A program made the position numbers and the translations under genes. 60,708 nt of DNA, from IMG/VR virus record IMGVR_UViG_3300042465_002807, positions 1 through 60,708 of that record; one strand, written 5' to 3'. Positions within the stretch are counted from its first letter, which is position 1. Every line of letters starts with the position of its first letter. Source of the DNA: a virus. Its lineage: Duplodnaviria; Caudoviricetes. Shown here in pieces: positions 1-60,708 of this stretch. The notes beneath the pieces are model-generated. The model did no database searches, was not told where the DNA came from, and saw nothing but the letters and a program-made list of their open reading frames with translations.

Positions 1-20
1 GAAAGCAAAAGTAATAGATC

Positions 21-1664
21 ATGAGTGAGGAATCCTCGTACCACGGTAATATTAACTTAAAGCCGATTGGTCATAAACACAACTTTACAATAGAGCAACT
101 GGCAGAAATTGAAAAGTGCCAGGAAGACCCTATTTACTTCATTGAAAATTACTGTATGATTGTTACGCTGGACTATGGTCTCCAGTTATTCAAGTTATAC
201 GATTGTCAGAAGGAAAAAGTTCTTCACATTCTTGGAAATCGTAAAGCAATTCTGATGGAAGGTCGCCAGCAGGGTAAGACCATTACTTCGGCTGCTTGCA
301 TTTTGTGGTATACACTCTTTCAAGATTCTAAAACAGTTGCTATCATGGCCAACAAGACAGCCGCGGCACGTGAAGTTATGGCTCGTTATCAGGGCATGTA
401 TGAGAACTTGCCGCTATGGATGCAACAAGGCGTTAAGACATGGAACAAGGGTGACGTAGAGCTAGAGAACGGCTCTAAGATTTTCACCGCTGCTACGACC
501 GCATCTGGTATTCGTGGTAAGTCTGTTAACTGGCTATACATTGACGAAGCAGCGATTATTCCAAACACCGTGGCGGAGCAATTCTTTGCTTCTGTTTATC
601 CTACCATTTCGGCTGGTCAGACAACAAAGATTCTTCTGACTTCTACTCCACTCGGCTACAATCACTTCTGGAAATTCTGGAACGAGGCTGAAAAAGGAAA
701 TAACGGCTTTGTGCCGATGTTCATTCCTTACCACAGAATTCCTGGTAGAGACGAAGCATGGGCAGAAGAACAACTACGCTTACTTGGAGAACTAAAGTTC
801 AACCAAGAAGTTCTTTGTGAGTTTCTTGGTTCAAGTAATACGCTTATTAATGCCAAGACGCTAGGTTCTATGAGTTCTATCGACCCAATTCATGCAAAAG
901 ATGGATTGGATATTTTCGAAGAACCCATCGACGGCCACATCTACGCAATGGGTGTAGATACAGCCAGAGGTGTAGGCGGAGACTACTCTGCTTTCACAGT
1001 TTTGGATGTTACAGAAGCGCCATATAGATTGGTGGCTAAGTATCGTGATAATAAAATTGCTCCGATGTTGTTTCCAAACATCGTAGCTAAAGTTGGTACA
1101 GACTACAACAAGGCGTATATTCTTGTTGAAATCAATGATATCGGTCAACAAGTGGCTGATATTCTACACATGGAGTTAGAGTATGATAATATTCTGACTA
1201 CCGTAAAGACAGCATTGAAACAATATCTATCACCTGGCTTTGGCACAAAGACCCAACGCGGTGTTAGAATGACTAAGCAAGTAAAGAGACAGGGTTGTTT
1301 TGCTCTCAAATCTCTACTTGAAGAACAAAAATTATTAGTATTTGATGCTGAAACTATTTCCGAGTTCTCTACATTCATTGAAAAGCAGGGTTCTTGGCAA
1401 GCAGATGAAGGTTACTTTGATGACCTCGTAATGAGTCTGGTTCTACTTGCTTGGATGACAAGCAATCCATACTTCAAAGATATGACGAATGTTGATATCA
1501 GAGAGAAGATGTATAAGGACCAGATGGATAGTATTGAAGATGAGTTAACTCCATTCGGTGAAATAAATAATGGTTCACAAGCAGATTATTTTGTGTCGAA
1601 TGGTGATTTATGGACAATAACTCAAGATGATGAGCCACCTGAACGTAAAAACTGGATGTTCTAA
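21..1664 (+). CDS. gp17: Terminase large subunit (T4 gp17-like)
   Basis: Walker A-like GRQQGKT, Walker B YIDEAA, LTSTPLG motif, RNase H-like GVD..G.G.DYS and DDLVMSL; directly upstream of the sheath gene. Confidence 0.97.
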   Translation: MSEESSYHGNINLKPIGHKHNFTIEQLAEIEKCQEDPIYFIENYCMIVTLDYGLQLFKLYDCQKEKVLHILGNRKAILMEGRQQGKTITSAACILWYTLFQDSKTVAIMANKTAAAREVMARYQGMYENLPLWMQQGVKTWNKGDVELENGSKIFTAATTASGIRGKSVNWLYIDEAAIIPNTVAEQFFASVYPTISAGQTTKILLTSTPLGYNHFWKFWNEAEKGNNGFVPMFIPYHRIPGRDEAWAEEQLRLLGELKFNQEVLCEFLGSSNTLINAKTLGSMSSIDPIHAKDGLDIFEEPIDGHIYAMGVDTARGVGGDYSAFTVLDVTEAPYRLVAKYRDNKIAPMLFPNIVAKVGTDYNKAYILVEINDIGQQVADILHMELEYDNILTTVKTALKQYLSPGFGTKTQRGVRMTKQVKRQGCFALKSLLEEQKLLVFDAETISEFSTFIEKQGSWQADEGYFDDLVMSLVLLAWMTSNPYFKDMTNVDIREKMYKDQMDSIEDELTPFGEINNGSQADYFVSNGDLWTITQDDEPPERKNWMF

Positions 1665-1682
1665 CTGTAACTTTTACATTTT

Positions 1683-1690
1683 TATAAATA
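1683..1690 (+). promoter_or_regulatory. T4-type late promoter (TATAAATA) for gp18
   Basis: Exact TATAAATA in the intergenic region before gp18; gp55 is encoded in the window. Confidence 0.85.
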
Positions 1691-1742
1691 AAAACATAAA
1701 ACGACAAGTTAATATTGTCAGGTTTACAACGAGGAGAAGAAT

Positions 1743-3425
1743 ATGGCTTTTCAATTATCGCCAGGAGTCCTAGTAACTGAGAAGGATCTAACAAACGTTA
1801 TTCCAGCCGTATCGACTTCGGCAGGCGCGTTTGTAGGTAATTTCAACTGGGGTCCTGTAGAAGAAATTTTTACCGTTGGTTCAGAAAATGAACTACGAAA
1901 GTATTTTGGTCTACCACTAAACAGCGTTGACTGGTTCACCGCAGCCAACTTCTTGGCATATGGTAACAACCTTCAGCTTGTTCGTGCAGTGGGTTCAGCC
2001 GCGAAGAATGCCACCGCTGAACGTAGCGGCGTTTTGATTACCAATCAAGACTCTTATGAAGCCACTTTTGCTGCCGGTGGCACCGCGAATGGTGAAGTAG
2101 CTGCTAAATACCCTGGTCTGTATGGTAATAGCCTTGCAGTTCAATATGCTGACGCCACTTCGTTCGCCGGCTGGGAATATGCTTCATACTTTGATGCTGC
2201 CCCTGGCACAAGTGCGCAAGCAGATGAAGTAGGCTGTTCGAATGACGAACTACACATTGTGGTTATCGATACACTTGGTCGTTTTTCTGGTGCACCTGGC
2301 ACAGTAGTTGAAAGATTTGCCTTCACTTCTAAGCAGTTTGGTAACAAACTAGCTGACGGAACAAACAATTACTACAAGGAAGTTCTCAACCAGCAATCAC
2401 AATATGTCTGGTGGATGAATCACCCTTCAGGCAGAAACTGGGGTGGCACTGCTGGAGTCGATTTTGACGGTACAGAAGCAGATGGACAAGCCACTGGCCA
2501 AGACCCACTAGTTATGGACTTAAATGGTGGTGCTAATGCTACACCGTCAACTGGTGATCTACAAGATGCTTACAGTCTGTTTGCAAACAAAGAAATTGTT
2601 GATATTTCACTTGTTCTAACCGGTGGTCACGCAGCCGCAGTAGTAAATCACGCTATCGACAGCGTGGCGTTAGCTCGTTTAGATTGCGTTGTGTTCCTAT
2701 CACCGCCTCTTGAGGCTGTATACAATAACGCAGGTAGCGAAGCAGCCGATATTGTAGCATATCGTCAAGAAGATATCAATCGCAACACTTCATACGCCGT
2801 TATGGACTCAGGTTGGAAGCGCCAATATGACCGTTACAACGATGCATATATCAATGTTCCTCTGAATGCTGATACTGCTGGTCTCTGTGCCCGCACTGAT
2901 CAGACGAACGATGCTTGGTGGTCACCCGCTGGCTTCAATCGCGGCCAGATCAAGAATGTTGTTAAGTTGGTTTGGGCTCCAAATCAAACAGAACGCGACA
3001 CACTTTACAAGAATGGTATTAACCCAGTAGCTACCTTCCCTGGTGAAGGCACACTACTTTACGGTGATAAGACGCTTCTTGCTAAACCAAGCGCATTCGA
3101 CCGTATCAACGTTCGTCGTCTATTCATTGTTCTTGAAAAGGCTATCGCAACTGCGGCTAAGTATCAACTCTTTGAGTTCAACGATGTCTTCACTCGCGCA
3201 CAGTTCCGTTCCATGGTTGAACCATTCCTACGTGACGTTCGTGGTCGTCGTGGTATCTTTGACTTCCGCGTTGTTTGCGACGAAACAAACAACACTGGTG
3301 AGGTTATTGACCGCAACGAATTCGTTGCTGACATCTACATCAAGCCAGCACGTTCGATCAACTTCATCTACCTGAACTTTGTTGCGGTTCGTACCTCAGT
3401 ATCGTTCACAGAAGTTGGCGCCTAA
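1743..3425 (+). CDS. gp18: Tail sheath protein (gp18)
   Basis: N-terminal LSPGV...E.DLT, WWSPAGFNRG, FDRINVRRLF, KPARSINFI motifs. Confidence 0.97.
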   Translation: MAFQLSPGVLVTEKDLTNVIPAVSTSAGAFVGNFNWGPVEEIFTVGSENELRKYFGLPLNSVDWFTAANFLAYGNNLQLVRAVGSAAKNATAERSGVLITNQDSYEATFAAGGTANGEVAAKYPGLYGNSLAVQYADATSFAGWEYASYFDAAPGTSAQADEVGCSNDELHIVVIDTLGRFSGAPGTVVERFAFTSKQFGNKLADGTNNYYKEVLNQQSQYVWWMNHPSGRNWGGTAGVDFDGTEADGQATGQDPLVMDLNGGANATPSTGDLQDAYSLFANKEIVDISLVLTGGHAAAVVNHAIDSVALARLDCVVFLSPPLEAVYNNAGSEAADIVAYRQEDINRNTSYAVMDSGWKRQYDRYNDAYINVPLNADTAGLCARTDQTNDAWWSPAGFNRGQIKNVVKLVWAPNQTERDTLYKNGINPVATFPGEGTLLYGDKTLLAKPSAFDRINVRRLFIVLEKAIATAAKYQLFEFNDVFTRAQFRSMVEPFLRDVRGRRGIFDFRVVCDETNNTGEVIDRNEFVADIYIKPARSINFIYLNFVAVRTSVSFTEVGA

Positions 3426-3458
3426 TAACCCGACTAAATAGAAATAGGAGATTTATAA

Positions 3459-3971
3459 ATGGATATTTCAAAGTTTAAGGGGTTACTAGGGGCTGGTGGT
3501 GCTAGACCAAACCAGTTTCGTGTTATTCTAACATTCCCAGGTTTCGTTGGTTCGGTTCCTGATACAGAATACTCACTGCTGGTTACTGGTGCAGCACTTC
3601 CTGCGTCAACAGTAAACCCAACAATCATTCAATACCGCGGTCGTGAAGTTAAGTTAGCTGGTGAGCGTATCTTTGATCCGTTCACAATCACAATCGTCAA
3701 CGATACTAACATGTCACTTCGTCGTCCATTCGAAGAGTGGATGAACGGCATGAATGACCTAGAAGCAAACACTGGCATTCTAAATCCAATTGATTATCAA
3801 GTGGATATGTCAGTAGAGCATCTAGATCGTAATGACGATCCGCTCATGACTTATGTTCTTTACAATGCTTTCCCGATTAACATGTCGGAAATTGGTCTAC
3901 AGTATGGTCAGAATGACGTAATTGAAGAGTTCACAGTAACCTTTAACTACTCACACTATCTGACTGCATAA
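3459..3971 (+). CDS. gp19: Tail tube protein (gp19)
   Basis: GGARPNQF, GREVKLAGERIFDP, IEEFTVTF; follows the sheath gene. Confidence 0.95.
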   Translation: MDISKFKGLLGAGGARPNQFRVILTFPGFVGSVPDTEYSLLVTGAALPASTVNPTIIQYRGREVKLAGERIFDPFTITIVNDTNMSLRRPFEEWMNGMNDLEANTGILNPIDYQVDMSVEHLDRNDDPLMTYVLYNAFPINMSEIGLQYGQNDVIEEFTVTFNYSHYLTA

Positions 3972-3994
3972 TTCCATCCAACTAGGATAATTTA

Positions 3995-5569
3995 ATGCAG
4001 ATATTTGGTTATAAAATTGAAAAGTCAACGGCGCCACAGACTGAGAAATCGTTTGTGGCGCCAACGGACGATGGTGGCGTAGAAACTATCAGAGCCGGTG
4101 GCTACTATGGTACATACATCGATATCGATGGTACCGCAAATAATGAAATAGAATTAATTCGTAAGTATCGTGACATTGCTATGATGGCAGATATCGATAC
4201 TGCTATTGACGATATCGTAAACGATTCTATCGCAAACCTGGATGATGAAGCTCCAGTAAAGATTGACCTTGATGAAGTAGATTTGTCAAAGAACATTAAG
4301 AAGATGGTTCAAGAAGAATTTGAACTACTACTTAATATGTTGGACTTCAATCTAAGAGCGCAAGATTACTTTAGACATTGGTATATCGACGGAAGACTTT
4401 TCTTTCATAAAGTCGTTGACACTGCCAATCTAAAGAAGGGTCTAGTAGATATTCGCTATATCGACCCAAGAAAAATCAAGAAGATGAGAGAGATCCTAAA
4501 AGAAAAGGATACAAAAACTGGCGTAGAGTTCATTAAAGACATTAAAGAATACTTTGTCTATAATGATAAAGGTCTAGTTCCAAACAAGACGTTCACGCCA
4601 TCCGCATCACTCACTTCTACAGCCGGTGCCACCATGCGCATCGAAAAGGATTCTATCTGCTTTGTTCCTTCTGGCTTGAAGGACATGGACAGAAACATGC
4701 CGCTATCTTATTTACACAAGGCTATCCGCCCAGCAAATCAGTTGCGTATGATGGAAAATGCCGCAGTCATCTATCGTATCACTAGAGCGCCAGAGCGCCG
4801 TGTATTCTACGTTGACGTTGGTAATCTTCCAAAGATTAAAGCCGAACAGTATCTCAAGGGTATTATGAACCAGTATCGTAATAAAGTTGTTTACGATTCT
4901 CAGACTGGTGAAATCCGCGATGATAAAAAGTTTATGTCAATGCTTGAAGATTTCTGGTTGCCTCGCCGCGAAGGTGGTAGAGGAACACAGATTGAAACTC
5001 TACCGGGTGGTCAGGGTCTAGGCGAAATGGGAGACATTGAATACTTCCAGCGCAAACTATATCAAGCGTTGAACGTTCCTATGTCAAGACTTGAACAGCA
5101 AACTGGCCTTAACTTTGGTCGTGCCGCTGAAATCAATAGAGACGAATGGAAGTTTACGAAGTTTATTTCTAAACTGCGCCGTCGTTTCACACTTCTATTT
5201 GATGATCTACTAAAGACACAACTCATTCTCAAAGGTATCATTACAGAAGCCGACTGGGAAAAGATGAAGTATGATATCAAGTATACTTTTGCAACAGATG
5301 CTTTCTATACAGAATCCAAAGAGCAACAAATTCTACAATCTAGAGTTGAGATTCTCCAAGGTGTTGCACCGTTTATCGGCACAATGTATAGTAAAGAATA
5401 CGTTCAAGAAAATATTCTTAAATTATCGGACGATGAAATTGAAGAGATTAAGAAACAGAATGATGCAAGTCCTCCTGAAGTTTCGCCGCCCGACTATTCA
5501 CCACTAGAAGGCGAACCACCAGCGGCGGTTCAACAACAAAATCAAGGACAAGATGATGGACAACAGTAA
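3995..5569 (+). CDS. gp20: Portal protein (gp20)
   Basis: YRITRAPERRVFYVDVGNLP, EDFWLPRREGGRGT motifs. Confidence 0.97.
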   Translation: MQIFGYKIEKSTAPQTEKSFVAPTDDGGVETIRAGGYYGTYIDIDGTANNEIELIRKYRDIAMMADIDTAIDDIVNDSIANLDDEAPVKIDLDEVDLSKNIKKMVQEEFELLLNMLDFNLRAQDYFRHWYIDGRLFFHKVVDTANLKKGLVDIRYIDPRKIKKMREILKEKDTKTGVEFIKDIKEYFVYNDKGLVPNKTFTPSASLTSTAGATMRIEKDSICFVPSGLKDMDRNMPLSYLHKAIRPANQLRMMENAAVIYRITRAPERRVFYVDVGNLPKIKAEQYLKGIMNQYRNKVVYDSQTGEIRDDKKFMSMLEDFWLPRREGGRGTQIETLPGGQGLGEMGDIEYFQRKLYQALNVPMSRLEQQTGLNFGRAAEINRDEWKFTKFISKLRRRFTLLFDDLLKTQLILKGIITEADWEKMKYDIKYTFATDAFYTESKEQQILQSRVEILQGVAPFIGTMYSKEYVQENILKLSDDEIEEIKKQNDASPPEVSPPDYSPLEGEPPAAVQQQNQGQDDGQQ

Positions 5570-5813
5570 CATTAGTGACTTAATAAATAACATTGAAAAC
5601 GGTACCTTTGCAGATGCCGAACAAGTTTTCAATGATATTATGGACCTTAAAGCAGGCGAACAATTAGATCAAATGCGTCAAGATATGGCAGCCGGAATTT
5701 ATAACGATACGCCGGAAGATAATGAAGTCGAAGATTTCGATCACTACGAAATCACCGATGAAAATGACCACGGCGATACAGAAGAAATAGAGGACACCGA
5801 TGAAGACCTATAA
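5553..5813 (+). CDS. Prohead core protein (gp67-like), acidic
   Basis: Small, very acidic ORF directly after the portal gene, the T4 gp67 position. Confidence 0.6.
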   Translation: MMDNSNISDLINNIENGTFADAEQVFNDIMDLKAGEQLDQMRQDMAAGIYNDTPEDNEVEDFDHYEITDENDHGDTEEIEDTDEDL

Positions 5814-6654
5814 GCAACTTCAAGAGCGCATCAACATGGCGAAAGCCAAGATGGGTGATGTCATCAAGGACTTCCAGGACTCCGATGCTCCTCAATTCAA
5901 GGGTAAGAGCGACGAGAAGCGCCGTGAAATGGCAATTGCCGCTAAGATGTCTGCCGAAGAAGTTGAAGAACTTGATGAGATTTCTTCTGATATGGCTCAT
6001 CGCTATCTGAAAGGAAAGCACGAAAGAGATTACGATACTAGCGCAGATGGCAAATCTAGCAAGTTAAAGAAGCCACAGTCTTTTCGCAAGATGAACAACG
6101 ATGTAAAAAGTTCTATGCGGGCTCTTCGAACAATCGAGAAGGCTAAGAAAGCCAATGAAGAAATCGAACAAACTGACGAAGAACTAAAGGGCAATCAACA
6201 CAAGATTGATGCCAATAAGAATGGTAAGGTTGACGGACACGATTTCAAACTTCTTCGTTCGAAGAAGAAAGTTGAAGAAGAAGTCGAGGAACTTGATGAG
6301 CTATCAAAAGCGACACTTGCTTCTTATGTAGGTAAGGCGGCGAAAGATTTTTCAAAGCGTAAACCAAAAATGGGTTATGACGGCCAACTAAAAAAGATGC
6401 AGAATCGTAGCGTCGGTGTAGGTCGCGCCCTAGATAAGGTATACAAAGAAGAAGTTGAAGAACAGATTGAAGAATCTGATGGTCTAAAGCCATTCATTGT
6501 GGTTCACGCCAAGCATGGTAAGTTCGAAACTCATGCTGGTTCTACATATGAGGCTGCAAAGAATGCTGCCGCTCATTGGAAAACTAAAAAGGGAACTTCT
6601 GGCATGGATGTGCATCGTGCGGACATCACGCATTCGACGCAGCATGTCGGTTAA
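5800..6654 (+). CDS. Putative internal head polyprotein (basic modules separated by acidic protease-site linkers)
   Basis: N-terminus MKTYKQLQE resembles the T4 internal-protein capsid-targeting sequence; repeated EEVEELDE / EQIEE linkers; located in the prohead operon. Confidence 0.6.
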   Translation: MKTYKQLQERINMAKAKMGDVIKDFQDSDAPQFKGKSDEKRREMAIAAKMSAEEVEELDEISSDMAHRYLKGKHERDYDTSADGKSSKLKKPQSFRKMNNDVKSSMRALRTIEKAKKANEEIEQTDEELKGNQHKIDANKNGKVDGHDFKLLRSKKKVEEEVEELDELSKATLASYVGKAAKDFSKRKPKMGYDGQLKKMQNRSVGVGRALDKVYKEEVEEQIEESDGLKPFIVVHAKHGKFETHAGSTYEAAKNAAAHWKTKKGTSGMDVHRADITHSTQHVG

Positions 6655-6673
6655 TAAGTAAAGGGAATAGTAA

Positions 6674-7051
6674 ATGGCGACTAAAGCGGTACTAAAGTTA
6701 ACACAGGTTCACGGTGTTGTGAAGGTGCGCGGCACTGGGTCTGCCGAAATCGCCCTTGCCACCGACCTAAAGAAATCAACTGAAACACAAAGTTCGCCTA
6801 AAGCGAACATTCGCACCATTCATTGGGCATTGTCAGTAGGTTCTACAGCAACAATTACTAGAAATAGTCAAGTGTTATATTATCTTTCTGGAACAGGCAA
6901 GATGGAATTCATGGGCTGGTCTGACAATGAAGAGAATGGTTCTAACATTGTAGTTGACTTCTCTTCTGGTACAGGTGCAGTAGTTCTAGAACTTGCTAAG
7001 ATTTCTGGCTATGGTCCACAGCAACATCAAAATCAAGGAGACCTAGGCTAA
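6674..7051 (+). CDS. Hypothetical protein in the prohead operon
   Basis: ORF with RBS, translationally coupled to gp21. Confidence 0.6.
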   Translation: MATKAVLKLTQVHGVVKVRGTGSAEIALATDLKKSTETQSSPKANIRTIHWALSVGSTATITRNSQVLYYLSGTGKMEFMGWSDNEENGSNIVVDFSSGTGAVVLELAKISGYGPQQHQNQGDLG

Positions 7052-7707
7052 TGAAACTTATTACCGAAGTCAACGACCAAGTTCGTTATATTACAGAAGA
7101 GAAAGCTGGAAAGAAATCTTTATACATTGAGGGTGTCTTTCTGCAATCAAATCTAAAGAACCGCAATGGACGTATGTATCCGGCTGAAATCATGGAGAAA
7201 GAGATTTCTCGCTACATGAAAGAAGCGGTCGAGAACAACAGAGCATTCGGTGAACTAGGACACCCAGATGGACCTTCTATCAATCTGGATCGTGTATCGC
7301 ATATCGTAACAGAACTTCGCCGCGATGGCGATAACTGGATCGGTAAAGCGAAACTGACTGAAACACCAATGGGCAATATCGCTCGTGGTCTAATCGAGTC
7401 TGGTGGTCAACTTGGCGTTTCGTCAAGAGGCCTCGGTACTTTGAAGGAAAACAGAGACGGCGTCCAAGTTGTGCAAGATGACTTTCATCTAGCAACAGCG
7501 GCCGACATCGTAGCCGATCCTTCTGCACCAGATGCCTTTGTTCGTGGCATCATGGAAAATAAAGAATGGGTAGTTGTGAATGGTGTTTGGACCGAACAGC
7601 ATTGCGATATGTCCAAGAAGTATATTAAGAAAGCAAGTAAGAAACAACTTGAAGAAGCAAAGATTCAAGTCTTTGAACGTTTCTTGCGCCATCTTTCTTC
7701 AAAGTAA
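7051..7707 (+). CDS. gp21: Prohead core protease (gp21)
   Basis: NRNGRMYP, GELGHP, GVSSRGLG (catalytic Ser), DIVADPSAPDAFV. Confidence 0.97.
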   Translation: MKLITEVNDQVRYITEEKAGKKSLYIEGVFLQSNLKNRNGRMYPAEIMEKEISRYMKEAVENNRAFGELGHPDGPSINLDRVSHIVTELRRDGDNWIGKAKLTETPMGNIARGLIESGGQLGVSSRGLGTLKENRDGVQVVQDDFHLATAADIVADPSAPDAFVRGIMENKEWVVVNGVWTEQHCDMSKKYIKKASKKQLEEAKIQVFERFLRHLSSK

Positions 7708-7713
7708 TATTTT

Positions 7714-7721
7714 TATAAATA
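7714..7721 (+). promoter_or_regulatory. Late promoter TATAAATA for gp22
   Basis: Exact consensus, intergenic. Confidence 0.85.
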
Positions 7722-7750
7722 AAGTATAAAAATCCATTTAGGAGACGCAA

Positions 7751-8908
7751 ATGAGTGTAGAAAACAAAATCAGAGAGTTGCTAACTAAAAAGCAACTATC
7801 CGAGGAAGTTCTAGATGAGAAGGTTGCAGGTGATGCAACTAACCCTAAGCAGGGTTCTTCCGAAGACGCACCAGCTGCTGGCAAACTAGGCGCTGCCGGT
7901 GGTAAGGATACATCTATCCCAGCTAAGGTTGCAGGTGATCAAACTCAACCTCGCCAAGGCGATTCACAAGACGCTACTATTTCTAGTGAGCGTGATGAAG
8001 AAACTGATAATCCAGGTGCTAAGGAAGCTGCTCCAGTTTCTAGCAACCAGGCTACAGTTTCACAGGGCGGCGCAGGCGCAGCACCTAACTTCACAACTCA
8101 TAGCGATCCAACTTCGGTTGTAAATATGGCATCGTCAAAGGGTAACGTTCATCAAGAAGAAACAGAAGAAGAGGGCGAAATGATTGACGAAGATTTCACT
8201 GCCGATCTTGCTACTCTCTTTGATGGTAACGAAGACCTATCAGAAGAATTCCGTGGTAAAGCATCGTCGCTATTTGAAGCGATGGTAACTGCCCGTGTAG
8301 CCAATCAAGTTCAAAACATCGAGGAAGGCCTCATCTCAGAAGCCGCAGAATTGATGGAAGAGTTCAAGGCTGACTTGACCGAGAAGGTCGATTCTTATCT
8401 TAGCTATGTAATTGAAAAGTGGGTTGAAGACAACGCACTTGCTGTTGAAAATGGTCTGCGCACAGATATCGCGGAATCGTTCATCAACGGCATGAAGAAC
8501 CTGTTCGCAGAACATTACATTGATGTTCCCGAAGAGAAATATGATGTGCTTGGTGAAATGCAAGCCCAACTAGAAGAAGTATCTGCTAAGTTGGACGAGG
8601 CAATTGCTGCAAATGTAGAACTGCACAATAACAATGTAGACCTTATGAAGGAAGGCGTTTTCGCCGTCGTTGCTGAGGATCTTGCTAAGACCGATGCTGA
8701 AAAGTTCAAGTCGTTGGTTGCTGATGTAGAATTCGAGAACGCAGACATCTTTGAAGAAAAACTAAATGTCATCAAGGAAAATTATTTCCCAGCTTCTAAG
8801 TCAACCATTGTGGAAGACAAGCTAGAAGACGAAGGCGTTGAAGTTTTAGACGAATCGACAGTCAGTAAGTATGTCCAAGCACTGGATAAGATTGCTGCTC
8901 AAAAGTAA
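7751..8908 (+). CDS. gp22: Prohead scaffolding protein (gp22)
   Basis: LSEEF..KA..LFEA, YLSYVIEKW..DN..A, LFAEHYIDVPEEKYDV; lies between gp21 and gp23. Confidence 0.92.
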   Translation: MSVENKIRELLTKKQLSEEVLDEKVAGDATNPKQGSSEDAPAAGKLGAAGGKDTSIPAKVAGDQTQPRQGDSQDATISSERDEETDNPGAKEAAPVSSNQATVSQGGAGAAPNFTTHSDPTSVVNMASSKGNVHQEETEEEGEMIDEDFTADLATLFDGNEDLSEEFRGKASSLFEAMVTARVANQVQNIEEGLISEAAELMEEFKADLTEKVDSYLSYVIEKWVEDNALAVENGLRTDIAESFINGMKNLFAEHYIDVPEEKYDVLGEMQAQLEEVSAKLDEAIAANVELHNNNVDLMKEGVFAVVAEDLAKTDAEKFKSLVADVEFENADIFEEKLNVIKENYFPASKSTIVEDKLEDEGVEVLDESTVSKYVQALDKIAAQK

Positions 8909-8913
8909 TTTTT

Positions 8914-8921
8914 TATAAATA
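8914..8921 (+). promoter_or_regulatory. Late promoter TATAAATA for gp23
   Basis: Exact consensus, intergenic. Confidence 0.85.
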
Positions 8922-8951
8922 AAAGATATTGACACACAAGGAGAAAACTAA

Positions 8952-10247
8952 ATGTTTCTTTCAGAACAACTACAGAAGAAGTGGGAACCTGTTCTCAATC
9001 ACGACGGTCTCGGCGCGATTAAGGACAACTACCGTCGTGCAGTTACAGCCGTCGTTCTTGAAAACCAAGAAAAGGCTCTACGCGAAGAAAAGTCTGCACT
9101 TTTCGAAGACGCACCAGTAAATAACATTGCTGGTTCGGGTGCATCGAACATCGACCGTTATGATCCAATCCTCATCTCGCTCGTTCGTCGTTCACTTCCT
9201 AACCTAATGGCATATGACGTTGCTGGCGTTCAGCCAATGACTGGCCCAACTGGCTTGATCTTCGCAATGAAGTCAAACTACAGCGCACAAAACGGCGCAG
9301 AAGCTCTCTTCAACGAAGCAGATACCGACTTCTCGGGTGACGCAAACGGCGCAACTCATGAAGGTTCAAACCCAGTTGATGGTACTTACACAACTGGTGT
9401 TGCTATGCCAACATCAACCGCAGAAGCTCTTGGCACCGATGGTGGCGAAGCATTCGGCGAAATGGCATTCAGCATCGAAAAGACAACTGTAACTGCCAAG
9501 ACCCGTGCGCTTAAGGCTGAATACACAGTTGAACTGGCACAGGATCTTAAGGCTATCCACGGTCTTGATGCTGAATCAGAACTTTCGAATATTCTTTCGC
9601 AAGAAATTCTAAACGAAATCAACCGCGAAGTTATCCGCACAATCTACAAGGTTGCTAAGACTGGTGCTGCTTCAACAGCTACACCTGGTACTTTCGACCT
9701 TGACGTTGACTCGAACGGTCGTTGGAGCGTTGAGCGTTTCAAGGGTCTTCTGTTCAACATCGAACGTGACGCTAACGTAATCGCACAAGATACCCGTCGT
9801 GGTAAGGGTAACTTCATCATCTGTTCGTCAGACGTTGCCGCTGCTCTTGCAATGGCAGGTGTTCTAGACACAGGTCGCGCACTTCAAGGTTCGCCTTCGC
9901 TTGACGTTGATGATACTGGCAACACATTTGTTGGTACAATCAGCGGTAAGAAGGTTTACGTTGATCCTTACTCAGCTAACACAGGCGCTGCTAGCCAGTT
10001 CTACGTTGTTGGTTATAAGGGCGCTACAGCATATGATGCTGGTCTCTTCTATTGCCCATACGTTCCACTACAAATGGTTCGTGCAATCGACCCTAACAGC
10101 TTCCAGCCAAAGATTGGCTTCAAGACACGTTACGGCATGATCGCTAACCCATACGTAACACAGTCGAACGGCACAACTGACGGTGATACATTCACTGCCA
10201 ACCGCAACCAATACTATCGTCGCGTCAAGGTTACTAACCTTATGTAA
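8952..10247 (+). CDS. gp23: Major capsid protein (gp23)
   Basis: GVQPMTGPTGLIFAM, RALKAEYTVELAQDLKAIHGLDAE, FQPKIGFKTRYG. Confidence 0.98.
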   Translation: MFLSEQLQKKWEPVLNHDGLGAIKDNYRRAVTAVVLENQEKALREEKSALFEDAPVNNIAGSGASNIDRYDPILISLVRRSLPNLMAYDVAGVQPMTGPTGLIFAMKSNYSAQNGAEALFNEADTDFSGDANGATHEGSNPVDGTYTTGVAMPTSTAEALGTDGGEAFGEMAFSIEKTTVTAKTRALKAEYTVELAQDLKAIHGLDAESELSNILSQEILNEINREVIRTIYKVAKTGAASTATPGTFDLDVDSNGRWSVERFKGLLFNIERDANVIAQDTRRGKGNFIICSSDVAAALAMAGVLDTGRALQGSPSLDVDDTGNTFVGTISGKKVYVDPYSANTGAASQFYVVGYKGATAYDAGLFYCPYVPLQMVRAIDPNSFQPKIGFKTRYGMIANPYVTQSNGTTDGDTFTANRNQYYRRVKVTNLM

Positions 10248-10285
10248 TCGATACCTTCCCATTAGAGGAAGGGTTGCAAGAAACT

Positions 10286-10314
10286 GGGGGGAGCAGAAAT
10301 GCTCTCCCCTTTTT
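10286..10314 (+). terminator. Rho-independent terminator after gp23
   Basis: GGGGGGAGCA-GAAA-TGCTCTCCCC hairpin followed by a T run; a second hairpin (about 10253-10274) precedes it. Confidence 0.85.
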
Positions 10315-10317
10315 CGT

Positions 10318-10325
10318 TATAAATA
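10318..10325 (+). promoter_or_regulatory. Late promoter TATAAATA for gp3
   Basis: Exact consensus immediately after the terminator. Confidence 0.8.
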
Positions 10326-10341
10326 ATAGACGGAGAAAGAT

Positions 10342-10878
10342 ATGTCAAGAAGAACATTAGATACCCCAAGCACCTTAAATTATCTGAAACCAAATGGTTT
10401 TCAGTTTAATATCGACACGCTTCCTAATGTCTCATTCTTTTGTCAGTCTGCTATGATTCCTGCACTGTCAATTGGTAATGCATATGTTGCTAACCCCTTA
10501 GTAGACTTCACTGTTCCTGGTACCAATCTTACATACGATGAATTGACCATAAAGTTTATTGTTCAAGAAAACTTTCAAAACTATATCGAACTTCACGATT
10601 GGTTAATTGGTCTAGGCTTTCCAGAAGAACGTGAACAATATAAACAATTTAAACAGGCTAGAGGCGGTACAGAAAAAGGATTTAGTAGCTCAGGTGACTA
10701 TTCCGATGGAACATTAGTTGTTCTAGATTCTGATCTAAATAAAACAATGGAAATCAAATTCATCGATTGTTATCCTACATCGTTGCAGGGTCTTGAATTT
10801 GACATTAGTGATGGTAATGCCCAGTATCTAACAGCACAAGTAACTTTTAGATATACAATGTATAAGTTTGTCCAATAA
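10342..10878 (+). CDS. gp3: Tail completion/terminator protein (gp3)
   Basis: NYLKPNGFQF, FFCQSA.IP, F.DCYPTSL; gp23-gp3-uvsY-uvsW synteny. Confidence 0.88.
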   Translation: MSRRTLDTPSTLNYLKPNGFQFNIDTLPNVSFFCQSAMIPALSIGNAYVANPLVDFTVPGTNLTYDELTIKFIVQENFQNYIELHDWLIGLGFPEEREQYKQFKQARGGTEKGFSSSGDYSDGTLVVLDSDLNKTMEIKFIDCYPTSLQGLEFDISDGNAQYLTAQVTFRYTMYKFVQ

Positions 10879-10894
10879 CGATTGAGGTTATATT

Positions 10895-11335
10895 ATGAAA
10901 TTGTCAGAAGTCCAAGAAATGTGGACGAGTGATTCTAAAATAGATGAGTTAAATCTAGGTAGAGAATCCACAAAAACACCAGAATTACATGCAAAGTATT
11001 TGAATATTCTTTCGAATACTAAACTGCAACTGCGAAAAGCAGAAGCAGATTACTATCGTTTGCGCCGCGATAAAGCAAAATACTTTCGTGGTGAAATGAC
11101 TCATGATGAACTACAAGATAAGGGTTGGGACCAGTATCAGGGCCTAAAGCCATTGAAGCATGATATGGAAGACCGCATCAACTGCGATGAAGATATCATC
11201 CGTGCTATGGATAAAGTGGAATATGTCAAAGCTCTACTCTATCAGTTGGAGCAAATTATACGCTCACTAAATAGTAGAACATGGGATATTAAGAATGCCA
11301 TTGAGTGGACTAAATTTACAAACGGGCTAATGTGA
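10895..11335 (+). CDS. uvsY: Recombination mediator UvsY
   Basis: W..DSKID, LHAKYL, R.WDIKNAIEW.KF. Confidence 0.92.
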   Translation: MKLSEVQEMWTSDSKIDELNLGRESTKTPELHAKYLNILSNTKLQLRKAEADYYRLRRDKAKYFRGEMTHDELQDKGWDQYQGLKPLKHDMEDRINCDEDIIRAMDKVEYVKALLYQLEQIIRSLNSRTWDIKNAIEWTKFTNGLM

Positions 11336-12813
11336 GTGATCTAACAGTTTCCAAGAAAAACGAGGTGCACCTAAAGGTTGATTGTGACCCAGGTATCGCC
11401 CAAGAAATAAACGATTACTTCACTTTTGAAGTCCCGGGTGCACGTTTCATGCCAACGTATCGTGCCAAACTATGGGACGGTAAAGCTAGACTGTTCAACA
11501 TCTGGACAAAAGAACTTTACGTCGGTCTGCTACCGTATCTCAGAGAGTTTGCGGAGAGACTAGACTACACTGTAGACGTTGACATGGAACGGATTGGCGA
11601 CCCGGTTACTATGGAGGATGTGCAGAAGTTCGCGGAATCTTTGAACTTACATAGCCAAGATAAACCAATTGAGACTAGAGACTACCAGTTAGAAGCGGTT
11701 AAATACGCTATTCGTATCGGTCGCACACTGTTACTCTCGCCTACCGCATCTGGTAAATCGCTAATCATCTATCTGTTAATGCGCTATCACCAGCAATTTG
11801 GTCGGAAGCAATTGATTATTGTTCCTACAACTTCACTCGTAGAACAGATGTATAAGGACTTCCAAGACTACGCATCACACACTGACTGGTATGTATCTCA
11901 GAACTGCGCCAAGATTTACGCTGGACATGAAAAGTCAAACGAAGCATCGATTGTTATCTCCACGTGGCAGTCTATCTACAAGTTACCGAAGAAATTTTTC
12001 GCCGAGTTTGATGTTATCTATGGTGACGAAGCCCACTTGTTCAAAGCAAAGTCGCTGACATCTATCTTTGACAAATGCACTGAAACAAAGTATCGCATCG
12101 GTACCACAGGTACACTTGATGGGATGAAGACACACAAACTCATTCTTGAAGGTCTATTTGGTAAAGTCAAAAAAGTTATCTCGACTAAGGAACTGATGGA
12201 CCAAGGCTCAGTAGCCGATCTTGACATTCACTGCATTCTTCTGGACTACACGGACGAGGAAAAGAAGGCTCTAAAGACCTACACATACCAAGAAGAAATG
12301 GACTGGCTGGTCACACACCAAAAGCGCAACAACGTTATTAAGAATCTGGCTACCACACAGAAGGGCAATACGCTTGTTTTGTTTCAGTTTGTCGAAAAGC
12401 ATGGCCAAGTTTTGTATGACCTAATCAATAACAAGGTTGGAGATACTCGCCAAGTTTTCTTTGTCCATGGTGGCACAGATACACAACAGCGTGAGGCGAT
12501 TAGAGACATTACGGAAAAAGAAAAAGACGCAATAATAATTGCGTCCTACGGTACGTTTTCAACGGGTATAAATATAAGAAATCTGCACAATGTCATCTTC
12601 GCATCACCTTCGAAATCTCGTATTCGCAATCTACAATCTATCGGTAGAGGACTTCGAAAGGGTACTGACAAAACATCATGTAGACTATTTGATATCGGCG
12701 ACGACCTAACATGGAAGAGCCGTAAGAACTATACTCTTTCCCATATGGTGGAAAGAATTAAAATATATAATGAAGAAGGTTTCAACTACAAACTTGTGAG
12801 AATACAGCTATGA
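11332..12813 (+). CDS. uvsW: SF2 DNA/RNA helicase UvsW
   Basis: SPTASGKS, DEAH, QSIGRGLR. Confidence 0.96.
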   Translation: MSDLTVSKKNEVHLKVDCDPGIAQEINDYFTFEVPGARFMPTYRAKLWDGKARLFNIWTKELYVGLLPYLREFAERLDYTVDVDMERIGDPVTMEDVQKFAESLNLHSQDKPIETRDYQLEAVKYAIRIGRTLLLSPTASGKSLIIYLLMRYHQQFGRKQLIIVPTTSLVEQMYKDFQDYASHTDWYVSQNCAKIYAGHEKSNEASIVISTWQSIYKLPKKFFAEFDVIYGDEAHLFKAKSLTSIFDKCTETKYRIGTTGTLDGMKTHKLILEGLFGKVKKVISTKELMDQGSVADLDIHCILLDYTDEEKKALKTYTYQEEMDWLVTHQKRNNVIKNLATTQKGNTLVLFQFVEKHGQVLYDLINNKVGDTRQVFFVHGGTDTQQREAIRDITEKEKDAIIIASYGTFSTGINIRNLHNVIFASPSKSRIRNLQSIGRGLRKGTDKTSCRLFDIGDDLTWKSRKNYTLSHMVERIKIYNEEGFNYKLVRIQL

Positions 12814-13175
12814 CCGACGTGACTGTTCTACGATTAAAAAATGGCGAGACACTCATTGCTGGTGTTCGCCAAGAAGAAAATAATATGTGTTGGGTAGACG
12901 ACCCAATCCAAGTTGTGCCTATTCAGATAACTCACGAGGGAGTAAACGGAGAAACTTTTCTCTTGAAGCCGTGGATTGGAATTTCTAAGGATAAAAGTTT
13001 TCTTTTGAACGCCGGGGAGATACTCACCTCTGGGTCATTAAAAGAAAATCTGCTACAGCAATACCTCATGTATATCGGCAACGAAGCGCCTGCGCCGATA
13101 GAAGAAATCGATGACTTTGATGAGATGGAAATGCTTCAAGCAAGAATACTAAGAAGCAAAGGATTACTTAATTGA
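12810..13175 (+). CDS. Hypothetical protein (Sm-like fold candidate), conserved position after uvsW
   Basis: LRLKNGETLIA N-terminus typical of small T4-like Sm-type ORFs. Confidence 0.6.
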   Translation: MTDVTVLRLKNGETLIAGVRQEENNMCWVDDPIQVVPIQITHEGVNGETFLLKPWIGISKDKSFLLNAGEILTSGSLKENLLQQYLMYIGNEAPAPIEEIDDFDEMEMLQARILRSKGLLN

Positions 13176-13200
13176 TTCATTCTTGAAGAGCTACACTCTT

Positions 13201-13229
13201 CTTATACCACAAGAATCACTACCTGTAAA
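13201..13229 (-). promoter_or_regulatory. Leftward sigma70-like promoter (TTTACA-17-TATAAG)
   Basis: Reverse complement of 13201-13229; no leftward gene follows. Confidence 0.45.
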
Positions 13230-13249
13230 TACTTTTTTCAATAAAAATG

Positions 13250-13278
13250 TTGCTATATACAAAAAAATGTAGTATAAC
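13250..13278 (+). promoter_or_regulatory. sigma70-like promoter for gp55 (TTGCTA-17-TATAAC)
   Basis: Shares AAATGTAGTATAA with the promoters at 28191 and 34791. Confidence 0.55.
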
Positions 13279-13302
13279 AAAATATATCATGATGGAGCCC
13301 AA

Positions 13303-13887
13303 ATGGTCAAGAATAGAAAAAATAATGTTCACTACGTAGATAACGCTTTGTTTCTTGAAAAGATTACAGAGTATAGAGAAAAGGTTTTGGCAGCTAAAGC
13401 TGAACCCGATTATGACCGTAGTAAAAAACCTCGCGTGCCTAATTATCTAGGTGAATGCTTCCTTAAGATTGCCAATCACTTGGCATATAAATCTAACTTC
13501 ATCAATTATACTTATCGTGAGGAAATGATTCTTGATGGAATTGAAAACTGCATTACTTACATCGATAACTTCGATCCTGCTAAGTCTAAGAACCCCTTTG
13601 CTTACTTCACACAGATTACATATTATGCCTTCTTACGCCGTATTGCGAAAGAGAAGAAGCAACAAGCAGCCAAGTATCGATACATCCGTAATCTAGATGT
13701 CCATGATTTGATTACACAAGATCATGACGGTGGTGATTATGGCAATGAGTTTATCGACTATCTCAAAAAGACTATCGATTTAGTAGAAGACTTCGACAAA
13801 CCAGCGGAAGTCAGTAACATTCCAAAGCGCCGACCTAAATATCTGGACAAGCAAAAAACTGTTGACTCTGGACTAGATTTAGAGTAA
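13303..13887 (+). CDS. gp55: Late transcription sigma factor (gp55)
   Basis: HYVDN..FL, NFINYTYREEMILDGIENC, NPFAYFTQI.YYAFLRRI.KEKKQ. Confidence 0.96.
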   Translation: MVKNRKNNVHYVDNALFLEKITEYREKVLAAKAEPDYDRSKKPRVPNYLGECFLKIANHLAYKSNFINYTYREEMILDGIENCITYIDNFDPAKSKNPFAYFTQITYYAFLRRIAKEKKQQAAKYRYIRNLDVHDLITQDHDGGDYGNEFIDYLKKTIDLVEDFDKPAEVSNIPKRRPKYLDKQKTVDSGLDLE

Positions 13888-13922
13888 TATGTAAATATCA
13901 CTCTAATTGAAAAGGTACATTT

Positions 13923-14264
13923 ATGGTTGATTCTCCTAAAGTTAATACTGCCGTTAAGTTTGTTTCTGACAACTGGTTCTCCCTGTTGATGCTCGGCGTT
14001 GTTTCTACCTCGTTGATTTCTGTTGTTAGTAGCGTTGCTGGACACCGCGAAGAGGTTCAAAATATTTCGGTTCAGAATGCCGGATGCATCTATCTCGAAT
14101 CATCTGATCTTGGCGAAGGCCAACACTACATGATTTGTAATGGGCAAATTGCATTGAAGCGCCTGCAGGATGCCGAAGCTATTGACCCTGAACAGGCGCT
14201 AGAGAAAGCAATTCCTGATGTCTCCAATGCTGCAACTCCTACGCCGGTTGCAGATAAAAAATAA
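13923..14264 (+). CDS. Hypothetical membrane-anchored protein
   Basis: One hydrophobic segment near the N-terminus; own promoter TTGACT(13862)-17-TAATAT. Confidence 0.6.
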   Translation: MVDSPKVNTAVKFVSDNWFSLLMLGVVSTSLISVVSSVAGHREEVQNISVQNAGCIYLESSDLGEGQHYMICNGQIALKRLQDAEAIDPEQALEKAIPDVSNAATPTPVADKK

Positions 14265-14272
14265 GGTAAATT

Positions 14273-14449
14273 ATGAGTAAGGAACTAAATGTTCCTGCAA
14301 TCGTTCAGCAGATGGTCGATACTATGCAGGACAAGGCAACGCCGTCTAATATCAGACATAACTATATGGTCACTGTAGAAAACATTCGTGACTATTGTGA
14401 TAAGGCGCTGGCACAATATGCAAAAGATAATGGATTGAAGCGTAAATGA
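14273..14449 (+). CDS. Small hypothetical protein (58 aa, MSKELNVPAIVQQM...), not in the ORF track
   Basis: AAGG RBS, fills the gap, ATGA overlap with the next gene. Confidence 0.65.
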   Translation: MSKELNVPAIVQQMVDTMQDKATPSNIRHNYMVTVENIRDYCDKALAQYAKDNGLKRK

Positions 14450-14985
14450 AAGTAACCGATCATAATACCGTTCATGTAATGATTGACTTGGAAACTCTAT
14501 CTACTAGAGCCAACGCGACCATTCTTTCTATTGGTGCTACCAAGTTCACTATCGGTGAAGGTATTATCGATAAGTTCTACTGTAACATCGATGCTAAATC
14601 TTGTAAGGCTGCGGGGCTTCATGTGGACAAGTCTACCATTGACTGGTGGATGCAGCAAAGCGCCGCTGCAAGAGACGCACTTCTTATCGATCAACTACCT
14701 CTCACGGATGCTCTACAGCGGTTTACTGACTGGATTGGCAAAGATAAAGTCATGCCATGGGGCAACGGCGCTTCGTTTGATATCACCATTTTGGAGTCCG
14801 CATACACTGCGGTCGAAATGATATATCCGTGGCGTTACAGCAACATCATGTGTTATCGCACGGTGATGAACCTTATGGGTCTTAGTAATGCTAAGATTCG
14901 TGCAGCCGAAAATGATACTCATCACCATGCCCTAGATGATGCTATCAGCCAGACCAATACACTACTTGGAATTCTAAAGTCATGA
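14446..14985 (+). CDS. DEDDh 3'-5' exonuclease (DexA-like)
   Basis: MIDLETL, WGNGASFDITIL, HHALDDA. Confidence 0.88.
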   Translation: MKVTDHNTVHVMIDLETLSTRANATILSIGATKFTIGEGIIDKFYCNIDAKSCKAAGLHVDKSTIDWWMQQSAAARDALLIDQLPLTDALQRFTDWIGKDKVMPWGNGASFDITILESAYTAVEMIYPWRYSNIMCYRTVMNLMGLSNAKIRAAENDTHHHALDDAISQTNTLLGILKS

Positions 14986-16037
14986 AAATTGCGTTGATTA
15001 CAGACACACACTTCGGTGCTAGGTCTGATTCCATTCCGTTCGATAACTTCTTTGCGAAGTTTTACACAGAAACATTCTTCCCACATCTGGAACGGGAAGG
15101 CATCAAGACTATCATTCACCTCGGTGATGTCTTCGATCGGCGCAAGTTTATAAATTATAATACGTTGAAGAAGTGTCGTGAGTATTTCTTTGACAAGACC
15201 AGGGATTTGGGCATCGATGTTCATATGATTGCTGGTAACCACGACACTTTCTTCAAGAATACAAATGATGTAAACTCTCTGGACCTTCTGCTCCGTGAAT
15301 ATGAGAACATTATTACATATTCAGATGCGGAAGAAATTAGATTGGACGGAAAGAATCTACTGCTTGTTCCATGGATTTGTTCTGGGAATTATTCAGAAAC
15401 TATGGAGGTAGTAAAGAAAAGTAATGCACAAGCAGTTTTTGGACACTTTGAATTTTCAGGTTTCGAAATGTATCGTGGGCATAAAAATGACCACGGAATG
15501 GACACTGTTGACTTTGATAGATTTCCTCTCGTTTGTAGTGGTCATTTTCATCATCGCAGCAGGTCTGGCAATATTGTCTATCTTGGTAATACCTATGAGT
15601 TTACTTGGAATGATTATAATGATCCGAGAGGCTACCACATTTACGATACGGAAACTAATGAGGTAGAATTCTATGAGAACCCATTTAAAATCTTTCATAA
15701 GATTTACTATGATGACACTACTAACGACATCGATCTGCTTGATCTTAGCGCACTTGTGGGGAGTTGCGTTCGGTTAGTAGTCGTCAAGAAAACCGATTTT
15801 TATAAGTTTGACCGCTTCGTTGATAAGTTGTATGACCTAAATCTTATCGAACTAAAAATCATTGAAGACTTTTCTGAATTTGAAGCAGAAGCAATGGATG
15901 ACGAGGAACTAAATGTAGAAGATACTATGTCTGTTCTGTCTGATTTTGTTGACACTATTCAAACCGACCTTGAAAAGAACCGGATTAAGAACATTCTACA
16001 AACACTCTATGTTGAGGCACAGAACGTTACAGTATGA
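14982..16037 (+). CDS. gp47: Recombination endonuclease subunit (gp47, Mre11-like)
   Basis: TDTHFG, LGDVFDRRK, GNHD, SGHFH metallophosphoesterase motifs. Confidence 0.96.
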   Translation: MKIALITDTHFGARSDSIPFDNFFAKFYTETFFPHLEREGIKTIIHLGDVFDRRKFINYNTLKKCREYFFDKTRDLGIDVHMIAGNHDTFFKNTNDVNSLDLLLREYENIITYSDAEEIRLDGKNLLLVPWICSGNYSETMEVVKKSNAQAVFGHFEFSGFEMYRGHKNDHGMDTVDFDRFPLVCSGHFHHRSRSGNIVYLGNTYEFTWNDYNDPRGYHIYDTETNEVEFYENPFKIFHKIYYDDTTNDIDLLDLSALVGSCVRLVVVKKTDFYKFDRFVDKLYDLNLIELKIIEDFSEFEAEAMDDEELNVEDTMSVLSDFVDTIQTDLEKNRIKNILQTLYVEAQNVTV

Positions 16038-17749
16038 TTATTTTTAACACTATTCGTTGGAAGAACTTTCTTTCAACCGGCAATCAGTTTACTGAAATCA
16101 AACTGGACCGCTCACCCAATACCCTCATAGTCGGTGAGAACGGCGGTGGAAAGTCCACGATGCTTGACGCATTGTGTTATAGCCTTTTCGGTAAGCCGTT
16201 TCGTAATATCAATAAACCGCAGCTGGTAAACTCCATCAACAAGAAGCAACTGTTGGTTGAGGTGGAATTCCAATCTGGGCGTAAGTCTTATAAGATTGTT
16301 CGTGGTATCAAGCCAGGTCTTTTTGAAATCTATGTTGATGGTGAACTGTTGAACCAAGATGCAGCCGCTAGAGATTATCAAAAGTATCTTGAGGAATCAA
16401 TTCTCAAGTTGAACTACAAGTCTTTCACTCAGATTGTAATTCTTGGTTCAGCCTCATTCACGCCGTTTATGCAGTTGCCGTCTGGTACTCGCCGTGAAAT
16501 CATTGAAGACCTACTTGACATTCAAATCTTTACCACTATGAATGTGGTGTTGCGTGACAAGTTGAATGCTCTTAAAGACCAAATTCAAGATGCTGACGGT
16601 AAGCTGGAAGTTTTGAAGCAGAAAGCATCAATTCAAAAGGAATATGTTGACACACTGGAGACAAATCGTGAAAAGAGAGTTGACGAGATATTGGGACGTA
16701 TTGAGGCTGGCGAAAGGCAGATTGAAAGTCTTACAAATCTCGCCGCTGATTTGGAGGGGCAGAAAGTTTCGGTTGAAGAAGCCCAAAAGAGTCTCGGAGA
16801 CCTTGCAGACAAGCAAAAGAAACTCGACTCCTTTAAAACCAAATTTTCCACCCAACTCCGCGATCTCCAAAAAGAGGTGGCATTCTACAAGGAAACAGAT
16901 GAGTGTCCGACCTGTCGGCAGGGGATTGCTCACGACCATAAAGAAACCATCGTATCATCCAGACAAGAGAAAATGCAAGAACTATCTTCTGGAATGGAGA
17001 AGTTACAAGAAGAGTTTACAAAACTTGAGGAACTTATCGCGGAAAATGAGACTCTCTCCGAACAAATTTCTAAACTGAATAAAGAAATTATCACGCACAA
17101 CAACGAAATGATTGTTCAACAAAGATTGATTCAAACTCTTAATCTGGAACTGAATGATATTACATCTAAAACTGGTGATATAGATACTGAAAAGAATAAG
17201 CTAAAGACTTATGCTAAGGAAGTTCTGGCTCAGAACGAAGAAAAGGCCAAGTTGAATGAAGAAAAGCATTACATGGATGCTGTCTCCACTCTCCTCAAGG
17301 ACACTGGTATTAAGACTAAGATTATTCGGCAGTATCTTCCAGTTATCAATAAATTGGTGAATAAATACTTACAATCAATGGACTTCTTTGTGCAGTTTAA
17401 TCTGGATGAAAAGTTCGATGAAACTATCAAGTCTCGCCATCGCGATGACTTTAGTTATGCTTCATTCTCAGAAGGTGAAAAGCAACGTATTGACCTAGCA
17501 CTTCTCTTTACATGGAGAACTATTGCTAAGATGAAGAATAGCGTGGCTACCAATCTTTTGATTTTGGATGAGGTATTTGATAGTTCACTAGATAACAACG
17601 GTACAGATTATGTTATGTCTCTACTTGATACTTTGGGTGAAGACACCAATGTATTTGTTATCAGTCATAAGGGTGACCAACTGTTCGATAAGTTCCGCAG
17701 TTTGATTAAGTTTGAAAAGAAAAATAACTACAGTGAGATGGTGATATAA
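16034..17749 (+). CDS. gp46: Recombination ATPase subunit (gp46, Rad50-like)
   Basis: GENGGGKST, CPTC zinc hook, FSEGEK, LILDEVFDSSLD. Confidence 0.96.
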   Translation: MIIFNTIRWKNFLSTGNQFTEIKLDRSPNTLIVGENGGGKSTMLDALCYSLFGKPFRNINKPQLVNSINKKQLLVEVEFQSGRKSYKIVRGIKPGLFEIYVDGELLNQDAAARDYQKYLEESILKLNYKSFTQIVILGSASFTPFMQLPSGTRREIIEDLLDIQIFTTMNVVLRDKLNALKDQIQDADGKLEVLKQKASIQKEYVDTLETNREKRVDEILGRIEAGERQIESLTNLAADLEGQKVSVEEAQKSLGDLADKQKKLDSFKTKFSTQLRDLQKEVAFYKETDECPTCRQGIAHDHKETIVSSRQEKMQELSSGMEKLQEEFTKLEELIAENETLSEQISKLNKEIITHNNEMIVQQRLIQTLNLELNDITSKTGDIDTEKNKLKTYAKEVLAQNEEKAKLNEEKHYMDAVSTLLKDTGIKTKIIRQYLPVINKLVNKYLQSMDFFVQFNLDEKFDETIKSRHRDDFSYASFSEGEKQRIDLALLFTWRTIAKMKNSVATNLLILDEVFDSSLDNNGTDYVMSLLDTLGEDTNVFVISHKGDQLFDKFRSLIKFEKKNNYSEMVI

Positions 17750-18264
17750 TGGATTTAATTAAGTTTACTGACCCCACACTTCGGGTTGAGCCAACAGCGT
17801 TTGATTTTGAAAAAGAAGATGCTAAGGATTTGACTGACAGACTATGGACAAAGTGCCGAGAACTAAAAGGTCTTGGCCTTTCTGCCAATCAAGTTGGTAT
17901 TGATGCTAAAGTTTTTGTCATGGGTACCGATGAAGAGAATAGAAAAAATGTTTTTAATCCTAAGATTGTTTCCTCGTCGGAAGAAACAAATCTTGCTAAA
18001 GAGGGTTGTCTAAGTTATCCTGGTCTGTGGCTGTCCATCAAACGCCCAGCCTCTATCACTGCATCATATCAGAATGTTGAAGGCGAATATATAGTTGAAG
18101 AGTTTACGGGATTACCTGCTAGAATCTTTCAACATGAATATGATCATATGCTTGGGTTGAATTTCTCTGACCATGCCTCTGAAATGAAAATGAAGATGGC
18201 TATGAAGTCCCTAGAAAAACGAGCAAAAAGGTATATTAGAAAATATGTCCAACACAACCTATGA
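17749..18264 (+). CDS. def: Peptide deformylase
   Basis: GLGLSANQVG, EGCLS, QHEYDH motifs. Confidence 0.93.
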   Translation: MDLIKFTDPTLRVEPTAFDFEKEDAKDLTDRLWTKCRELKGLGLSANQVGIDAKVFVMGTDEENRKNVFNPKIVSSSEETNLAKEGCLSYPGLWLSIKRPASITASYQNVEGEYIVEEFTGLPARIFQHEYDHMLGLNFSDHASEMKMKMAMKSLEKRAKRYIRKYVQHNL

Positions 18265-18613
18265 TTTCGGATTTACATTCGAAGACCCAACTGAAACAGT
18301 AATCCATGTTCCAGAACCATATAGTTCTCAGCCCATCGACACCGGCGAATTAAAAGATGAGATTATGGCCAAACTATATGACCTCGAAGCTAGACTTCTT
18401 AACGTGGACCAATCGACACTTATCTCAGAACATAAGCGATTGGTCGAAATGGAAGTTGCGGAAAAATTGAAGCAGGTAGAAGATATGATTCTACCATTAT
18501 TATATAACCTGATGAAAAATCCTGAAAAGGAATACATCCACTGGCCGAATAGGACACCAATCATTGATAACCAAATTGAAAAGATCACCGCAATCACACG
18601 ATTCTATGAATGA
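18245..18613 (+). CDS. Conserved hypothetical T4-like protein
   Basis: DFGFTF N-terminus and ILPLLYNL.KNPEKEYIHWPNR C-terminus; coupled to neighbours. Confidence 0.65.
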   Translation: MSNTTYDFGFTFEDPTETVIHVPEPYSSQPIDTGELKDEIMAKLYDLEARLLNVDQSTLISEHKRLVEMEVAEKLKQVEDMILPLLYNLMKNPEKEYIHWPNRTPIIDNQIEKITAITRFYE

Positions 18614-19208
18614 CTTTGATGGCCCCTCTAAACCCAGGTTCTTTGCGCAACCTGCCTCTACTGTAGTAAATCTATATCTCTGTGGTGAAATTAAAGCAGC
18701 CGAAGAATATGTAGAATGGTTCCAGTTGTTCCGTGCCGCTGGTGAAAACGACATCATTTACATTCGTATCAACAGCGAAGGTGGTGACCTGTTTGCCGCT
18801 CTACAGATTGTAAGAGCAATTCAAGAATCAAATGCCACTATCATCTGTTCGGTAGAAGGCATCTGTATGTCGGCTGCAACTCTAATCTTCCTGAGTGCGG
18901 ACCGCTTTGAACTCTCTGACCACACCATGTTTATGTTCCACAATTATTCGAGTGGCACAATCGGTAAGGGCGGCGAAATGTATGACCAGATTACACACTT
19001 CCGTGCTTGGTCTGACAAGCTATTCAATTCTTTCTACAAGGACTTTCTGACGCCAGAAGAAATCAAGTCGATGCTTGACAACAAAGACATCTGGCTTGAC
19101 GCGGAAGAAGTTGCAAAGCGTTTGAAGCATCGCATCGAAGCAGATAACGACGAGCCAGAAGAAGCTCCAAAGCCCAAGAAAACACGGAAGAAAGCCGTTC
19201 CTGCATAA
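18606..19208 (+). CDS. clpP: ClpP-like serine protease
   Basis: INSEGGD, CMSAAT (Ser), MFHN (His), DIWLDAEE; start moved to ATG 18606. Confidence 0.85.
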   Translation: MNDFDGPSKPRFFAQPASTVVNLYLCGEIKAAEEYVEWFQLFRAAGENDIIYIRINSEGGDLFAALQIVRAIQESNATIICSVEGICMSAATLIFLSADRFELSDHTMFMFHNYSSGTIGKGGEMYDQITHFRAWSDKLFNSFYKDFLTPEEIKSMLDNKDIWLDAEEVAKRLKHRIEADNDEPEEAPKPKKTRKKAVPA

Positions 19209-19215
19209 ATACTAC

Positions 19216-19244
19216 TTGACATTTCCTTGCGAATCGAGTAGTAT
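19216..19244 (+). promoter_or_regulatory. sigma70-like promoter with GANTC in the spacer (P1)
   Basis: TTGACA-17-TAGTAT, CGAATCG at 19230-19236. Confidence 0.7.
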
Positions 19245-19250
19245 ATAAAC

Positions 19251-19856
19251 ATGATCAGTTTTAAAGAGTTTCTAAACGAGTCGCAAGATGGTGCCGGATT
19301 AACAATCTGGGACATTGATGAAACTCTATTCCGTACCAAAGCCCGTGTCCATATCGTCAAAGGCGGTAAGATAATCAAGACATTGGGTAACAAGCAATAC
19401 AATACATATATTCTACAGCCGGGTGAGTCCTTCGACTTTAGCGAGTTTAGGGACGCCCGGCATTTTCGTGACACCAGCGAACCCATCGCCAAAGCGATTC
19501 GCAAATTGATTGCGATGCATAAGAATATCAAAGCCCGTGGCAGTAAGATGGTTGTCATCACAGCCCGTTCTGACTTCGATGACCGAGATATTTTCCTAGA
19601 TACTTTCCGTCAGCATGGCATTGACATTGATGACATTCATGTCCATCGTGCTGGCAATCTTGGTGCCATGCCCTCTGCGGCTGCTAAGAAAATCTATATT
19701 AAACAATACCTTGACACTGGTAAATACACTCGCGCCCGTCTCTTTGATGACGCGGTGTCCAATCTCCAGATGTTCAAAGACCTTGCACATGAATATCCCA
19801 ATGTAAAGTTTGAGCCGTTCTTGGCTCACGAAGATGGTTCAATGACTCGTTTTTAA
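19251..19856 (+). CDS. HAD-superfamily phosphatase with an N-terminal capsid-targeting-like peptide
   Basis: WDIDETLF (DxD), ITARS, K...LFDD motifs; MISFKEFLNE start. Confidence 0.75.
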   Translation: MISFKEFLNESQDGAGLTIWDIDETLFRTKARVHIVKGGKIIKTLGNKQYNTYILQPGESFDFSEFRDARHFRDTSEPIAKAIRKLIAMHKNIKARGSKMVVITARSDFDDRDIFLDTFRQHGIDIDDIHVHRAGNLGAMPSAAAKKIYIKQYLDTGKYTRARLFDDAVSNLQMFKDLAHEYPNVKFEPFLAHEDGSMTRF

Positions 19857-19857
19857 C

Positions 19858-19885
19858 TTGACATTACCATCGATTCGTGTATACT
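19858..19885 (+). promoter_or_regulatory. sigma70-like promoter with GANTC in the spacer (P2)
   Basis: TTGACA-16-TATACT, CGATTCG at 19871-19877. Confidence 0.7.
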
Positions 19886-19906
19886 AATAATATAAGGAGA
19901 ATGATT

Positions 19907-20269
19907 ATGATTAAGTCTATTGTTTCTAGTATTGTTGCTATCAGTGTTCTTGCTACTCCTGTAGTTGCAGAAGCCAAGGGTCGCGGTGAACACCGCAGCG
20001 AACGCCACGAGCGCAAGCGCGGCAATCATATTAATACCGGCGAAGCTATTGCTATCGGTCTCGGTGCCTTTATTCTCGGTGCTGCTATTAAAAACAACAA
20101 TGGCCGCGATGAGGAAGTTGAGCGTGAAGTTTATGACCGCGAGTATGAATATCACTATCGTAACCGTGATGCATATTATCGCCGGGATCGCAACTGCCGC
20201 ACCACAGAAGTTACGGAATATGACTACTACGGCAATCGATATATTCGCCGTGAGCGCCGTTGTTTCTAA
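19907..20269 (+). CDS. Exported hypothetical protein with a glycine-zipper-like hydrophobic segment
   Basis: Signal peptide ...LATPVVAEA, AIAIGLGAFILGAAI, Arg/Tyr-rich tail; AAGGAGA RBS. Confidence 0.65.
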   Translation: MIKSIVSSIVAISVLATPVVAEAKGRGEHRSERHERKRGNHINTGEAIAIGLGAFILGAAIKNNNGRDEEVEREVYDREYEYHYRNRDAYYRRDRNCRTTEVTEYDYYGNRYIRRERRCF

Positions 20270-20278
20270 ACGAATCAC

Positions 20279-20307
20279 TTGACATTTGGTCGCGAATCGA
20301 CTATAGT
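20279..20307 (+). promoter_or_regulatory. sigma70-like promoter with GANTC in the spacer (P3)
   Basis: TTGACA-17-TATAGT, CGAATCG at 20293-20299; near-identical copy at 23097. Confidence 0.75.
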
Positions 20308-20342
20308 AAATAATGTGATTGATTGATTGATGAGGTTTTGTG

Positions 20343-22583
20343 ATGTCCCAGTTTGCTGAAAAGTCGATTCTCGCCAAGTTGTTGGCGACCGAAAACGTAA
20401 TGGTCGAACACCAGAAGGTGCCGACTGCCTATTTTGACCTGCAAAATCGCACGGTCGTTCTTCCCATCTTTAAAGAAATGTCCGCTGACCTCTATGACCT
20501 CTTGATTGGTCATGAAGTAGGTCACGCTCTCGAAACGCCTGCCGCCGGTTGGCATAGCAGTCTCTCTGAGAAGGGTGCTGGCTTCAAGTCGTTCCTTAAC
20601 ATCATTGAAGATGCCCGCATCGAACGCAAGATGAAGGACCGCTACCCCGGTATCCGTCGCTCGTTTTTCAACGGCTACAAAGAACTGTTCGACCAGAATT
20701 TCTTCGGCGTTGAAGGCATGGACCTCACCAAGTTGAAGTTCATTGACCGCATCAACCTTCACGCTAAGGTTGGTGCTTTCCTCAACATCAAGTTCTCTGC
20801 CGAAGAGCAGGCTTACGTTGACCGTCTCGACCAGCTCCAGACTTGGGATGATGTGGTTGCTCTGGCTACCGAACTCTACGAACGTGCCGAGACTTCGACC
20901 GAAGAACTTGACTTCGAAGAATTCATGAACGCCATGAGTAGCATGGCTGACAGCGACGGTGAGTTTGACCCCACCGCAGATTATGTCGAAGTTCCTGGCG
21001 CACCTGCGGCAGAGCAGGCTGAAAAGCAAGACAAGCCTCAGCCGTCTGCTGGCAAGTCCGAAGAAGAAACTTCCGACGACCAGCAAAGTGGTGGTCAGAC
21101 TGACAAGACCGAAGAAAAGTCGGACGAAGAAACCGACCAAGCATCTGACAAAGCCTCAGACGAATCTTCTGACAAAGATGCCGAGAAGACCGAAAGCGAT
21201 ATCGAACCATCTTCGTTCACTGACCAGAACTTCCGTGACAACGAGGACAGTCTTCTGGACGCCAGCGCCCGTGAGACTTTCTACTCCAAGTTGCCAGTTC
21301 TGAACCCTGCTGATTATGTTGTCGGTATCAAGACTGTTGAACAGATGCTTAAATTCACCGTTGGTGGCCGAGCAAAGATGAACGGCAAGACTGTCGAACA
21401 AGTCAAGATGGACCTCTACAAGGACTTTCTGGCTACGAACGGTAAGTACCTGTCTGCTATGGCTCAGGACTTCGAGCGTAAGAAGACCGCCCAGTCGCTT
21501 ATGCGCGCCCAGACTTCTAAGACTGGTCGTATCAATATGGACAAGGTATGGGCTTACAAGATTACGGAAGACCTGTTCCTTCAGAACACGGTAGTTCCTA
21601 ATGGTAAGAACCACGGCATGATTCTGTATCTTGATATGTCGGGCAGCATGTCGCCCAACATGGCTGGTACCATGGAGCAGTTGGTTCTGCTTGCTTCGTT
21701 CTGCCAAAAGGTTCGCATCCCGTTTGAAGTTTATGGCTTCATCACCAACTCATATGCGCCTGATGACTATAGTCGGTCAATTCGTAGCCGTAACGATTAC
21801 ACCGACAAAAAGAACCTCGTGATTAACGACCCTAACTTCCGTATGCTCCAGCTTGTTGCTACTGGTGTTTCTGGCGCTAAGTTCAAGACCCAGATGGCAA
21901 ATCTTCTAGCACTCGGTAAGTCTTATGACCGTCACTATGTTGACCTCTATCTTGACCATTCAGCCCAGACCGCGTTCGGTCTTGGTAGCACTCCTCTTGA
22001 GGAAGCTATCATCATCGGCCGCTACATTGCCGAAGAATTCAAGACCCGTAATCGGATTGAGGTTCTCTCGTCGGTGTTTCTGACAGACGGTCAGGGTGAT
22101 GCCAACTTTGGTGTTGCTGGTGGTCGCGACGGTGATAGCTTTCGTAAGAACCTTGCGATTGTTGACACAAAGACTCGTCGCACCTTTAAGGGTGAATATG
22201 ATGGTGGTAGCTATCGTTCTACGGCTTTCTGCCACGCTTTGCTCGACCTTTACAAGACCACTACTGGTTCGCGCCTGATTAACTTCTATCTAATGAACCC
22301 CTATGACCTCAAGTATATCATTGCTCGTTCTGGTCTTGATGGTGTGGTACAGGACGCTGTCCGTAAGTCATTCAAGAAAGAGGGTGCTGCCCTCCTCAAG
22401 AATGCGAACGGCTTTGATGACCAGTTCCTTATCAAGTCTGGTCGCAGCCTCCAGGTTCAGGAAGATACTCTTACTGTAGACTCGAACGATAAGAAGGAAC
22501 TTATGAAAGCCTTCAAATCGTTCCAGGACAAGAAAGCAATGGGTCGTGTAATCCTTTCTAAGATGGTCGAAGCGGTAGCCTAA
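20343..22583 (+). CDS. CobT-like protein: N-terminal HExxH metallopeptidase-like domain, acidic linker, C-terminal VWA domain
   Basis: HEVGHAL, NIIEDARIE, MIDAS DMSGSM, TPL, FLTDG. Confidence 0.82.
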   Translation: MSQFAEKSILAKLLATENVMVEHQKVPTAYFDLQNRTVVLPIFKEMSADLYDLLIGHEVGHALETPAAGWHSSLSEKGAGFKSFLNIIEDARIERKMKDRYPGIRRSFFNGYKELFDQNFFGVEGMDLTKLKFIDRINLHAKVGAFLNIKFSAEEQAYVDRLDQLQTWDDVVALATELYERAETSTEELDFEEFMNAMSSMADSDGEFDPTADYVEVPGAPAAEQAEKQDKPQPSAGKSEEETSDDQQSGGQTDKTEEKSDEETDQASDKASDESSDKDAEKTESDIEPSSFTDQNFRDNEDSLLDASARETFYSKLPVLNPADYVVGIKTVEQMLKFTVGGRAKMNGKTVEQVKMDLYKDFLATNGKYLSAMAQDFERKKTAQSLMRAQTSKTGRINMDKVWAYKITEDLFLQNTVVPNGKNHGMILYLDMSGSMSPNMAGTMEQLVLLASFCQKVRIPFEVYGFITNSYAPDDYSRSIRSRNDYTDKKNLVINDPNFRMLQLVATGVSGAKFKTQMANLLALGKSYDRHYVDLYLDHSAQTAFGLGSTPLEEAIIIGRYIAEEFKTRNRIEVLSSVFLTDGQGDANFGVAGGRDGDSFRKNLAIVDTKTRRTFKGEYDGGSYRSTAFCHALLDLYKTTTGSRLINFYLMNPYDLKYIIARSGLDGVVQDAVRKSFKKEGAALLKNANGFDDQFLIKSGRSLQVQEDTLTVDSNDKKELMKAFKSFQDKKAMGRVILSKMVEAVA

Positions 22584-22593
22584 AAATTACCGC

Positions 22594-22621
22594 TTGACTT
22601 CTCCATCGAATCTGCTATTGT
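22594..22621 (+). promoter_or_regulatory. sigma70-like promoter with GANTC in the spacer (P4)
   Basis: TTGACT-16-TATTGT, GAATC at 22608-22612; leader similar to the one at 35282. Confidence 0.65.
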
Positions 22622-22655
22622 AAAATAGTAGACAGAAGAGAGAAAGTGATTCGTT

Positions 22656-23093
22656 ATGAACCTTGGTGTCCAGATGAAGCAGAAATTTTTCGCCGAAGGA
22701 AATGTTTTACCGAAATGTGTTAATCCTGGTTGTGTCCGTTTCGTCCAGGTGCGAGATTGGAAAAACTGGTCTATTAAGTCCGAGTGTGGTAGCTGCTACA
22801 AAGCCCGTGTAACTGGCTTTCGTGGGCCTGCTATGAATGGTATAGAAATTCATAAAAAAGAATATTGTGAAAATGCTGATGGTCGATTGGGCTGGGAATG
22901 TCCCGTGCCAGTTCGTTCTTGGAAAGAACTTGGTATGTTAAATGCTCTTGACCTCGAGCATCTGGACGGCGACCATTTTAATAATGCTCCAGAGAATGTC
23001 GATACAATCTGCAAACTCTGTCATGGTAAGAAGTCCACTATCAATAATGATTTTTCAAATACCAAAGAATCTGCACGGCGAATCGTGCATTAA
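22656..23093 (+). CDS. HNH-family endonuclease-like protein
   Basis: Cys pairs and EHLDGDHFNNAPENVDTICKLCH HNH signature. Confidence 0.75.
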   Translation: MNLGVQMKQKFFAEGNVLPKCVNPGCVRFVQVRDWKNWSIKSECGSCYKARVTGFRGPAMNGIEIHKKEYCENADGRLGWECPVPVRSWKELGMLNALDLEHLDGDHFNNAPENVDTICKLCHGKKSTINNDFSNTKESARRIVH

Positions 23094-23096
23094 TGC

Positions 23097-23125
23097 TTGA
23101 CATTTGGTCGCGAATCGACTATAGT
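23097..23125 (+). promoter_or_regulatory. sigma70-like promoter with GANTC in the spacer (P5)
   Basis: TTGACA-17-TATAGT, CGAATCG at 23111-23117; duplicate of P3. Confidence 0.75.
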
Positions 23126-23172
23126 GAATAATGTGATTGATGATGTTTGTTTATGAAAAAGGTGATTTTATT

Positions 23173-24348
23173 ATGACTAATACCCGTGAAGCAATGCTTG
23201 CTGCCCTCCGTGCCTCTGATACAAATGGTGGCATTTTCCGCAAGCGTGAAGTTATTGCCGTGTCGAATGCTCTTGGACTCAAGAGCCGCATTGCAGACAA
23301 GATTATGGAAGAGGGTCTGAAGGTCTCTCGCGGCGTTTACGATTTGTCGGCTGCAATGGCTGGCGTGACTGCCATCCCCGCTCCAGTGATGCCCCAACCT
23401 GTTGCTGAAATTGTGTCGAAGCCTGTTGCCAAGACCTTGATGCAACCTAAGCTGGAAGTCACAATTGACAATCTGGTGCCCCGTGTCGATACGACCTACG
23501 TGCCGTTCGGTTTCTACAAGGACCTTGTCAAGGTTCTCAAAGCAGAGGCCTTCTACCCCACGTTCATCTCTGGTCTGTCTGGTAACGGTAAGACCACGAT
23601 GGTTGAACAGGCTTGCGCTAAGTTGAAGCGCGAGGTTATGCGTGTCAATATCTCGGTTGAGACCGACGAGGATGACCTGATTGGTGGCAACACCCTTGTC
23701 GATGGCAACGTGGTGTACCGCGAAGGTCCTGTTCTCACCGCCATGAAGCGTGGTGCAATCCTTATTCTTGATGAAATCGACCGTGGTTCGAACAAGATGA
23801 TGTGTATGCAAGCCATTCTCGAAGGCAAGCCTTACTTCAATAAGAAGACTGGTGAGACGGTCTACCCTGCAAAGGGCTTCAACGTGATTGCCACTGCTAA
23901 CACCAAGGGTCGTGGTTCCGACGATGGCAAGTTCATCTCGGCCCAGATTCTTGATGACGCCTTCCTTGAGCGTTTCGCCATCACCGTTGAGCAAGAATAC
24001 CCATCTGCTAAGGTTGAAAAGCAGATTGTCATGAACAAGATGGAAAAGGCTGGTGCGATTGATGAAGAATTCGCCGATAACCTTGTCACTTGGGCTGAAA
24101 TCATCCGTAAGACTTTTTACGATGGTGGCATTGACGACCTGATTTCGACCCGCCGTCTTGAACACATTGTCAACGCCTTTGCCATGTTCAAGTCGCGTAA
24201 CAAGGCTGTAGAACTTTGCGTCAATCGCTTTGATGCTGATACCAAGTCCGCATTCCTTGACCTCTACGGTAAGGTTGATGCTAAGGTTGATATCGCACCT
24301 ACCGAAGATGCAAATGATGACAAGTTTTTTGATGAAACCCCTTTCTAA
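23173..24348 (+). CDS. cobS: CobS/MoxR-like AAA+ ATPase
   Basis: GLSGNGKT, LILDEIDR, TANTKGRGS, AFLERF, ISTRRL. Confidence 0.9.
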   Translation: MTNTREAMLAALRASDTNGGIFRKREVIAVSNALGLKSRIADKIMEEGLKVSRGVYDLSAAMAGVTAIPAPVMPQPVAEIVSKPVAKTLMQPKLEVTIDNLVPRVDTTYVPFGFYKDLVKVLKAEAFYPTFISGLSGNGKTTMVEQACAKLKREVMRVNISVETDEDDLIGGNTLVDGNVVYREGPVLTAMKRGAILILDEIDRGSNKMMCMQAILEGKPYFNKKTGETVYPAKGFNVIATANTKGRGSDDGKFISAQILDDAFLERFAITVEQEYPSAKVEKQIVMNKMEKAGAIDEEFADNLVTWAEIIRKTFYDGGIDDLISTRRLEHIVNAFAMFKSRNKAVELCVNRFDADTKSAFLDLYGKVDAKVDIAPTEDANDDKFFDETPF

Positions 24349-24357
24349 GGAGATAGT

Positions 24358-24876
24358 ATGACAATTAAATATAAGTATAACGAAGGTGACCTGTTAAAGC
24401 AGGTCACCGAGTATGTCAACGCCACTTATGGGCAGCACTACTCGCAAAACAAGTACCAAGCTACCGAGTTTATCATTGATGGTGGACATGGCGTAGGCTT
24501 CACGGTTGGAAATATCATGAAGTATGCCCAGCGTTACGGTCATAAGGGAACTCCCGAAGACTGGCGCAAGGACCTCATGAAGGTTATTCACTATGCCATC
24601 ATTGCACTACATGTTCATGATAAGCAACAACAGCCCAGTCTAACAGGACTTTACGAGGATGTCAAGCTAAAACCTGCTCTAGCTACCGCCTTGTCTACGG
24701 TCACTTTGGGCGACTACCAAAATAGTGATGATACTATTACTTTTAGTCCCGACTTTGACCTTATGTTCGTTCCTAACTGGAATGAAAACCTTATGAACAC
24801 TAGTTCTCTCTTGACAACTGAGACAAATTCTGTTATATCAAATACTGGTACTAAGACCAAAAAGAAAAAGGGTTAA
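24358..24876 (+). CDS. DUF3310/SaV-like protein with a C-terminal extension
   Basis: YV.ATY.QHYS, GFTVGNIMKYAQRYG.K, DL.KVIHYA. Confidence 0.7.
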   Translation: MTIKYKYNEGDLLKQVTEYVNATYGQHYSQNKYQATEFIIDGGHGVGFTVGNIMKYAQRYGHKGTPEDWRKDLMKVIHYAIIALHVHDKQQQPSLTGLYEDVKLKPALATALSTVTLGDYQNSDDTITFSPDFDLMFVPNWNENLMNTSSLLTTETNSVISNTGTKTKKKKG

Positions 24877-24882
24877 TATATT

Positions 24883-25542
24883 ATGAAGATTTCCAATGAA
24901 ACACTTTCACTTCTAAAGAACTACGCTGGTATCAATACCAATATTCTGTTTCGGCAGGGTAATGTAATTGGTACCGTTAGTCCTGGGAAGAACATCTTTT
25001 CACGCGCCACGGTTACTGAAACCTTCCCGCGTGAATTTGCCATCTACGACCTGAATACTCTTCTGGCTCTTCTCACTTTGATGGAAGATCAGGATGTAGA
25101 TTTTGGCGAGAGTAGCATCAAGGTTAGCAAGGACGGTTCGAAGTTCGAATACTTCTATTCTGATCCCGGCACCGTGACCGCTGCTCCCGACAAGAACCTT
25201 GAGATTGAACCTGTGTGGTCGTTCGACCTTTCGGCGGACGCAATCAGTATGCTTCTCCGCGCCGCATCAATCACCTCGGCACCAATCATCAGCATTGTAT
25301 CGGATGGCGCCCAGGTTCAACTCAAGGTTGGCGACCCCACCAATTCTTCGGCAAACTCTTACACTAAGACTATCAGCACCGATGCTGCTCCCGTGTTTGA
25401 TTGCCGAGTGAAGACCGAGAACCTCAAAGTCCTGTCTGATAACTACACTGTCACGCTTGGTAAGAAGCGCGCCATGGAGTTTAAGAGCAAGGGTCGTGAA
25501 CTCGTTTATTACATTGCAATGGACCCTGCGTCCTCTATCTAA
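24883..25542 (+). CDS. gp45: Sliding clamp (gp45)
   Basis: MKISNETLSLLKNYAGIN, FPREFAIYDLN, YYIAMD. Confidence 0.93.
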   Translation: MKISNETLSLLKNYAGINTNILFRQGNVIGTVSPGKNIFSRATVTETFPREFAIYDLNTLLALLTLMEDQDVDFGESSIKVSKDGSKFEYFYSDPGTVTAAPDKNLEIEPVWSFDLSADAISMLLRAASITSAPIISIVSDGAQVQLKVGDPTNSSANSYTKTISTDAAPVFDCRVKTENLKVLSDNYTVTLGKKRAMEFKSKGRELVYYIAMDPASSI

Positions 25543-25553
25543 GGAGAAATAAT

Positions 25554-25721
25554 ATGACCAAGTTTGAATTTACATTTAATGCCCGCATTCCTTATGATGC
25601 CGAAGAAGACCCACGGGATGTAACCATTTCGTTTACCACAAGTGACGCGGACGAAGTTATTCGCCAGTTCAATAAGCTCCTCGTTCTTAATGACTTTGAT
25701 GCACAGGTGGCTGTAGTATAA
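25554..25721 (+). CDS. Small hypothetical protein (55 aa, MTKFEFTFNARIPY...), not in the ORF track
   Basis: AAGGAG RBS; TAATG overlap with the next gene. Confidence 0.7.
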   Translation: MTKFEFTFNARIPYDAEEDPRDVTISFTTSDADEVIRQFNKLLVLNDFDAQVAVV

Positions 25722-26305
25722 TGGCAGAGAAGTTTAAATTTAAAAACAAGTGGGATGATGAAGCCAGCGAACAGGAACTACCTGAGATTGTTCCTGCCGT
25801 AGTCTTCAAGACCCGTGTCCGTGATGACTCGATTGAAGGTCCAAACCCATTCCGTTGGGAAGATAAGACAACCTATGATTACTTTGCAGGTAAGCGTGTA
25901 GTTCTGTTCTCTCTTCCTGGTGCATTTACTCCAACATGTTCCACGATGCAACTTCCTGGTTTCGAACAGAAGTTTGCCGAGTTTAAGGCACTTGGTATCA
26001 AGGACATCTACTGTGTATCTGTCAATGATGCCTTTGTTATGAATTGCTGGGCCAAAGACCAGAAAATCAAGAAGGTCAAGATGATTCCTGATGGTTCTGC
26101 CAACTTCACTTCTGCAATGAGGATGGATGTTTACAAGGACAATCTTGGCTTTGGTCGTCGCTCGTGGCGTTATGCATGTGTTGTGAACAACGGCCAGATT
26201 GAGAAGTGGTTTATTGAAGGCGATGTCGTTGAAGATAACATCGATTCAGATCCCTATGGTGTAACTTCACCAGAAAATATTCTTGACTGGTTGCGCAACA
26301 ACTGA
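25721..26305 (+). CDS. Peroxiredoxin (Prx5/redoxin family)
   Basis: LPGAFTPTCS active site, SVNDAFVM, GFG.RSWRY. Confidence 0.93.
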   Translation: MAEKFKFKNKWDDEASEQELPEIVPAVVFKTRVRDDSIEGPNPFRWEDKTTYDYFAGKRVVLFSLPGAFTPTCSTMQLPGFEQKFAEFKALGIKDIYCVSVNDAFVMNCWAKDQKIKKVKMIPDGSANFTSAMRMDVYKDNLGFGRRSWRYACVVNNGQIEKWFIEGDVVEDNIDSDPYGVTSPENILDWLRNN

Positions 26306-26363
26306 TATATTGAATGCTGGTCACTAAGCCAGAGTCCGTGGATGCACTAACTTCGCGACGGAC
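26283..26363 (+). promoter_or_regulatory. Promoter (TTGACT-17-TATATT) plus a structured 5' UTR with two CACUAA-loop hairpins upstream of gp44
   Basis: CTGGT-CACTAA-GCCAG and GTCCGT...G-CACTAA-C...ACGGAC. Confidence 0.55.
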
Positions 26364-26383
26364 ATTTTACTTTATTATGGAGA

Positions 26384-27322
26384 ATGAATATGCGTGATGA
26401 CTTCCTCTGGGTTGAGAAGTATCGTCCTCGTAAGCTGGACGATTGTATCTTGCCCGACGAACAACTTAATACCTTTCGCCAGTTTGTGGCGACTGGTGAG
26501 ATTCCCAATATGCTCCTGTGTGGCTCGGCTGGTGTAGGTAAGACTACTATCGCCCGAGCCATTTGTGAGGAACTGGGTTGTGACTATATCGTTATCAACG
26601 GTTCAGAAGAATCTGGTATCGATGTTCTCCGCACCAAGATTCGTGAGTTTGCATCCTCTGTCTCGTTTACTGGCAAGACTAAGGTTGTTATTCTAGACGA
26701 AGCGGATTACCTGAATCCAAACTCTACTCAGCCAGCCCTTCGTGCCTTCATTGAAGAGTTTGCCAACAACTGCCGCTTCATCTTTACATGTAACTTCAAG
26801 AACCGCATCATTGCTCCTCTCCATAGTCGAACTGCGGTGATTGAATTCAAGTTGACTAAGGCTGATAGACCTAAGATGGCTGGTCGTTTCATGAAACGCC
26901 TTGGTGATATTCTTGAAGCCGAGGGTGTGCAGTATGATGACAAGGTTGTAGCCGAAGTCCTCAAGAAGCACTTCCCAGATTATCGCCGTGTTCTTAATGA
27001 ACTCCAGCGATACAGTGTAAGTGGTACTATCGATGCTGGCATTCTAGCCAACGTCCAAGAAATCAACATGAAAGAACTTGTTGATGCCCTGCGTGGCAAG
27101 GACTTCAAGAAGGTCCGTCAGTGGGTTGTAGATAATATCGACAACGATCCTGGTATCATCTTCCGTAAGATTTATGATTCCATTCTAGATGATGTTAAGT
27201 ATCCTGCCGCTCTTATCGTTCTGTTGGCCGACTATCAATACAAGTCTGCTTTCGCTGCTAACCAAGAAATCAATCTCGTAGCCTGTCTGGTTGAGATTAT
27301 GGCTGGAGTGGAGTGGAAGTAA
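26384..27322 (+). CDS. gp44: Clamp loader large subunit (gp44)
   Basis: LWVEKYRP, GSAGVGKTT, ILDEADYL, LHSR; true start may be ATG 26390. Confidence 0.96.
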   Translation: MNMRDDFLWVEKYRPRKLDDCILPDEQLNTFRQFVATGEIPNMLLCGSAGVGKTTIARAICEELGCDYIVINGSEESGIDVLRTKIREFASSVSFTGKTKVVILDEADYLNPNSTQPALRAFIEEFANNCRFIFTCNFKNRIIAPLHSRTAVIEFKLTKADRPKMAGRFMKRLGDILEAEGVQYDDKVVAEVLKKHFPDYRRVLNELQRYSVSGTIDAGILANVQEINMKELVDALRGKDFKKVRQWVVDNIDNDPGIIFRKIYDSILDDVKYPAALIVLLADYQYKSAFAANQEINLVACLVEIMAGVEWK

Positions 27323-27777
27323 TGAATGGTATTCTAGAGGGTCTAGGTGATCCGAAGGTAGAATACAAGCCAGAAGACTTTGTAGAGAAAAAAGCTAAGA
27401 TTTCTCCCTTCGATTTCATCAACGATATTAACCACAAAAAGACCAATCTTATTGTAGATGAGTGGTCTGAGAAGCAATACAATCCTTGGATTATCAATCG
27501 TGGTTTGAGTTTCAGTGCCGACACTGTTATTCCAGCCAACGAGATGAACTGCCGTCCACACCTGGACAAGTCTATGCAAAACTCTTTTCTTATAAATACA
27601 ATTAGGTCTAGAAAGCGATTCGACAAATGGATCAAACTCGAAGACGATGTAGAAATTGAGATGATTAAAGAGTATTATGGCTATAGTAATGAAAAAGCTC
27701 GCCAGGCTCTTACAATTCTCTCGGAAGAACAAAAACAAAAAATAAAAGAGAAATTGTATAAAGGTGGTAGAAAATGA
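27322..27777 (+). CDS. gp62: Clamp loader small subunit (gp62)
   Basis: Y.PWIINRGLS, ANEMN, IKEYYGYSNEKA; gp44-gp62-regA synteny. Confidence 0.92.
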   Translation: MNGILEGLGDPKVEYKPEDFVEKKAKISPFDFINDINHKKTNLIVDEWSEKQYNPWIINRGLSFSADTVIPANEMNCRPHLDKSMQNSFLINTIRSRKRFDKWIKLEDDVEIEMIKEYYGYSNEKARQALTILSEEQKQKIKEKLYKGGRK

Positions 27778-28190
27778 GCGAAGATTTTTTTGATATTAAC
27801 TATCCCGGGTATGCTCCCTTGGAAGTTAAGTTGGAGAATCCAGACGACTTTCTAAAGGTTCGTGAAACTCTTTCGCGCATCGGTGTAGCGTCCCGTAAGG
27901 ATAAGATTCTTTATCAGTCCTGTCATATCTTGCATAAGCAAGGTAGATATTTCATTGTTCACTTTAAGGAACTCTTTGCCCTCGACGGCAAGGATGCAGA
28001 CTTTAGTGATAATGATTTGCAACGTAGAAATACTGTTGCACATCTTCTTTCGGACTGGGGCTTGATTACTATCCTCAATCCAGAAATTCATGAGGACAAA
28101 GCTCCTCTGAATCAAATCAAAGTAATTGCTCACAAAGAAAAGAACGACTGGGAACTTATTCAAAAGTATAACATCGGTCGTAAAAAGTAA
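27774..28190 (+). CDS. regA: Translational repressor RegA
   Basis: DDFLKVRETLSRIGVAS, LYQSCHILHKQGRYFIVHFKELF. Confidence 0.97.
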   Translation: MSEDFFDINYPGYAPLEVKLENPDDFLKVRETLSRIGVASRKDKILYQSCHILHKQGRYFIVHFKELFALDGKDADFSDNDLQRRNTVAHLLSDWGLITILNPEIHEDKAPLNQIKVIAHKEKNDWELIQKYNIGRKK

Positions 28191-28221
28191 TTGACTTTCT
28201 TCTAAAAATGTAGTATAAATA
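28191..28221 (+). promoter_or_regulatory. Overlapping sigma70-like and late (TATAAATA 28214-28221) promoters for hsp20
   Basis: TTGACT-17-TATAAA, with an exact late consensus. Confidence 0.7.
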
Positions 28222-28253
28222 AAAAGTGCCACGCTTCGGGTGGCACTTTTTTT
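28221..28253 (+). terminator. Intrinsic-terminator-like hairpin in the hsp20 leader
   Basis: AAAAAGTGCCAC-GCTTCGG-GTGGCACTTTTTTT. Confidence 0.75.
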
Positions 28254-28278
28254 AATCTCGCTTAATAGGAGAACAATT

Positions 28279-28767
28279 ATGAAATTTAATACAACTAATC
28301 TAGCAGACTTCGACCGTTATTTTGTAGGTGCAGATCGTGTTATGAAGAGGCTGGCAGATATTGCCGATCAATCTTCGCAGATGATGCCAATTAAATATCC
28401 CCCTTACAATATCAAGAAGGTCGATGAAGACCGCTACGTGATTGAACTGGCAGTTGCCGGTTTCGGTAAGTCCGAGATTGATATTGAATTACAAGAAGGT
28501 CTGTTGAGTATTCGTGGTAAAATCGACCCGGTCGATAATACCGAATACCTCTACAAAGGAATTGCCGAAAGAGGATTCAAGCGTGAATTCACTCTTGCGG
28601 ATAATGTAGAAGTAAAAAGTTCTACTCTGGTAAATGGTATGCTGAAAATTTTTCTTGAAGCATTCGTTCCAGAAGAAAAGAAAGCCAAGAAGATAGACAT
28701 TACCGATGGTGATAATGAATATCCATCACAAGCTGCCGAATTTTTAGCAGAAGGTAAAACTAAGTAA
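28279..28767 (+). CDS. hsp20: Small heat-shock protein Hsp20 (IbpA-like)
   Basis: YPPYNI, IELAVAGF, YLYKGIAERGFKREFTLAD, NGML. Confidence 0.94.
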   Translation: MKFNTTNLADFDRYFVGADRVMKRLADIADQSSQMMPIKYPPYNIKKVDEDRYVIELAVAGFGKSEIDIELQEGLLSIRGKIDPVDNTEYLYKGIAERGFKREFTLADNVEVKSSTLVNGMLKIFLEAFVPEEKKAKKIDITDGDNEYPSQAAEFLAEGKTK

Positions 28768-28865
28768 TGTTTAATCATAAGTTTATGGTGCCCGTTTCGC
28801 GGGCAGCCCATCTGGCAGTAGCAAGTTTGCTAATGTTGGTGGGTTATGCAATTTTAACTATTTAA
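28767..28865 (+). CDS. Possible 32-aa hydrophobic peptide (MFNHKFMVPVSRAAHLAVASLLMLVGYAILTI)
   Basis: TAATG coupling to hsp20; fills the gap; TM-like C-terminus. Confidence 0.45.
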   Translation: MFNHKFMVPVSRAAHLAVASLLMLVGYAILTI

Positions 28866-28875
28866 GGTGAATGCT

Positions 28876-29175
28876 ATGTCCAATATCAAATGTATAAAGC
28901 TAATCAGTGGCGAGGAAATCATCGCCGATATTGATGAAAGTGTTGAAGGTCTCGTTCTTCTGAAAAAGCCTCTATTGATTATGATGGTACCTAACCAGAA
29001 CAATCAGTTTGGTATTGGACTAGCACCCTTTTGTCCGTATGCTCAGACCGGAGATATTCCCATCCGTGCTGGTGCAGTAGTTTCCATTTTCGAACCAGAC
29101 ACTGGAATGAAGAACGAATATAATACTCGTTTCGGTAGTGGTATCGTCATTCCAGAAAGTAAGATTATCGTATGA
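28876..29175 (+). CDS. Conserved hypothetical protein (Sm-like fold candidate)
   Basis: KLISGEEIIAD and YN..FGSGIVIP pattern; typical position between hsp20 and gp43. Confidence 0.7.
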   Translation: MSNIKCIKLISGEEIIADIDESVEGLVLLKKPLLIMMVPNQNNQFGIGLAPFCPYAQTGDIPIRAGAVVSIFEPDTGMKNEYNTRFGSGIVIPESKIIV

Positions 29176-29597
29176 AATTATTTACCGCATTTCTAGTAGC
29201 CGCATCCCTAGTTGCCACACCTGCTCTAGCAGCCACCCATAATTGGAAGGTTATTAGAGTAATGGATGGTGATACGATTGAAGTCGAAGCACCATGGGTA
29301 CCAACACCACTTAAACCTGTAATTAAGATTCGTGTTCTGGGTGTAGACACCCCCGAAAAGGGCGGCCGCGCACAGTGTCCTAAGGAAGCTGCCGGTGGCG
29401 AAGCAGCAACAAACTTTACTAAGTCTGTTATCAAACCTGGTCAAGTAGTTCAGGTAGATCTTCAGGACTGGGATAAGTTTGGCGGTCGTGTGCTTGGCTA
29501 TGTCAAGTATAATGGCAAAGACTTGACACAGGAACTAATCAAGGGTGGTTTCGCCCGTGCCTATATGGGCGAAAAGAAAGCATCATGGTGCAACTAA
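29172..29597 (+). CDS. Thermonuclease (SNase-like) with a Sec signal peptide
   Basis: DGDTI, IRVLGVDTPE, DKFGGRVLGYV; signal MKLFTAFLVAASLVATPALA. Confidence 0.88.
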   Translation: MKLFTAFLVAASLVATPALAATHNWKVIRVMDGDTIEVEAPWVPTPLKPVIKIRVLGVDTPEKGGRAQCPKEAAGGEAATNFTKSVIKPGQVVQVDLQDWDKFGGRVLGYVKYNGKDLTQELIKGGFARAYMGEKKASWCN

Positions 29598-29658
29598 AAC
29601 CTCTTTACTTTTGTTATGTTTTATAGTATAGTAGTATTTGAATTGAAAAGAGGTTTAC

Positions 29659-32184
29659 ATGAAGTTTTATACCAGCGCACACCAATATGGCTCCAAGATT
29701 CTCGTTCGAGGTGTTCATAATGGTGTGCGCTTCAACCGCAGGGAAGACTTCTCTCCCGTTCTTTATGTGAAGAGCAAAGAAGAAGGTGTTCACAAGTCCT
29801 TGTATGGTGACAATCTCCAGCCGATTGAGTTTGAGAACAACAACGCAGCCAAAGAGTTTATTCAAACCTATGGTGAAGTAGATAACTTTCCTATCTATGG
29901 TCAGACAAACTTTGGTTATCAGTATATCACACATAAGTTTCCTGGTGAAATCCAGTGGGACATTAATGCACTAAAGATTGAGACTATCGATATCGAAACG
30001 AAGACCGAGTTTGGTTTTCCAGACATCAATAATCCGATTGAAGAGATTCTTCTCATCACAGTCAAAGACCTAATCTCTCGCCAGATTATTACCTATGGCT
30101 GCGGTGAGTTTGATGATGTTAACTCGGAAGAAATTCGCAACCTTCGTGCCGCTGGTAATAAGTTCCTGTATGTCAAGTGTGATGATGAGCGTGACTTGCT
30201 AGAAACTTATGTTCGATTCCATTCTGACAATCATCCAGATATCATCACTGGTTGGAACGTTGAACTTTTCGATATTGCATATCTGATTGCCCGAATTGAG
30301 CGGATGTTCAATGATGAAAACGCCACCAAGAAGAAGTTTTCTCCTTGGGGTCTAGTGCAACGTAAGAACATGAACGTCATGGGGCGTGAAATGTTTACCT
30401 ATGAAATGAAGGGCATCGCCGTTCTAGATTACCTGGACCTCTATAAGAAGTTCACGTATTCTAACCAAGAGTCTTATAAGCTAGACCATATTGCCTCTGT
30501 AGAACTTGGTAAGAACAAGCTGGAAAATCCTTATGAAAGTTTCCGTGAGTTTTATACTAAAGACTGGCAGAAGTTTGTTGAATACAACGTCCGAGACGTT
30601 GAAATCGTGGACGAACTTGAACGTAAGTTGAAGCTGATTGAACTAATTCTTACAATGGCATATGACGCCAAGTGTAATTACAATGACGTTTTCTCACAGG
30701 TTCGCACCTGGGATTGTCTTCTCTACAATCACCTGTATGATAAGAACATCCACATTCCGCAGAAGAGAGACCAGCAAGGTCGTGGTATCGAAGGTGCTTA
30801 CGTTCAAGAACCTAAGCCGGGTAAGTATGACTGGGTAGTTTCTTTCGATGCTACCTCTCTGTATCCGTCGATCATTATGCAGTATAACATGTCACCTGAA
30901 ACCATGGTAAATGGTTATGTCAAAGACACCACCGTGCGTGGACTTCTTGATAAGACCTTTGACCTTGATGACCTCAAAGCCAATGATTATTGCATGACCT
31001 CTAATGGGTATTGTTATAATCGCACGAAGCAAGGCCTGTTTCCTGAAATCGTAGAGAAGTTCTTCGGTGACCGCCAACGTTATAAGAAGTTGATGATTGC
31101 CGCGCAGAAAGAATATGAAAAGACTAAAGACGAAAAACTAAAGAACGACATCTCGAAGTATAATAACTTCCAGATGGCAAGAAAGATTCAGTTGAACTCT
31201 CTCTTTGGTGCCATGGGCAATGAATACTTCCGCTATTATGATGCTCGTGTGGCTGAAGGCATCACAATGACCGGTCAGTATATCATTCAAGAAGTTGGTA
31301 AAGCACTTGACGTTTATCTCAACAAGGTCGTAGGAACAAATGGACACAACTACTCTTTCTACAGCGATACTGATTCTTGTTACATTTCCCTGGAGCCTCT
31401 TGTTAGTAAGTTTTATCCTGATATGGACCGCGATAAACTCATTGGCGTTCTCGATAAAATCTGCGAAGAGAAAATCACAGAGGCAATCAACAAGAGTTGT
31501 GATGGACTTGCGAACTACACGAACGCATTTCAAAAGAAGATTATCTTCAAACGTGAAGCAATCGCGGAACGTGGCATCTGGGTTGCAAAGAAAAGGTATG
31601 CGCTTAATGTCTATGACAACGAAGGGGTCCGCTACAAAGAGCCAAAGCTCAAGGTCATGGGTCTCGAAATCGTCCGCTCGTCTACGCCCGCGCCGGTTCG
31701 CACGAGCCTCAAAGAAGCCGTCAGACTCTGCCTGACTTCCGACGAAGCAACTCTACAGAAGTTCATTGAAGAAACCCGCGATGCCTTCTACAAGATGTCG
31801 CCAGAAGAGATTGCATTCCCGCGTGGTGTCAATGGGCTGTCTAAGTATACATCTACGGCTGATATTTATGGCAAGGGGACACCGATGCATGTTCGAGGTG
31901 CCTTGATGTATAACCATATGATCAAGAAAGCCAACCTTGATAGGAAGTATGAATTGATTCAAGAAGGTGAGAAGATTAAATTTCTTTATCTAAAAGAGCC
32001 AAATACAATGCATGAAAATTGTATCGCTTTTCTTGGAATCCTTCCAAAAGAGCTTGACATCCACAGGTATATAGACTATAAGATGATGTTCCAGAAAGCA
32101 TTTCTTGACCCACTTAACATGATTGTCGGTGGCCTTGGTTGGTCTACTGAGAAAAAAGCAACATTAGAGGACTTATTCGCATGA
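29659..32184 (+). CDS. gp43: Family B DNA polymerase (gp43)
   Basis: DIET exonuclease, SFDATSLYPSII, KIQLNSLFG, YSDTDS, C-terminal clamp-binding TLEDLF. Confidence 0.98.
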   Translation: MKFYTSAHQYGSKILVRGVHNGVRFNRREDFSPVLYVKSKEEGVHKSLYGDNLQPIEFENNNAAKEFIQTYGEVDNFPIYGQTNFGYQYITHKFPGEIQWDINALKIETIDIETKTEFGFPDINNPIEEILLITVKDLISRQIITYGCGEFDDVNSEEIRNLRAAGNKFLYVKCDDERDLLETYVRFHSDNHPDIITGWNVELFDIAYLIARIERMFNDENATKKKFSPWGLVQRKNMNVMGREMFTYEMKGIAVLDYLDLYKKFTYSNQESYKLDHIASVELGKNKLENPYESFREFYTKDWQKFVEYNVRDVEIVDELERKLKLIELILTMAYDAKCNYNDVFSQVRTWDCLLYNHLYDKNIHIPQKRDQQGRGIEGAYVQEPKPGKYDWVVSFDATSLYPSIIMQYNMSPETMVNGYVKDTTVRGLLDKTFDLDDLKANDYCMTSNGYCYNRTKQGLFPEIVEKFFGDRQRYKKLMIAAQKEYEKTKDEKLKNDISKYNNFQMARKIQLNSLFGAMGNEYFRYYDARVAEGITMTGQYIIQEVGKALDVYLNKVVGTNGHNYSFYSDTDSCYISLEPLVSKFYPDMDRDKLIGVLDKICEEKITEAINKSCDGLANYTNAFQKKIIFKREAIAERGIWVAKKRYALNVYDNEGVRYKEPKLKVMGLEIVRSSTPAPVRTSLKEAVRLCLTSDEATLQKFIEETRDAFYKMSPEEIAFPRGVNGLSKYTSTADIYGKGTPMHVRGALMYNHMIKKANLDRKYELIQEGEKIKFLYLKEPNTMHENCIAFLGILPKELDIHRYIDYKMMFQKAFLDPLNMIVGGLGWSTEKKATLEDLFA

Positions 32185-33245
32185 ACGCACTACTTGACAA
32201 ACTAAGAAAGAATAGCACAATCAAAGAAACCAATGTGCTATCAGAAAGCAAACTGTTTAGCACTAAGGATTTAATCCAGACTTCTGTTCCCGCATTGAAT
32301 GTGGCTCTGTCTGGTAAGTTAGATGGTGGTCTGACACCTGGACTGACCATCTTTGCTGGTCCATCGAAGCACTTCAAGACAGCGTTTGCTATGATGCTAG
32401 TGAAGAGTTTCTTGGACAAGTATGATGATGGTATTGTTCTGTTCTATGACTCGGAGTTTGGTGCTCCTCAGTCATACTTTGAGAACTTTGGTATTGATAC
32501 TGGTAAGGTTGTTCATACTCCCATTACCGATATCGAACAATTGAAGCACGATATCATGAAGCAAGTCAACGAAATTGAGCGCAAGGATCGTGTCATGATT
32601 GTTGTTGACTCTGTTGGTAACCTTGCTTCTAAGAAAGAAGTTGATGATGCTCTAGATGGCAAGTCTGTTGCAGATATGACTCGTGCCAAGCAGATGAAGT
32701 CTCTCTTCCGTATGATTACGCCACACCTTACCATCAAGGACATTCCTATGGTAGTTGTCAATCATACTTACATGGAAATCGGTATGTTCCCGAAAGCCAT
32801 TGTCTCTGGTGGTACAGGCATCTACTACTCGGCCGACAATATCTTTATCATTGGTCGCCAACAAGAGAAGCAAGGTACCGAGATTATCGGTTACAACTTC
32901 ATCATCAACGTAGAGAAGTCTCGTTACGTCCGTGAGAAGTCCAAGATTCCTATCGAAGTTACCTTCGAAGGTGGTATCAGCAAGTGGTCTGGTCTACTAG
33001 ACATTGCTCTTGAAAGTGGTCACGTAATCAAGCCTTCTAACGGTTGGTACCAGCTGGCCACAGAAGAAAAGAAGTATCGCTTGAATGATACATACAACAA
33101 GGAATTCTGGCTGCCAGTGTTGACTGACCCAACCTTTAGTGAGTGGGTTGAGAAGCGGTATCGTATGGCTGGTGGACAAATGATGGAGGGTGAAAATGTG
33201 GAAATTCCTGACGAAGATATTTCAGAAGAATACGAAAATCTGTGA
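32181..33245 (+). CDS. uvsX: RecA-like recombinase UvsX
   Basis: AGPSKHFKT, FYDSEFG, DSVGNLASKKE. Confidence 0.96.
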   Translation: MNALLDKLRKNSTIKETNVLSESKLFSTKDLIQTSVPALNVALSGKLDGGLTPGLTIFAGPSKHFKTAFAMMLVKSFLDKYDDGIVLFYDSEFGAPQSYFENFGIDTGKVVHTPITDIEQLKHDIMKQVNEIERKDRVMIVVDSVGNLASKKEVDDALDGKSVADMTRAKQMKSLFRMITPHLTIKDIPMVVVNHTYMEIGMFPKAIVSGGTGIYYSADNIFIIGRQQEKQGTEIIGYNFIINVEKSRYVREKSKIPIEVTFEGGISKWSGLLDIALESGHVIKPSNGWYQLATEEKKYRLNDTYNKEFWLPVLTDPTFSEWVEKRYRMAGGQMMEGENVEIPDEDISEEYENL

Positions 33246-33417
33246 CCAATGTGGTTGCGGCATCAATCCTAAGAAAGATGCCGCAATCTGTCTTCATGGT
33301 TCAGAACATGGCCTAACTTTTGAGAAGTGGGTCTGTGAAGATTGTTGCATGAAGATTGCTAATGAGTATGAAGAATATTTTGAACTAGAGGATGCGGCAG
33401 TTGCAGAAGAAAATTGA
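33196..33417 (+). CDS. Small zinc-finger-like hypothetical protein
   Basis: CDQC...CEDC, GGAGG RBS; overlaps uvsX and gp41. Confidence 0.55.
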   Translation: MWKFLTKIFQKNTKICDQCGCGINPKKDAAICLHGSEHGLTFEKWVCEDCCMKIANEYEEYFELEDAAVAEEN

Positions 33418-34789
33418 AACTATTATCCTAAGTAAGTTGATTTCGGATGAGGATTACCTGCGTAAGGTAATCCCATTCCTTAAAGACGAGTATTTCTCCG
33501 ATAACGCCGAGAAGTTAATCTACCGTTACATCAATGAGTTTGTGACAAAATACAATTCACTTCCGACAATTGATGCCATTAACATTGCCCTACAGAATGA
33601 CCGCAAGGTAAATGAGAAAGAGTATCAGCATGTTACCGAAACTCTGACTGCACTTGATGATGACGTAGATGCCAATGAGAAGTGGCTTCTAGACCAGACT
33701 GAAAAGTTCTGTAAAGACCGAGCGGTGTATAATGCCATCATGCAATCTATTCAGATTATCGATGGTGAAGATAAGGTTCATTCGCAAGATGGTATTCCAT
33801 CCATTCTTCAAGATGCCCTGTCCGTGGGGTTCGACAACAACGTAGGCCATGACTACATTGATAACGCCGAAGAACGTTTTGATTTCTATCACCGCGCAGA
33901 AACCAAGCTGCCGTTTGACCTTGAAATGTTTAACAAGATTACCAATGGTGGTCTGCCGAACAAGACATTGAACATTGCTCTTGCTGGTACTGGGGTTGGT
34001 AAGTCGCTGTTCATGTGTCACATGGCTGCAGGTGCCTTGGGTCAGAACAAGAACGTTCTGTATATCACCATGGAAATGGCAGAAGAACGTATCGCAGAAC
34101 GTATTGACGCCAACTTAATGAACGTCAACATCCAAGAACTCAAGGACCTGTCCAAGTCTATGTTCGACCAACGCATTGCTAAGATACGTTCGAAGACAGA
34201 AGGTCGTTTGATTGTCAAAGAATATCCAACAGCCAGCGCCCATGTCGGTCACTTCAAGGCACTGTTGAACGAACTCCAGTTGAAGCGAAACTTTAAACCA
34301 GATGTCATCTTCATTGACTATCTGAATATCTGTGCCTCTAGTCGCTACAAGGCTTCGTCTGGGGCTAACTCCTACACTGTCATTAAGGGTATCGCAGAAG
34401 AACTCCGTGGTCTGGCTGTAGAGTTTGATTTGCCAATCGTCTCGGCTACTCAGACAACCCGTAGTGGTTATGCCAACTCCGACGTTGAACTGACAGACAC
34501 ATCGGAATCATTTGGTCTACCAGCAACCGCTGACTTGATGTTTGCCCTAATTGCAACAGAAGAACTCGACAAGATGGGTCAGTTGATGATTAAACAGTTG
34601 AAGAATCGTTACAACGACCCTGGAATGAACAAGCGTTTCATGGTTGGTATTGACCGAGGCAAGATGAAGTTGTATGACTTGGAAGAAGAAGCCCAGTCTG
34701 GCATCATGGACTCTGGTCAAGATGACGTTCCCGTGTTTGAAAATACTACGATTGGTAAGCGGAGAGATTTTTCAAAATTTGATTTTTGA
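33392..34789 (+). CDS. gp41: Replicative DnaB-like helicase (gp41)
   Basis: AGTGVGKS, IDYLNIC, SATQTTRSG, SESFGLPATAD. Confidence 0.96.
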   Translation: MRQLQKKIETIILSKLISDEDYLRKVIPFLKDEYFSDNAEKLIYRYINEFVTKYNSLPTIDAINIALQNDRKVNEKEYQHVTETLTALDDDVDANEKWLLDQTEKFCKDRAVYNAIMQSIQIIDGEDKVHSQDGIPSILQDALSVGFDNNVGHDYIDNAEERFDFYHRAETKLPFDLEMFNKITNGGLPNKTLNIALAGTGVGKSLFMCHMAAGALGQNKNVLYITMEMAEERIAERIDANLMNVNIQELKDLSKSMFDQRIAKIRSKTEGRLIVKEYPTASAHVGHFKALLNELQLKRNFKPDVIFIDYLNICASSRYKASSGANSYTVIKGIAEELRGLAVEFDLPIVSATQTTRSGYANSDVELTDTSESFGLPATADLMFALIATEELDKMGQLMIKQLKNRYNDPGMNKRFMVGIDRGKMKLYDLEEEAQSGIMDSGQDDVPVFENTTIGKRRDFSKFDF

Positions 34790-34827
34790 CTTGACAAACC
34801 GTTATAAATGTAGTATAAAATAGTTAT

Positions 34828-34905
34828 GCGCCGTTAGCTCATCTGGATCAGAGCGCGAGACTTCTAATCTTGAGGCAGCAGGTTCGAGTCCTGCACGGCG
34901 CACCA
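34828..34905 (+). tRNA. tRNA-Arg (anticodon UCU)
   Basis: Acceptor GCGCCGT/ACGGCGC, anticodon arm CGAGA-CTTCTAA-TCTTG, GGTTCGAGTCC T-arm, encoded CCA; upstream promoter TTGACA(34791)-17-TATAAA. Confidence 0.95.
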
Positions 34906-34921
34906 GTTTTTAGGAAATAAT

Positions 34922-35272
34922 ATGGACGAATTGAATCTAAAACTTGTAGTATCGTCATTTGTTTGGGCAAATGTGGGTAGTCAGAGTATGCCTCTATGGA
35001 AAACAATGGGTGGTAAAGAATACATTGTCAAATATTTCCGGGGTGAACCAACCTTCGAAATGATTAATGAGGAACTTGACAAAGTTGCCCACATGTTTGA
35101 GGGTGGCGATGCATTCACAAGAGAAACCGTTGCTGGCTTTGAAGTTTATTTCGCAGATGCACCGACCAATTCTGAAACATTTCAAGTCAATCTAAATGGC
35201 GCTATCGATTTTCCACCTATAGACCTCAGCGCGGTGGATGTCACCGAAGAATTGGATGCCATACTGCCATAA
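34922..35272 (+). CDS. Hypothetical protein
   Basis: AGGA RBS; W...GG.EY pattern. Confidence 0.6.
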   Translation: MDELNLKLVVSSFVWANVGSQSMPLWKTMGGKEYIVKYFRGEPTFEMINEELDKVAHMFEGGDAFTRETVAGFEVYFADAPTNSETFQVNLNGAIDFPPIDLSAVDVTEELDAILP

Positions 35273-35281
35273 AAATACCGC

Positions 35282-35358
35282 TTGACATTTCCTCAGAATA
35301 TGCTACTATAAAATAGTAGACAGAAAAGAGAAAATGTGATTCGAAAATGTTATAAATA
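35282..35358 (+). promoter_or_regulatory. Copy of the P4 promoter/leader (P6) followed by late promoter TATAAATA (35351-35358)
   Basis: TTGACA-16-TACTAT; AAAATAGTAGACAGAA..GAGAAA..GTGATTCG shared with 22622-22653. Confidence 0.65.
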
Positions 35359-35386
35359 TAGGGTAATTTATAGAGATGGAAACCCT

Positions 35387-36523
35387 ATGTTATCTTTCAG
35401 TCAATTTCTTTCAGAGGAAAAGAAGCCAGCAGCTGGCATTCAACACATTGAACATCCGTCGGATAGAACATTCGATAATAAAGACGCTGCACACCACGCA
35501 TTGGAAACTCTGCGTGGTGTTGCGCATGGGAAAACGCCTATCACTCGCAAGATTGATGATAGAATGTCCTTTCATGCCGTGCGCACACCAGATGGTAAAG
35601 TCGGCGTAAAGTATAAGGGTCCAGGCGCCCACTATAATTTCTCTGCATCTGATATCGACAAGCAACATGGTCATAAACCATATCTTGTTGGTCCAATGAA
35701 GGCTTTACATAAGCACTTGGGTAAAGTTTTACCTAAGCATCCTGGTGAATATCAGGGTGGCTATATGAGTGAACCACATAACCGCGAAGTTAAAGATGGT
35801 CATATCGGCCACACACCTAACACCATTGAATATCATGCACCACTCCATAGCGAAGAAGGTCAAAAACTACACAAGTCTAAAGTAAGTATGACTATTCATA
35901 CTGAATTGAAGGGTGAACATAAGACACCTCATCCCATCACTAGCACCACGCACTTCCAAAGCCATCCAGACGTTCACATGGTACAGCATCTTGTGGCACC
36001 ACATGAACGTAAACTTTCTTCCGAAGTAAAGTCATCGGCTGAACACCATTTGAACTCGGCAGAAAAGTTGATGAAAGACCACTCGTATCATCATCTTTCA
36101 GGTCACGAAATACATCTCCGCTCTTACGTCAATAAGACTGTTACTAGTGGTGAAACACCATCTGTTGGTGGATATAAGAAGCACCTCGAAGCTGTTCATC
36201 AAAAGAGAATTGATGGCGTAAAGACTGCCGCCGCTAAAGAGCGTAAAGCGGAAGCAATGAAGGTTGATGTTTCTCATGTCACGAAAAACAAATCTGCTTT
36301 CGAAAAATCACTGGCTATTCACCATCATCTACAACAAGCAACTAATCATCTAGCACGTGGTCTTGACCATGCTGGTGGGGGTGGATTCCACACTCGTATC
36401 AGTGGTAAGGCATCCGGTGGCGAAGGTTATGTTGCCAATGGTCTGAAGGTTGTTGACCGCGAAGGCTTCTCAAAAGCTAACCGAGAGCGTAGTGCAATTC
36501 TAAGAGCAAGCAAGGGTAAATAA
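35387..36523 (+). CDS. His-rich DUF6267-like protein (possible degenerate ligase/nucleotidyltransferase fold) with a capsid-targeting-like N-terminus
   Basis: MLSFSQFLSEE start; HIEHP.D, TRKIDD, YQGG, TPNTIEY, GEGYV..LKVVDREGFS.AN; typical pairing with a cytidylyltransferase. Confidence 0.65.
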   Translation: MLSFSQFLSEEKKPAAGIQHIEHPSDRTFDNKDAAHHALETLRGVAHGKTPITRKIDDRMSFHAVRTPDGKVGVKYKGPGAHYNFSASDIDKQHGHKPYLVGPMKALHKHLGKVLPKHPGEYQGGYMSEPHNREVKDGHIGHTPNTIEYHAPLHSEEGQKLHKSKVSMTIHTELKGEHKTPHPITSTTHFQSHPDVHMVQHLVAPHERKLSSEVKSSAEHHLNSAEKLMKDHSYHHLSGHEIHLRSYVNKTVTSGETPSVGGYKKHLEAVHQKRIDGVKTAAAKERKAEAMKVDVSHVTKNKSAFEKSLAIHHHLQQATNHLARGLDHAGGGGFHTRISGKASGGEGYVANGLKVVDREGFSKANRERSAILRASKGK

Positions 36524-37131
36524 TGGCTGACGTTCATCATCATATCACACAAGGTAGAATGAACCCAATCACCGTTGGTCATGAAGCCGTTGTCAATCAG
36601 GTTCGTAAGACTGCTGGCTCACACGGTCACACCATCGTTCTTACTGGCACACATGATGCCAAGAAAAATCCTCTATCGCCAGAACAGAAGTTGAAGCATG
36701 CCAAGAGAGCATTTCCTGGTGCTAATGTTCGTCTGCTAGATAAAGAACATCCAACTCTATTGCACCAACTGTCAAGGTTGCACAAGCAGGGCGTCACACA
36801 TTTGCACTTGCACGTTGGTTCGGACCGAGCCCATGAGTTTCATGCGCTGACACATAAGTATAATGGTAAAGAAGGTCGTCACGGTCATTACGACTTCAAA
36901 AAGATTACTATTCATACAGTAGGTAAAGAGCGTTCGGATGCCGACACTGGTGTGGCAGGCGCTTCTGGTACGAAGATGCGCCAACATGCATCTGCTGGTA
37001 ATGAAAAAGAATTTCATAAGATGGCACCTAGTGCCATGTCTACTAAACATAAGCACGAACTCTACAAAGATGTTCGCCATGGTATGGGGCTCCATGAAGC
37101 AATGTCCTTCAAGAACTTTCTAGGAGTCTAA
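36523..37131 (+). CDS. His-rich cytidylyltransferase-like (HIGH-fold) nucleotidyltransferase
   Basis: GRMNPITVGH, KNPL, VGSDR, SGTKMR. Confidence 0.8.
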   Translation: MADVHHHITQGRMNPITVGHEAVVNQVRKTAGSHGHTIVLTGTHDAKKNPLSPEQKLKHAKRAFPGANVRLLDKEHPTLLHQLSRLHKQGVTHLHLHVGSDRAHEFHALTHKYNGKEGRHGHYDFKKITIHTVGKERSDADTGVAGASGTKMRQHASAGNEKEFHKMAPSAMSTKHKHELYKDVRHGMGLHEAMSFKNFLGV

Positions 37132-37132
37132 A

Positions 37133-38428
37133 ATGGCACAAATAATCAAACCGCATAATGGTGCACCCAGTGAATTTTTTGAAGTAGTAGTTACTGCCGA
37201 CCAATTTGGTAATGTCACACATCCTGGAAATCCCGGAGGTACCGCAGTTGATGCATTTGGTCGTCAACGTGTATCAAATCCATTTACCCTTTTTGATTCT
37301 TCGCATAGATTTAAAGATAACAATCTCTGGGTAACAGCAACTACAGGAACTGCAACGGCGACATTCAATGCCAACCAAGGGTTGATTGACTTGACGGTGA
37401 ATAATGCAGAAAACGCTGAAGTTGTTCGAGAAACCACAAAAGTTTTCTCATACCAACCTGGAAAATCTTTATTAGTATTGAATACATTTGTTATGTCACC
37501 AGCGAAAGCAGGTCTCAGACAAAGAGTTGGTTACTATGGCGCCAAGAATGGGATATATCTAGAACTAGACGGTTCTGTGTTGTCTTTCGTCAAAAGAAGT
37601 TTCGTAAGCGGTGGTCTGGTCGACACTAAAATAGAACAATCAACATGGAATATTGATACGTTAGACGGTAATGGACCTTCAGGTATCACATTAGACATTA
37701 GTAAAGCGCAAATTTTATGGATGGATATTGAGTGGTTGGGTGTTGGTTCAGTAAGACTGGGTTTTGTTATTGATGGGCAGTTTATTCATTGTCACACAAT
37801 TCACCATGCAAATATAATTGCATCAACATATATTACCACTGCATCTTTGCCATTAAGATATGAAATAAAAAATACAACTGCTACTTCAGGTAGTAGCACA
37901 ATGAAACAGATTTGTTCCACTGTAATTTCTGAAGGTGGTTATGTTTTATCAGGAGCGCAACAGGCAATTGGCATTCCAGTAAATTCGCCGAGAACATTGG
38001 GGACTGCTGGAACATTTTATCCTGTTATTGGTCTCAGATTAAAAACATCAGGAGATTTCTTAGATGCAATTATAATTCTTACCGCACTCTCTGTGATGCC
38101 AATATCCACGGGTGCATATAACTGGCAAATACGAGCATCTGGCACCATTACTGGTGGTGAATGGGTGGATGCTGCTGTTGACAGTGCCGTGCAATACAAT
38201 ATTACGGGCACTTCTAATTCTGGTGGAAGAATTCTTGCAAGTGGTTTCTTTAGTGCATCAAACCAAGGAACTACACAGATAGATATCTTGAAAGAAGCAT
38301 TATTTAAGTTCCAACTCGAAAGAAATAGTCTGGCATCCACTCCATATGAACTCACACTTGTTGTTGCTTCTAATAGTTCCGATGACACGGTAGTTGCTTC
38401 CATGGACTGGGAAGAAATTTCTAGATAA
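37133..38428 (+). CDS. Putative virion structural protein
   Basis: DAFGRQRVSNP.TLFDS, YQPGKS, WLGVGSVRLGF; Thr/Ser/Gly-rich, in the late block. Confidence 0.55.
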   Translation: MAQIIKPHNGAPSEFFEVVVTADQFGNVTHPGNPGGTAVDAFGRQRVSNPFTLFDSSHRFKDNNLWVTATTGTATATFNANQGLIDLTVNNAENAEVVRETTKVFSYQPGKSLLVLNTFVMSPAKAGLRQRVGYYGAKNGIYLELDGSVLSFVKRSFVSGGLVDTKIEQSTWNIDTLDGNGPSGITLDISKAQILWMDIEWLGVGSVRLGFVIDGQFIHCHTIHHANIIASTYITTASLPLRYEIKNTTATSGSSTMKQICSTVISEGGYVLSGAQQAIGIPVNSPRTLGTAGTFYPVIGLRLKTSGDFLDAIIILTALSVMPISTGAYNWQIRASGTITGGEWVDAAVDSAVQYNITGTSNSGGRILASGFFSASNQGTTQIDILKEALFKFQLERNSLASTPYELTLVVASNSSDDTVVASMDWEEISR

Positions 38429-38439
38429 GGAGATAATAG

Positions 38440-38688
38440 ATGGGTAACTTTCTAACATACCTCAAAGATATGATGTCAGAAAATGGTAATCCATCTTCTA
38501 AGCGTTGGGTTGCTGTTGTTGCAACACTTCTTATCGTTATTGGTTACATTGCTAATCTATTCTGGGACTACACCATCGAAGAGTTTATCTTCAACGGTGT
38601 AATGTATATTGTTATCGGCACTCTTGGTATTACTGGTGTTGAGAAGTTCGCACCAAAGAAACCTACCAAGAAGTCAGAAGAAGAATAA
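38440..38688 (+). CDS. Small two-TM membrane protein (holin candidate)
   Basis: SSKR followed by two hydrophobic helices and a basic tail; directly upstream of the spanins. Confidence 0.55.
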   Translation: MGNFLTYLKDMMSENGNPSSKRWVAVVATLLIVIGYIANLFWDYTIEEFIFNGVMYIVIGTLGITGVEKFAPKKPTKKSEEE

Positions 38689-38698
38689 GGAATTAAAT

Positions 38699-39214
38699 AT
38701 GTTCGGTATGATCCCTCTACCATATAAATTATTAGCAGGTGCAGCACTAATTATTGGTGTTTTCTTTTATGGATACATGAAGGGATCTGCATATGCCGAA
38801 GCAGAACTACAAAGGTTTGCGGCTGAAAAGAATAAAGTTGTTGCCGAACTTGAAAAGAAAAATGCTGAAATATCTAACACCGTTGTTACTGAATATGTCG
38901 ACCGTGTTAACGTTGTTAAGGAAAAAGAATATGTCTACAAGAACCTTGCTGAAACCGTTGTTCCTAGTCAGTCTGTTATGTCTAACGGCTGGGTGTTCAC
39001 GCACGACTCTAGTGCCAGTGCCCGTGATGCCGACCCCACCAGAGCTTCTGATGCGACCTCCTCAGGAATTACAGACACTACAGCCCTCGTCGGAATCATC
39101 ACAAACTACTCCAGATGCCAGCAAAACGCCCAGCAATTAATCGCACTGCAAAAGTGGATTACAGATAACAAAACTGAGGTTGATCGTATCAACGCCGAGA
39201 AATCGAAGAAGTAA
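38699..39214 (+). CDS. Inner-membrane spanin (Rz-like)
   Basis: N-terminal TM, coiled coil, C-terminal NY..C....QL.ALQ.W; carries an embedded lipoprotein gene. Confidence 0.8.
   Translation: MFGMIPLPYKLLAGAALIIGVFFYGYMKGSAYAEAELQRFAAEKNKVVAELEKKNAEISNTVVTEYVDRVNVVKEKEYVYKNLAETVVPSQSVMSNGWVFTHDSSASARDADPTRASDATSSGITDTTALVGIITNYSRCQQNAQQLIALQKWITDNKTEVDRINAEKSKK
38931..39140 (+). CDS. Outer-membrane spanin lipoprotein (Rz1-like), fully embedded in the +1 frame
   Basis: AAGGA RBS, lipobox LTAG-C, Pro-rich mature region PVPVMPTPPELLMRPP. Confidence 0.82.
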   Translation: MSTRTLLKPLFLVSLLCLTAGCSRTTLVPVPVMPTPPELLMRPPQELQTLQPSSESSQTTPDASKTPSN

Positions 39215-39218
39215 TTGT

Positions 39219-39226
39219 TATAAATA
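39219..39226 (+). promoter_or_regulatory. Late promoter TATAAATA
   Basis: Exact consensus before the 39260 gene. Confidence 0.8.
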
Positions 39227-39259
39227 TAGCAAACGTTTTAGCTTCTGGAGATACTTTTA

Positions 39260-41566
39260 ATGGCTAATATTATTGAAAAAGCAAAGGCTAGACTTGCTGA
39301 AAAGCGCGGGTCAGATTACACACTGTATCACAAATCGTATACAGATGCAATCAATCATGCACTATCACACCACCAAAAGTCTGGTCTTCATGTAAGTGAC
39401 GATGACCGATTCCAACATGTAAGTGTTGGTTCTAAGAAGCCGAGTGAAGGCAATACAACTTCGCTTCATATTCCTGCTACTCATTCTAATGGTAAGAAGC
39501 ATCTTCTTCACGTTCAAGTATTCAACAAGGGCGGCACACACCCATACGAACTCAATACCTATTCGAGTGGTATGGGTCGTCATGTCAAAGAAGATACCGA
39601 GCATGACAACTGCGGTACTCCAGAATGCTGCGGTCAATGTGATACTGCCGACATCGAAGAAGCTAATGCTCATTATCCACGCCCAGGCTTTCCTAAAGAG
39701 GGCGACTACGGCTATCATTCTAATGAAGGACTAAAGCCTCAAGAGAGCGATAAAGACCAAGACATGGACGTTGCATACAAGAAAGCTACCGAGAAAGAAG
39801 GTCGCAAGCCATTGAATGCGCAGACGACCGAAGTATCAAACAAGGTCGAAGAAGCATACGGCATGTGGAAGGTAGACTTCCCTAAACAACATGCGGGTAA
39901 AGCTGTTGCTGCTGGTTCAGTCCACGTTAAAGCACAGAACACCGCCCATGCACACAAGGTTGCTGCAAAGAGAGTCGGTGTTGACCACACAGTATTCAAG
40001 TCTAAGGTTACCAAGTCTTCAATTCTTCCAGAAGAAAATATCATGGAGCGCGGCGAAGATTCCAAGGGTCACTACCGTTCAACAGAAGATGGCGCTGGCC
40101 TTACTCGCAAGGGTGCTAAAGCCATGGGTATCAAGACCGCCGTTACTACTCCTCCTAGCAAGTTGGATCCAAAAGGTGAAGCTGCTGGTCGTCGTAGATC
40201 ATTCTGCGCCCGCATGGGTGGCATGAAAGGTCCAATGAAGGACGAGAAGGGTCGCCCAACTCGTAAAGCTATGTCACTTCGTCGCTGGAATTGCAACGAA
40301 GAATTGGGTGAGCAAATGGAGCCTGGTACTGGTTATACGCCGAAAACGCCACCAAAACGTCCGCCGATTGCTAAACCTACGATGCATCCTGCGGCTGAAA
40401 AACCAAGAACACCACAAAGCAGTGTTGGGTCTCTCTCGCGAATTCGCGGTGCTATGGCAAAACGTTTAAACAACGGCACTGTCAAAGAAGAACTCGGTAA
40501 AGAAAATGAATGGGGTCGCCCAGAACTCCGTAAGAAGTTTGCTGCTATGACTCCTGGACAAGAAGGTCTTGCCGCCGATGAGATTCCAACAATGAATCCA
40601 TTTTCTGGTGATGCTATCCACGAACAACAACTTGACGAAATCTCCGCCCTAGGTGCCAAGAAGCGTTCTGAATTTGCTGCCAAACTACAAAAGACACTTG
40701 CCGATCCGAAAAAAATCGCAAAGGCCAAGAAAGATATTGCAAAGAAAAAGGCAGTCCAGAAAGCAGAAGAACCTAAGCATCTTGTTATGCAACTTCGCAA
40801 AGCAACTTCTATCGGCTCCAAGGTTAAGTTCTATGATGGTGCAGAACACCACGTGGCACCTAATCATGTAGAGAAGTTCAATGACCGCTATCATTCATTG
40901 AAGTCTTCAATCGAAAAAGAAAGCCTAGTGAAGAGAGCACACAAGTCACATGCTGACTTCATGCGAGCCATCTCAGAAGAGACAATGGGTCAGACAATGG
41001 GACCTTGCACTGATGGCATTTCGCCAGCAAATTATCCTTCGCCATATCAGCTATCACCTCTACCTGGTTTAGATGATATGAACGCCGACGATGCTGCAAA
41101 TCAATGGACCGAGGGTGACTTGGCTGCAATTGAGGCCGATGTCACAAACGAAATCGAAACCTCTTCATGGCAAGACCTAAGTAAATACTATGACGCCGAA
41201 GAAGACGAAGATGAGGGTGAAGAAGGTCTTGATGAGGCTATCACACCACAGGGTCGTCTAAAGAAAAAGTTTGCTGCGATGCGCAACAAGACCCGCCGCA
41301 ATCTTGCGAAGAACATGGCGCTAAAGCGTATCGCTACACCAGATGTAATTAAGGGCCGCTCAATTCGTGCCGCTCGTAGAATGGTTTACAAGCGCATTCT
41401 TCGTAACCGCGACCCATCTTCTGTATCAGCCTCAGAAAAGGCCCGTATCGAAGCACAAGTTAAGCGTATGGCACCAATGGTATCAAGAATTTCTATTCGC
41501 CTGCAACAAAGCGAAAGAAAGCGTGACCAAGCCCGCGTGACAAACGCAAGAACAAAGAAGAAATAA
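39260..41566 (+). CDS. Large modular internal-protein-like polyprotein
   Basis: Basic/His-rich modules (including GRRRSFCARM...RRWNC) separated by acidic x-x-E linkers; late promoter. Confidence 0.6.
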   Translation: MANIIEKAKARLAEKRGSDYTLYHKSYTDAINHALSHHQKSGLHVSDDDRFQHVSVGSKKPSEGNTTSLHIPATHSNGKKHLLHVQVFNKGGTHPYELNTYSSGMGRHVKEDTEHDNCGTPECCGQCDTADIEEANAHYPRPGFPKEGDYGYHSNEGLKPQESDKDQDMDVAYKKATEKEGRKPLNAQTTEVSNKVEEAYGMWKVDFPKQHAGKAVAAGSVHVKAQNTAHAHKVAAKRVGVDHTVFKSKVTKSSILPEENIMERGEDSKGHYRSTEDGAGLTRKGAKAMGIKTAVTTPPSKLDPKGEAAGRRRSFCARMGGMKGPMKDEKGRPTRKAMSLRRWNCNEELGEQMEPGTGYTPKTPPKRPPIAKPTMHPAAEKPRTPQSSVGSLSRIRGAMAKRLNNGTVKEELGKENEWGRPELRKKFAAMTPGQEGLAADEIPTMNPFSGDAIHEQQLDEISALGAKKRSEFAAKLQKTLADPKKIAKAKKDIAKKKAVQKAEEPKHLVMQLRKATSIGSKVKFYDGAEHHVAPNHVEKFNDRYHSLKSSIEKESLVKRAHKSHADFMRAISEETMGQTMGPCTDGISPANYPSPYQLSPLPGLDDMNADDAANQWTEGDLAAIEADVTNEIETSSWQDLSKYYDAEEDEDEGEEGLDEAITPQGRLKKKFAAMRNKTRRNLAKNMALKRIATPDVIKGRSIRAARRMVYKRILRNRDPSSVSASEKARIEAQVKRMAPMVSRISIRLQQSERKRDQARVTNARTKKK

Positions 41567-41567
41567 T

Positions 41568-42005
41568 ATGGACGAATTGAATACTGCCCTTAAAATTGTG
41601 TTGGCTAATACATATGCAATGTATTTTAAGGCACATGGCTTTCACTGGAATGTAGAAGGCAAAGACTTCTCCCAGATGCATGATTTCTTTTCTGGTATCT
41701 ACGAAGAACTATTTGCTGCTATAGATACCATCGCAGAACAGATCAGGGCATTAGATGAATATGCTCCATATAATATGACCGAGTTGGCTTCTATTACTAC
41801 AATCAAAGAATCTAATATCTATGGTGTAGATGTTTCTGGTATGCTGGCTGACCTTAATGACGCTAATGCTTCTGTTATCGAAGCATTGAATTCGGCTCAT
41901 AAATTAGCAGACGCGGAAAATAATAGAGGTCTATTAAATCTAATCGAAGAACGTTTAGATGTTCATGCCAAGCACGGTTGGATGATCCGTGCATCCTCTA
42001 AGTGA
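41568..42005 (+). CDS. dps: Dps / mini-ferritin
   Basis: KAHGFHWNVEG, H.FF...YEE, DTIAEQIRAL, KHGWMI. Confidence 0.93.
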   Translation: MDELNTALKIVLANTYAMYFKAHGFHWNVEGKDFSQMHDFFSGIYEELFAAIDTIAEQIRALDEYAPYNMTELASITTIKESNIYGVDVSGMLADLNDANASVIEALNSAHKLADAENNRGLLNLIEERLDVHAKHGWMIRASSK

Positions 42006-42031
42006 TAAATATAGAGGATAAGGAGATACTA

Positions 42032-43633
42032 ATGTCACTCGAACAAACAATTAAAGACACTGTGATGGCAGAGTCCGTAGATTTGGATATGCGTTTGCAG
42101 CAACTAGTCCGCGCTGGACTAATGCCATCGAATACTATTCCTCTGTTGCGCAAAGCCATCACCAAGATACAAGGTGGTTATCCACTTCAAGGCGCCGAGC
42201 GCGATGTCATGGCAAACTTCTTAAATTCCATGATGTTCATCGTTCTGGGTGATGATGCTATCTTTAATAAGGCTAGAGTTGGCGCCAAATCTTATGCGAC
42301 CGAAGCTAAAGAAAAGCAAGAGTATGACTACGAAGGTGACATGGCAATGTCACAACTAAAGTCTATCATTGCTAACTCACAACGTATGCATGACTCGATG
42401 AGTGAAGATACCAATCTTCCTGAGTGGGTTCAATCAAAGATTACCTTAGCAGAAGATTATATCTCAACCGCCGCCAACTATCTTCAAAGTGAGATGAACG
42501 AAGAAAACGATATGTGGCGTGGCGGTACAAGGGCTAGGGGTTGGAGTAAAACTAAAGAAACTTCAAATCGCAAAGATGTTGGTCGATATACATCTTCCAG
42601 AAGAGATCATCCAAACGATCAAGCTGGTGGAAAACTTGCTGCCGCTGCGCTACGTAGAGAAAAAATGAAGGAAGAATCTGAAACAATTGATGAATTGTCA
42701 AAGAAAACTCTTGGTTCTTATATTGGCTCCGCTAGTGCAGATAAAAGTTTTGCGGCGCACGATGTCGGAGCTATCAATCAAATAGCACAAACCACAGGCA
42801 CAACAGCTAGAGATCGTGAAGAAAGAGAGCAATTAAATAAAAGGCATGCAAAACGTTCGAGTGGTATTGGTCGTGCTGTTAATAAACTGACTAAAGAAGA
42901 TGTCGAACTTGAAGAGAAGCGTGGTCTATGGGATAACATTCATGCCAAGCGCAAGAGAATTAAAGCTGGTTCGGGTGAGCGTATGCGTAAGCCGGGTTCA
43001 GAAGGTGCACCTAGTGCCGCAGACCTGAAGAACTCTCGCACTGAGGAAGTCGAACAGGTTACCGAAGCAACATATTTTGTTCACACGGCTAATAAGGCGC
43101 ATCATGTTAACAAAAAAATTCCCACTGGGAAAAAAGATGCGATGGGCCAGGCATTGATGACATCAAAGGTTGTTAAATCGTTTCCTTACGGAGACACTCA
43201 ATCAAAACAAACATCTCCTGACCAGCACAAGGCTGCACACGCTCATGCGAAAAAACTGAATGCTGGTATGAAAGAAGAAGTTGAAACAATTGATGAACTT
43301 TCAAAAGGTAAACTTCAATCTTATATGGATAAGGCAAAGACTAAACCAGGTGAAGTCGTTGCAAATGTTAATGACTCGGGTAGTATGAAAAAGTATGGAA
43401 ATCGTCTAAATGGCCGCATTCGTGCTGGTCGTAAACTTCTTGCAAAAGAATCTCGCCGCACAGAAGCACTTGCCGATATCGCAGCCGTTGCACAGATGAA
43501 CGAATCATATAAGACCACATTTGATGCTGCACTCACACAATATGGCATCAAGTCTCCCTCGGAACTTGATGAAGAAAAACGTAAAGAATTTTTTAACTTT
43601 GTAGATCAAGAATATAAAAAGGGAGACAATTAA
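42032..43633 (+). CDS. Modular internal-protein-like polyprotein
   Basis: Two ETIDELSK modules, plus ELEE / QVTE / MNE linkers; late-like GATAAATA at 42004, AAGGAG RBS. Confidence 0.6.
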   Translation: MSLEQTIKDTVMAESVDLDMRLQQLVRAGLMPSNTIPLLRKAITKIQGGYPLQGAERDVMANFLNSMMFIVLGDDAIFNKARVGAKSYATEAKEKQEYDYEGDMAMSQLKSIIANSQRMHDSMSEDTNLPEWVQSKITLAEDYISTAANYLQSEMNEENDMWRGGTRARGWSKTKETSNRKDVGRYTSSRRDHPNDQAGGKLAAAALRREKMKEESETIDELSKKTLGSYIGSASADKSFAAHDVGAINQIAQTTGTTARDREEREQLNKRHAKRSSGIGRAVNKLTKEDVELEEKRGLWDNIHAKRKRIKAGSGERMRKPGSEGAPSAADLKNSRTEEVEQVTEATYFVHTANKAHHVNKKIPTGKKDAMGQALMTSKVVKSFPYGDTQSKQTSPDQHKAAHAHAKKLNAGMKEEVETIDELSKGKLQSYMDKAKTKPGEVVANVNDSGSMKKYGNRLNGRIRAGRKLLAKESRRTEALADIAAVAQMNESYKTTFDAALTQYGIKSPSELDEEKRKEFFNFVDQEYKKGDN

Positions 43634-45228
43634 TGTCCGCATGGGGTAAATCAGATAATAAATCATCAGATGGTTCAGTAACTCTTACTGCACCTTCCAT
43701 CACTTTCGATGCTGCTACAGGTCACGCCGCTGGCGTATATACTTCAGCCGCACACCCATTCCAACTAGGCGACCCTGTTGTTTATAATAACGGCAGTGGT
43801 ACTTCGGTAGTTGGTCTGACTTCTGGCAGCACATATTATGTAACTAATGTTACCACTGATACTTTTAGTCTCGCAACAACAGAAGCCAGGGCACTTCACA
43901 ATAATCCAACTATCATCGCTTCGACCGATGGTATTGGTTCATCGCACACTTTCACAGTACCTCTTGCACTTGGTCGCGGAACTCTAACGGGCACCGACAC
44001 CGAATTCGAAACTGAACTTCTGGTCGGTGACATTGTTCGAGCATCGACAGTGAATGGTAATCAGGAAATGATTGCAATCGCAGTTGCTAGTGATACGCTT
44101 GCCACTGTAATTAATGCAAATCCGGGCACACCTCTAACTGCATTCGCCGATGACGAAGACTACAGAATCCACGAGAAACCAACTTCGGTTGCCTCTGTTG
44201 CAACGACAGACTTCGAATCGACACAAGTATTCGGTGTAAGAAGCACTGAAATCCATGGCGACCAACAAGGTGGTTATATTTCGGCAGTTTCTCTACAAAC
44301 TGCTGGTGTTGCGAAGTATGTTGAAGTTCCTGCTGTAACATTCTCTGGTGGTGGCGGCGCTGATGCGGAAGCAACTGCTGTTATCACTGCTGGTGCTGTA
44401 TCAACAATTACAGTAACAAATAATGGTGAAAGTTATGAAACTGCACCAACTGTAGCAGTTGAAACTCCAAGACTGACAATTCCGTCAACGATGTTCAACA
44501 CTAACGACACTATCACTTACAGTGCCAATCACTTACTCGTAACTGGTGATGCAGTTAATTTCATCATCGGTACTGGCGATCGTCCGCACTTTGATGCTGT
44601 AACTGTTAATGCTGACACTGGTGCTTTCAATCTTTCGACCGAAGAAGTTACTTCTGCGGCGCATCCTTTCATCACTGGCGATTACGTTCGTTATAGCACT
44701 GCTGGAACTCCACCAACAGGTCTAACATCGGGTAACTATTACTTCATCGTTAAGACTGGTGCTAATACGTTCAAGTTGGCAGCATCATACGCCGATGCTG
44801 TTGCAACCTCGCCAGTTATTATTGGTCTGAGTGGAAGTCCTGCTGGAACAAGTCATACTTTCACCGCTCACTTGACTAATGATAAACCATTCTACATCAT
44901 TAAGACAGGTGATACTACATTCAAGTTGGCACGTACCGCTGCTCTAGCAACTGCTGGTACTGCGGTTGACATTACATATGCTGGAACCGACGGTTCGGAC
45001 AGAAAAATGTTCCTTACAACTGGCGCACCAGTCTTCAAGGCCGCACTCGGTGTAAACCAAGGTATTGACAACGCAGAATCTGGTGCAGTTGCTCACACTG
45101 GTTGGGTTCGTCGTAAGGTTCTGACAGGTGCTCACGCTGGTCGTATCCAGTATGAAGTTCTGGTTGCAATGTCTAAGAACGGCATCTCAAGTGATGCTGG
45201 TGATGACATTCAATTCCCAGAGGATTAA
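43633..45228 (+). CDS. Virion structural/fibre-like protein with repeated beta-domains
   Basis: Repeats of H(P/L)F..GD.V.Y...GLTSG..Y(Y/F).....TF.LA; MSAWG N-terminus and HTGWV..GR...EVLVAM C-terminus. Confidence 0.7.
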   Translation: MSAWGKSDNKSSDGSVTLTAPSITFDAATGHAAGVYTSAAHPFQLGDPVVYNNGSGTSVVGLTSGSTYYVTNVTTDTFSLATTEARALHNNPTIIASTDGIGSSHTFTVPLALGRGTLTGTDTEFETELLVGDIVRASTVNGNQEMIAIAVASDTLATVINANPGTPLTAFADDEDYRIHEKPTSVASVATTDFESTQVFGVRSTEIHGDQQGGYISAVSLQTAGVAKYVEVPAVTFSGGGGADAEATAVITAGAVSTITVTNNGESYETAPTVAVETPRLTIPSTMFNTNDTITYSANHLLVTGDAVNFIIGTGDRPHFDAVTVNADTGAFNLSTEEVTSAAHPFITGDYVRYSTAGTPPTGLTSGNYYFIVKTGANTFKLAASYADAVATSPVIIGLSGSPAGTSHTFTAHLTNDKPFYIIKTGDTTFKLARTAALATAGTAVDITYAGTDGSDRKMFLTTGAPVFKAALGVNQGIDNAESGAVAHTGWVRRKVLTGAHAGRIQYEVLVAMSKNGISSDAGDDIQFPED

Positions 45229-45234
45229 TAACTA

Positions 45235-45687
45235 ATGGCAGATAGCAAAGTAACCGCCATGAATCCAGCGACATCGGTCTCACCGACCGATGTCCTGTAT
45301 CTCGTGAAACCAAATACAAGTCCATATGATCACAAGATTACTGTTGCCAATCTGTTTGGTGGTATTCCAGTTCCTGTAGTTCTGGAAGATAAACTAGTAT
45401 TGAGTGGCACTCCTCAGACCATGTCGTCTGCGGGTGCCATTTCGATAACATCAATTGTCACCAAGATTACTTCACCAGATAACAATGGCACACTGACAAT
45501 TGCAGATGGTGTCGATGGTCAGATTAAGACAATCATCATGGTATCGAATGCCGGTAATCACACGTTATCAATTACGTCCAATATCGGACATTCTAGTATT
45601 GCTTTTAATAGCGCAGGAGATACCGCTACTCTAATGTTCCAAGGAACAGTGTGGTATTTCGTTGGGGGAACGGCGACAGTATCATAA
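45235..45687 (+). CDS. Putative virion structural protein
   Basis: MADSKVTAM start, TIADGVDGQIK..I, F..AGD...LMF.G..W pattern. Confidence 0.6.
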   Translation: MADSKVTAMNPATSVSPTDVLYLVKPNTSPYDHKITVANLFGGIPVPVVLEDKLVLSGTPQTMSSAGAISITSIVTKITSPDNNGTLTIADGVDGQIKTIIMVSNAGNHTLSITSNIGHSSIAFNSAGDTATLMFQGTVWYFVGGTATVS

Positions 45688-45688
45688 T

Positions 45689-46051
45689 ATGTTTGAACTT
45701 AATGATGATAATTTTTTGATCTTTGCTATTAAGAGTTATGACAATCGAGGTTGCCTCGGAATGTCAGACTTAGAAGAAGATTTAAAACGATTTAAATATA
45801 TCAAGCGATTATTTCGCCGATATGAAACAACAGATGTTTTAAGTGAAAGATTGATACTCAATCACTTAATAGTTTTATACAATGTTTTTGGTGAAAATAC
45901 TTCATTGATGCTTTTATATAAAGTAGAGAAGAAGTATTGGAGTTATCTAAAGACGTTTCTAGTCTATCTAAATAGAATGACCGCAGATGATATACCAGAT
46001 GTATCTTTAGATTTACGAGTTGCTACCGCGCTAAGGAAAATAGATGTCTAA
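45689..46051 (+). CDS. Conserved hypothetical T4-like protein
   Basis: EDLKRFKYIKRLF, ERLILNHLIVLYNVFG, LKTFLVYLN. Confidence 0.7.
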   Translation: MFELNDDNFLIFAIKSYDNRGCLGMSDLEEDLKRFKYIKRLFRRYETTDVLSERLILNHLIVLYNVFGENTSLMLLYKVEKKYWSYLKTFLVYLNRMTADDIPDVSLDLRVATALRKIDV

Positions 46052-46580
46052 GTTAATCGATAATGCTATTACAATGCGCGTCCTATGGATGCTAACTACT
46101 CCGTTTGACAGAACGGATGCATATCGTCTGGGCATTATCGACAAGACCGGTAAAGAAATTAAACCAATTTCAAAACTTAATACAGATGTTGAGAGAGAAG
46201 CATACACTTATCTCCATCGGTTAGTTTTTAGATTGAAAAGAATTATTCATATGGTCCCAGTAGAAAGTAAAAACTTTCTTTCTTTTGCCGCAGCGGTTGC
46301 ATTGGTAAAAGAAGGCGTAGAATATGATGAAGATATATTAGAGGAACTATTCTTTATGGCACACCAAGAACCAGACGCTATCGCTCTAGCCGAAGAGTTG
46401 GAGAACAGAACACTATCATTCAGACAGTTTGTTGAAGAGATGGGTGTCGGTGGAGGTGCCGTTGCTGGTATTGGTATCAACAATCCAAATATTCCAAATC
46501 AAGCAGAACCAGGTGTCTCTAAGAAGGCGCAAGCAAATTATAAAAAGAAGAAGAAAATTATAAGAAGGAATGCACAATGA
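46044..46580 (+). CDS. Conserved hypothetical T4-like protein
   Basis: TPF..TDAY.LGIID..G, HRLVFRLKR; internal SFRQFVEE motif. Confidence 0.65.
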   Translation: MSKLIDNAITMRVLWMLTTPFDRTDAYRLGIIDKTGKEIKPISKLNTDVEREAYTYLHRLVFRLKRIIHMVPVESKNFLSFAAAVALVKEGVEYDEDILEELFFMAHQEPDAIALAEELENRTLSFRQFVEEMGVGGGAVAGIGINNPNIPNQAEPGVSKKAQANYKKKKKIIRRNAQ

Positions 46581-47029
46581 GTTTGTTAAATTTTTTCTCG
46601 GTGGGTAAAGAAATTGATACCCTCCAAGAACTAGAAATCGAGAAGGGTAAGATCCAACTTACTATCATGAAGATGGCTGCGGCCATTCTAGGCATCATTA
46701 TGATGTCGGTTGTTGTAACCATGATGATTGGCCTGTTTGTTCCAAATGAGACAATCGATAACAACGAAATCTTTAAGATTATTGGTCCTGCATTCTCGAC
46801 TATTGTTGGTGCTTTCGTCGGTGCATTTGCTACGATGATGGGCATGAAAGTTTCAGAACTTGATCCTAATGTCAAAGTTCAAGAGCTAGGTAAGACTGAT
46901 CATAAGGCACTAGCAGAAGCGCATGTTATCAATGCCCAAGCAGAATCAATTGAAGCTGACACAGAAATCAAACTGATGGCAGCAATTGACAAGTATAAAG
47001 ATTCAGACGAAGATCACGGACCATTCTAA
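46577..47029 (+). CDS. Two-TM membrane protein (holin-like candidate)
   Basis: Two hydrophobic helices (IDN.EIFKIIGPAF.TIVGAFVG); coupled to the endolysin gene. Confidence 0.55.
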   Translation: MSLLNFFSVGKEIDTLQELEIEKGKIQLTIMKMAAAILGIIMMSVVVTMMIGLFVPNETIDNNEIFKIIGPAFSTIVGAFVGAFATMMGMKVSELDPNVKVQELGKTDHKALAEAHVINAQAESIEADTEIKLMAAIDKYKDSDEDHGPF

Positions 47030-48204
47030 TGACACAGCTAACAGAACATTTTACTCTCGCAGAAATGATTGTATCGCCAACCGCAAAGCGTCTTGGCATC
47101 CCTAACACACCAACAGCCGAGCATATTGAAAACATGCGCTACTGTTGTGAGAAAATTCTTGAGCCAGTAAGAGCGAAGTTTGGTCCAGTTACCATCAACT
47201 CTTCTTACCGTGCGCCACTTGTCAATAAGGCAGTTGGTGGTTCTGCTACTTCACAACACGTTAACGGACAAGCAATTGACTTCGAAGTTAAGGGTGTTGA
47301 CAACAAGACCGTTGCTGACTGGGTTGCAGACAATCTAGAATTTGACCAGGTCATCCTTGAGTTTTACTCAGCCGGTGATAAGAACTCTGGTTGGGTTCAC
47401 GCCTCAATCAAGAAGGCTGGTGGCAATCGCCGTCAACGTTTGATTGCTTCTAAGTCCAAAGCTGGTGGCACAAAGTATACACCTGTTGCTGACTTTGACC
47501 CTCGCACAACTAAGGAAGCTGGTGCACCTGTAGTTGAAGCAGCCGCGCAAGTTGCTAAAGCTGCCGTTCAGGCGACATCAACTGCTGGACTTGGACCAAT
47601 GCAATCACTACAAGCGAAGTGTGGTGTAACGGCTGATGGTAAATGGGGACCTGGTACATTCAAGGCTGCTAGAGATTACTTCAAGCTATCAACTGCACAA
47701 GCAGCCCACTTCTTTGGTCAATGCGCCCACGAATCCGGCGGCTTTAAGGTATTCCAAGAGAACCTGAACTACTCAGACAAGGGTCTAAACGGCATCTTCA
47801 AGAAGTATTTCCCAACAATCGCTTCGACTGCTGGGTATGCTCGTAAGCCTGAAAAGATTGCGAACAAGGTCTATGCCAATCGTATGGGTAACGGACCAGA
47901 GTCATCGGGTGATGGCTGGAAGTTCCGCGGTCGTGGTCCAATCCAGCTGACAGGTAAGTCGAACTACACACAGTTTGCTTCCGATGTTGGACGCCCAGAC
48001 GTTCTAACAAATCCAGATATCGTCGCAACTGAATTAGCATTTGAATCCGCACTGTGGTTCTTTAATAAGAACGGTCTGTTCGCAATTGCTGGCAAGGGCG
48101 TAAGCGATGCCGTGATTGGCCAGATTACGCGCCGCGTAAACGGTGGTACACACGGACTTGATGACCGTATTAAGAAAACAAAACAATTTGCAAACTGGGG
48201 ATAA
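47029..48204 (+). CDS. Dual-domain endolysin: peptidase M15A plus GH19 glycoside hydrolase
   Basis: SSYR...N..VGG...SQH..GQAID...WVH; HFFGQCAHESGGF, ENLNYS, RGRGPIQLTG, ITRRVNGG. Confidence 0.9.
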   Translation: MTQLTEHFTLAEMIVSPTAKRLGIPNTPTAEHIENMRYCCEKILEPVRAKFGPVTINSSYRAPLVNKAVGGSATSQHVNGQAIDFEVKGVDNKTVADWVADNLEFDQVILEFYSAGDKNSGWVHASIKKAGGNRRQRLIASKSKAGGTKYTPVADFDPRTTKEAGAPVVEAAAQVAKAAVQATSTAGLGPMQSLQAKCGVTADGKWGPGTFKAARDYFKLSTAQAAHFFGQCAHESGGFKVFQENLNYSDKGLNGIFKKYFPTIASTAGYARKPEKIANKVYANRMGNGPESSGDGWKFRGRGPIQLTGKSNYTQFASDVGRPDVLTNPDIVATELAFESALWFFNKNGLFAIAGKGVSDAVIGQITRRVNGGTHGLDDRIKKTKQFANWG

Positions 48205-48208
48205 AACC

Positions 48209-48433
48209 ATGGAAAAGATTAAAGCATTTATTCTAAAATATCTTCCGTTCCTTGACTTCAATAAGGACGGAAAGATTGATGCTGCCGATGCGGCAGAGGC
48301 AAAGGTAAGAGCCGAAGAAATAAAAACAGAGGCAGCCGATGTGGTTGTTGCTGTCAAGGAAGCAGTAAAGCAATCGAAAGATGTTGTCTCTGCCGCCAAG
48401 GGCAAGAAGCGCACTGGGCCAAAGAAGAAGTAA
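48209..48433 (+). CDS. Small hypothetical protein with an EF-hand-like DFNKDGKID loop
   Basis: DxNxDG motif; Ala/Lys-rich tail. Confidence 0.55.
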   Translation: MEKIKAFILKYLPFLDFNKDGKIDAADAAEAKVRAEEIKTEAADVVVAVKEAVKQSKDVVSAAKGKKRTGPKKK

Positions 48434-48898
48434 ATGGATTCTTTGGAAACAAAAGTCGCGGTAATCGAACATGACCTGAAACAAATTCAGGTTGTGTTCA
48501 GCCGTCTTGACTTGGCGATTGAAAAGATCGGCGATGTTTCCAACTGCATCAATAAAATGCTTGCGGTTCACGATACTAAACTTGAGGCGCAAGAAAATGT
48601 CAACGAAGATATCTACCAGAGTTTAGAGGTGCACCGCAACGAAACTAAGGCGAGTAATGCTGAGTTACATTCGCGTATCACCACGACCACTCGGGAACTT
48701 GAAGCAAAAATTCAAAACACCGAAGATAAACTTCTCAATGCTATCGGCGATCTTAAAAGGTCGGTAGAAAAAGAAGAAGAAAAACATAAAGAACGTATTG
48801 ACAAACTGGAAAAAACCAAGTATGTCATGATAGGTGGTGGCATAGTTATTGGTGCTATCATCACAAAAATTCTACCAATGGTGATGAAGTTCTTCTAA
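48434..48898 (+). CDS. Coiled-coil protein with a C-terminal TM
   Basis: Heptad pattern, MLAVHD..L, C-terminal hydrophobic GGGIVIGAII. Confidence 0.6.
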   Translation: MDSLETKVAVIEHDLKQIQVVFSRLDLAIEKIGDVSNCINKMLAVHDTKLEAQENVNEDIYQSLEVHRNETKASNAELHSRITTTTRELEAKIQNTEDKLLNAIGDLKRSVEKEEEKHKERIDKLEKTKYVMIGGGIVIGAIITKILPMVMKFF

Positions 48899-48903
48899 AA
48901 GGG

Positions 48904-48932
48904 TTGACTTGCACCAGCTAATGGTGTATAGT
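48904..48932 (+). promoter_or_regulatory. sigma70-like promoter for primase
   Basis: TTGACT-17-TATAGT. Confidence 0.65.
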
Positions 48933-48939
48933 GAAATCT

Positions 48940-49980
48940 ATGAGCGCATATATTGATATTCAGTTTCTCCATGCCATTTCGTATCGTCTGGAGAACTTCA
49001 AGAAAAAATCTAATGATCTTTGGAACTGCAGGTGTCCCATCTGCGGTGACTCCTCGCGTAACAAGAGAAAAGCCAGAGGTTATTTCTTCTTGGGTAAGAA
49101 CGACTTGAACTACAAGTGCCATAACTGCGGCGTATCTATGGGGTTCGGCAACTTTCTCAAACAGTTTGATGACAATCAATATAAACAGTATGTGATTCAA
49201 CGTTACGCCGATACAGCTAAAGTTGGACCTGCAAAGTCACACAAGAAAATTCAAGACGTTCTAGATTTTTCGCCGCCCGTATTCACTAAGAAGCCAGACC
49301 CTAAACTCATCGACCAGATTATGGATCGACTTGACACACTACCAGACGACCATGAGGTAATTCAATATGTTACTGACCGCAAAATCCCTCGCGATGCTTT
49401 TAGTCGGTTGTATTTCATACCTAATGTTAAAGACATCATACAACTTAATTCCAAATACAAAGACTCCATCATCACAACCGAACCGCGGCTTGCGATTCCT
49501 TTTTTTGATGGCTCTGGTAAACTCTTGGTTGTTAGCCTTCGCGGAATCAGAGGCGAGTCGTTACGTTATATTAATGTTAAGGTAGATGAAGATGCGCCTT
49601 CTATTTTTGGTTTGGATCAGGTCGATACTAGCAAAGAAATACTTGTCGTCGAAGGGCCGCTTGACTCCCTTTTTCTGGATAATTCTATTGCTTGTGCTGG
49701 AACATCATTCGGAAAAATCGATCAACTCCCAATCGAAAAAGAAAACTTAACAATTATTTTCGATAATCAACCAAAAAATCGAGACGTTGGTAAGTTGATG
49801 AATAAGTATATAGAGATGGGATATAAGATGGTCATTTGGCCAGACAGTGTTCCCGGTAAAGATATTAATGAAATGATTGAAAACGGATTGACATCCTCTG
49901 AGATTCAGTCCATTATAAATGATAATACTTTTAAAGGACTGGCAGCAAAGGCGAGATACGCCATGTGGAGGAAGATATGA
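48940..49980 (+). CDS. gp61: DNA primase (gp61)
   Basis: CRCPICGDS...KARG, CHNC zinc finger, VEGPLDSLFL, FDNQP.N, KDINEM. Confidence 0.96.
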   Translation: MSAYIDIQFLHAISYRLENFKKKSNDLWNCRCPICGDSSRNKRKARGYFFLGKNDLNYKCHNCGVSMGFGNFLKQFDDNQYKQYVIQRYADTAKVGPAKSHKKIQDVLDFSPPVFTKKPDPKLIDQIMDRLDTLPDDHEVIQYVTDRKIPRDAFSRLYFIPNVKDIIQLNSKYKDSIITTEPRLAIPFFDGSGKLLVVSLRGIRGESLRYINVKVDEDAPSIFGLDQVDTSKEILVVEGPLDSLFLDNSIACAGTSFGKIDQLPIEKENLTIIFDNQPKNRDVGKLMNKYIEMGYKMVIWPDSVPGKDINEMIENGLTSSEIQSIINDNTFKGLAAKARYAMWRKI

Positions 49981-50675
49981 AGTTTAAACCTAATGATATA
50001 TTAATACTGGGTGATAGCTTCTGCGCTTACCGGGAAGCACCCACCGACTGGCCCATGGTAGTAAGTCAAAAATTGACTGGACAAAACCATATTCCAAGAG
50101 GAGCAGGTTTTGCTGGTGGAAGCTGGTGGAGTGTTCGGCAAGCATTACTTAAAGAAATTAAAAGACGAATTCCAAAAGTATTAATATTATGTCATACCGA
50201 AGCTAATAGAATTCCTAACGACTATAACTTAGGAATAAATTCATCAAGTGCATTGAGAGGCACATTTTCAAACCAGCATTGTAAAGAGTATATTAGTGAA
50301 GAAAAATTACAGCGTATTGCAGAAGCTAGTAAATTATATTATGAAGAACTATGGTCAGATGAATACTGCCAATGGGCACAAAAATCATGGTTTCGAGAAT
50401 TGGACCAAATGATAGAAAAATGGGGTATTCCGTATGTTATACACTTACAATGTTGGCCAAATGACTACACGTTTAAAAATTCTATAACTATCCGAGAAAA
50501 TTTAGTCTCAATACAGTCGCATGATCCATTTATGGTTTCAACCCTGCACAATCACTTTACAGATGATTTGAACCAAAAATTTGGAAATAAAATAGTTGAA
50601 CTAATACTGAATTATAAGACAGGCCTGCAAAAAATCAATTTGCCGGTAAACTATCCCGCGGGGAGGAAAGTATGA
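49977..50675 (+). CDS. Hypothetical protein, SGNH-like
   Basis: ILGDSFC N-terminal block, G..GGS, C-terminal NHF. Confidence 0.55.
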   Translation: MKFKPNDILILGDSFCAYREAPTDWPMVVSQKLTGQNHIPRGAGFAGGSWWSVRQALLKEIKRRIPKVLILCHTEANRIPNDYNLGINSSSALRGTFSNQHCKEYISEEKLQRIAEASKLYYEELWSDEYCQWAQKSWFRELDQMIEKWGIPYVIHLQCWPNDYTFKNSITIRENLVSIQSHDPFMVSTLHNHFTDDLNQKFGNKIVELILNYKTGLQKINLPVNYPAGRKV

Positions 50676-50938
50676 GCGAACTAGTCGCTAATGAATATGG
50701 CGTAGAAATTCGCCATACCAGAATTACAAAGCTACGTATTCATCGAACAGACGATATGTGGCTGGTCGAATACCGCCGCGAACCTCGCTGGTTCCTTGGT
50801 CTTGACCGCTGGTGGTGGTTCGATGATGGTAGATATGCAAATTATGCCGACGCAACTGACCGTGTAGACCATCTATTGGGTGTTGGTTTCGTAAGCAAGG
50901 CACAGTTCCAGGCAGTTAAAGAATTTGAAGTTGAGTAA
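50672..50938 (+). CDS. Hypothetical protein
   Basis: GGAGG RBS, Trp-rich. Confidence 0.6.
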   Translation: MSELVANEYGVEIRHTRITKLRIHRTDDMWLVEYRREPRWFLGLDRWWWFDDGRYANYADATDRVDHLLGVGFVSKAQFQAVKEFEVE

Positions 50939-51861
50939 TGCAAGACACTCTAGATGATTGGATCTCTGTTTCATTTACAGATACCGATATGGTCTGGAAT
51001 GTAAACATCACAGAAGAAATGCTGGACATTGCTAACTCAGCAACACTAGAAGAAAATTGTAAACTTGCGGTAACTAATCTACCTTCTACAATTGGTAGTC
51101 GACCTGCTGTTTGTTTCAGTGGTGGTATAGATAGCCAAACTGTTGTTGACACCTTTCTATATGCAGGAGTTACACCTGAAGTTGTAATATTCAACTTCCT
51201 AGATGACCATAATATACATGATGTTAGCCATGCTATAAAGTTTTGTGAGTCTCGAAACATAACTCCGCGTTTGATCGACTTCGATGTTATACGGTTTCTA
51301 AATAACCAGTCGTATGATTTTGCTACCAAGTATAAAATCTCAAGTCCGCAATTTGCTGTGCATTTATATCTGGCAGGTAAATTGAAAGATTTGGGATATA
51401 CCTCTGTAATTTTTGGTGGGAATACTCTATCACAATATGTAAGAGGAGGGTTTTATACTCCTAGTAAAGAAGAAACTGATTGGTGTAAATATTCACGAGA
51501 AATAAACTTTCCGATCATAGGCAGTTTTTGGTTACAGGACTGGAGATTATCTTTGATGGCAACAATATACTTGCCATACTATGATGAAGGCATCGATAAT
51601 TATCAGTCAAAGATTACAGGGTATAGAACTATGGGGTATGATGTAATACCTCAAGAGCAAAAATACAATGGGTTTGAAACTATTAAAAAATATTATGAAG
51701 AAATGACTGGTGATGGATGGACATTCGAACATCGATTTCGAGAACCAATAAAGAGATATGCGGGCATCTATAAAAATAATCGTATTGTAGTTGATCCTAA
51801 GATTTCAAATCGAATACGTGATATGAAACAGAAAATCTATCAGGAAATACTCTATGCTTGA
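50938..51861 (+). CDS. PP-loop (N-type ATP pyrophosphatase / asparagine-synthetase-like) protein
   Basis: CFSGGIDSQ motif; QKYNGFE C-terminal motif. Confidence 0.7.
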   Translation: MQDTLDDWISVSFTDTDMVWNVNITEEMLDIANSATLEENCKLAVTNLPSTIGSRPAVCFSGGIDSQTVVDTFLYAGVTPEVVIFNFLDDHNIHDVSHAIKFCESRNITPRLIDFDVIRFLNNQSYDFATKYKISSPQFAVHLYLAGKLKDLGYTSVIFGGNTLSQYVRGGFYTPSKEETDWCKYSREINFPIIGSFWLQDWRLSLMATIYLPYYDEGIDNYQSKITGYRTMGYDVIPQEQKYNGFETIKKYYEEMTGDGWTFEHRFREPIKRYAGIYKNNRIVVDPKISNRIRDMKQKIYQEILYA

Positions 51862-52840
51862 CCCACAGAAACTTCTCATATTAAGAGAACAGTTGATTGG
51901 TGGACACAGTGATATACTGGAGATAGCACAATCCTACGCACGTTTGGCGGAAGAAACACTTGTGTCACTGACAAATGCAACAGTGACCGAATTTGAACGG
52001 ACACATGGGAAGATTTCAGGCTGTGAACTGGTGATTGTTGCGCTAGGTAGTCTGGGCTGTGGGCAGATGACGCATACATCGGACTTGGACATTATTCTAC
52101 TGTTCACTGGTAATCCTTCATCACAATCTGATGGCCTGAACACACTGGATGCTACACAATACTATAATCAGTTAGCAAAGCAGGTAGTTACTACTCTAAA
52201 TGCAGTATATGAAACTAATATAGGATTTCAACCATGGCATACAGAAGATAGGTTTTGCACACCCTTGGAAAGTTTTGAGCAATATCATAGAGAAATTGCG
52301 TGGCCTCATGAACATGTAGCACTTGCTAGGGCGCGTGTGGTATTTGGCTCTTCCGACACAAGAACACATATTGATACAATTATTTGTGATATTTTACTTG
52401 CACAGCGCAATGCTGATAAACTGCGCAACCGGATAGCAGCAAGACGCGAGGACATTGCGGTGCAACACCGCCCCGCAGAGGGTCCGCTGGATGTGAAATA
52501 TTTGACCGGCGGATTACTGGATATGGAGTATATCGCTCACACTTTGCAGTTGGAGACGCAAGTTGGTATGAAACCCCAACTTGCTCTTGTAATAGATGAA
52601 TTAATTGCAGCAGGTTATCTAACATCTGACTTCGCCGATGCACATAGCATGATGATGTGTTTGAAGATGCTTGTGTGTATACTCGCACCCGATTATGCAG
52701 TCCCAGATGAGGAAACAAGACAACTGATTGCAAACAGATTAGACTATGACGGCTGGGATGAATTGATGCAAGCACTCATGTATTATCGCGGAGTTGTTAT
52801 GTCTCAGTGGCAAAATATATTCGACCCTGCATTTTTTTGA
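51854..52840 (+). CDS. glnE: Stand-alone GlnE adenylyltransferase (C-terminal) domain, motif-degenerate
   Basis: ALGSLG.G.MTHTSDLDIILLF, F..Y....AW..EH.AL.RAR, DVK...GGL.D.E.I.H.LQL. Confidence 0.8.
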   Translation: MLDPQKLLILREQLIGGHSDILEIAQSYARLAEETLVSLTNATVTEFERTHGKISGCELVIVALGSLGCGQMTHTSDLDIILLFTGNPSSQSDGLNTLDATQYYNQLAKQVVTTLNAVYETNIGFQPWHTEDRFCTPLESFEQYHREIAWPHEHVALARARVVFGSSDTRTHIDTIICDILLAQRNADKLRNRIAARREDIAVQHRPAEGPLDVKYLTGGLLDMEYIAHTLQLETQVGMKPQLALVIDELIAAGYLTSDFADAHSMMMCLKMLVCILAPDYAVPDEETRQLIANRLDYDGWDELMQALMYYRGVVMSQWQNIFDPAFF

Positions 52841-52852
52841 TTGGACTAACTG

Positions 52853-53359
52853 ATGAGTTATAAGATATATCGAAATATATTTACACCTGAAATATGTGCG
52901 GAACTGATTGATATGGTACCCACATTATCAGAAAACTTCACCACATTCGCGGGCGTAGAAACAATAAGAAAACTGGAGTCAACTAGACGTTCTGATATTG
53001 CATTCTATTTGAACCAACTATCTGAGTCAGAGTCGCAAAAGTATTGTGATATGATTTATTCTCATATTCCTAATGTTAGAGCAACTGCATTTAGAATAAT
53101 GCATTATCCTCCGGGGTCTTGCATTAGAGACCATCGAGATACATGGGCAAAAATAGATGGTGAATCTAATTCTGGTTTAATAATTCAATTAAATGATCCT
53201 AACTCATATGAAGGCGGATATCTTGCAATCGAAAGAGAATTTATAAACCTAGATATCGGCGATGGTGTTTATTATGGATATGAAAATTTACATGGTGTAT
53301 CAACTATAAAGAAATCTGAACGTTGGATTCTCAATGTTCGAATGCTCACGGAGAGATAA
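52853..53359 (+). CDS. 2OG-Fe(II) oxygenase
   Basis: HRD, YEGG, HGV, R motifs. Confidence 0.85.
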   Translation: MSYKIYRNIFTPEICAELIDMVPTLSENFTTFAGVETIRKLESTRRSDIAFYLNQLSESESQKYCDMIYSHIPNVRATAFRIMHYPPGSCIRDHRDTWAKIDGESNSGLIIQLNDPNSYEGGYLAIEREFINLDIGDGVYYGYENLHGVSTIKKSERWILNVRMLTER

Positions 53360-53360
53360 A

Positions 53361-54083
53361 ATGCAGGGATTTGAGAACGATAAATTCATATTCTATACAG
53401 CAGGTAAAATCGGGACAAGAACTCTGATGTATACCGATGGTATGAGAGATCTTACGATGCCTTGGGATATACCTACGCACCTACAATTTTCATTGCGTAA
53501 AGAAGCACTCAATGTCATACTTGGGCAAAAAGAAATTACAGGTAAGAAGATTATAATCTTGATCCGCGAACCTGTATCGAGGTTTCATAGTGGAATGTTT
53601 GAACTCATTGCTAAGATTTTGGGTGGGCCATATATTAAGCAGATTCTGTCACAAGGCGGTGATGTATCCTTTCTTAATGACCCATCTTTCTGGGGAAGAA
53701 TGAACGAACAATGTTTGCGGTTTTCTTCTAGAAGTTGGTCACCACATAAAGAATTTGAGAGCCACAGGTGGCAATATCATATAGGCAACTGGTTACATGA
53801 CGCAGAAATGGTTTCTGAAATTTATCCTGATAGTATCATATTAAACATCAAAGACCTAAGTAGTTTCTTAGTCTCAAACAACATACCTAACTCGCACTTG
53901 AATAAATATTCAAATATCGTTCCAGATGAATATGAATACGATACTAAAACCGTATTTGATGCATATATTCAAGGATTAGAAATGTTAACACATAGAAAAC
54001 CTAGATTTGATACATACCTGGCACCTGAAAAAGAGTGCTATGAAAGACTAATAAATAGTCAACAATATTATAGAGTAGAATGA
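53361..54083 (+). CDS. Sulfotransferase-like protein
   Basis: PAPS-binding-like KIGTRTL and IREPVSRFHSG. Confidence 0.6.
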   Translation: MQGFENDKFIFYTAGKIGTRTLMYTDGMRDLTMPWDIPTHLQFSLRKEALNVILGQKEITGKKIIILIREPVSRFHSGMFELIAKILGGPYIKQILSQGGDVSFLNDPSFWGRMNEQCLRFSSRSWSPHKEFESHRWQYHIGNWLHDAEMVSEIYPDSIILNIKDLSSFLVSNNIPNSHLNKYSNIVPDEYEYDTKTVFDAYIQGLEMLTHRKPRFDTYLAPEKECYERLINSQQYYRVE

Positions 54084-54091
54084 ATTAATTA

Positions 54092-54186
54092 CGGAAATCT
54101 ATAAAATAATTCTGCCATGATTGATTCCAAGGTGTTGAAACGAATAAATAGTATGAAACAACAGATGTATGAGGAAAATCTAAATG
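54092..54186 (+). pseudogene. Diverged remnant of the 3' end of the PP-loop gene (homologous to 51761-51856)
   Basis: Hand alignment about 65/96 nt identical with one gap; encodes IDSKVLKRINSMKQQMYEE vs VDPKISNRIRDMKQKIYQE. Confidence 0.65.
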
Positions 54187-55857
54187 AATTTTAATGTTCA
54201 ATTTGAAACTGCGGATGCAAGAAACAGTTTTGCCAATAAAGTCGGGCTCGCAACTGAAGCCACAACTAGTATTGCAGTTAATGCAAATCTATTTACGTAT
54301 GCGATGCGGTATCCAGACGCACAGGTGTCATATGATGGCGCAACGATAAACCTTATTGTTGAAACTTCATATTTACCTAACTGTCCAGAGCATAGTGTGA
54401 TTTCCACCGAGGGTTCGTATTCGGTTGTCGAGACTACAGACCCTATTGGGTTTTATACTGCTTGTTCTGGTAATGTCGATTGCGCAGACGTTTCAATAAA
54501 ACTTCTGTCGCCGCTTTCGGGTACATCAATTACGACACCGAATGATTGGGCGAGACGCAGAACTTCTAATCGCTTTAGACCGTTCAAAGAATTTAAAACT
54601 TTTAATATTACCACCACAAATAAACCTGTTGTTTTTGTTGTCGATTCGGGGATAAGTTCTCACCAAGAACTCGAAGGTGTCGAAATAGTAAACTTTGGTA
54701 AACTATCTTATGATTCTTATACAGATAACCTAGGACACGGAACTGCGATTGCTTCTTGCATAGCGGGTGCAAATGTTGGTGTTACGCAAAATGTCACTCT
54801 TTATAACTATAAGGTAATTGATGATACAAAACCAACGATGCTTGAACTCGGAACTGTTCTAGACGAGATTAAAGAATTTAAACTAAACAATCCATCTTCC
54901 AATGTGACCATCAATGTCAGTTGGGCAACTCCATACAGTCCTTACTTGATTAACAAGTTTCTTGATGTGATTTCCGCTGGATGTGTTGTTGTCTGTGCTG
55001 CTGGTAATGGAGCAGATGATGTTTCCAATTATACTCCAGCCGGTATGCCAGAAGTTATCACGGTTGGTGCTATCGACGATGATGATATCGTTGCTGGATT
55101 TACTGCAACTTCAACAGCGGATGCATCTGTATCTTCTCCATATGGGCAATCTCTAGACATCTTTGCGCCAGGGGTTGATGTAGATGTTGCCTCCATAAAT
55201 GGTAACTATACAAGAGTGAGTGGTACTTCTTTCGCCGCACCATATGTTACAGCGGCCGCTGCACTAATTCAATCAATTTCAGTTACTCCGCCATCTCATG
55301 CACAAGTTTTAAATCTTATATCTGCAACTTCGTCGAAGGGTTCTGTGTTGTTCAACAGAGAAAACTTTAGCGCCAATCAAAATAAGATTGTTCAAATTAT
55401 CAATGGTGATATTACTGAGAGTAAACAATATTATCTTGGAACGTTAAGTGGCTCCACTGAAAGTCTTTTGGTACGCTCGGCCGTTTATGGTTTTAATTAT
55501 ATTAACAATTTAGATGTTCTTTTCCCAGAGACTACAGGCGTGGCATACACATTGGCGTGGGAAGATTCTGATCAGCAACAAAGATATGCGGAACATGTTG
55601 TATTTGACGGACAGACCGGAGAAACAACCATCAATATTCCAACATCCTTATTAGCAGAAGATGTTGATTTTGAAAGAGTCAATATTAGCCTTTCAAAAGT
55701 TACACAATATTCGGCGCAAACATGTAGTGGATTTTTCTACATTACTTCCAGTGAAGAACCACCAGTGTCTATAAGCGAAGATTTAAGTTTTGCTGACTAT
55801 GTTGATGTTAGCACTATGTCTTCTGGATTGATACTGGCCCGTACCGCTAAACCATAA
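54184..55857 (+). CDS. Subtilisin-like S8 serine protease
   Basis: VVDSGI (Asp), GHGTAIA (His), AAGN, SGTSFAAP (Ser). Confidence 0.92.
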   Translation: MNFNVQFETADARNSFANKVGLATEATTSIAVNANLFTYAMRYPDAQVSYDGATINLIVETSYLPNCPEHSVISTEGSYSVVETTDPIGFYTACSGNVDCADVSIKLLSPLSGTSITTPNDWARRRTSNRFRPFKEFKTFNITTTNKPVVFVVDSGISSHQELEGVEIVNFGKLSYDSYTDNLGHGTAIASCIAGANVGVTQNVTLYNYKVIDDTKPTMLELGTVLDEIKEFKLNNPSSNVTINVSWATPYSPYLINKFLDVISAGCVVVCAAGNGADDVSNYTPAGMPEVITVGAIDDDDIVAGFTATSTADASVSSPYGQSLDIFAPGVDVDVASINGNYTRVSGTSFAAPYVTAAAALIQSISVTPPSHAQVLNLISATSSKGSVLFNRENFSANQNKIVQIINGDITESKQYYLGTLSGSTESLLVRSAVYGFNYINNLDVLFPETTGVAYTLAWEDSDQQQRYAEHVVFDGQTGETTINIPTSLLAEDVDFERVNISLSKVTQYSAQTCSGFFYITSSEEPPVSISEDLSFADYVDVSTMSSGLILARTAKP

Positions 55858-55860
55858 TGT

Positions 55861-56325
55861 ATGATACAACTTATATTATTTGAGGAAATACTTCCTCTTT
55901 GGAAAAAATTATGGCCCGATACCGAAGTAATCAAACCGCATAATGAGTGGGAATTTCTGGGTGGATATAACCCAGAAGTTCCCTGCTCTGATGTTTGGTT
56001 TATAGGTTACTATGACGATGATAAATTAGTTGGTTGTAACTCTTGCTTCATGTCATCAAAGAACCATCTGCGGTCCAGAGGAATTTACATCCTACCAGAA
56101 TATCGTGGCAAGGGTATATCTAAGTTTCTCTTTGACAAAACAATAGAAATTGCCAAACAAAACCATGCGGAACTCATATGGAGTTATCCTCGTCTAGATG
56201 CTCTACCCAGTTATTTAGCAGCAGGGTTTGAAACAATCGGCGATCCGTTTACGGATTTTGATTATGGTCCAAATATATGGGCAGCAAAATATTTGAAAAA
56301 AGGGTTGACGGCTATCCAAAAATAG
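55861..56325 (+). CDS. GNAT acetyltransferase
   Basis: RSRGIYILPEYRGKGIS acetyl-CoA motif, WSYPR, Y..AGF. Confidence 0.85.
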   Translation: MIQLILFEEILPLWKKLWPDTEVIKPHNEWEFLGGYNPEVPCSDVWFIGYYDDDKLVGCNSCFMSSKNHLRSRGIYILPEYRGKGISKFLFDKTIEIAKQNHAELIWSYPRLDALPSYLAAGFETIGDPFTDFDYGPNIWAAKYLKKGLTAIQK

Positions 56326-56333
56326 CGTATAAC
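56305..56333 (+). promoter_or_regulatory. sigma70-like promoter for thyX
   Basis: TTGACG-17-TATAAC. Confidence 0.55.
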
Positions 56334-56362
56334 TTAATTAATGAATAATAATGGAGTCTTGA

Positions 56363-57067
56363 ATGAGTGAAGTAAATCTAGTCGGTATTACAAAACCGAG
56401 TGCCTATACAGAATGTACCACAGCAAATGAACTTGTTGCGTGGGCAGCAAGAGTATCAAATCCCAGTAACCAAAACAATACCGCAACAGCACCCAAGTTG
56501 GTTCAATATCTTATTAAGAACCAACACTGGTCACCTTTGGAGATGGTTCATGTATCGATGGAAATTAAAACGACTCGTGATATCGCTCGTCAAATCCTTC
56601 GCCATCGATCTTTTTCCTTCCAAGAATTTTCGCAGAGATATGCAGATGCGACTACAGACCTTGGATTCTTCGTTAGAGAAGCACGTTTACAGGATGCCAA
56701 GAACAGGCAAAACTCGGTCGAGTTGGGATCCGACGACAACGGATTGGCCGAAGAATGGTCGATGAGGCAGGCTGTATTAATTGACCAAGCCGAGGAGGCA
56801 TATAATTGGGCAATTGAAAATGGTATTGCTAAGGAACAGGCTCGTGCAGTTCTCCCCGAAGGCAATACAGCGTCTGTCATGATTATGTCTGGTTCACTTC
56901 GTTCATGGGTTCACTATTGTCAGTTGCGTATGGATAAGGCAACTCAAAAGGAACACCGTATCGTAGCAGAACAGTGCTGGGATATTATCAGTCACCACTT
57001 CCCTGATGTAAAGGCGGCACTTGATAGTATGGCAGCACGGGCTGAGTTCGAGAGAAAACTACCTTGA
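56363..57067 (+). CDS. thyX: Flavin-dependent thymidylate synthase ThyX
   Basis: HWSPLE, RQILRHRSFSFQEFSQRY, EQARAVLP, QKEHR. Confidence 0.96.
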   Translation: MSEVNLVGITKPSAYTECTTANELVAWAARVSNPSNQNNTATAPKLVQYLIKNQHWSPLEMVHVSMEIKTTRDIARQILRHRSFSFQEFSQRYADATTDLGFFVREARLQDAKNRQNSVELGSDDNGLAEEWSMRQAVLIDQAEEAYNWAIENGIAKEQARAVLPEGNTASVMIMSGSLRSWVHYCQLRMDKATQKEHRIVAEQCWDIISHHFPDVKAALDSMAARAEFERKLP

Positions 57068-57152
57068 CCAAAATCTGGAAACTTTTTCAAAACCGGGCGA
57101 CCCAATTTTTTTCGCTCCAAAATTTTGACCAAAAAAAGTCGGGTGGAAAATA

Positions 57153-57872
57153 ATGAAAATACTTGTTACTGGCCATGAGGGATTTATCGGTAGAAATGCC
57201 ATGCGCATTCTATCAGAGGATTTTGAAGTTATTCCATATCAAGGTGATATTAGAGATTTTAAGATTTCGGAATATTACTATGGCGTCTTACATTTGGCCG
57301 CGCTTGCCGGAGTTAGAAAGAGCTGGTTAAATCCAGAAGAATATTGGGATGTAAATGTCGCCGGTTCAAAGAAAGTATTTGATGAATGTGAACGTCTCAA
57401 TCTTAGATGCGTCTATGCGTCATCATCTTCAATATACGAATGGTGGCAAAATCCATACGCAACATCTAAAAAAGCGATGGAAGAACTAGCACCCAAGTAT
57501 TCTGTTGGTATGAGATTTCATACTGTATATGGGCCAGACTCTCGTCCTGATATGTTCTACGATATGATGCTTAACGACAAGATAGAGTATCTAACCGAAC
57601 ATAAACGTGACTGGACACATGTTGAAGATGTTGTCTCAGCAATCAAAATTATCTTGACAGACACAAGAATTTCGTGTAAGTTAGATATTGGTTCTGGTAA
57701 TCCAGTATCAGTAATGGATGTAGCTAAAGCATATGGTTATAGAGACGTTCCAATAAAAGAAGTCTCTGGAGAAAGACAAGAGACACATGCCGACCTATCC
57801 ATACTAAAAAGTTATGGTTGGGAACCAAAGTTCAACATTCTAGAGGAAGCGAAAAATGCCAGAAACAGTTAA
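57153..57872 (+). CDS. NAD-dependent epimerase/dehydratase
   Basis: TGHEGFIG, HLAA.AGVR.S, YASSSS, YATSK, RF.TVYG. Confidence 0.92.
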   Translation: MKILVTGHEGFIGRNAMRILSEDFEVIPYQGDIRDFKISEYYYGVLHLAALAGVRKSWLNPEEYWDVNVAGSKKVFDECERLNLRCVYASSSSIYEWWQNPYATSKKAMEELAPKYSVGMRFHTVYGPDSRPDMFYDMMLNDKIEYLTEHKRDWTHVEDVVSAIKIILTDTRISCKLDIGSGNPVSVMDVAKAYGYRDVPIKEVSGERQETHADLSILKSYGWEPKFNILEEAKNARNS

Positions 57873-58398
57873 AGTTCAATACGACCCTGTATCAGACGAA
57901 CATTATATCGCTTGGGATGGACTAGAAGAAGAGACCGGTTGGAAGCCCGGCGACACAATAATTTGGATTGAAAATGAAGATGGGAGTTATACATTGACTA
58001 AGAAGATTAATAATTATCAGAATGATGTTGAACAGTTTATGGCCGCAGCCGACCAATATATCGGTGCTACTCCACATCTAAATGAAAATAACGAGGCTCA
58101 AGCCAAGCTATATATTGATCTAATTGACGAGGAATTCCGTGAACTTTGTGATGGATTTCTTCGTCGCCACATCGGAGATGTTGCTGATGGCGGCGCAGAC
58201 CTAGTATGGGTCGTAAAGGGTTTGTTTACCACACTGGGCATCAACTTTGATGCTGTATGGGAAGAAGTCCGTGCGTCGAATATGAGTAAGGTTTCCGAAG
58301 GCGGAAAGATTAAGAAGCGGGCAGACGGTAAGATTCTAAAGCCAGATACTTACTTTAAGCCAAACATCGAAAAAGTTTTGAAGGATCAGGGTCTATAA
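57856..58398 (+). CDS. MazG-like/dUTPase-type NTP pyrophosphohydrolase with an N-terminal AbrB-like segment
   Basis: LIDEEFREL, D.ADG.ADL.WV, EV..SNMSK, DGKILKP; N-terminal GWKPGDTIIW. Confidence 0.8.
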   Translation: MPETVKVQYDPVSDEHYIAWDGLEEETGWKPGDTIIWIENEDGSYTLTKKINNYQNDVEQFMAAADQYIGATPHLNENNEAQAKLYIDLIDEEFRELCDGFLRRHIGDVADGGADLVWVVKGLFTTLGINFDAVWEEVRASNMSKVSEGGKIKKRADGKILKPDTYFKPNIEKVLKDQGL

Positions 58399-60198
58399 AT
58401 GGCAAAAGAAAACTATCTCGGAATTGAAATTGATTTATCACGCGACAACCTGTTTGATAAGCTAGGTATTCAGCGACTACAGGAATCGTATATGCGGGAT
58501 GATGAAACATCTCCGCAGCATAGATTTGCTTTTGTATCTAAAACTTTCGGTTCTAATCCAGAACACGCCCAGCGCCTGTATGAGTATGCGTCAAAGCATT
58601 GGCTTTCGTATGCAACTCCCATTCTTTCGTTTGGTCGTTCCAAGCGGGGAATGCCAATCAGTTGCTTTTTAAACTTCATTGACGATACAGCGGAGGGACT
58701 AGTTGACAATCTTTCAGAAACCAATTGGCTGTCTATGCTTGGGGGTGGCGTTGGTATTGGTTTTGGCATTCGCGCCGCAGATGATAAGTCTACTGGCGTT
58801 ATGCCTCACCTTCGCACTTATGATGCTTCTAGTATGGCTTACCGTCAAGGTCGCACTCGCCGTGGGTCTTATGCTGCTTATCTGGATATTTCTCATCCTG
58901 ATGTTGGGCTTTTTCTAGAAATGCGCAAGCCGACGGGTGACCCCAATATGCGGGCGCTCAACTTGCACCACGGTATCAACATTACCGACGATTTTATGCA
59001 AATCATCGAACGTTGTATGGCAGATGATGATACCGACGATAGCTGGAACCTAACTGACCCTAAGTCAGGTGAAATTCGTGATACTGTGTCTGCTAAGGAA
59101 CTTTGGCAGAAGATTCTCGAACTTCGAATGATGACAGGTGAACCATATATTCACTTCATCGACACTTCGAACCGTGCAATGCCTCAGTTCCAGAAAGACC
59201 TTGGACTAAAAATTCACCAGTCCAATCTTTGCTCGGAAATCATTCTTCCTACTGACAGAAAGCGCACAGCCGTTTGTTGCTTGTCTTCTGTCAACTTGGA
59301 ATACTATGATGCATGGTCGAAAGACCAATTGTTCCTGAAGGACATGGCAGAAATGCTAGACAACGTTCTCCAGTATTTCATTGACAATGCACCAAAGCAA
59401 GTTTCGAGAGCAATCTACTCAGCCAAGCGTGAACGTTCTATCGGTATCGGCGCTCTAGGCTTTCACGCATATCTTCAACGCAAGGGTATTGCGTGGGAAT
59501 CAGCGGTTGCTAAGGGTACCAATATGCGTATCTTTAAGCATATCAAGACACGCCTCGATAATGCTAATCTAGAACTTGGTGCAGAACGCGGTGAAGCGCC
59601 AGATGCTGCTGGTACGGGTCGTCGTTTCAGCCACATGCAGGCAATCGCACCGAACGCATCTTCGTCAATCATCATGGGCAACACCAGTCCGTCGATTGAA
59701 CCGTGGAGAGCAAATGCATATCGTCAGGACACGCTATCTGGTTCATTCCTGAACAAGAACAAGTATCTTGACGGAATCATTAAGTTTGAAGCAGTGAACC
59801 AGAAAGATGGTTGGTATGACGAAGTTTGGTCTTCGATTATTGCCAACGATGGTTCTGTGCAGCATCTTTCTTGGATGGATGAAATCACGAAAGAGATATA
59901 TAAGACATCAATGGAAATAGATCAGCGGTGGGTTATCGAACATGCCGCAGACCGACAGAAGTTTATTGACCAGGCTCAGTCCCTCAATATCTTCTTCCGT
60001 CCTGACTGCAATATCAAGTATCTCCATGCGGTACATTATCTTGCATGGAAACAAGGTCTAAAAACGCTATACTACTGCCGTTCCGAGAAAATCGGTAAGG
60101 CAGATAAGGTGTCGAAGCGCATTGAGCGAGAAGCGATTAAAGAAATCGACTTCAAGGCAATGATTGACGGTGATGCTTGTATAGCCTGCGAAGGATAA
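58399..60198 (+). CDS. nrdA: Class I ribonucleotide reductase alpha subunit (no ATP cone)
   Basis: SCFL, SNLCSEI, AIAPNASSS, LYYCRS, C-terminal CIACEG. Confidence 0.96.
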   Translation: MAKENYLGIEIDLSRDNLFDKLGIQRLQESYMRDDETSPQHRFAFVSKTFGSNPEHAQRLYEYASKHWLSYATPILSFGRSKRGMPISCFLNFIDDTAEGLVDNLSETNWLSMLGGGVGIGFGIRAADDKSTGVMPHLRTYDASSMAYRQGRTRRGSYAAYLDISHPDVGLFLEMRKPTGDPNMRALNLHHGINITDDFMQIIERCMADDDTDDSWNLTDPKSGEIRDTVSAKELWQKILELRMMTGEPYIHFIDTSNRAMPQFQKDLGLKIHQSNLCSEIILPTDRKRTAVCCLSSVNLEYYDAWSKDQLFLKDMAEMLDNVLQYFIDNAPKQVSRAIYSAKRERSIGIGALGFHAYLQRKGIAWESAVAKGTNMRIFKHIKTRLDNANLELGAERGEAPDAAGTGRRFSHMQAIAPNASSSIIMGNTSPSIEPWRANAYRQDTLSGSFLNKNKYLDGIIKFEAVNQKDGWYDEVWSSIIANDGSVQHLSWMDEITKEIYKTSMEIDQRWVIEHAADRQKFIDQAQSLNIFFRPDCNIKYLHAVHYLAWKQGLKTLYYCRSEKIGKADKVSKRIEREAIKEIDFKAMIDGDACIACEG

Positions 60199-60201
60199 GA
60201 A

Positions 60202-60438
60202 ATGACACAATTTTTTGCACAAATAGTATCAAAACCAGAATGCCCGTATTGCGTAAAGGCAAAAGAGTTCATGGTAGGCATGGACATTCAATACACTGAA
60301 ATGGTAGTCGGAAAAGACTGCCAGTGGGAAGACATTACATCACAACTTCCTAATGTTACCACTGTTCCACAAATCTGGATCAATGGTGAACATGTTGGTG
60401 GTTACGATGATCTAGTTAATTGGGCAGCGGAGGTATAA
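60202..60438 (+). CDS. grx: Glutaredoxin
   Basis: CPYC, TVPQI, GGYDDL. Confidence 0.93.
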   Translation: MTQFFAQIVSKPECPYCVKAKEFMVGMDIQYTEMVVGKDCQWEDITSQLPNVTTVPQIWINGEHVGGYDDLVNWAAEV

Positions 60439-60708
60439 TGTCTAATCTTTTAAGCGAACGTTCTTATTTTAAACCCTTTAATTATCCATGGGCATATGAC
60501 GCATGGTTGAAGCATGAACAGTCACACTGGCTTCATACAGAAGTTCCAATGATTGAAGATGTAAACGATTGGAAGAAGCGCCTCACTGATGGTGAGAAGC
60601 ACTTCCTCACAAATATTTTCCGTTTCTTTACACAAGGTGATATCGATGTTGCGGGTGGTTATGTAAAGAACTATCTACCATATTTCCCTCAGCCTGAAAT
60701 CCGTATGA
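60438..60708 (+). CDS. nrdB: Ribonucleotide reductase beta subunit, 5' part (truncated by the window end)
   Basis: MSNLLSERSYFKPFNYPWAY...HWLHTEVPM.EDV.DW...FRFFTQGDIDV. Confidence 0.92.
   Translation, partial: MSNLLSERSYFKPFNYPWAYDAWLKHEQSHWLHTEVPMIEDVNDWKKRLTDGEKHFLTNIFRFFTQGDIDVAGGYVKNYLPYFPQPEIRM

Follow-up and report, generated by a model that had tools for sequence, protein, structure and literature searches.

Chained mini-protein modules with linkers resembling T4 prohead protease sites as candidate precursors of internal head proteins in an uncultured T4-like phage

The internal proteins of phage T4 are the textbook case of capsid-shipped proteins that disarm host defences, three in number and encoded by one gene each. 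In the sections of PMC9026906 drawn on here, the T4 prohead protease gp21 cleaves after L/I-x-E, the leader of approximately 10 residues requires residues 4 and 7 for targeting and residues 8 and 10 for processing, a Glu-to-Asp exchange at P1 blocks processing in T4, and cleavage of T4 core proteins yields several fragments, which mostly exit the head. According to the same sections, head-internal proteins of giant phages such as the inner-body and ejection proteins of phiKZ, 201phi2-1 and SPN3US are cut after Glu in a short motif by a gp21-related protease, with propeptides that contain several sites. The T4 proteins Ip1-3 inhibit GmrSD nucleases, as stated in the available part of PMC12373910. 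Polyvalent proteins, as far as the available part of their description goes (Iyer et al., 2017; PMC5512222), are mosaic proteins of 2-15 domains from a late-gene context with enzymatic and anti-restriction domains, any processing being by MPTase domains of their own, and their entry into the host together with the DNA is predicted; that part sets T4 Alt-type ARTs outside the genuine polyvalent proteins and does not mention cyanophages. In the literature on internal proteins, the prohead protease and polyvalent proteins, no title or abstract was found that describes chained head-cargo modules.

Judged from its gene content, the window, by which we mean the whole 60,708 nucleotides analysed (IMG/VR record IMGVR_UViG_3300042465_002807), is a partial genome of an uncultured T4-like myovirus; it encodes a T4-like head module with Portal_T4, Peptidase_S77, T4_CASP and a T4-type major capsid protein (Pfam/PHROGs; Table 1). 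With 139.9 bits for Peptidase_S77 (cut-off 27), the prohead protease belongs to the gp21 family and is the presumed cutter of the linkers described below. An 86-aa gene at 5553-5813 matches phrog_1064 'prohead' (E 7.6e-5). Nine boxes of the TATAAATA type, presumably representing the T4-type late-promoter consensus, are found in the window, all on the + strand (2.62 expected; nine attained in 0 of 100 shuffles), and besides the one preceding gene C such boxes sit upstream of sheath, scaffold and capsid genes. A cytidylyltransferase/NMNAT-like neighbourhood extends over 35.3-39.2 kb (PHROGs); as such proteins and adjoining unknowns have been found in virion proteomes of T4-like cyanophages, according to the part of PMC10665884 drawn on here, this match is counted for the internal-head-protein reading.

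Table 1. Features of the window bearing on the modular genes A, B and C (aa, amino acid positions in the gene product).
Feature	Positions	Strand	Basis
Gene A, 284 aa, modular, head-assembly operon	5800..6654	+	between gp67-like gene and protease
Gene A leader MKTYKQLQE	5800-5826	+	module map
Gene A module Q	5827-5979	+	module map
Gene A module Y	5980-6180	+	module map
Gene A EF-hand-like core	6181-6300	+	module map
Gene A LSK module	6301-6474	+	module map
Gene A module T	6475-6651	+	module map
Prohead protease, gp21 family	7051..7707	+	Pfam Peptidase_S77, E 9e-41; phrog_207, E 5.5e-80
Scaffold protein, T4-type	7751..8908	+	Pfam T4_CASP; linker motif SEEVLDE (motif scan)
TATAAATA, T4-type late-promoter-like box, 34 nt upstream of gene C	39219..39226	+	pattern scan
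Gene C, 768 aa, modular	39260..41566	+	Pfam DUF6321 module
DUF6321 module of gene C, about aa 264-351, after ...EENIME	40049-40312	+	Pfam PF19846
Dps/ferritin-like gene flanked by C and B, within the same dense run of late genes	41568..42005	+	Pfam Ferritin, E 7e-22
Gene B, 533 aa, modular: N-anchor, 6 modules, C-anchor	42032..43633	+	ORF, RBS, module map
B N-anchor, aa 1-91, four-helix domain, end ...YATE	42032..42304	+	kept in 27/27 carriers
Module W, aa 92-157, acidic, contains PEWVQSKITLAEDY, end SEMNE	42305..42502	+	separate matches in S-WAM2 and S-H9-1 (cyanomyoviruses)
Module R, aa 158-221, basic, terminal linker ESETIDE	42503..42694	+	module map
Module K1, LSK helical hairpin, aa 222-295, terminal linker KEDVELEE	42695..42916	+	module map
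Module G, KRGLWDNIHAKRKR..., aa 296-345, terminal linker EEVEQVTE	42917..43066	+	phrog_16028
Module H, ATYFVHTA..., His-rich, aa 346-422, terminal linker KEEVETIDE	43067..43297	+	module map
K2, second LSK copy, aa 423-472, with conserved ESRR...QMNE leading to C-anchor	43298..43504	+	module map
B C-anchor, aa 492-533, SYKTTF...KKGDN	43505..43630	+	phrog_28651; kept in carriers

The open reading frame of gene B spans 42002 to 43633 with the ATG at 42032, preceded by AAGGAG, as the probable start. In 37 of 38 loci the gene lies between the Dps-like gene, an upstream neighbour kept across loci, and a 531-aa structural gene, the immediate downstream neighbour with structural-protein matches (PHROGs). 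The 27 unique positional orthologues have the N- and C-terminal anchors in common, with a dN/dS of 0.04-0.11 for the N-anchor and of 0.02-0.03 for the C-anchor versus close relatives. The N-anchor is modelled by AF2 as four helices (pLDDT 80) without a PDB fold match in Foldseek at E<=0.001 (best E 2.7), and K1 as a two-helix hairpin (pLDDT 78). Pfam detects no enzyme domain and suggests no function for B at E<=0.1. Among the cultured phages in the collection, neither the anchors of B nor those of C are found, with 0 of 87 and 0 of 59 records, respectively, covering 80% of the query, and a literature search for virion proteomes found none from a phage with these carrier genes.

A first, sequence-only reading of this locus had noticed a module that occurs twice in B and once in the gene starting at 5800, which the module map and BLASTP confirm. 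This LSK module is located in B at aa 222-295 after ESETIDE and at aa 423-491 after EEVETIDE, and in A at aa 168-225 after EEVEELDE; B219-288 shares 24/70 identities with A165-216 (E 2e-6), B420-465 shares 18/46 with A165-210 (E 0.001), and K1 and K2 share 15/22 (E 7e-7). Searched against 1.84 billion proteins, a profile built from 19 modules matches 2976 cluster representatives, defined at 50% identity, with E<=1e-3, thus LSK is a real family and not a chance resemblance; the best 150 of the 2976 representatives carry 2-10 copies per protein.

The modules are separated by a recurrent acidic linker, the consensus K-E-E-V-E-Q-[L/I]-D-E being found upstream of eight unrelated module types. Among 142 distinct junctions, a set in which up to five may be counted twice, [LIVM]-x-E directly precedes the module start in 123 and is at most two residues away in 138, with Glu at P1 in 126 and L, I or V at P3 in 125. 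In an independent set from 149 LSK-profile representatives, 418 of 421 distinct LSK starts are preceded by [LIVM]-x-E, with a background of 2.3% per position. Throughout the 73 + strand genes of the window the strong linker pattern appears six times: B has three copies, A two and the scaffold protein one, and no further gene carries it. The linkers thus fit the L/I-x-E rule of T4 gp21 and are predicted cut sites. The motif precedes the predicted mature parts, in B itself in canonical form at 4 of 7 boundaries, with YATE, EMNE and QMNE as variants; as earlier noticed, other modules end in MNE, LEE or VTE, namely W (...SEMNE), K1 (...VELEE) and G (...EQVTE). The boundaries YATE/A, EMNE/E and K/ESRR are not canonical and count against cleavage, as does the acidic 8-residue tail that cut peptides would retain.

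Alternatively, the linkers might be spacers or helix caps in an uncut string of domains that acts as a unit, for example in binding or condensing DNA. Most modules are indeed basic (net charge +2 to +8), the public model of whole B lacks a fixed global fold (pTM 0.19), and neither fold search with the N-anchor nor Pfam gave a function. However, the preference for Glu at P1 and L/I/V at P3 is that of the T4 protease and not of a generic acidic spacer, and the same module is encountered as a single gene behind a T4-like cleavable leader, which renders an uncut protein improbable.

In related loci, DUF6321 and GLW modules are also single genes behind MKSFKEFLEE or MLTFKEYIEE, leaders with F4, F/Y7, L/I8 and E10, and it is the DUF6321 module of gene C (PF19846, aa 278-343, 47.5 bits with a cut-off of 28.5) that stands alone behind MKSFKEFLEE. 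DUF6321 was not found mentioned in the literature. Residues 1-4 of gene A are identical to those of T4 IPII and IPIII; of its leader MKTYKQLQE, compared with MKTYQEFIAE of IPII/IPIII, Y4 is kept, residue 7 is Leu, and L-x-E ends one residue sooner. B and C have no T4-type leader: B starts with MSLEQTIKDTVMAE without MKT[YF], and an [IVM]-[AS]-E at residues 12-14, although common among B orthologues, falls within predicted helix 1. The missing leaders, together with further peptidase-like genes at 20340-22583 and 54184-55857, would suit cytoplasmic polyproteins cut by another protease and never packaged. That the motif agrees with the specificity of the S77 protease and is common to the scaffold protein and the head-operon gene A, that a late-promoter box is present and that the gene next downstream of B has structural-protein matches argues against such a fate, which we regard as highly improbable.

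The sequence-only reading had predicted that module content and order vary among orthologues, and this is what is found. Among the 27 carriers of B, 256-676 aa in length, 25 architectures are distinguished, defined by regular expressions, and up to eight unrelated cargos are chained per reading frame; the orthologues are neither colinear nor uniformly full-length. Modules were called by signature patterns, which also flag module Y as K and missed the C-anchor of one locus (L019); single-linkage clustering of segments cut at acidic [LIVM]xE had placed 716 of 933 segments into one cluster, and trimming of the linkers still left mixed clusters, so that signature patterns were used in place. Module R is confined to the window among the 27 carriers, the closest relatives having module P instead. 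Modules also move from one to another of genes A, B and C; orthologues of gene C acquire module G and a Cys module. Comparison with three close relatives shows purifying selection on the modules (dN/dS 0-0.18; 0.035-0.11 for module H). Phages approximately 90% identical in their flanking DNA carry different module sets, and such turnover is a signature of an arms-race locus.

Breakpoints had been predicted in the linkers, and 41 of 48 DNA HSP ends and 11 of 14 distinct breakpoints are located there (17.7% expected); the other three lie within modules, as in the deletion of locus L018 from the end of module G to mid-K2, and the breakpoint near aa 471 of B, in K2, is not at a linker. DNA-level ends were used since protein-level HSP ends are too noisy: 18% versus 12% in the null (45% identity) and 26% versus 11% (80% identity) fall within five residues of a strict linker, a definition that overlooked YATE and EMNEE. 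The proposal that linkers serve both as protease sites and as recombination joints gains from the fit to the gp21 rule, the protease gene and the clustering of breakpoints; its argument from DNA likeness is weakened. The linker strings near 43274 and 6277 are indeed identical at 26 of 33 positions, but over eight linkers 84 of 121 same-amino-acid codon pairs have an identical codon where codon usage predicts 70.8; the resemblance thus follows largely from the peptide motif and was dropped as independent evidence for recombination joints. Linkers may drive recombination or merely mark joints tolerated by selection.

An assembly role alone, like that of the prohead core and scaffold proteins gp22, gp67 and gp68 of T4, in which A, B and C would be cut at the same sites just for clearance from the head and their modules would have no task after assembly, is suggested by the location of gene A in the gp67/gp68 slot of the portal-to-protease interval, its multiple gp21-type sites and acidic stretches, the linker motif shared with the scaffold protein, the fragmentation of T4 core proteins mentioned above and the EF-hand-like core of A, which is conserved in the positional orthologues listed. 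Unlike these proteins, gene A is hypervariable in content, with a slot length of 443-3433 nt over 62 loci, and shows no membership of the gp67 or gp68 sequence families; no gp68-like family was detected in A or B (PHROGs, Pfam), and for gene A and a 125-aa gene there is no PHROGs match and all Pfam families stay under the curated cut-offs. Varying content between nearly identical flanks is a poor fit to a scaffold that determines head size, every module is under purifying selection, and modules recur as independent genes in unrelated podoviruses, so that a mere core or scaffold role appears unlikely. To our knowledge, T7-like podoviruses, in which the same modules are found, are expected to lack a gp21-type protease; if so, the function of the modules is independent of the gp21 route.

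Genes A, B and C are thus considered candidates, with a probability of roughly 0.6, for encoding precursor polyproteins of internal head proteins of the T4 type; the capsid would in this way probably receive small proteins in a set that can change. We infer that the products would be made late in infection and that the product of A would enter the prohead core by its N-terminal leader resembling the T4 capsid-targeting sequence, and those of B and C perhaps by their conserved end domains. Within the prohead, the gp21-family serine protease would cut every [L/I/V]-x-E linker directly behind its Glu and release helical mini-proteins of 40-80 residues, mostly basic, which would remain with the DNA and probably pass with it into the host. 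Among related phages the set would be reshuffled by recombination, with the surviving joints in linkers.

The locus, which had been put forward as the best candidate for an undescribed system, rather extends the known scheme of T4 internal proteins, capsid targeting and gp21. It shares with IPI, IPII and IPIII (and Alt) the gp21-family protease and the L/I-x-E cut site, an MKTY...-type leader on gene A and MKSFKEFLEE on single-module genes, and a cargo highly variable among related phages with only the leader in common. In T4, however, each gene encodes one cargo with its own leader, whereas here cargos are chained, repeats of the cut site form the internal linkers, and neither B nor C has such a leader; furthermore, a function is established for T4 Ip1-3, whereas that of the modules is conjectural. 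Cutting after Glu in a short motif is also common to the giant-phage proteins, but those are large, single and propeptide-trimmed and not chains of interchangeable mini-modules. With polyvalent proteins the multi-domain mosaic build and the late-gene context are shared; unlike in those, no MuF, MPTase, ART or ParB-like domain is detected in A or B (Pfam E<=0.1) and only DUF6321 in C, so that an assembly of several effector domains, enzymatic or anti-restriction ones included, is not seen.

If this is true, abundant uncultured T4-like phages have multiplied the T4 internal-protein principle, one leader or anchor loading a full cargo chain and a single [L/I]-x-E rule parsing it in the head. The same rule would permit in silico parsing of cargo chains and thereby rule-based mining for candidate effectors that are injected, and the family would represent a natural design for co-packing several proteins into T4-type capsids. 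More tentatively, the coincidence of head-protease site and surviving-recombination joint might point to an integron-like library of independent, capsid-delivered effectors in T4-like phages of oceans and lakes. The modules would then act in anti-defence, takeover or membrane passage, their delivery would precede all phage gene expression, and the thousands of LSK-type polyproteins would constitute a large, easily parsed and unexplored effector catalogue; the anti-defence or host-takeover role, also proposed in the sequence-only reading, is purely conjectural.

Several modules have counterparts elsewhere. The S-WAM2 version of module W forms the C-terminus of a 179-aa protein starting with MKTFKQLREE. 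Module G matches small ORFs of T7-like marine phages and recurs both in orthologues of gene C and downstream of a CTS-like leader; the ESM Atlas assigns it to unnamed viral clusters (0.85-0.86), which are taken as leads. K1 matches a 682-aa protein of Caulobacter phage Cr30 that contains four LSK modules and linkers such as ESENLNE and EELDE; this phage may be a cultured model.

We consider it probable, at roughly 60%, that the three modular protein genes of the window, A, B and C, encode polyprotein precursors of internal head proteins. The IMG/VR record, which is linear, 60.7 kb long and an estimated 34% complete, has nearly all of its long ORFs on the + strand and, by PHROGs and Pfam, a T4-type set with large terminase, tail sheath, tail tube, Portal_T4, a gp67-like prohead protein, a Peptidase_S77 (gp21-family) prohead protease, the T4_CASP scaffold and a T4-type major capsid protein, together with UvsY, UvsW, a gp55-like sigma factor, gp46/47, DNA polymerase, UvsX and a helicase. 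Its major capsid protein shares 66.7% identity with its counterpart in Methylophilales phage Melnitz and 64% with those of the Pelagibacter myophages; gene set and capsid relatives indicate an uncultured aquatic T4-like myovirus. A second tail-tube-like gene (10342-10878; phrog_45, E 1e-37), separate from the tube gene at 3459-3971, comes next after the capsid gene and is preceded at 10318 by its own TATAAATA box, which we take to be the T4 late-promoter consensus.

Modular genes of the window, units of protein B (aa, residues of B) and genes in their vicinity
Feature	Position	Strand	Remarks
Gene A	5800-6654	+	284 aa
Cytidylyltransferase-like gene	36523-37131		next after the DUF6267 gene
Gene C	39260-41566	+	768 aa
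Dps/ferritin-like gene	41568-42005	+	Pfam Ferritin, E 7e-22
Gene B	ORF 42002-43633; likely start ATG 42032	+	533 aa; AAGGAG upstream of the ATG
B N-anchor	aa 1-91
B module W	aa 92-157		acidic
B module R	aa 158-221
B module K1	aa 222-295		LSK module
B module G	aa 296-345		KRGLWDNIHAKRKR...
B module H	aa 346-422		His-rich
B module K2	aa 423-491		second LSK module with ESRR...QMNE stretch
B C-anchor	aa 492-533

Between two conserved anchors, protein B carries interchangeable units separated by acidic linkers mostly of the [LIVM]-x-E type, and the five modules R to K2 range from +2 to +8 in net charge, acidic C-terminal linker included. In AlphaFold2 models the N-anchor is a four-helix bundle (pLDDT 80) and the LSK module a two-helix hairpin (pLDDT 78); a public model of the whole protein has a pTM of 0.19, the kind of value that a beads-on-a-string arrangement would give. 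That the LSK module occurs twice in B and once in A, as had been read from the sequence alone, is borne out by BLASTP, which aligns B219-288 with A165-216 (24/70 identities, E 2e-6), B420-465 with A165-210 (E 0.001) and the first 22 residues of K1 with those of K2 (15/22 identities, E 7e-7), and the module boundaries MNE, LEE and VTE are found where that sequence-only reading had put them. Gene C, the Dps-like gene, B and the next gene, which has structural-protein matches, abut or overlap.

IMG/VR was scanned separately with B, A and C, each of which returned 79 loci, and 351 complete ORFs, 225 of them unique, have a match. Gene B is a positional orthologue across the related loci, its carrier lying between the Dps-like gene and a 531-aa structural gene in 37 of the 38 loci that have both flanking genes; across these 38 the gap between the two flanking genes measures 878-2254 nt. 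Both anchors are present in 27 unique proteins of 256-676 aa, which enclose one to eight modules in 25 different architectures, as told by signature patterns that are imperfect in flagging Y also as K and in missing one C-anchor. Module content and order vary between orthologues as the proposal of shuffled cassettes had predicted, the contrary outcome of colinear, full-length orthologues is not seen, and the comparison demonstrates cassette-like variation. A hydrophobic Gly/Ala-rich module of 45-65 residues (e.g. YAALAGVAGRMIASKLAKNAGAGVATR...), present in the B orthologues of the related loci L015, L016, L023, L027 and L033 and absent from the window, might act on membranes, a fitting property for a protein exiting the capsid alongside DNA.

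The slot of gene A, measured between the gp67/portal end and the start of the protease, shows 34 different lengths (443-3433 nt) among 62 loci, and 19 of 95 unique A-slot ORFs begin with an MKT[YF] leader (MKTYKQLQE, MKTFKQLLE or MKTYKELVE; 152-384 aa). Modules cross between the carrier genes: LSK is found in 15/38 A-type and 17/29 B-type unique proteins, G in 11 B-type and 3/15 C-type, Y in four A-type and two B-type, Cys in two B-type and four C-type, and T in nine A-type and one B-type. Residues 128-167 of A (window 6181-6300) contain LKG(N/D)QHKIDANKNGKVDGHDFKLLR, a pattern like the calcium loop of EF-hands or dockerins that is matched weakly by Pfam, with both families under the cut-off (EF-hand_7 E 0.055, Dockerin_1 E 0.01); this part of A is kept across the listed positional orthologues that begin with the leader and may be the true assembly-related core of the gene.

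In a tblastn search of 50,697 phage records, 87 match B and none reaches 80% coverage of it. W alone matches the cyanomyoviruses S-WAM2 and S-H9-1, K1 alone a 682-aa protein of the T4-like Caulobacter phage Cr30, and G alone small ORFs in T7-like cyanophages, pelagiphages and roseophages; the modules of B are independent units. The N-terminal module of A matches cyanomyovirus proteins, to one of which DUF6321 is fused, and all 40 matches listed among the 59 of gene C are confined to its DUF6321 module. From 1.84 billion representatives a profile of 19 LSK modules retrieves 2976 proteins at E<=1e-3, of which 768 reach E<=1e-10; the best 150 of the 2976 have 2-10 matched stretches apiece. The Cr30 protein (locus L002, 1474-3522) has a short leader, MRSKILAE, and four LSK modules separated by ESENLNE, ESEEMINE, EELDE and EALDE, the first two being repeated linker types; its gene lies downstream of a cytidylyltransferase gene, the same arrangement as in the window, and Cr30, a cultured phage, is a possible laboratory model. 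In the T7-like cyanopodovirus Synechococcus phage S-RIP2 (locus L243, 1049-1864, minus strand), G-like and DUF6321 modules occupy small neighbouring genes flanked by hli and psbA. The reading frame with the G-like stretch also includes a signal-peptide-like segment and a beta-rich C-terminus whose last residue is Phe, a predicted architecture that resembles an outer-membrane protein.

Breakpoints were taken as the internal HSP ends of a blastn comparison of the B region with 12 related loci, protein-level HSP ends being too noisy to serve. Windows of -10 to +3.5 codons around the seven junctions of B, together 17.7% of the protein, hold 41 of the 48 ends, which are non-independent as related loci share breakpoints, and 11 of the 14 distinct breakpoints left after collapsing, in keeping with the earlier expectation of breakpoints in the linkers. 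The other three lie near aa 278, aa 442 and aa 471; at the third of these the conserved ESRR... stretch begins, with no linker ahead of it. The B orthologue of locus L018 (4001-4936) is missing module H together with the initial ~19 residues of K2, a deletion that extends from the end of G, at the linker, into the middle of K2, so the linkers do not serve in every rearrangement. The likeness of linker DNA in A and B stands in so far as the strings at 43274 and 6277 are 26/33 identical, but it is mostly a by-product of the peptide motif: the last 24 nt of eight window linkers have a mean identity of 68%, and 84 of 121 same-amino-acid codon pairs use the same codon against 70.8 expected from codon usage, an excess that is small and drawn from non-independent pairs, which thus leaves the Glu/Asp-rich peptide with its two-fold degenerate codons as the main source. 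The linker breakpoints fit recombination through the linkers, and they equally fit recombination anywhere together with survival of in-frame, module-preserving products.

T4 gp21 cleaves C-terminal to Glu in L/I-x-E (PMC9026906). For eight unrelated module types, the ten residues preceding the module were collected from all 225 unique proteins with module-start patterns that leave out the upstream residues; [LIVM]-x-E stands directly ahead of the module at 123 of 142 distinct junctions, up to five Y junctions being counted twice, and within two residues at 138, the consensus being K-E-E-V-E-Q-[L/I]-D-E. It also precedes 418 of 421 distinct starts in an independent LSK set (149 of the best 150 proteins), where the background is 2.3% per position. 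Among the 73 + strand genes of the window the strict linker form has six occurrences, two of them in A, three in B and one in the scaffold protein, which in T4 is a gp21 substrate. The assignment of the linkers as putative protease sites is well supported by these motif counts.

The strongest argument that the linkers stand in for the cleavage site of the leader is an apparent interchange of the two. T4 IPII and IPIII both begin with MKTYQEFIAE, and the first ten residues of IPIII are enough for packaging, residues 4 and 7 counting in targeting and residues 8 and 10 in processing (PMC9026906). Protein A starts with MKTYKQLQE. The DUF6321 module, which follows ...EENIME within gene C, is in related loci a 93-aa single gene beginning MKSFKEFLEE, module G is there a 90-aa gene beginning MLTFKEYIEE, and W forms the C-terminus of an S-WAM2 protein beginning MKTFKQLREE; the same cargo can thus follow either a T4-like leader or an internal linker. 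Such a leader is absent from the N-termini of B and C. The Dps/ferritin-like gene wedged between C and B, which is conserved in related loci as the gene next upstream of B, has neither leader nor linker motif.

All nine TATAAATA occurrences in the window, against 2.6 expected, are on the + strand, and boxes precede the sheath, scaffold and capsid genes and, at 34 nt, gene C. For modules that are also present in three close relatives, 18 comparisons give dN/dS values of 0 to 0.18, and for those shared with the more distant L015, where K2 is not orthologous, the values are 0.07-0.28; the modules are therefore maintained proteins, not filler.

Among known systems the T-even internal proteins come closest; they are diverse proteins with the capsid-targeting leader as sole common feature, cut by gp21 and injected, Ip1, Ip2 and Ip3 each inhibiting a different GmrSD nuclease (PMC3012670, PMC9026906, PMC12373910); their loci are described in PMC2839356 as hypervariable, with >30 variants known. 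Unlike these, the genes studied here have polyprotein form with several unrelated cargos in one frame, and the cut-site motif, as known from sequence, recurs as an internal joint. Polyvalent proteins are likewise mosaic and predicted to be injected, but consist of enzymatic domains and bring their own peptidases (Iyer et al., PMC5512222); Pfam finds no such enzymatic domains in A or B, and 'cyanophage' does not occur in the available text of that study. The titles and abstracts surveyed yielded no description of protease-linker chains like A, B and C. Virion proteomes of T4-like cyanophages include cytidylyltransferase/NMNAT-like proteins and neighbouring unknowns (PMC10665884), and a matching neighbourhood lies upstream of C. 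There, in 35336-37131, the ORF called from GTG 35336 has a TATAAATA box inside, at 35351, and its likely start is Met18 (35387), which gives the T4-CTS-like leader MLSFSQFLSEE... to a His-rich DUF6267 protein (Pfam E 1e-35).
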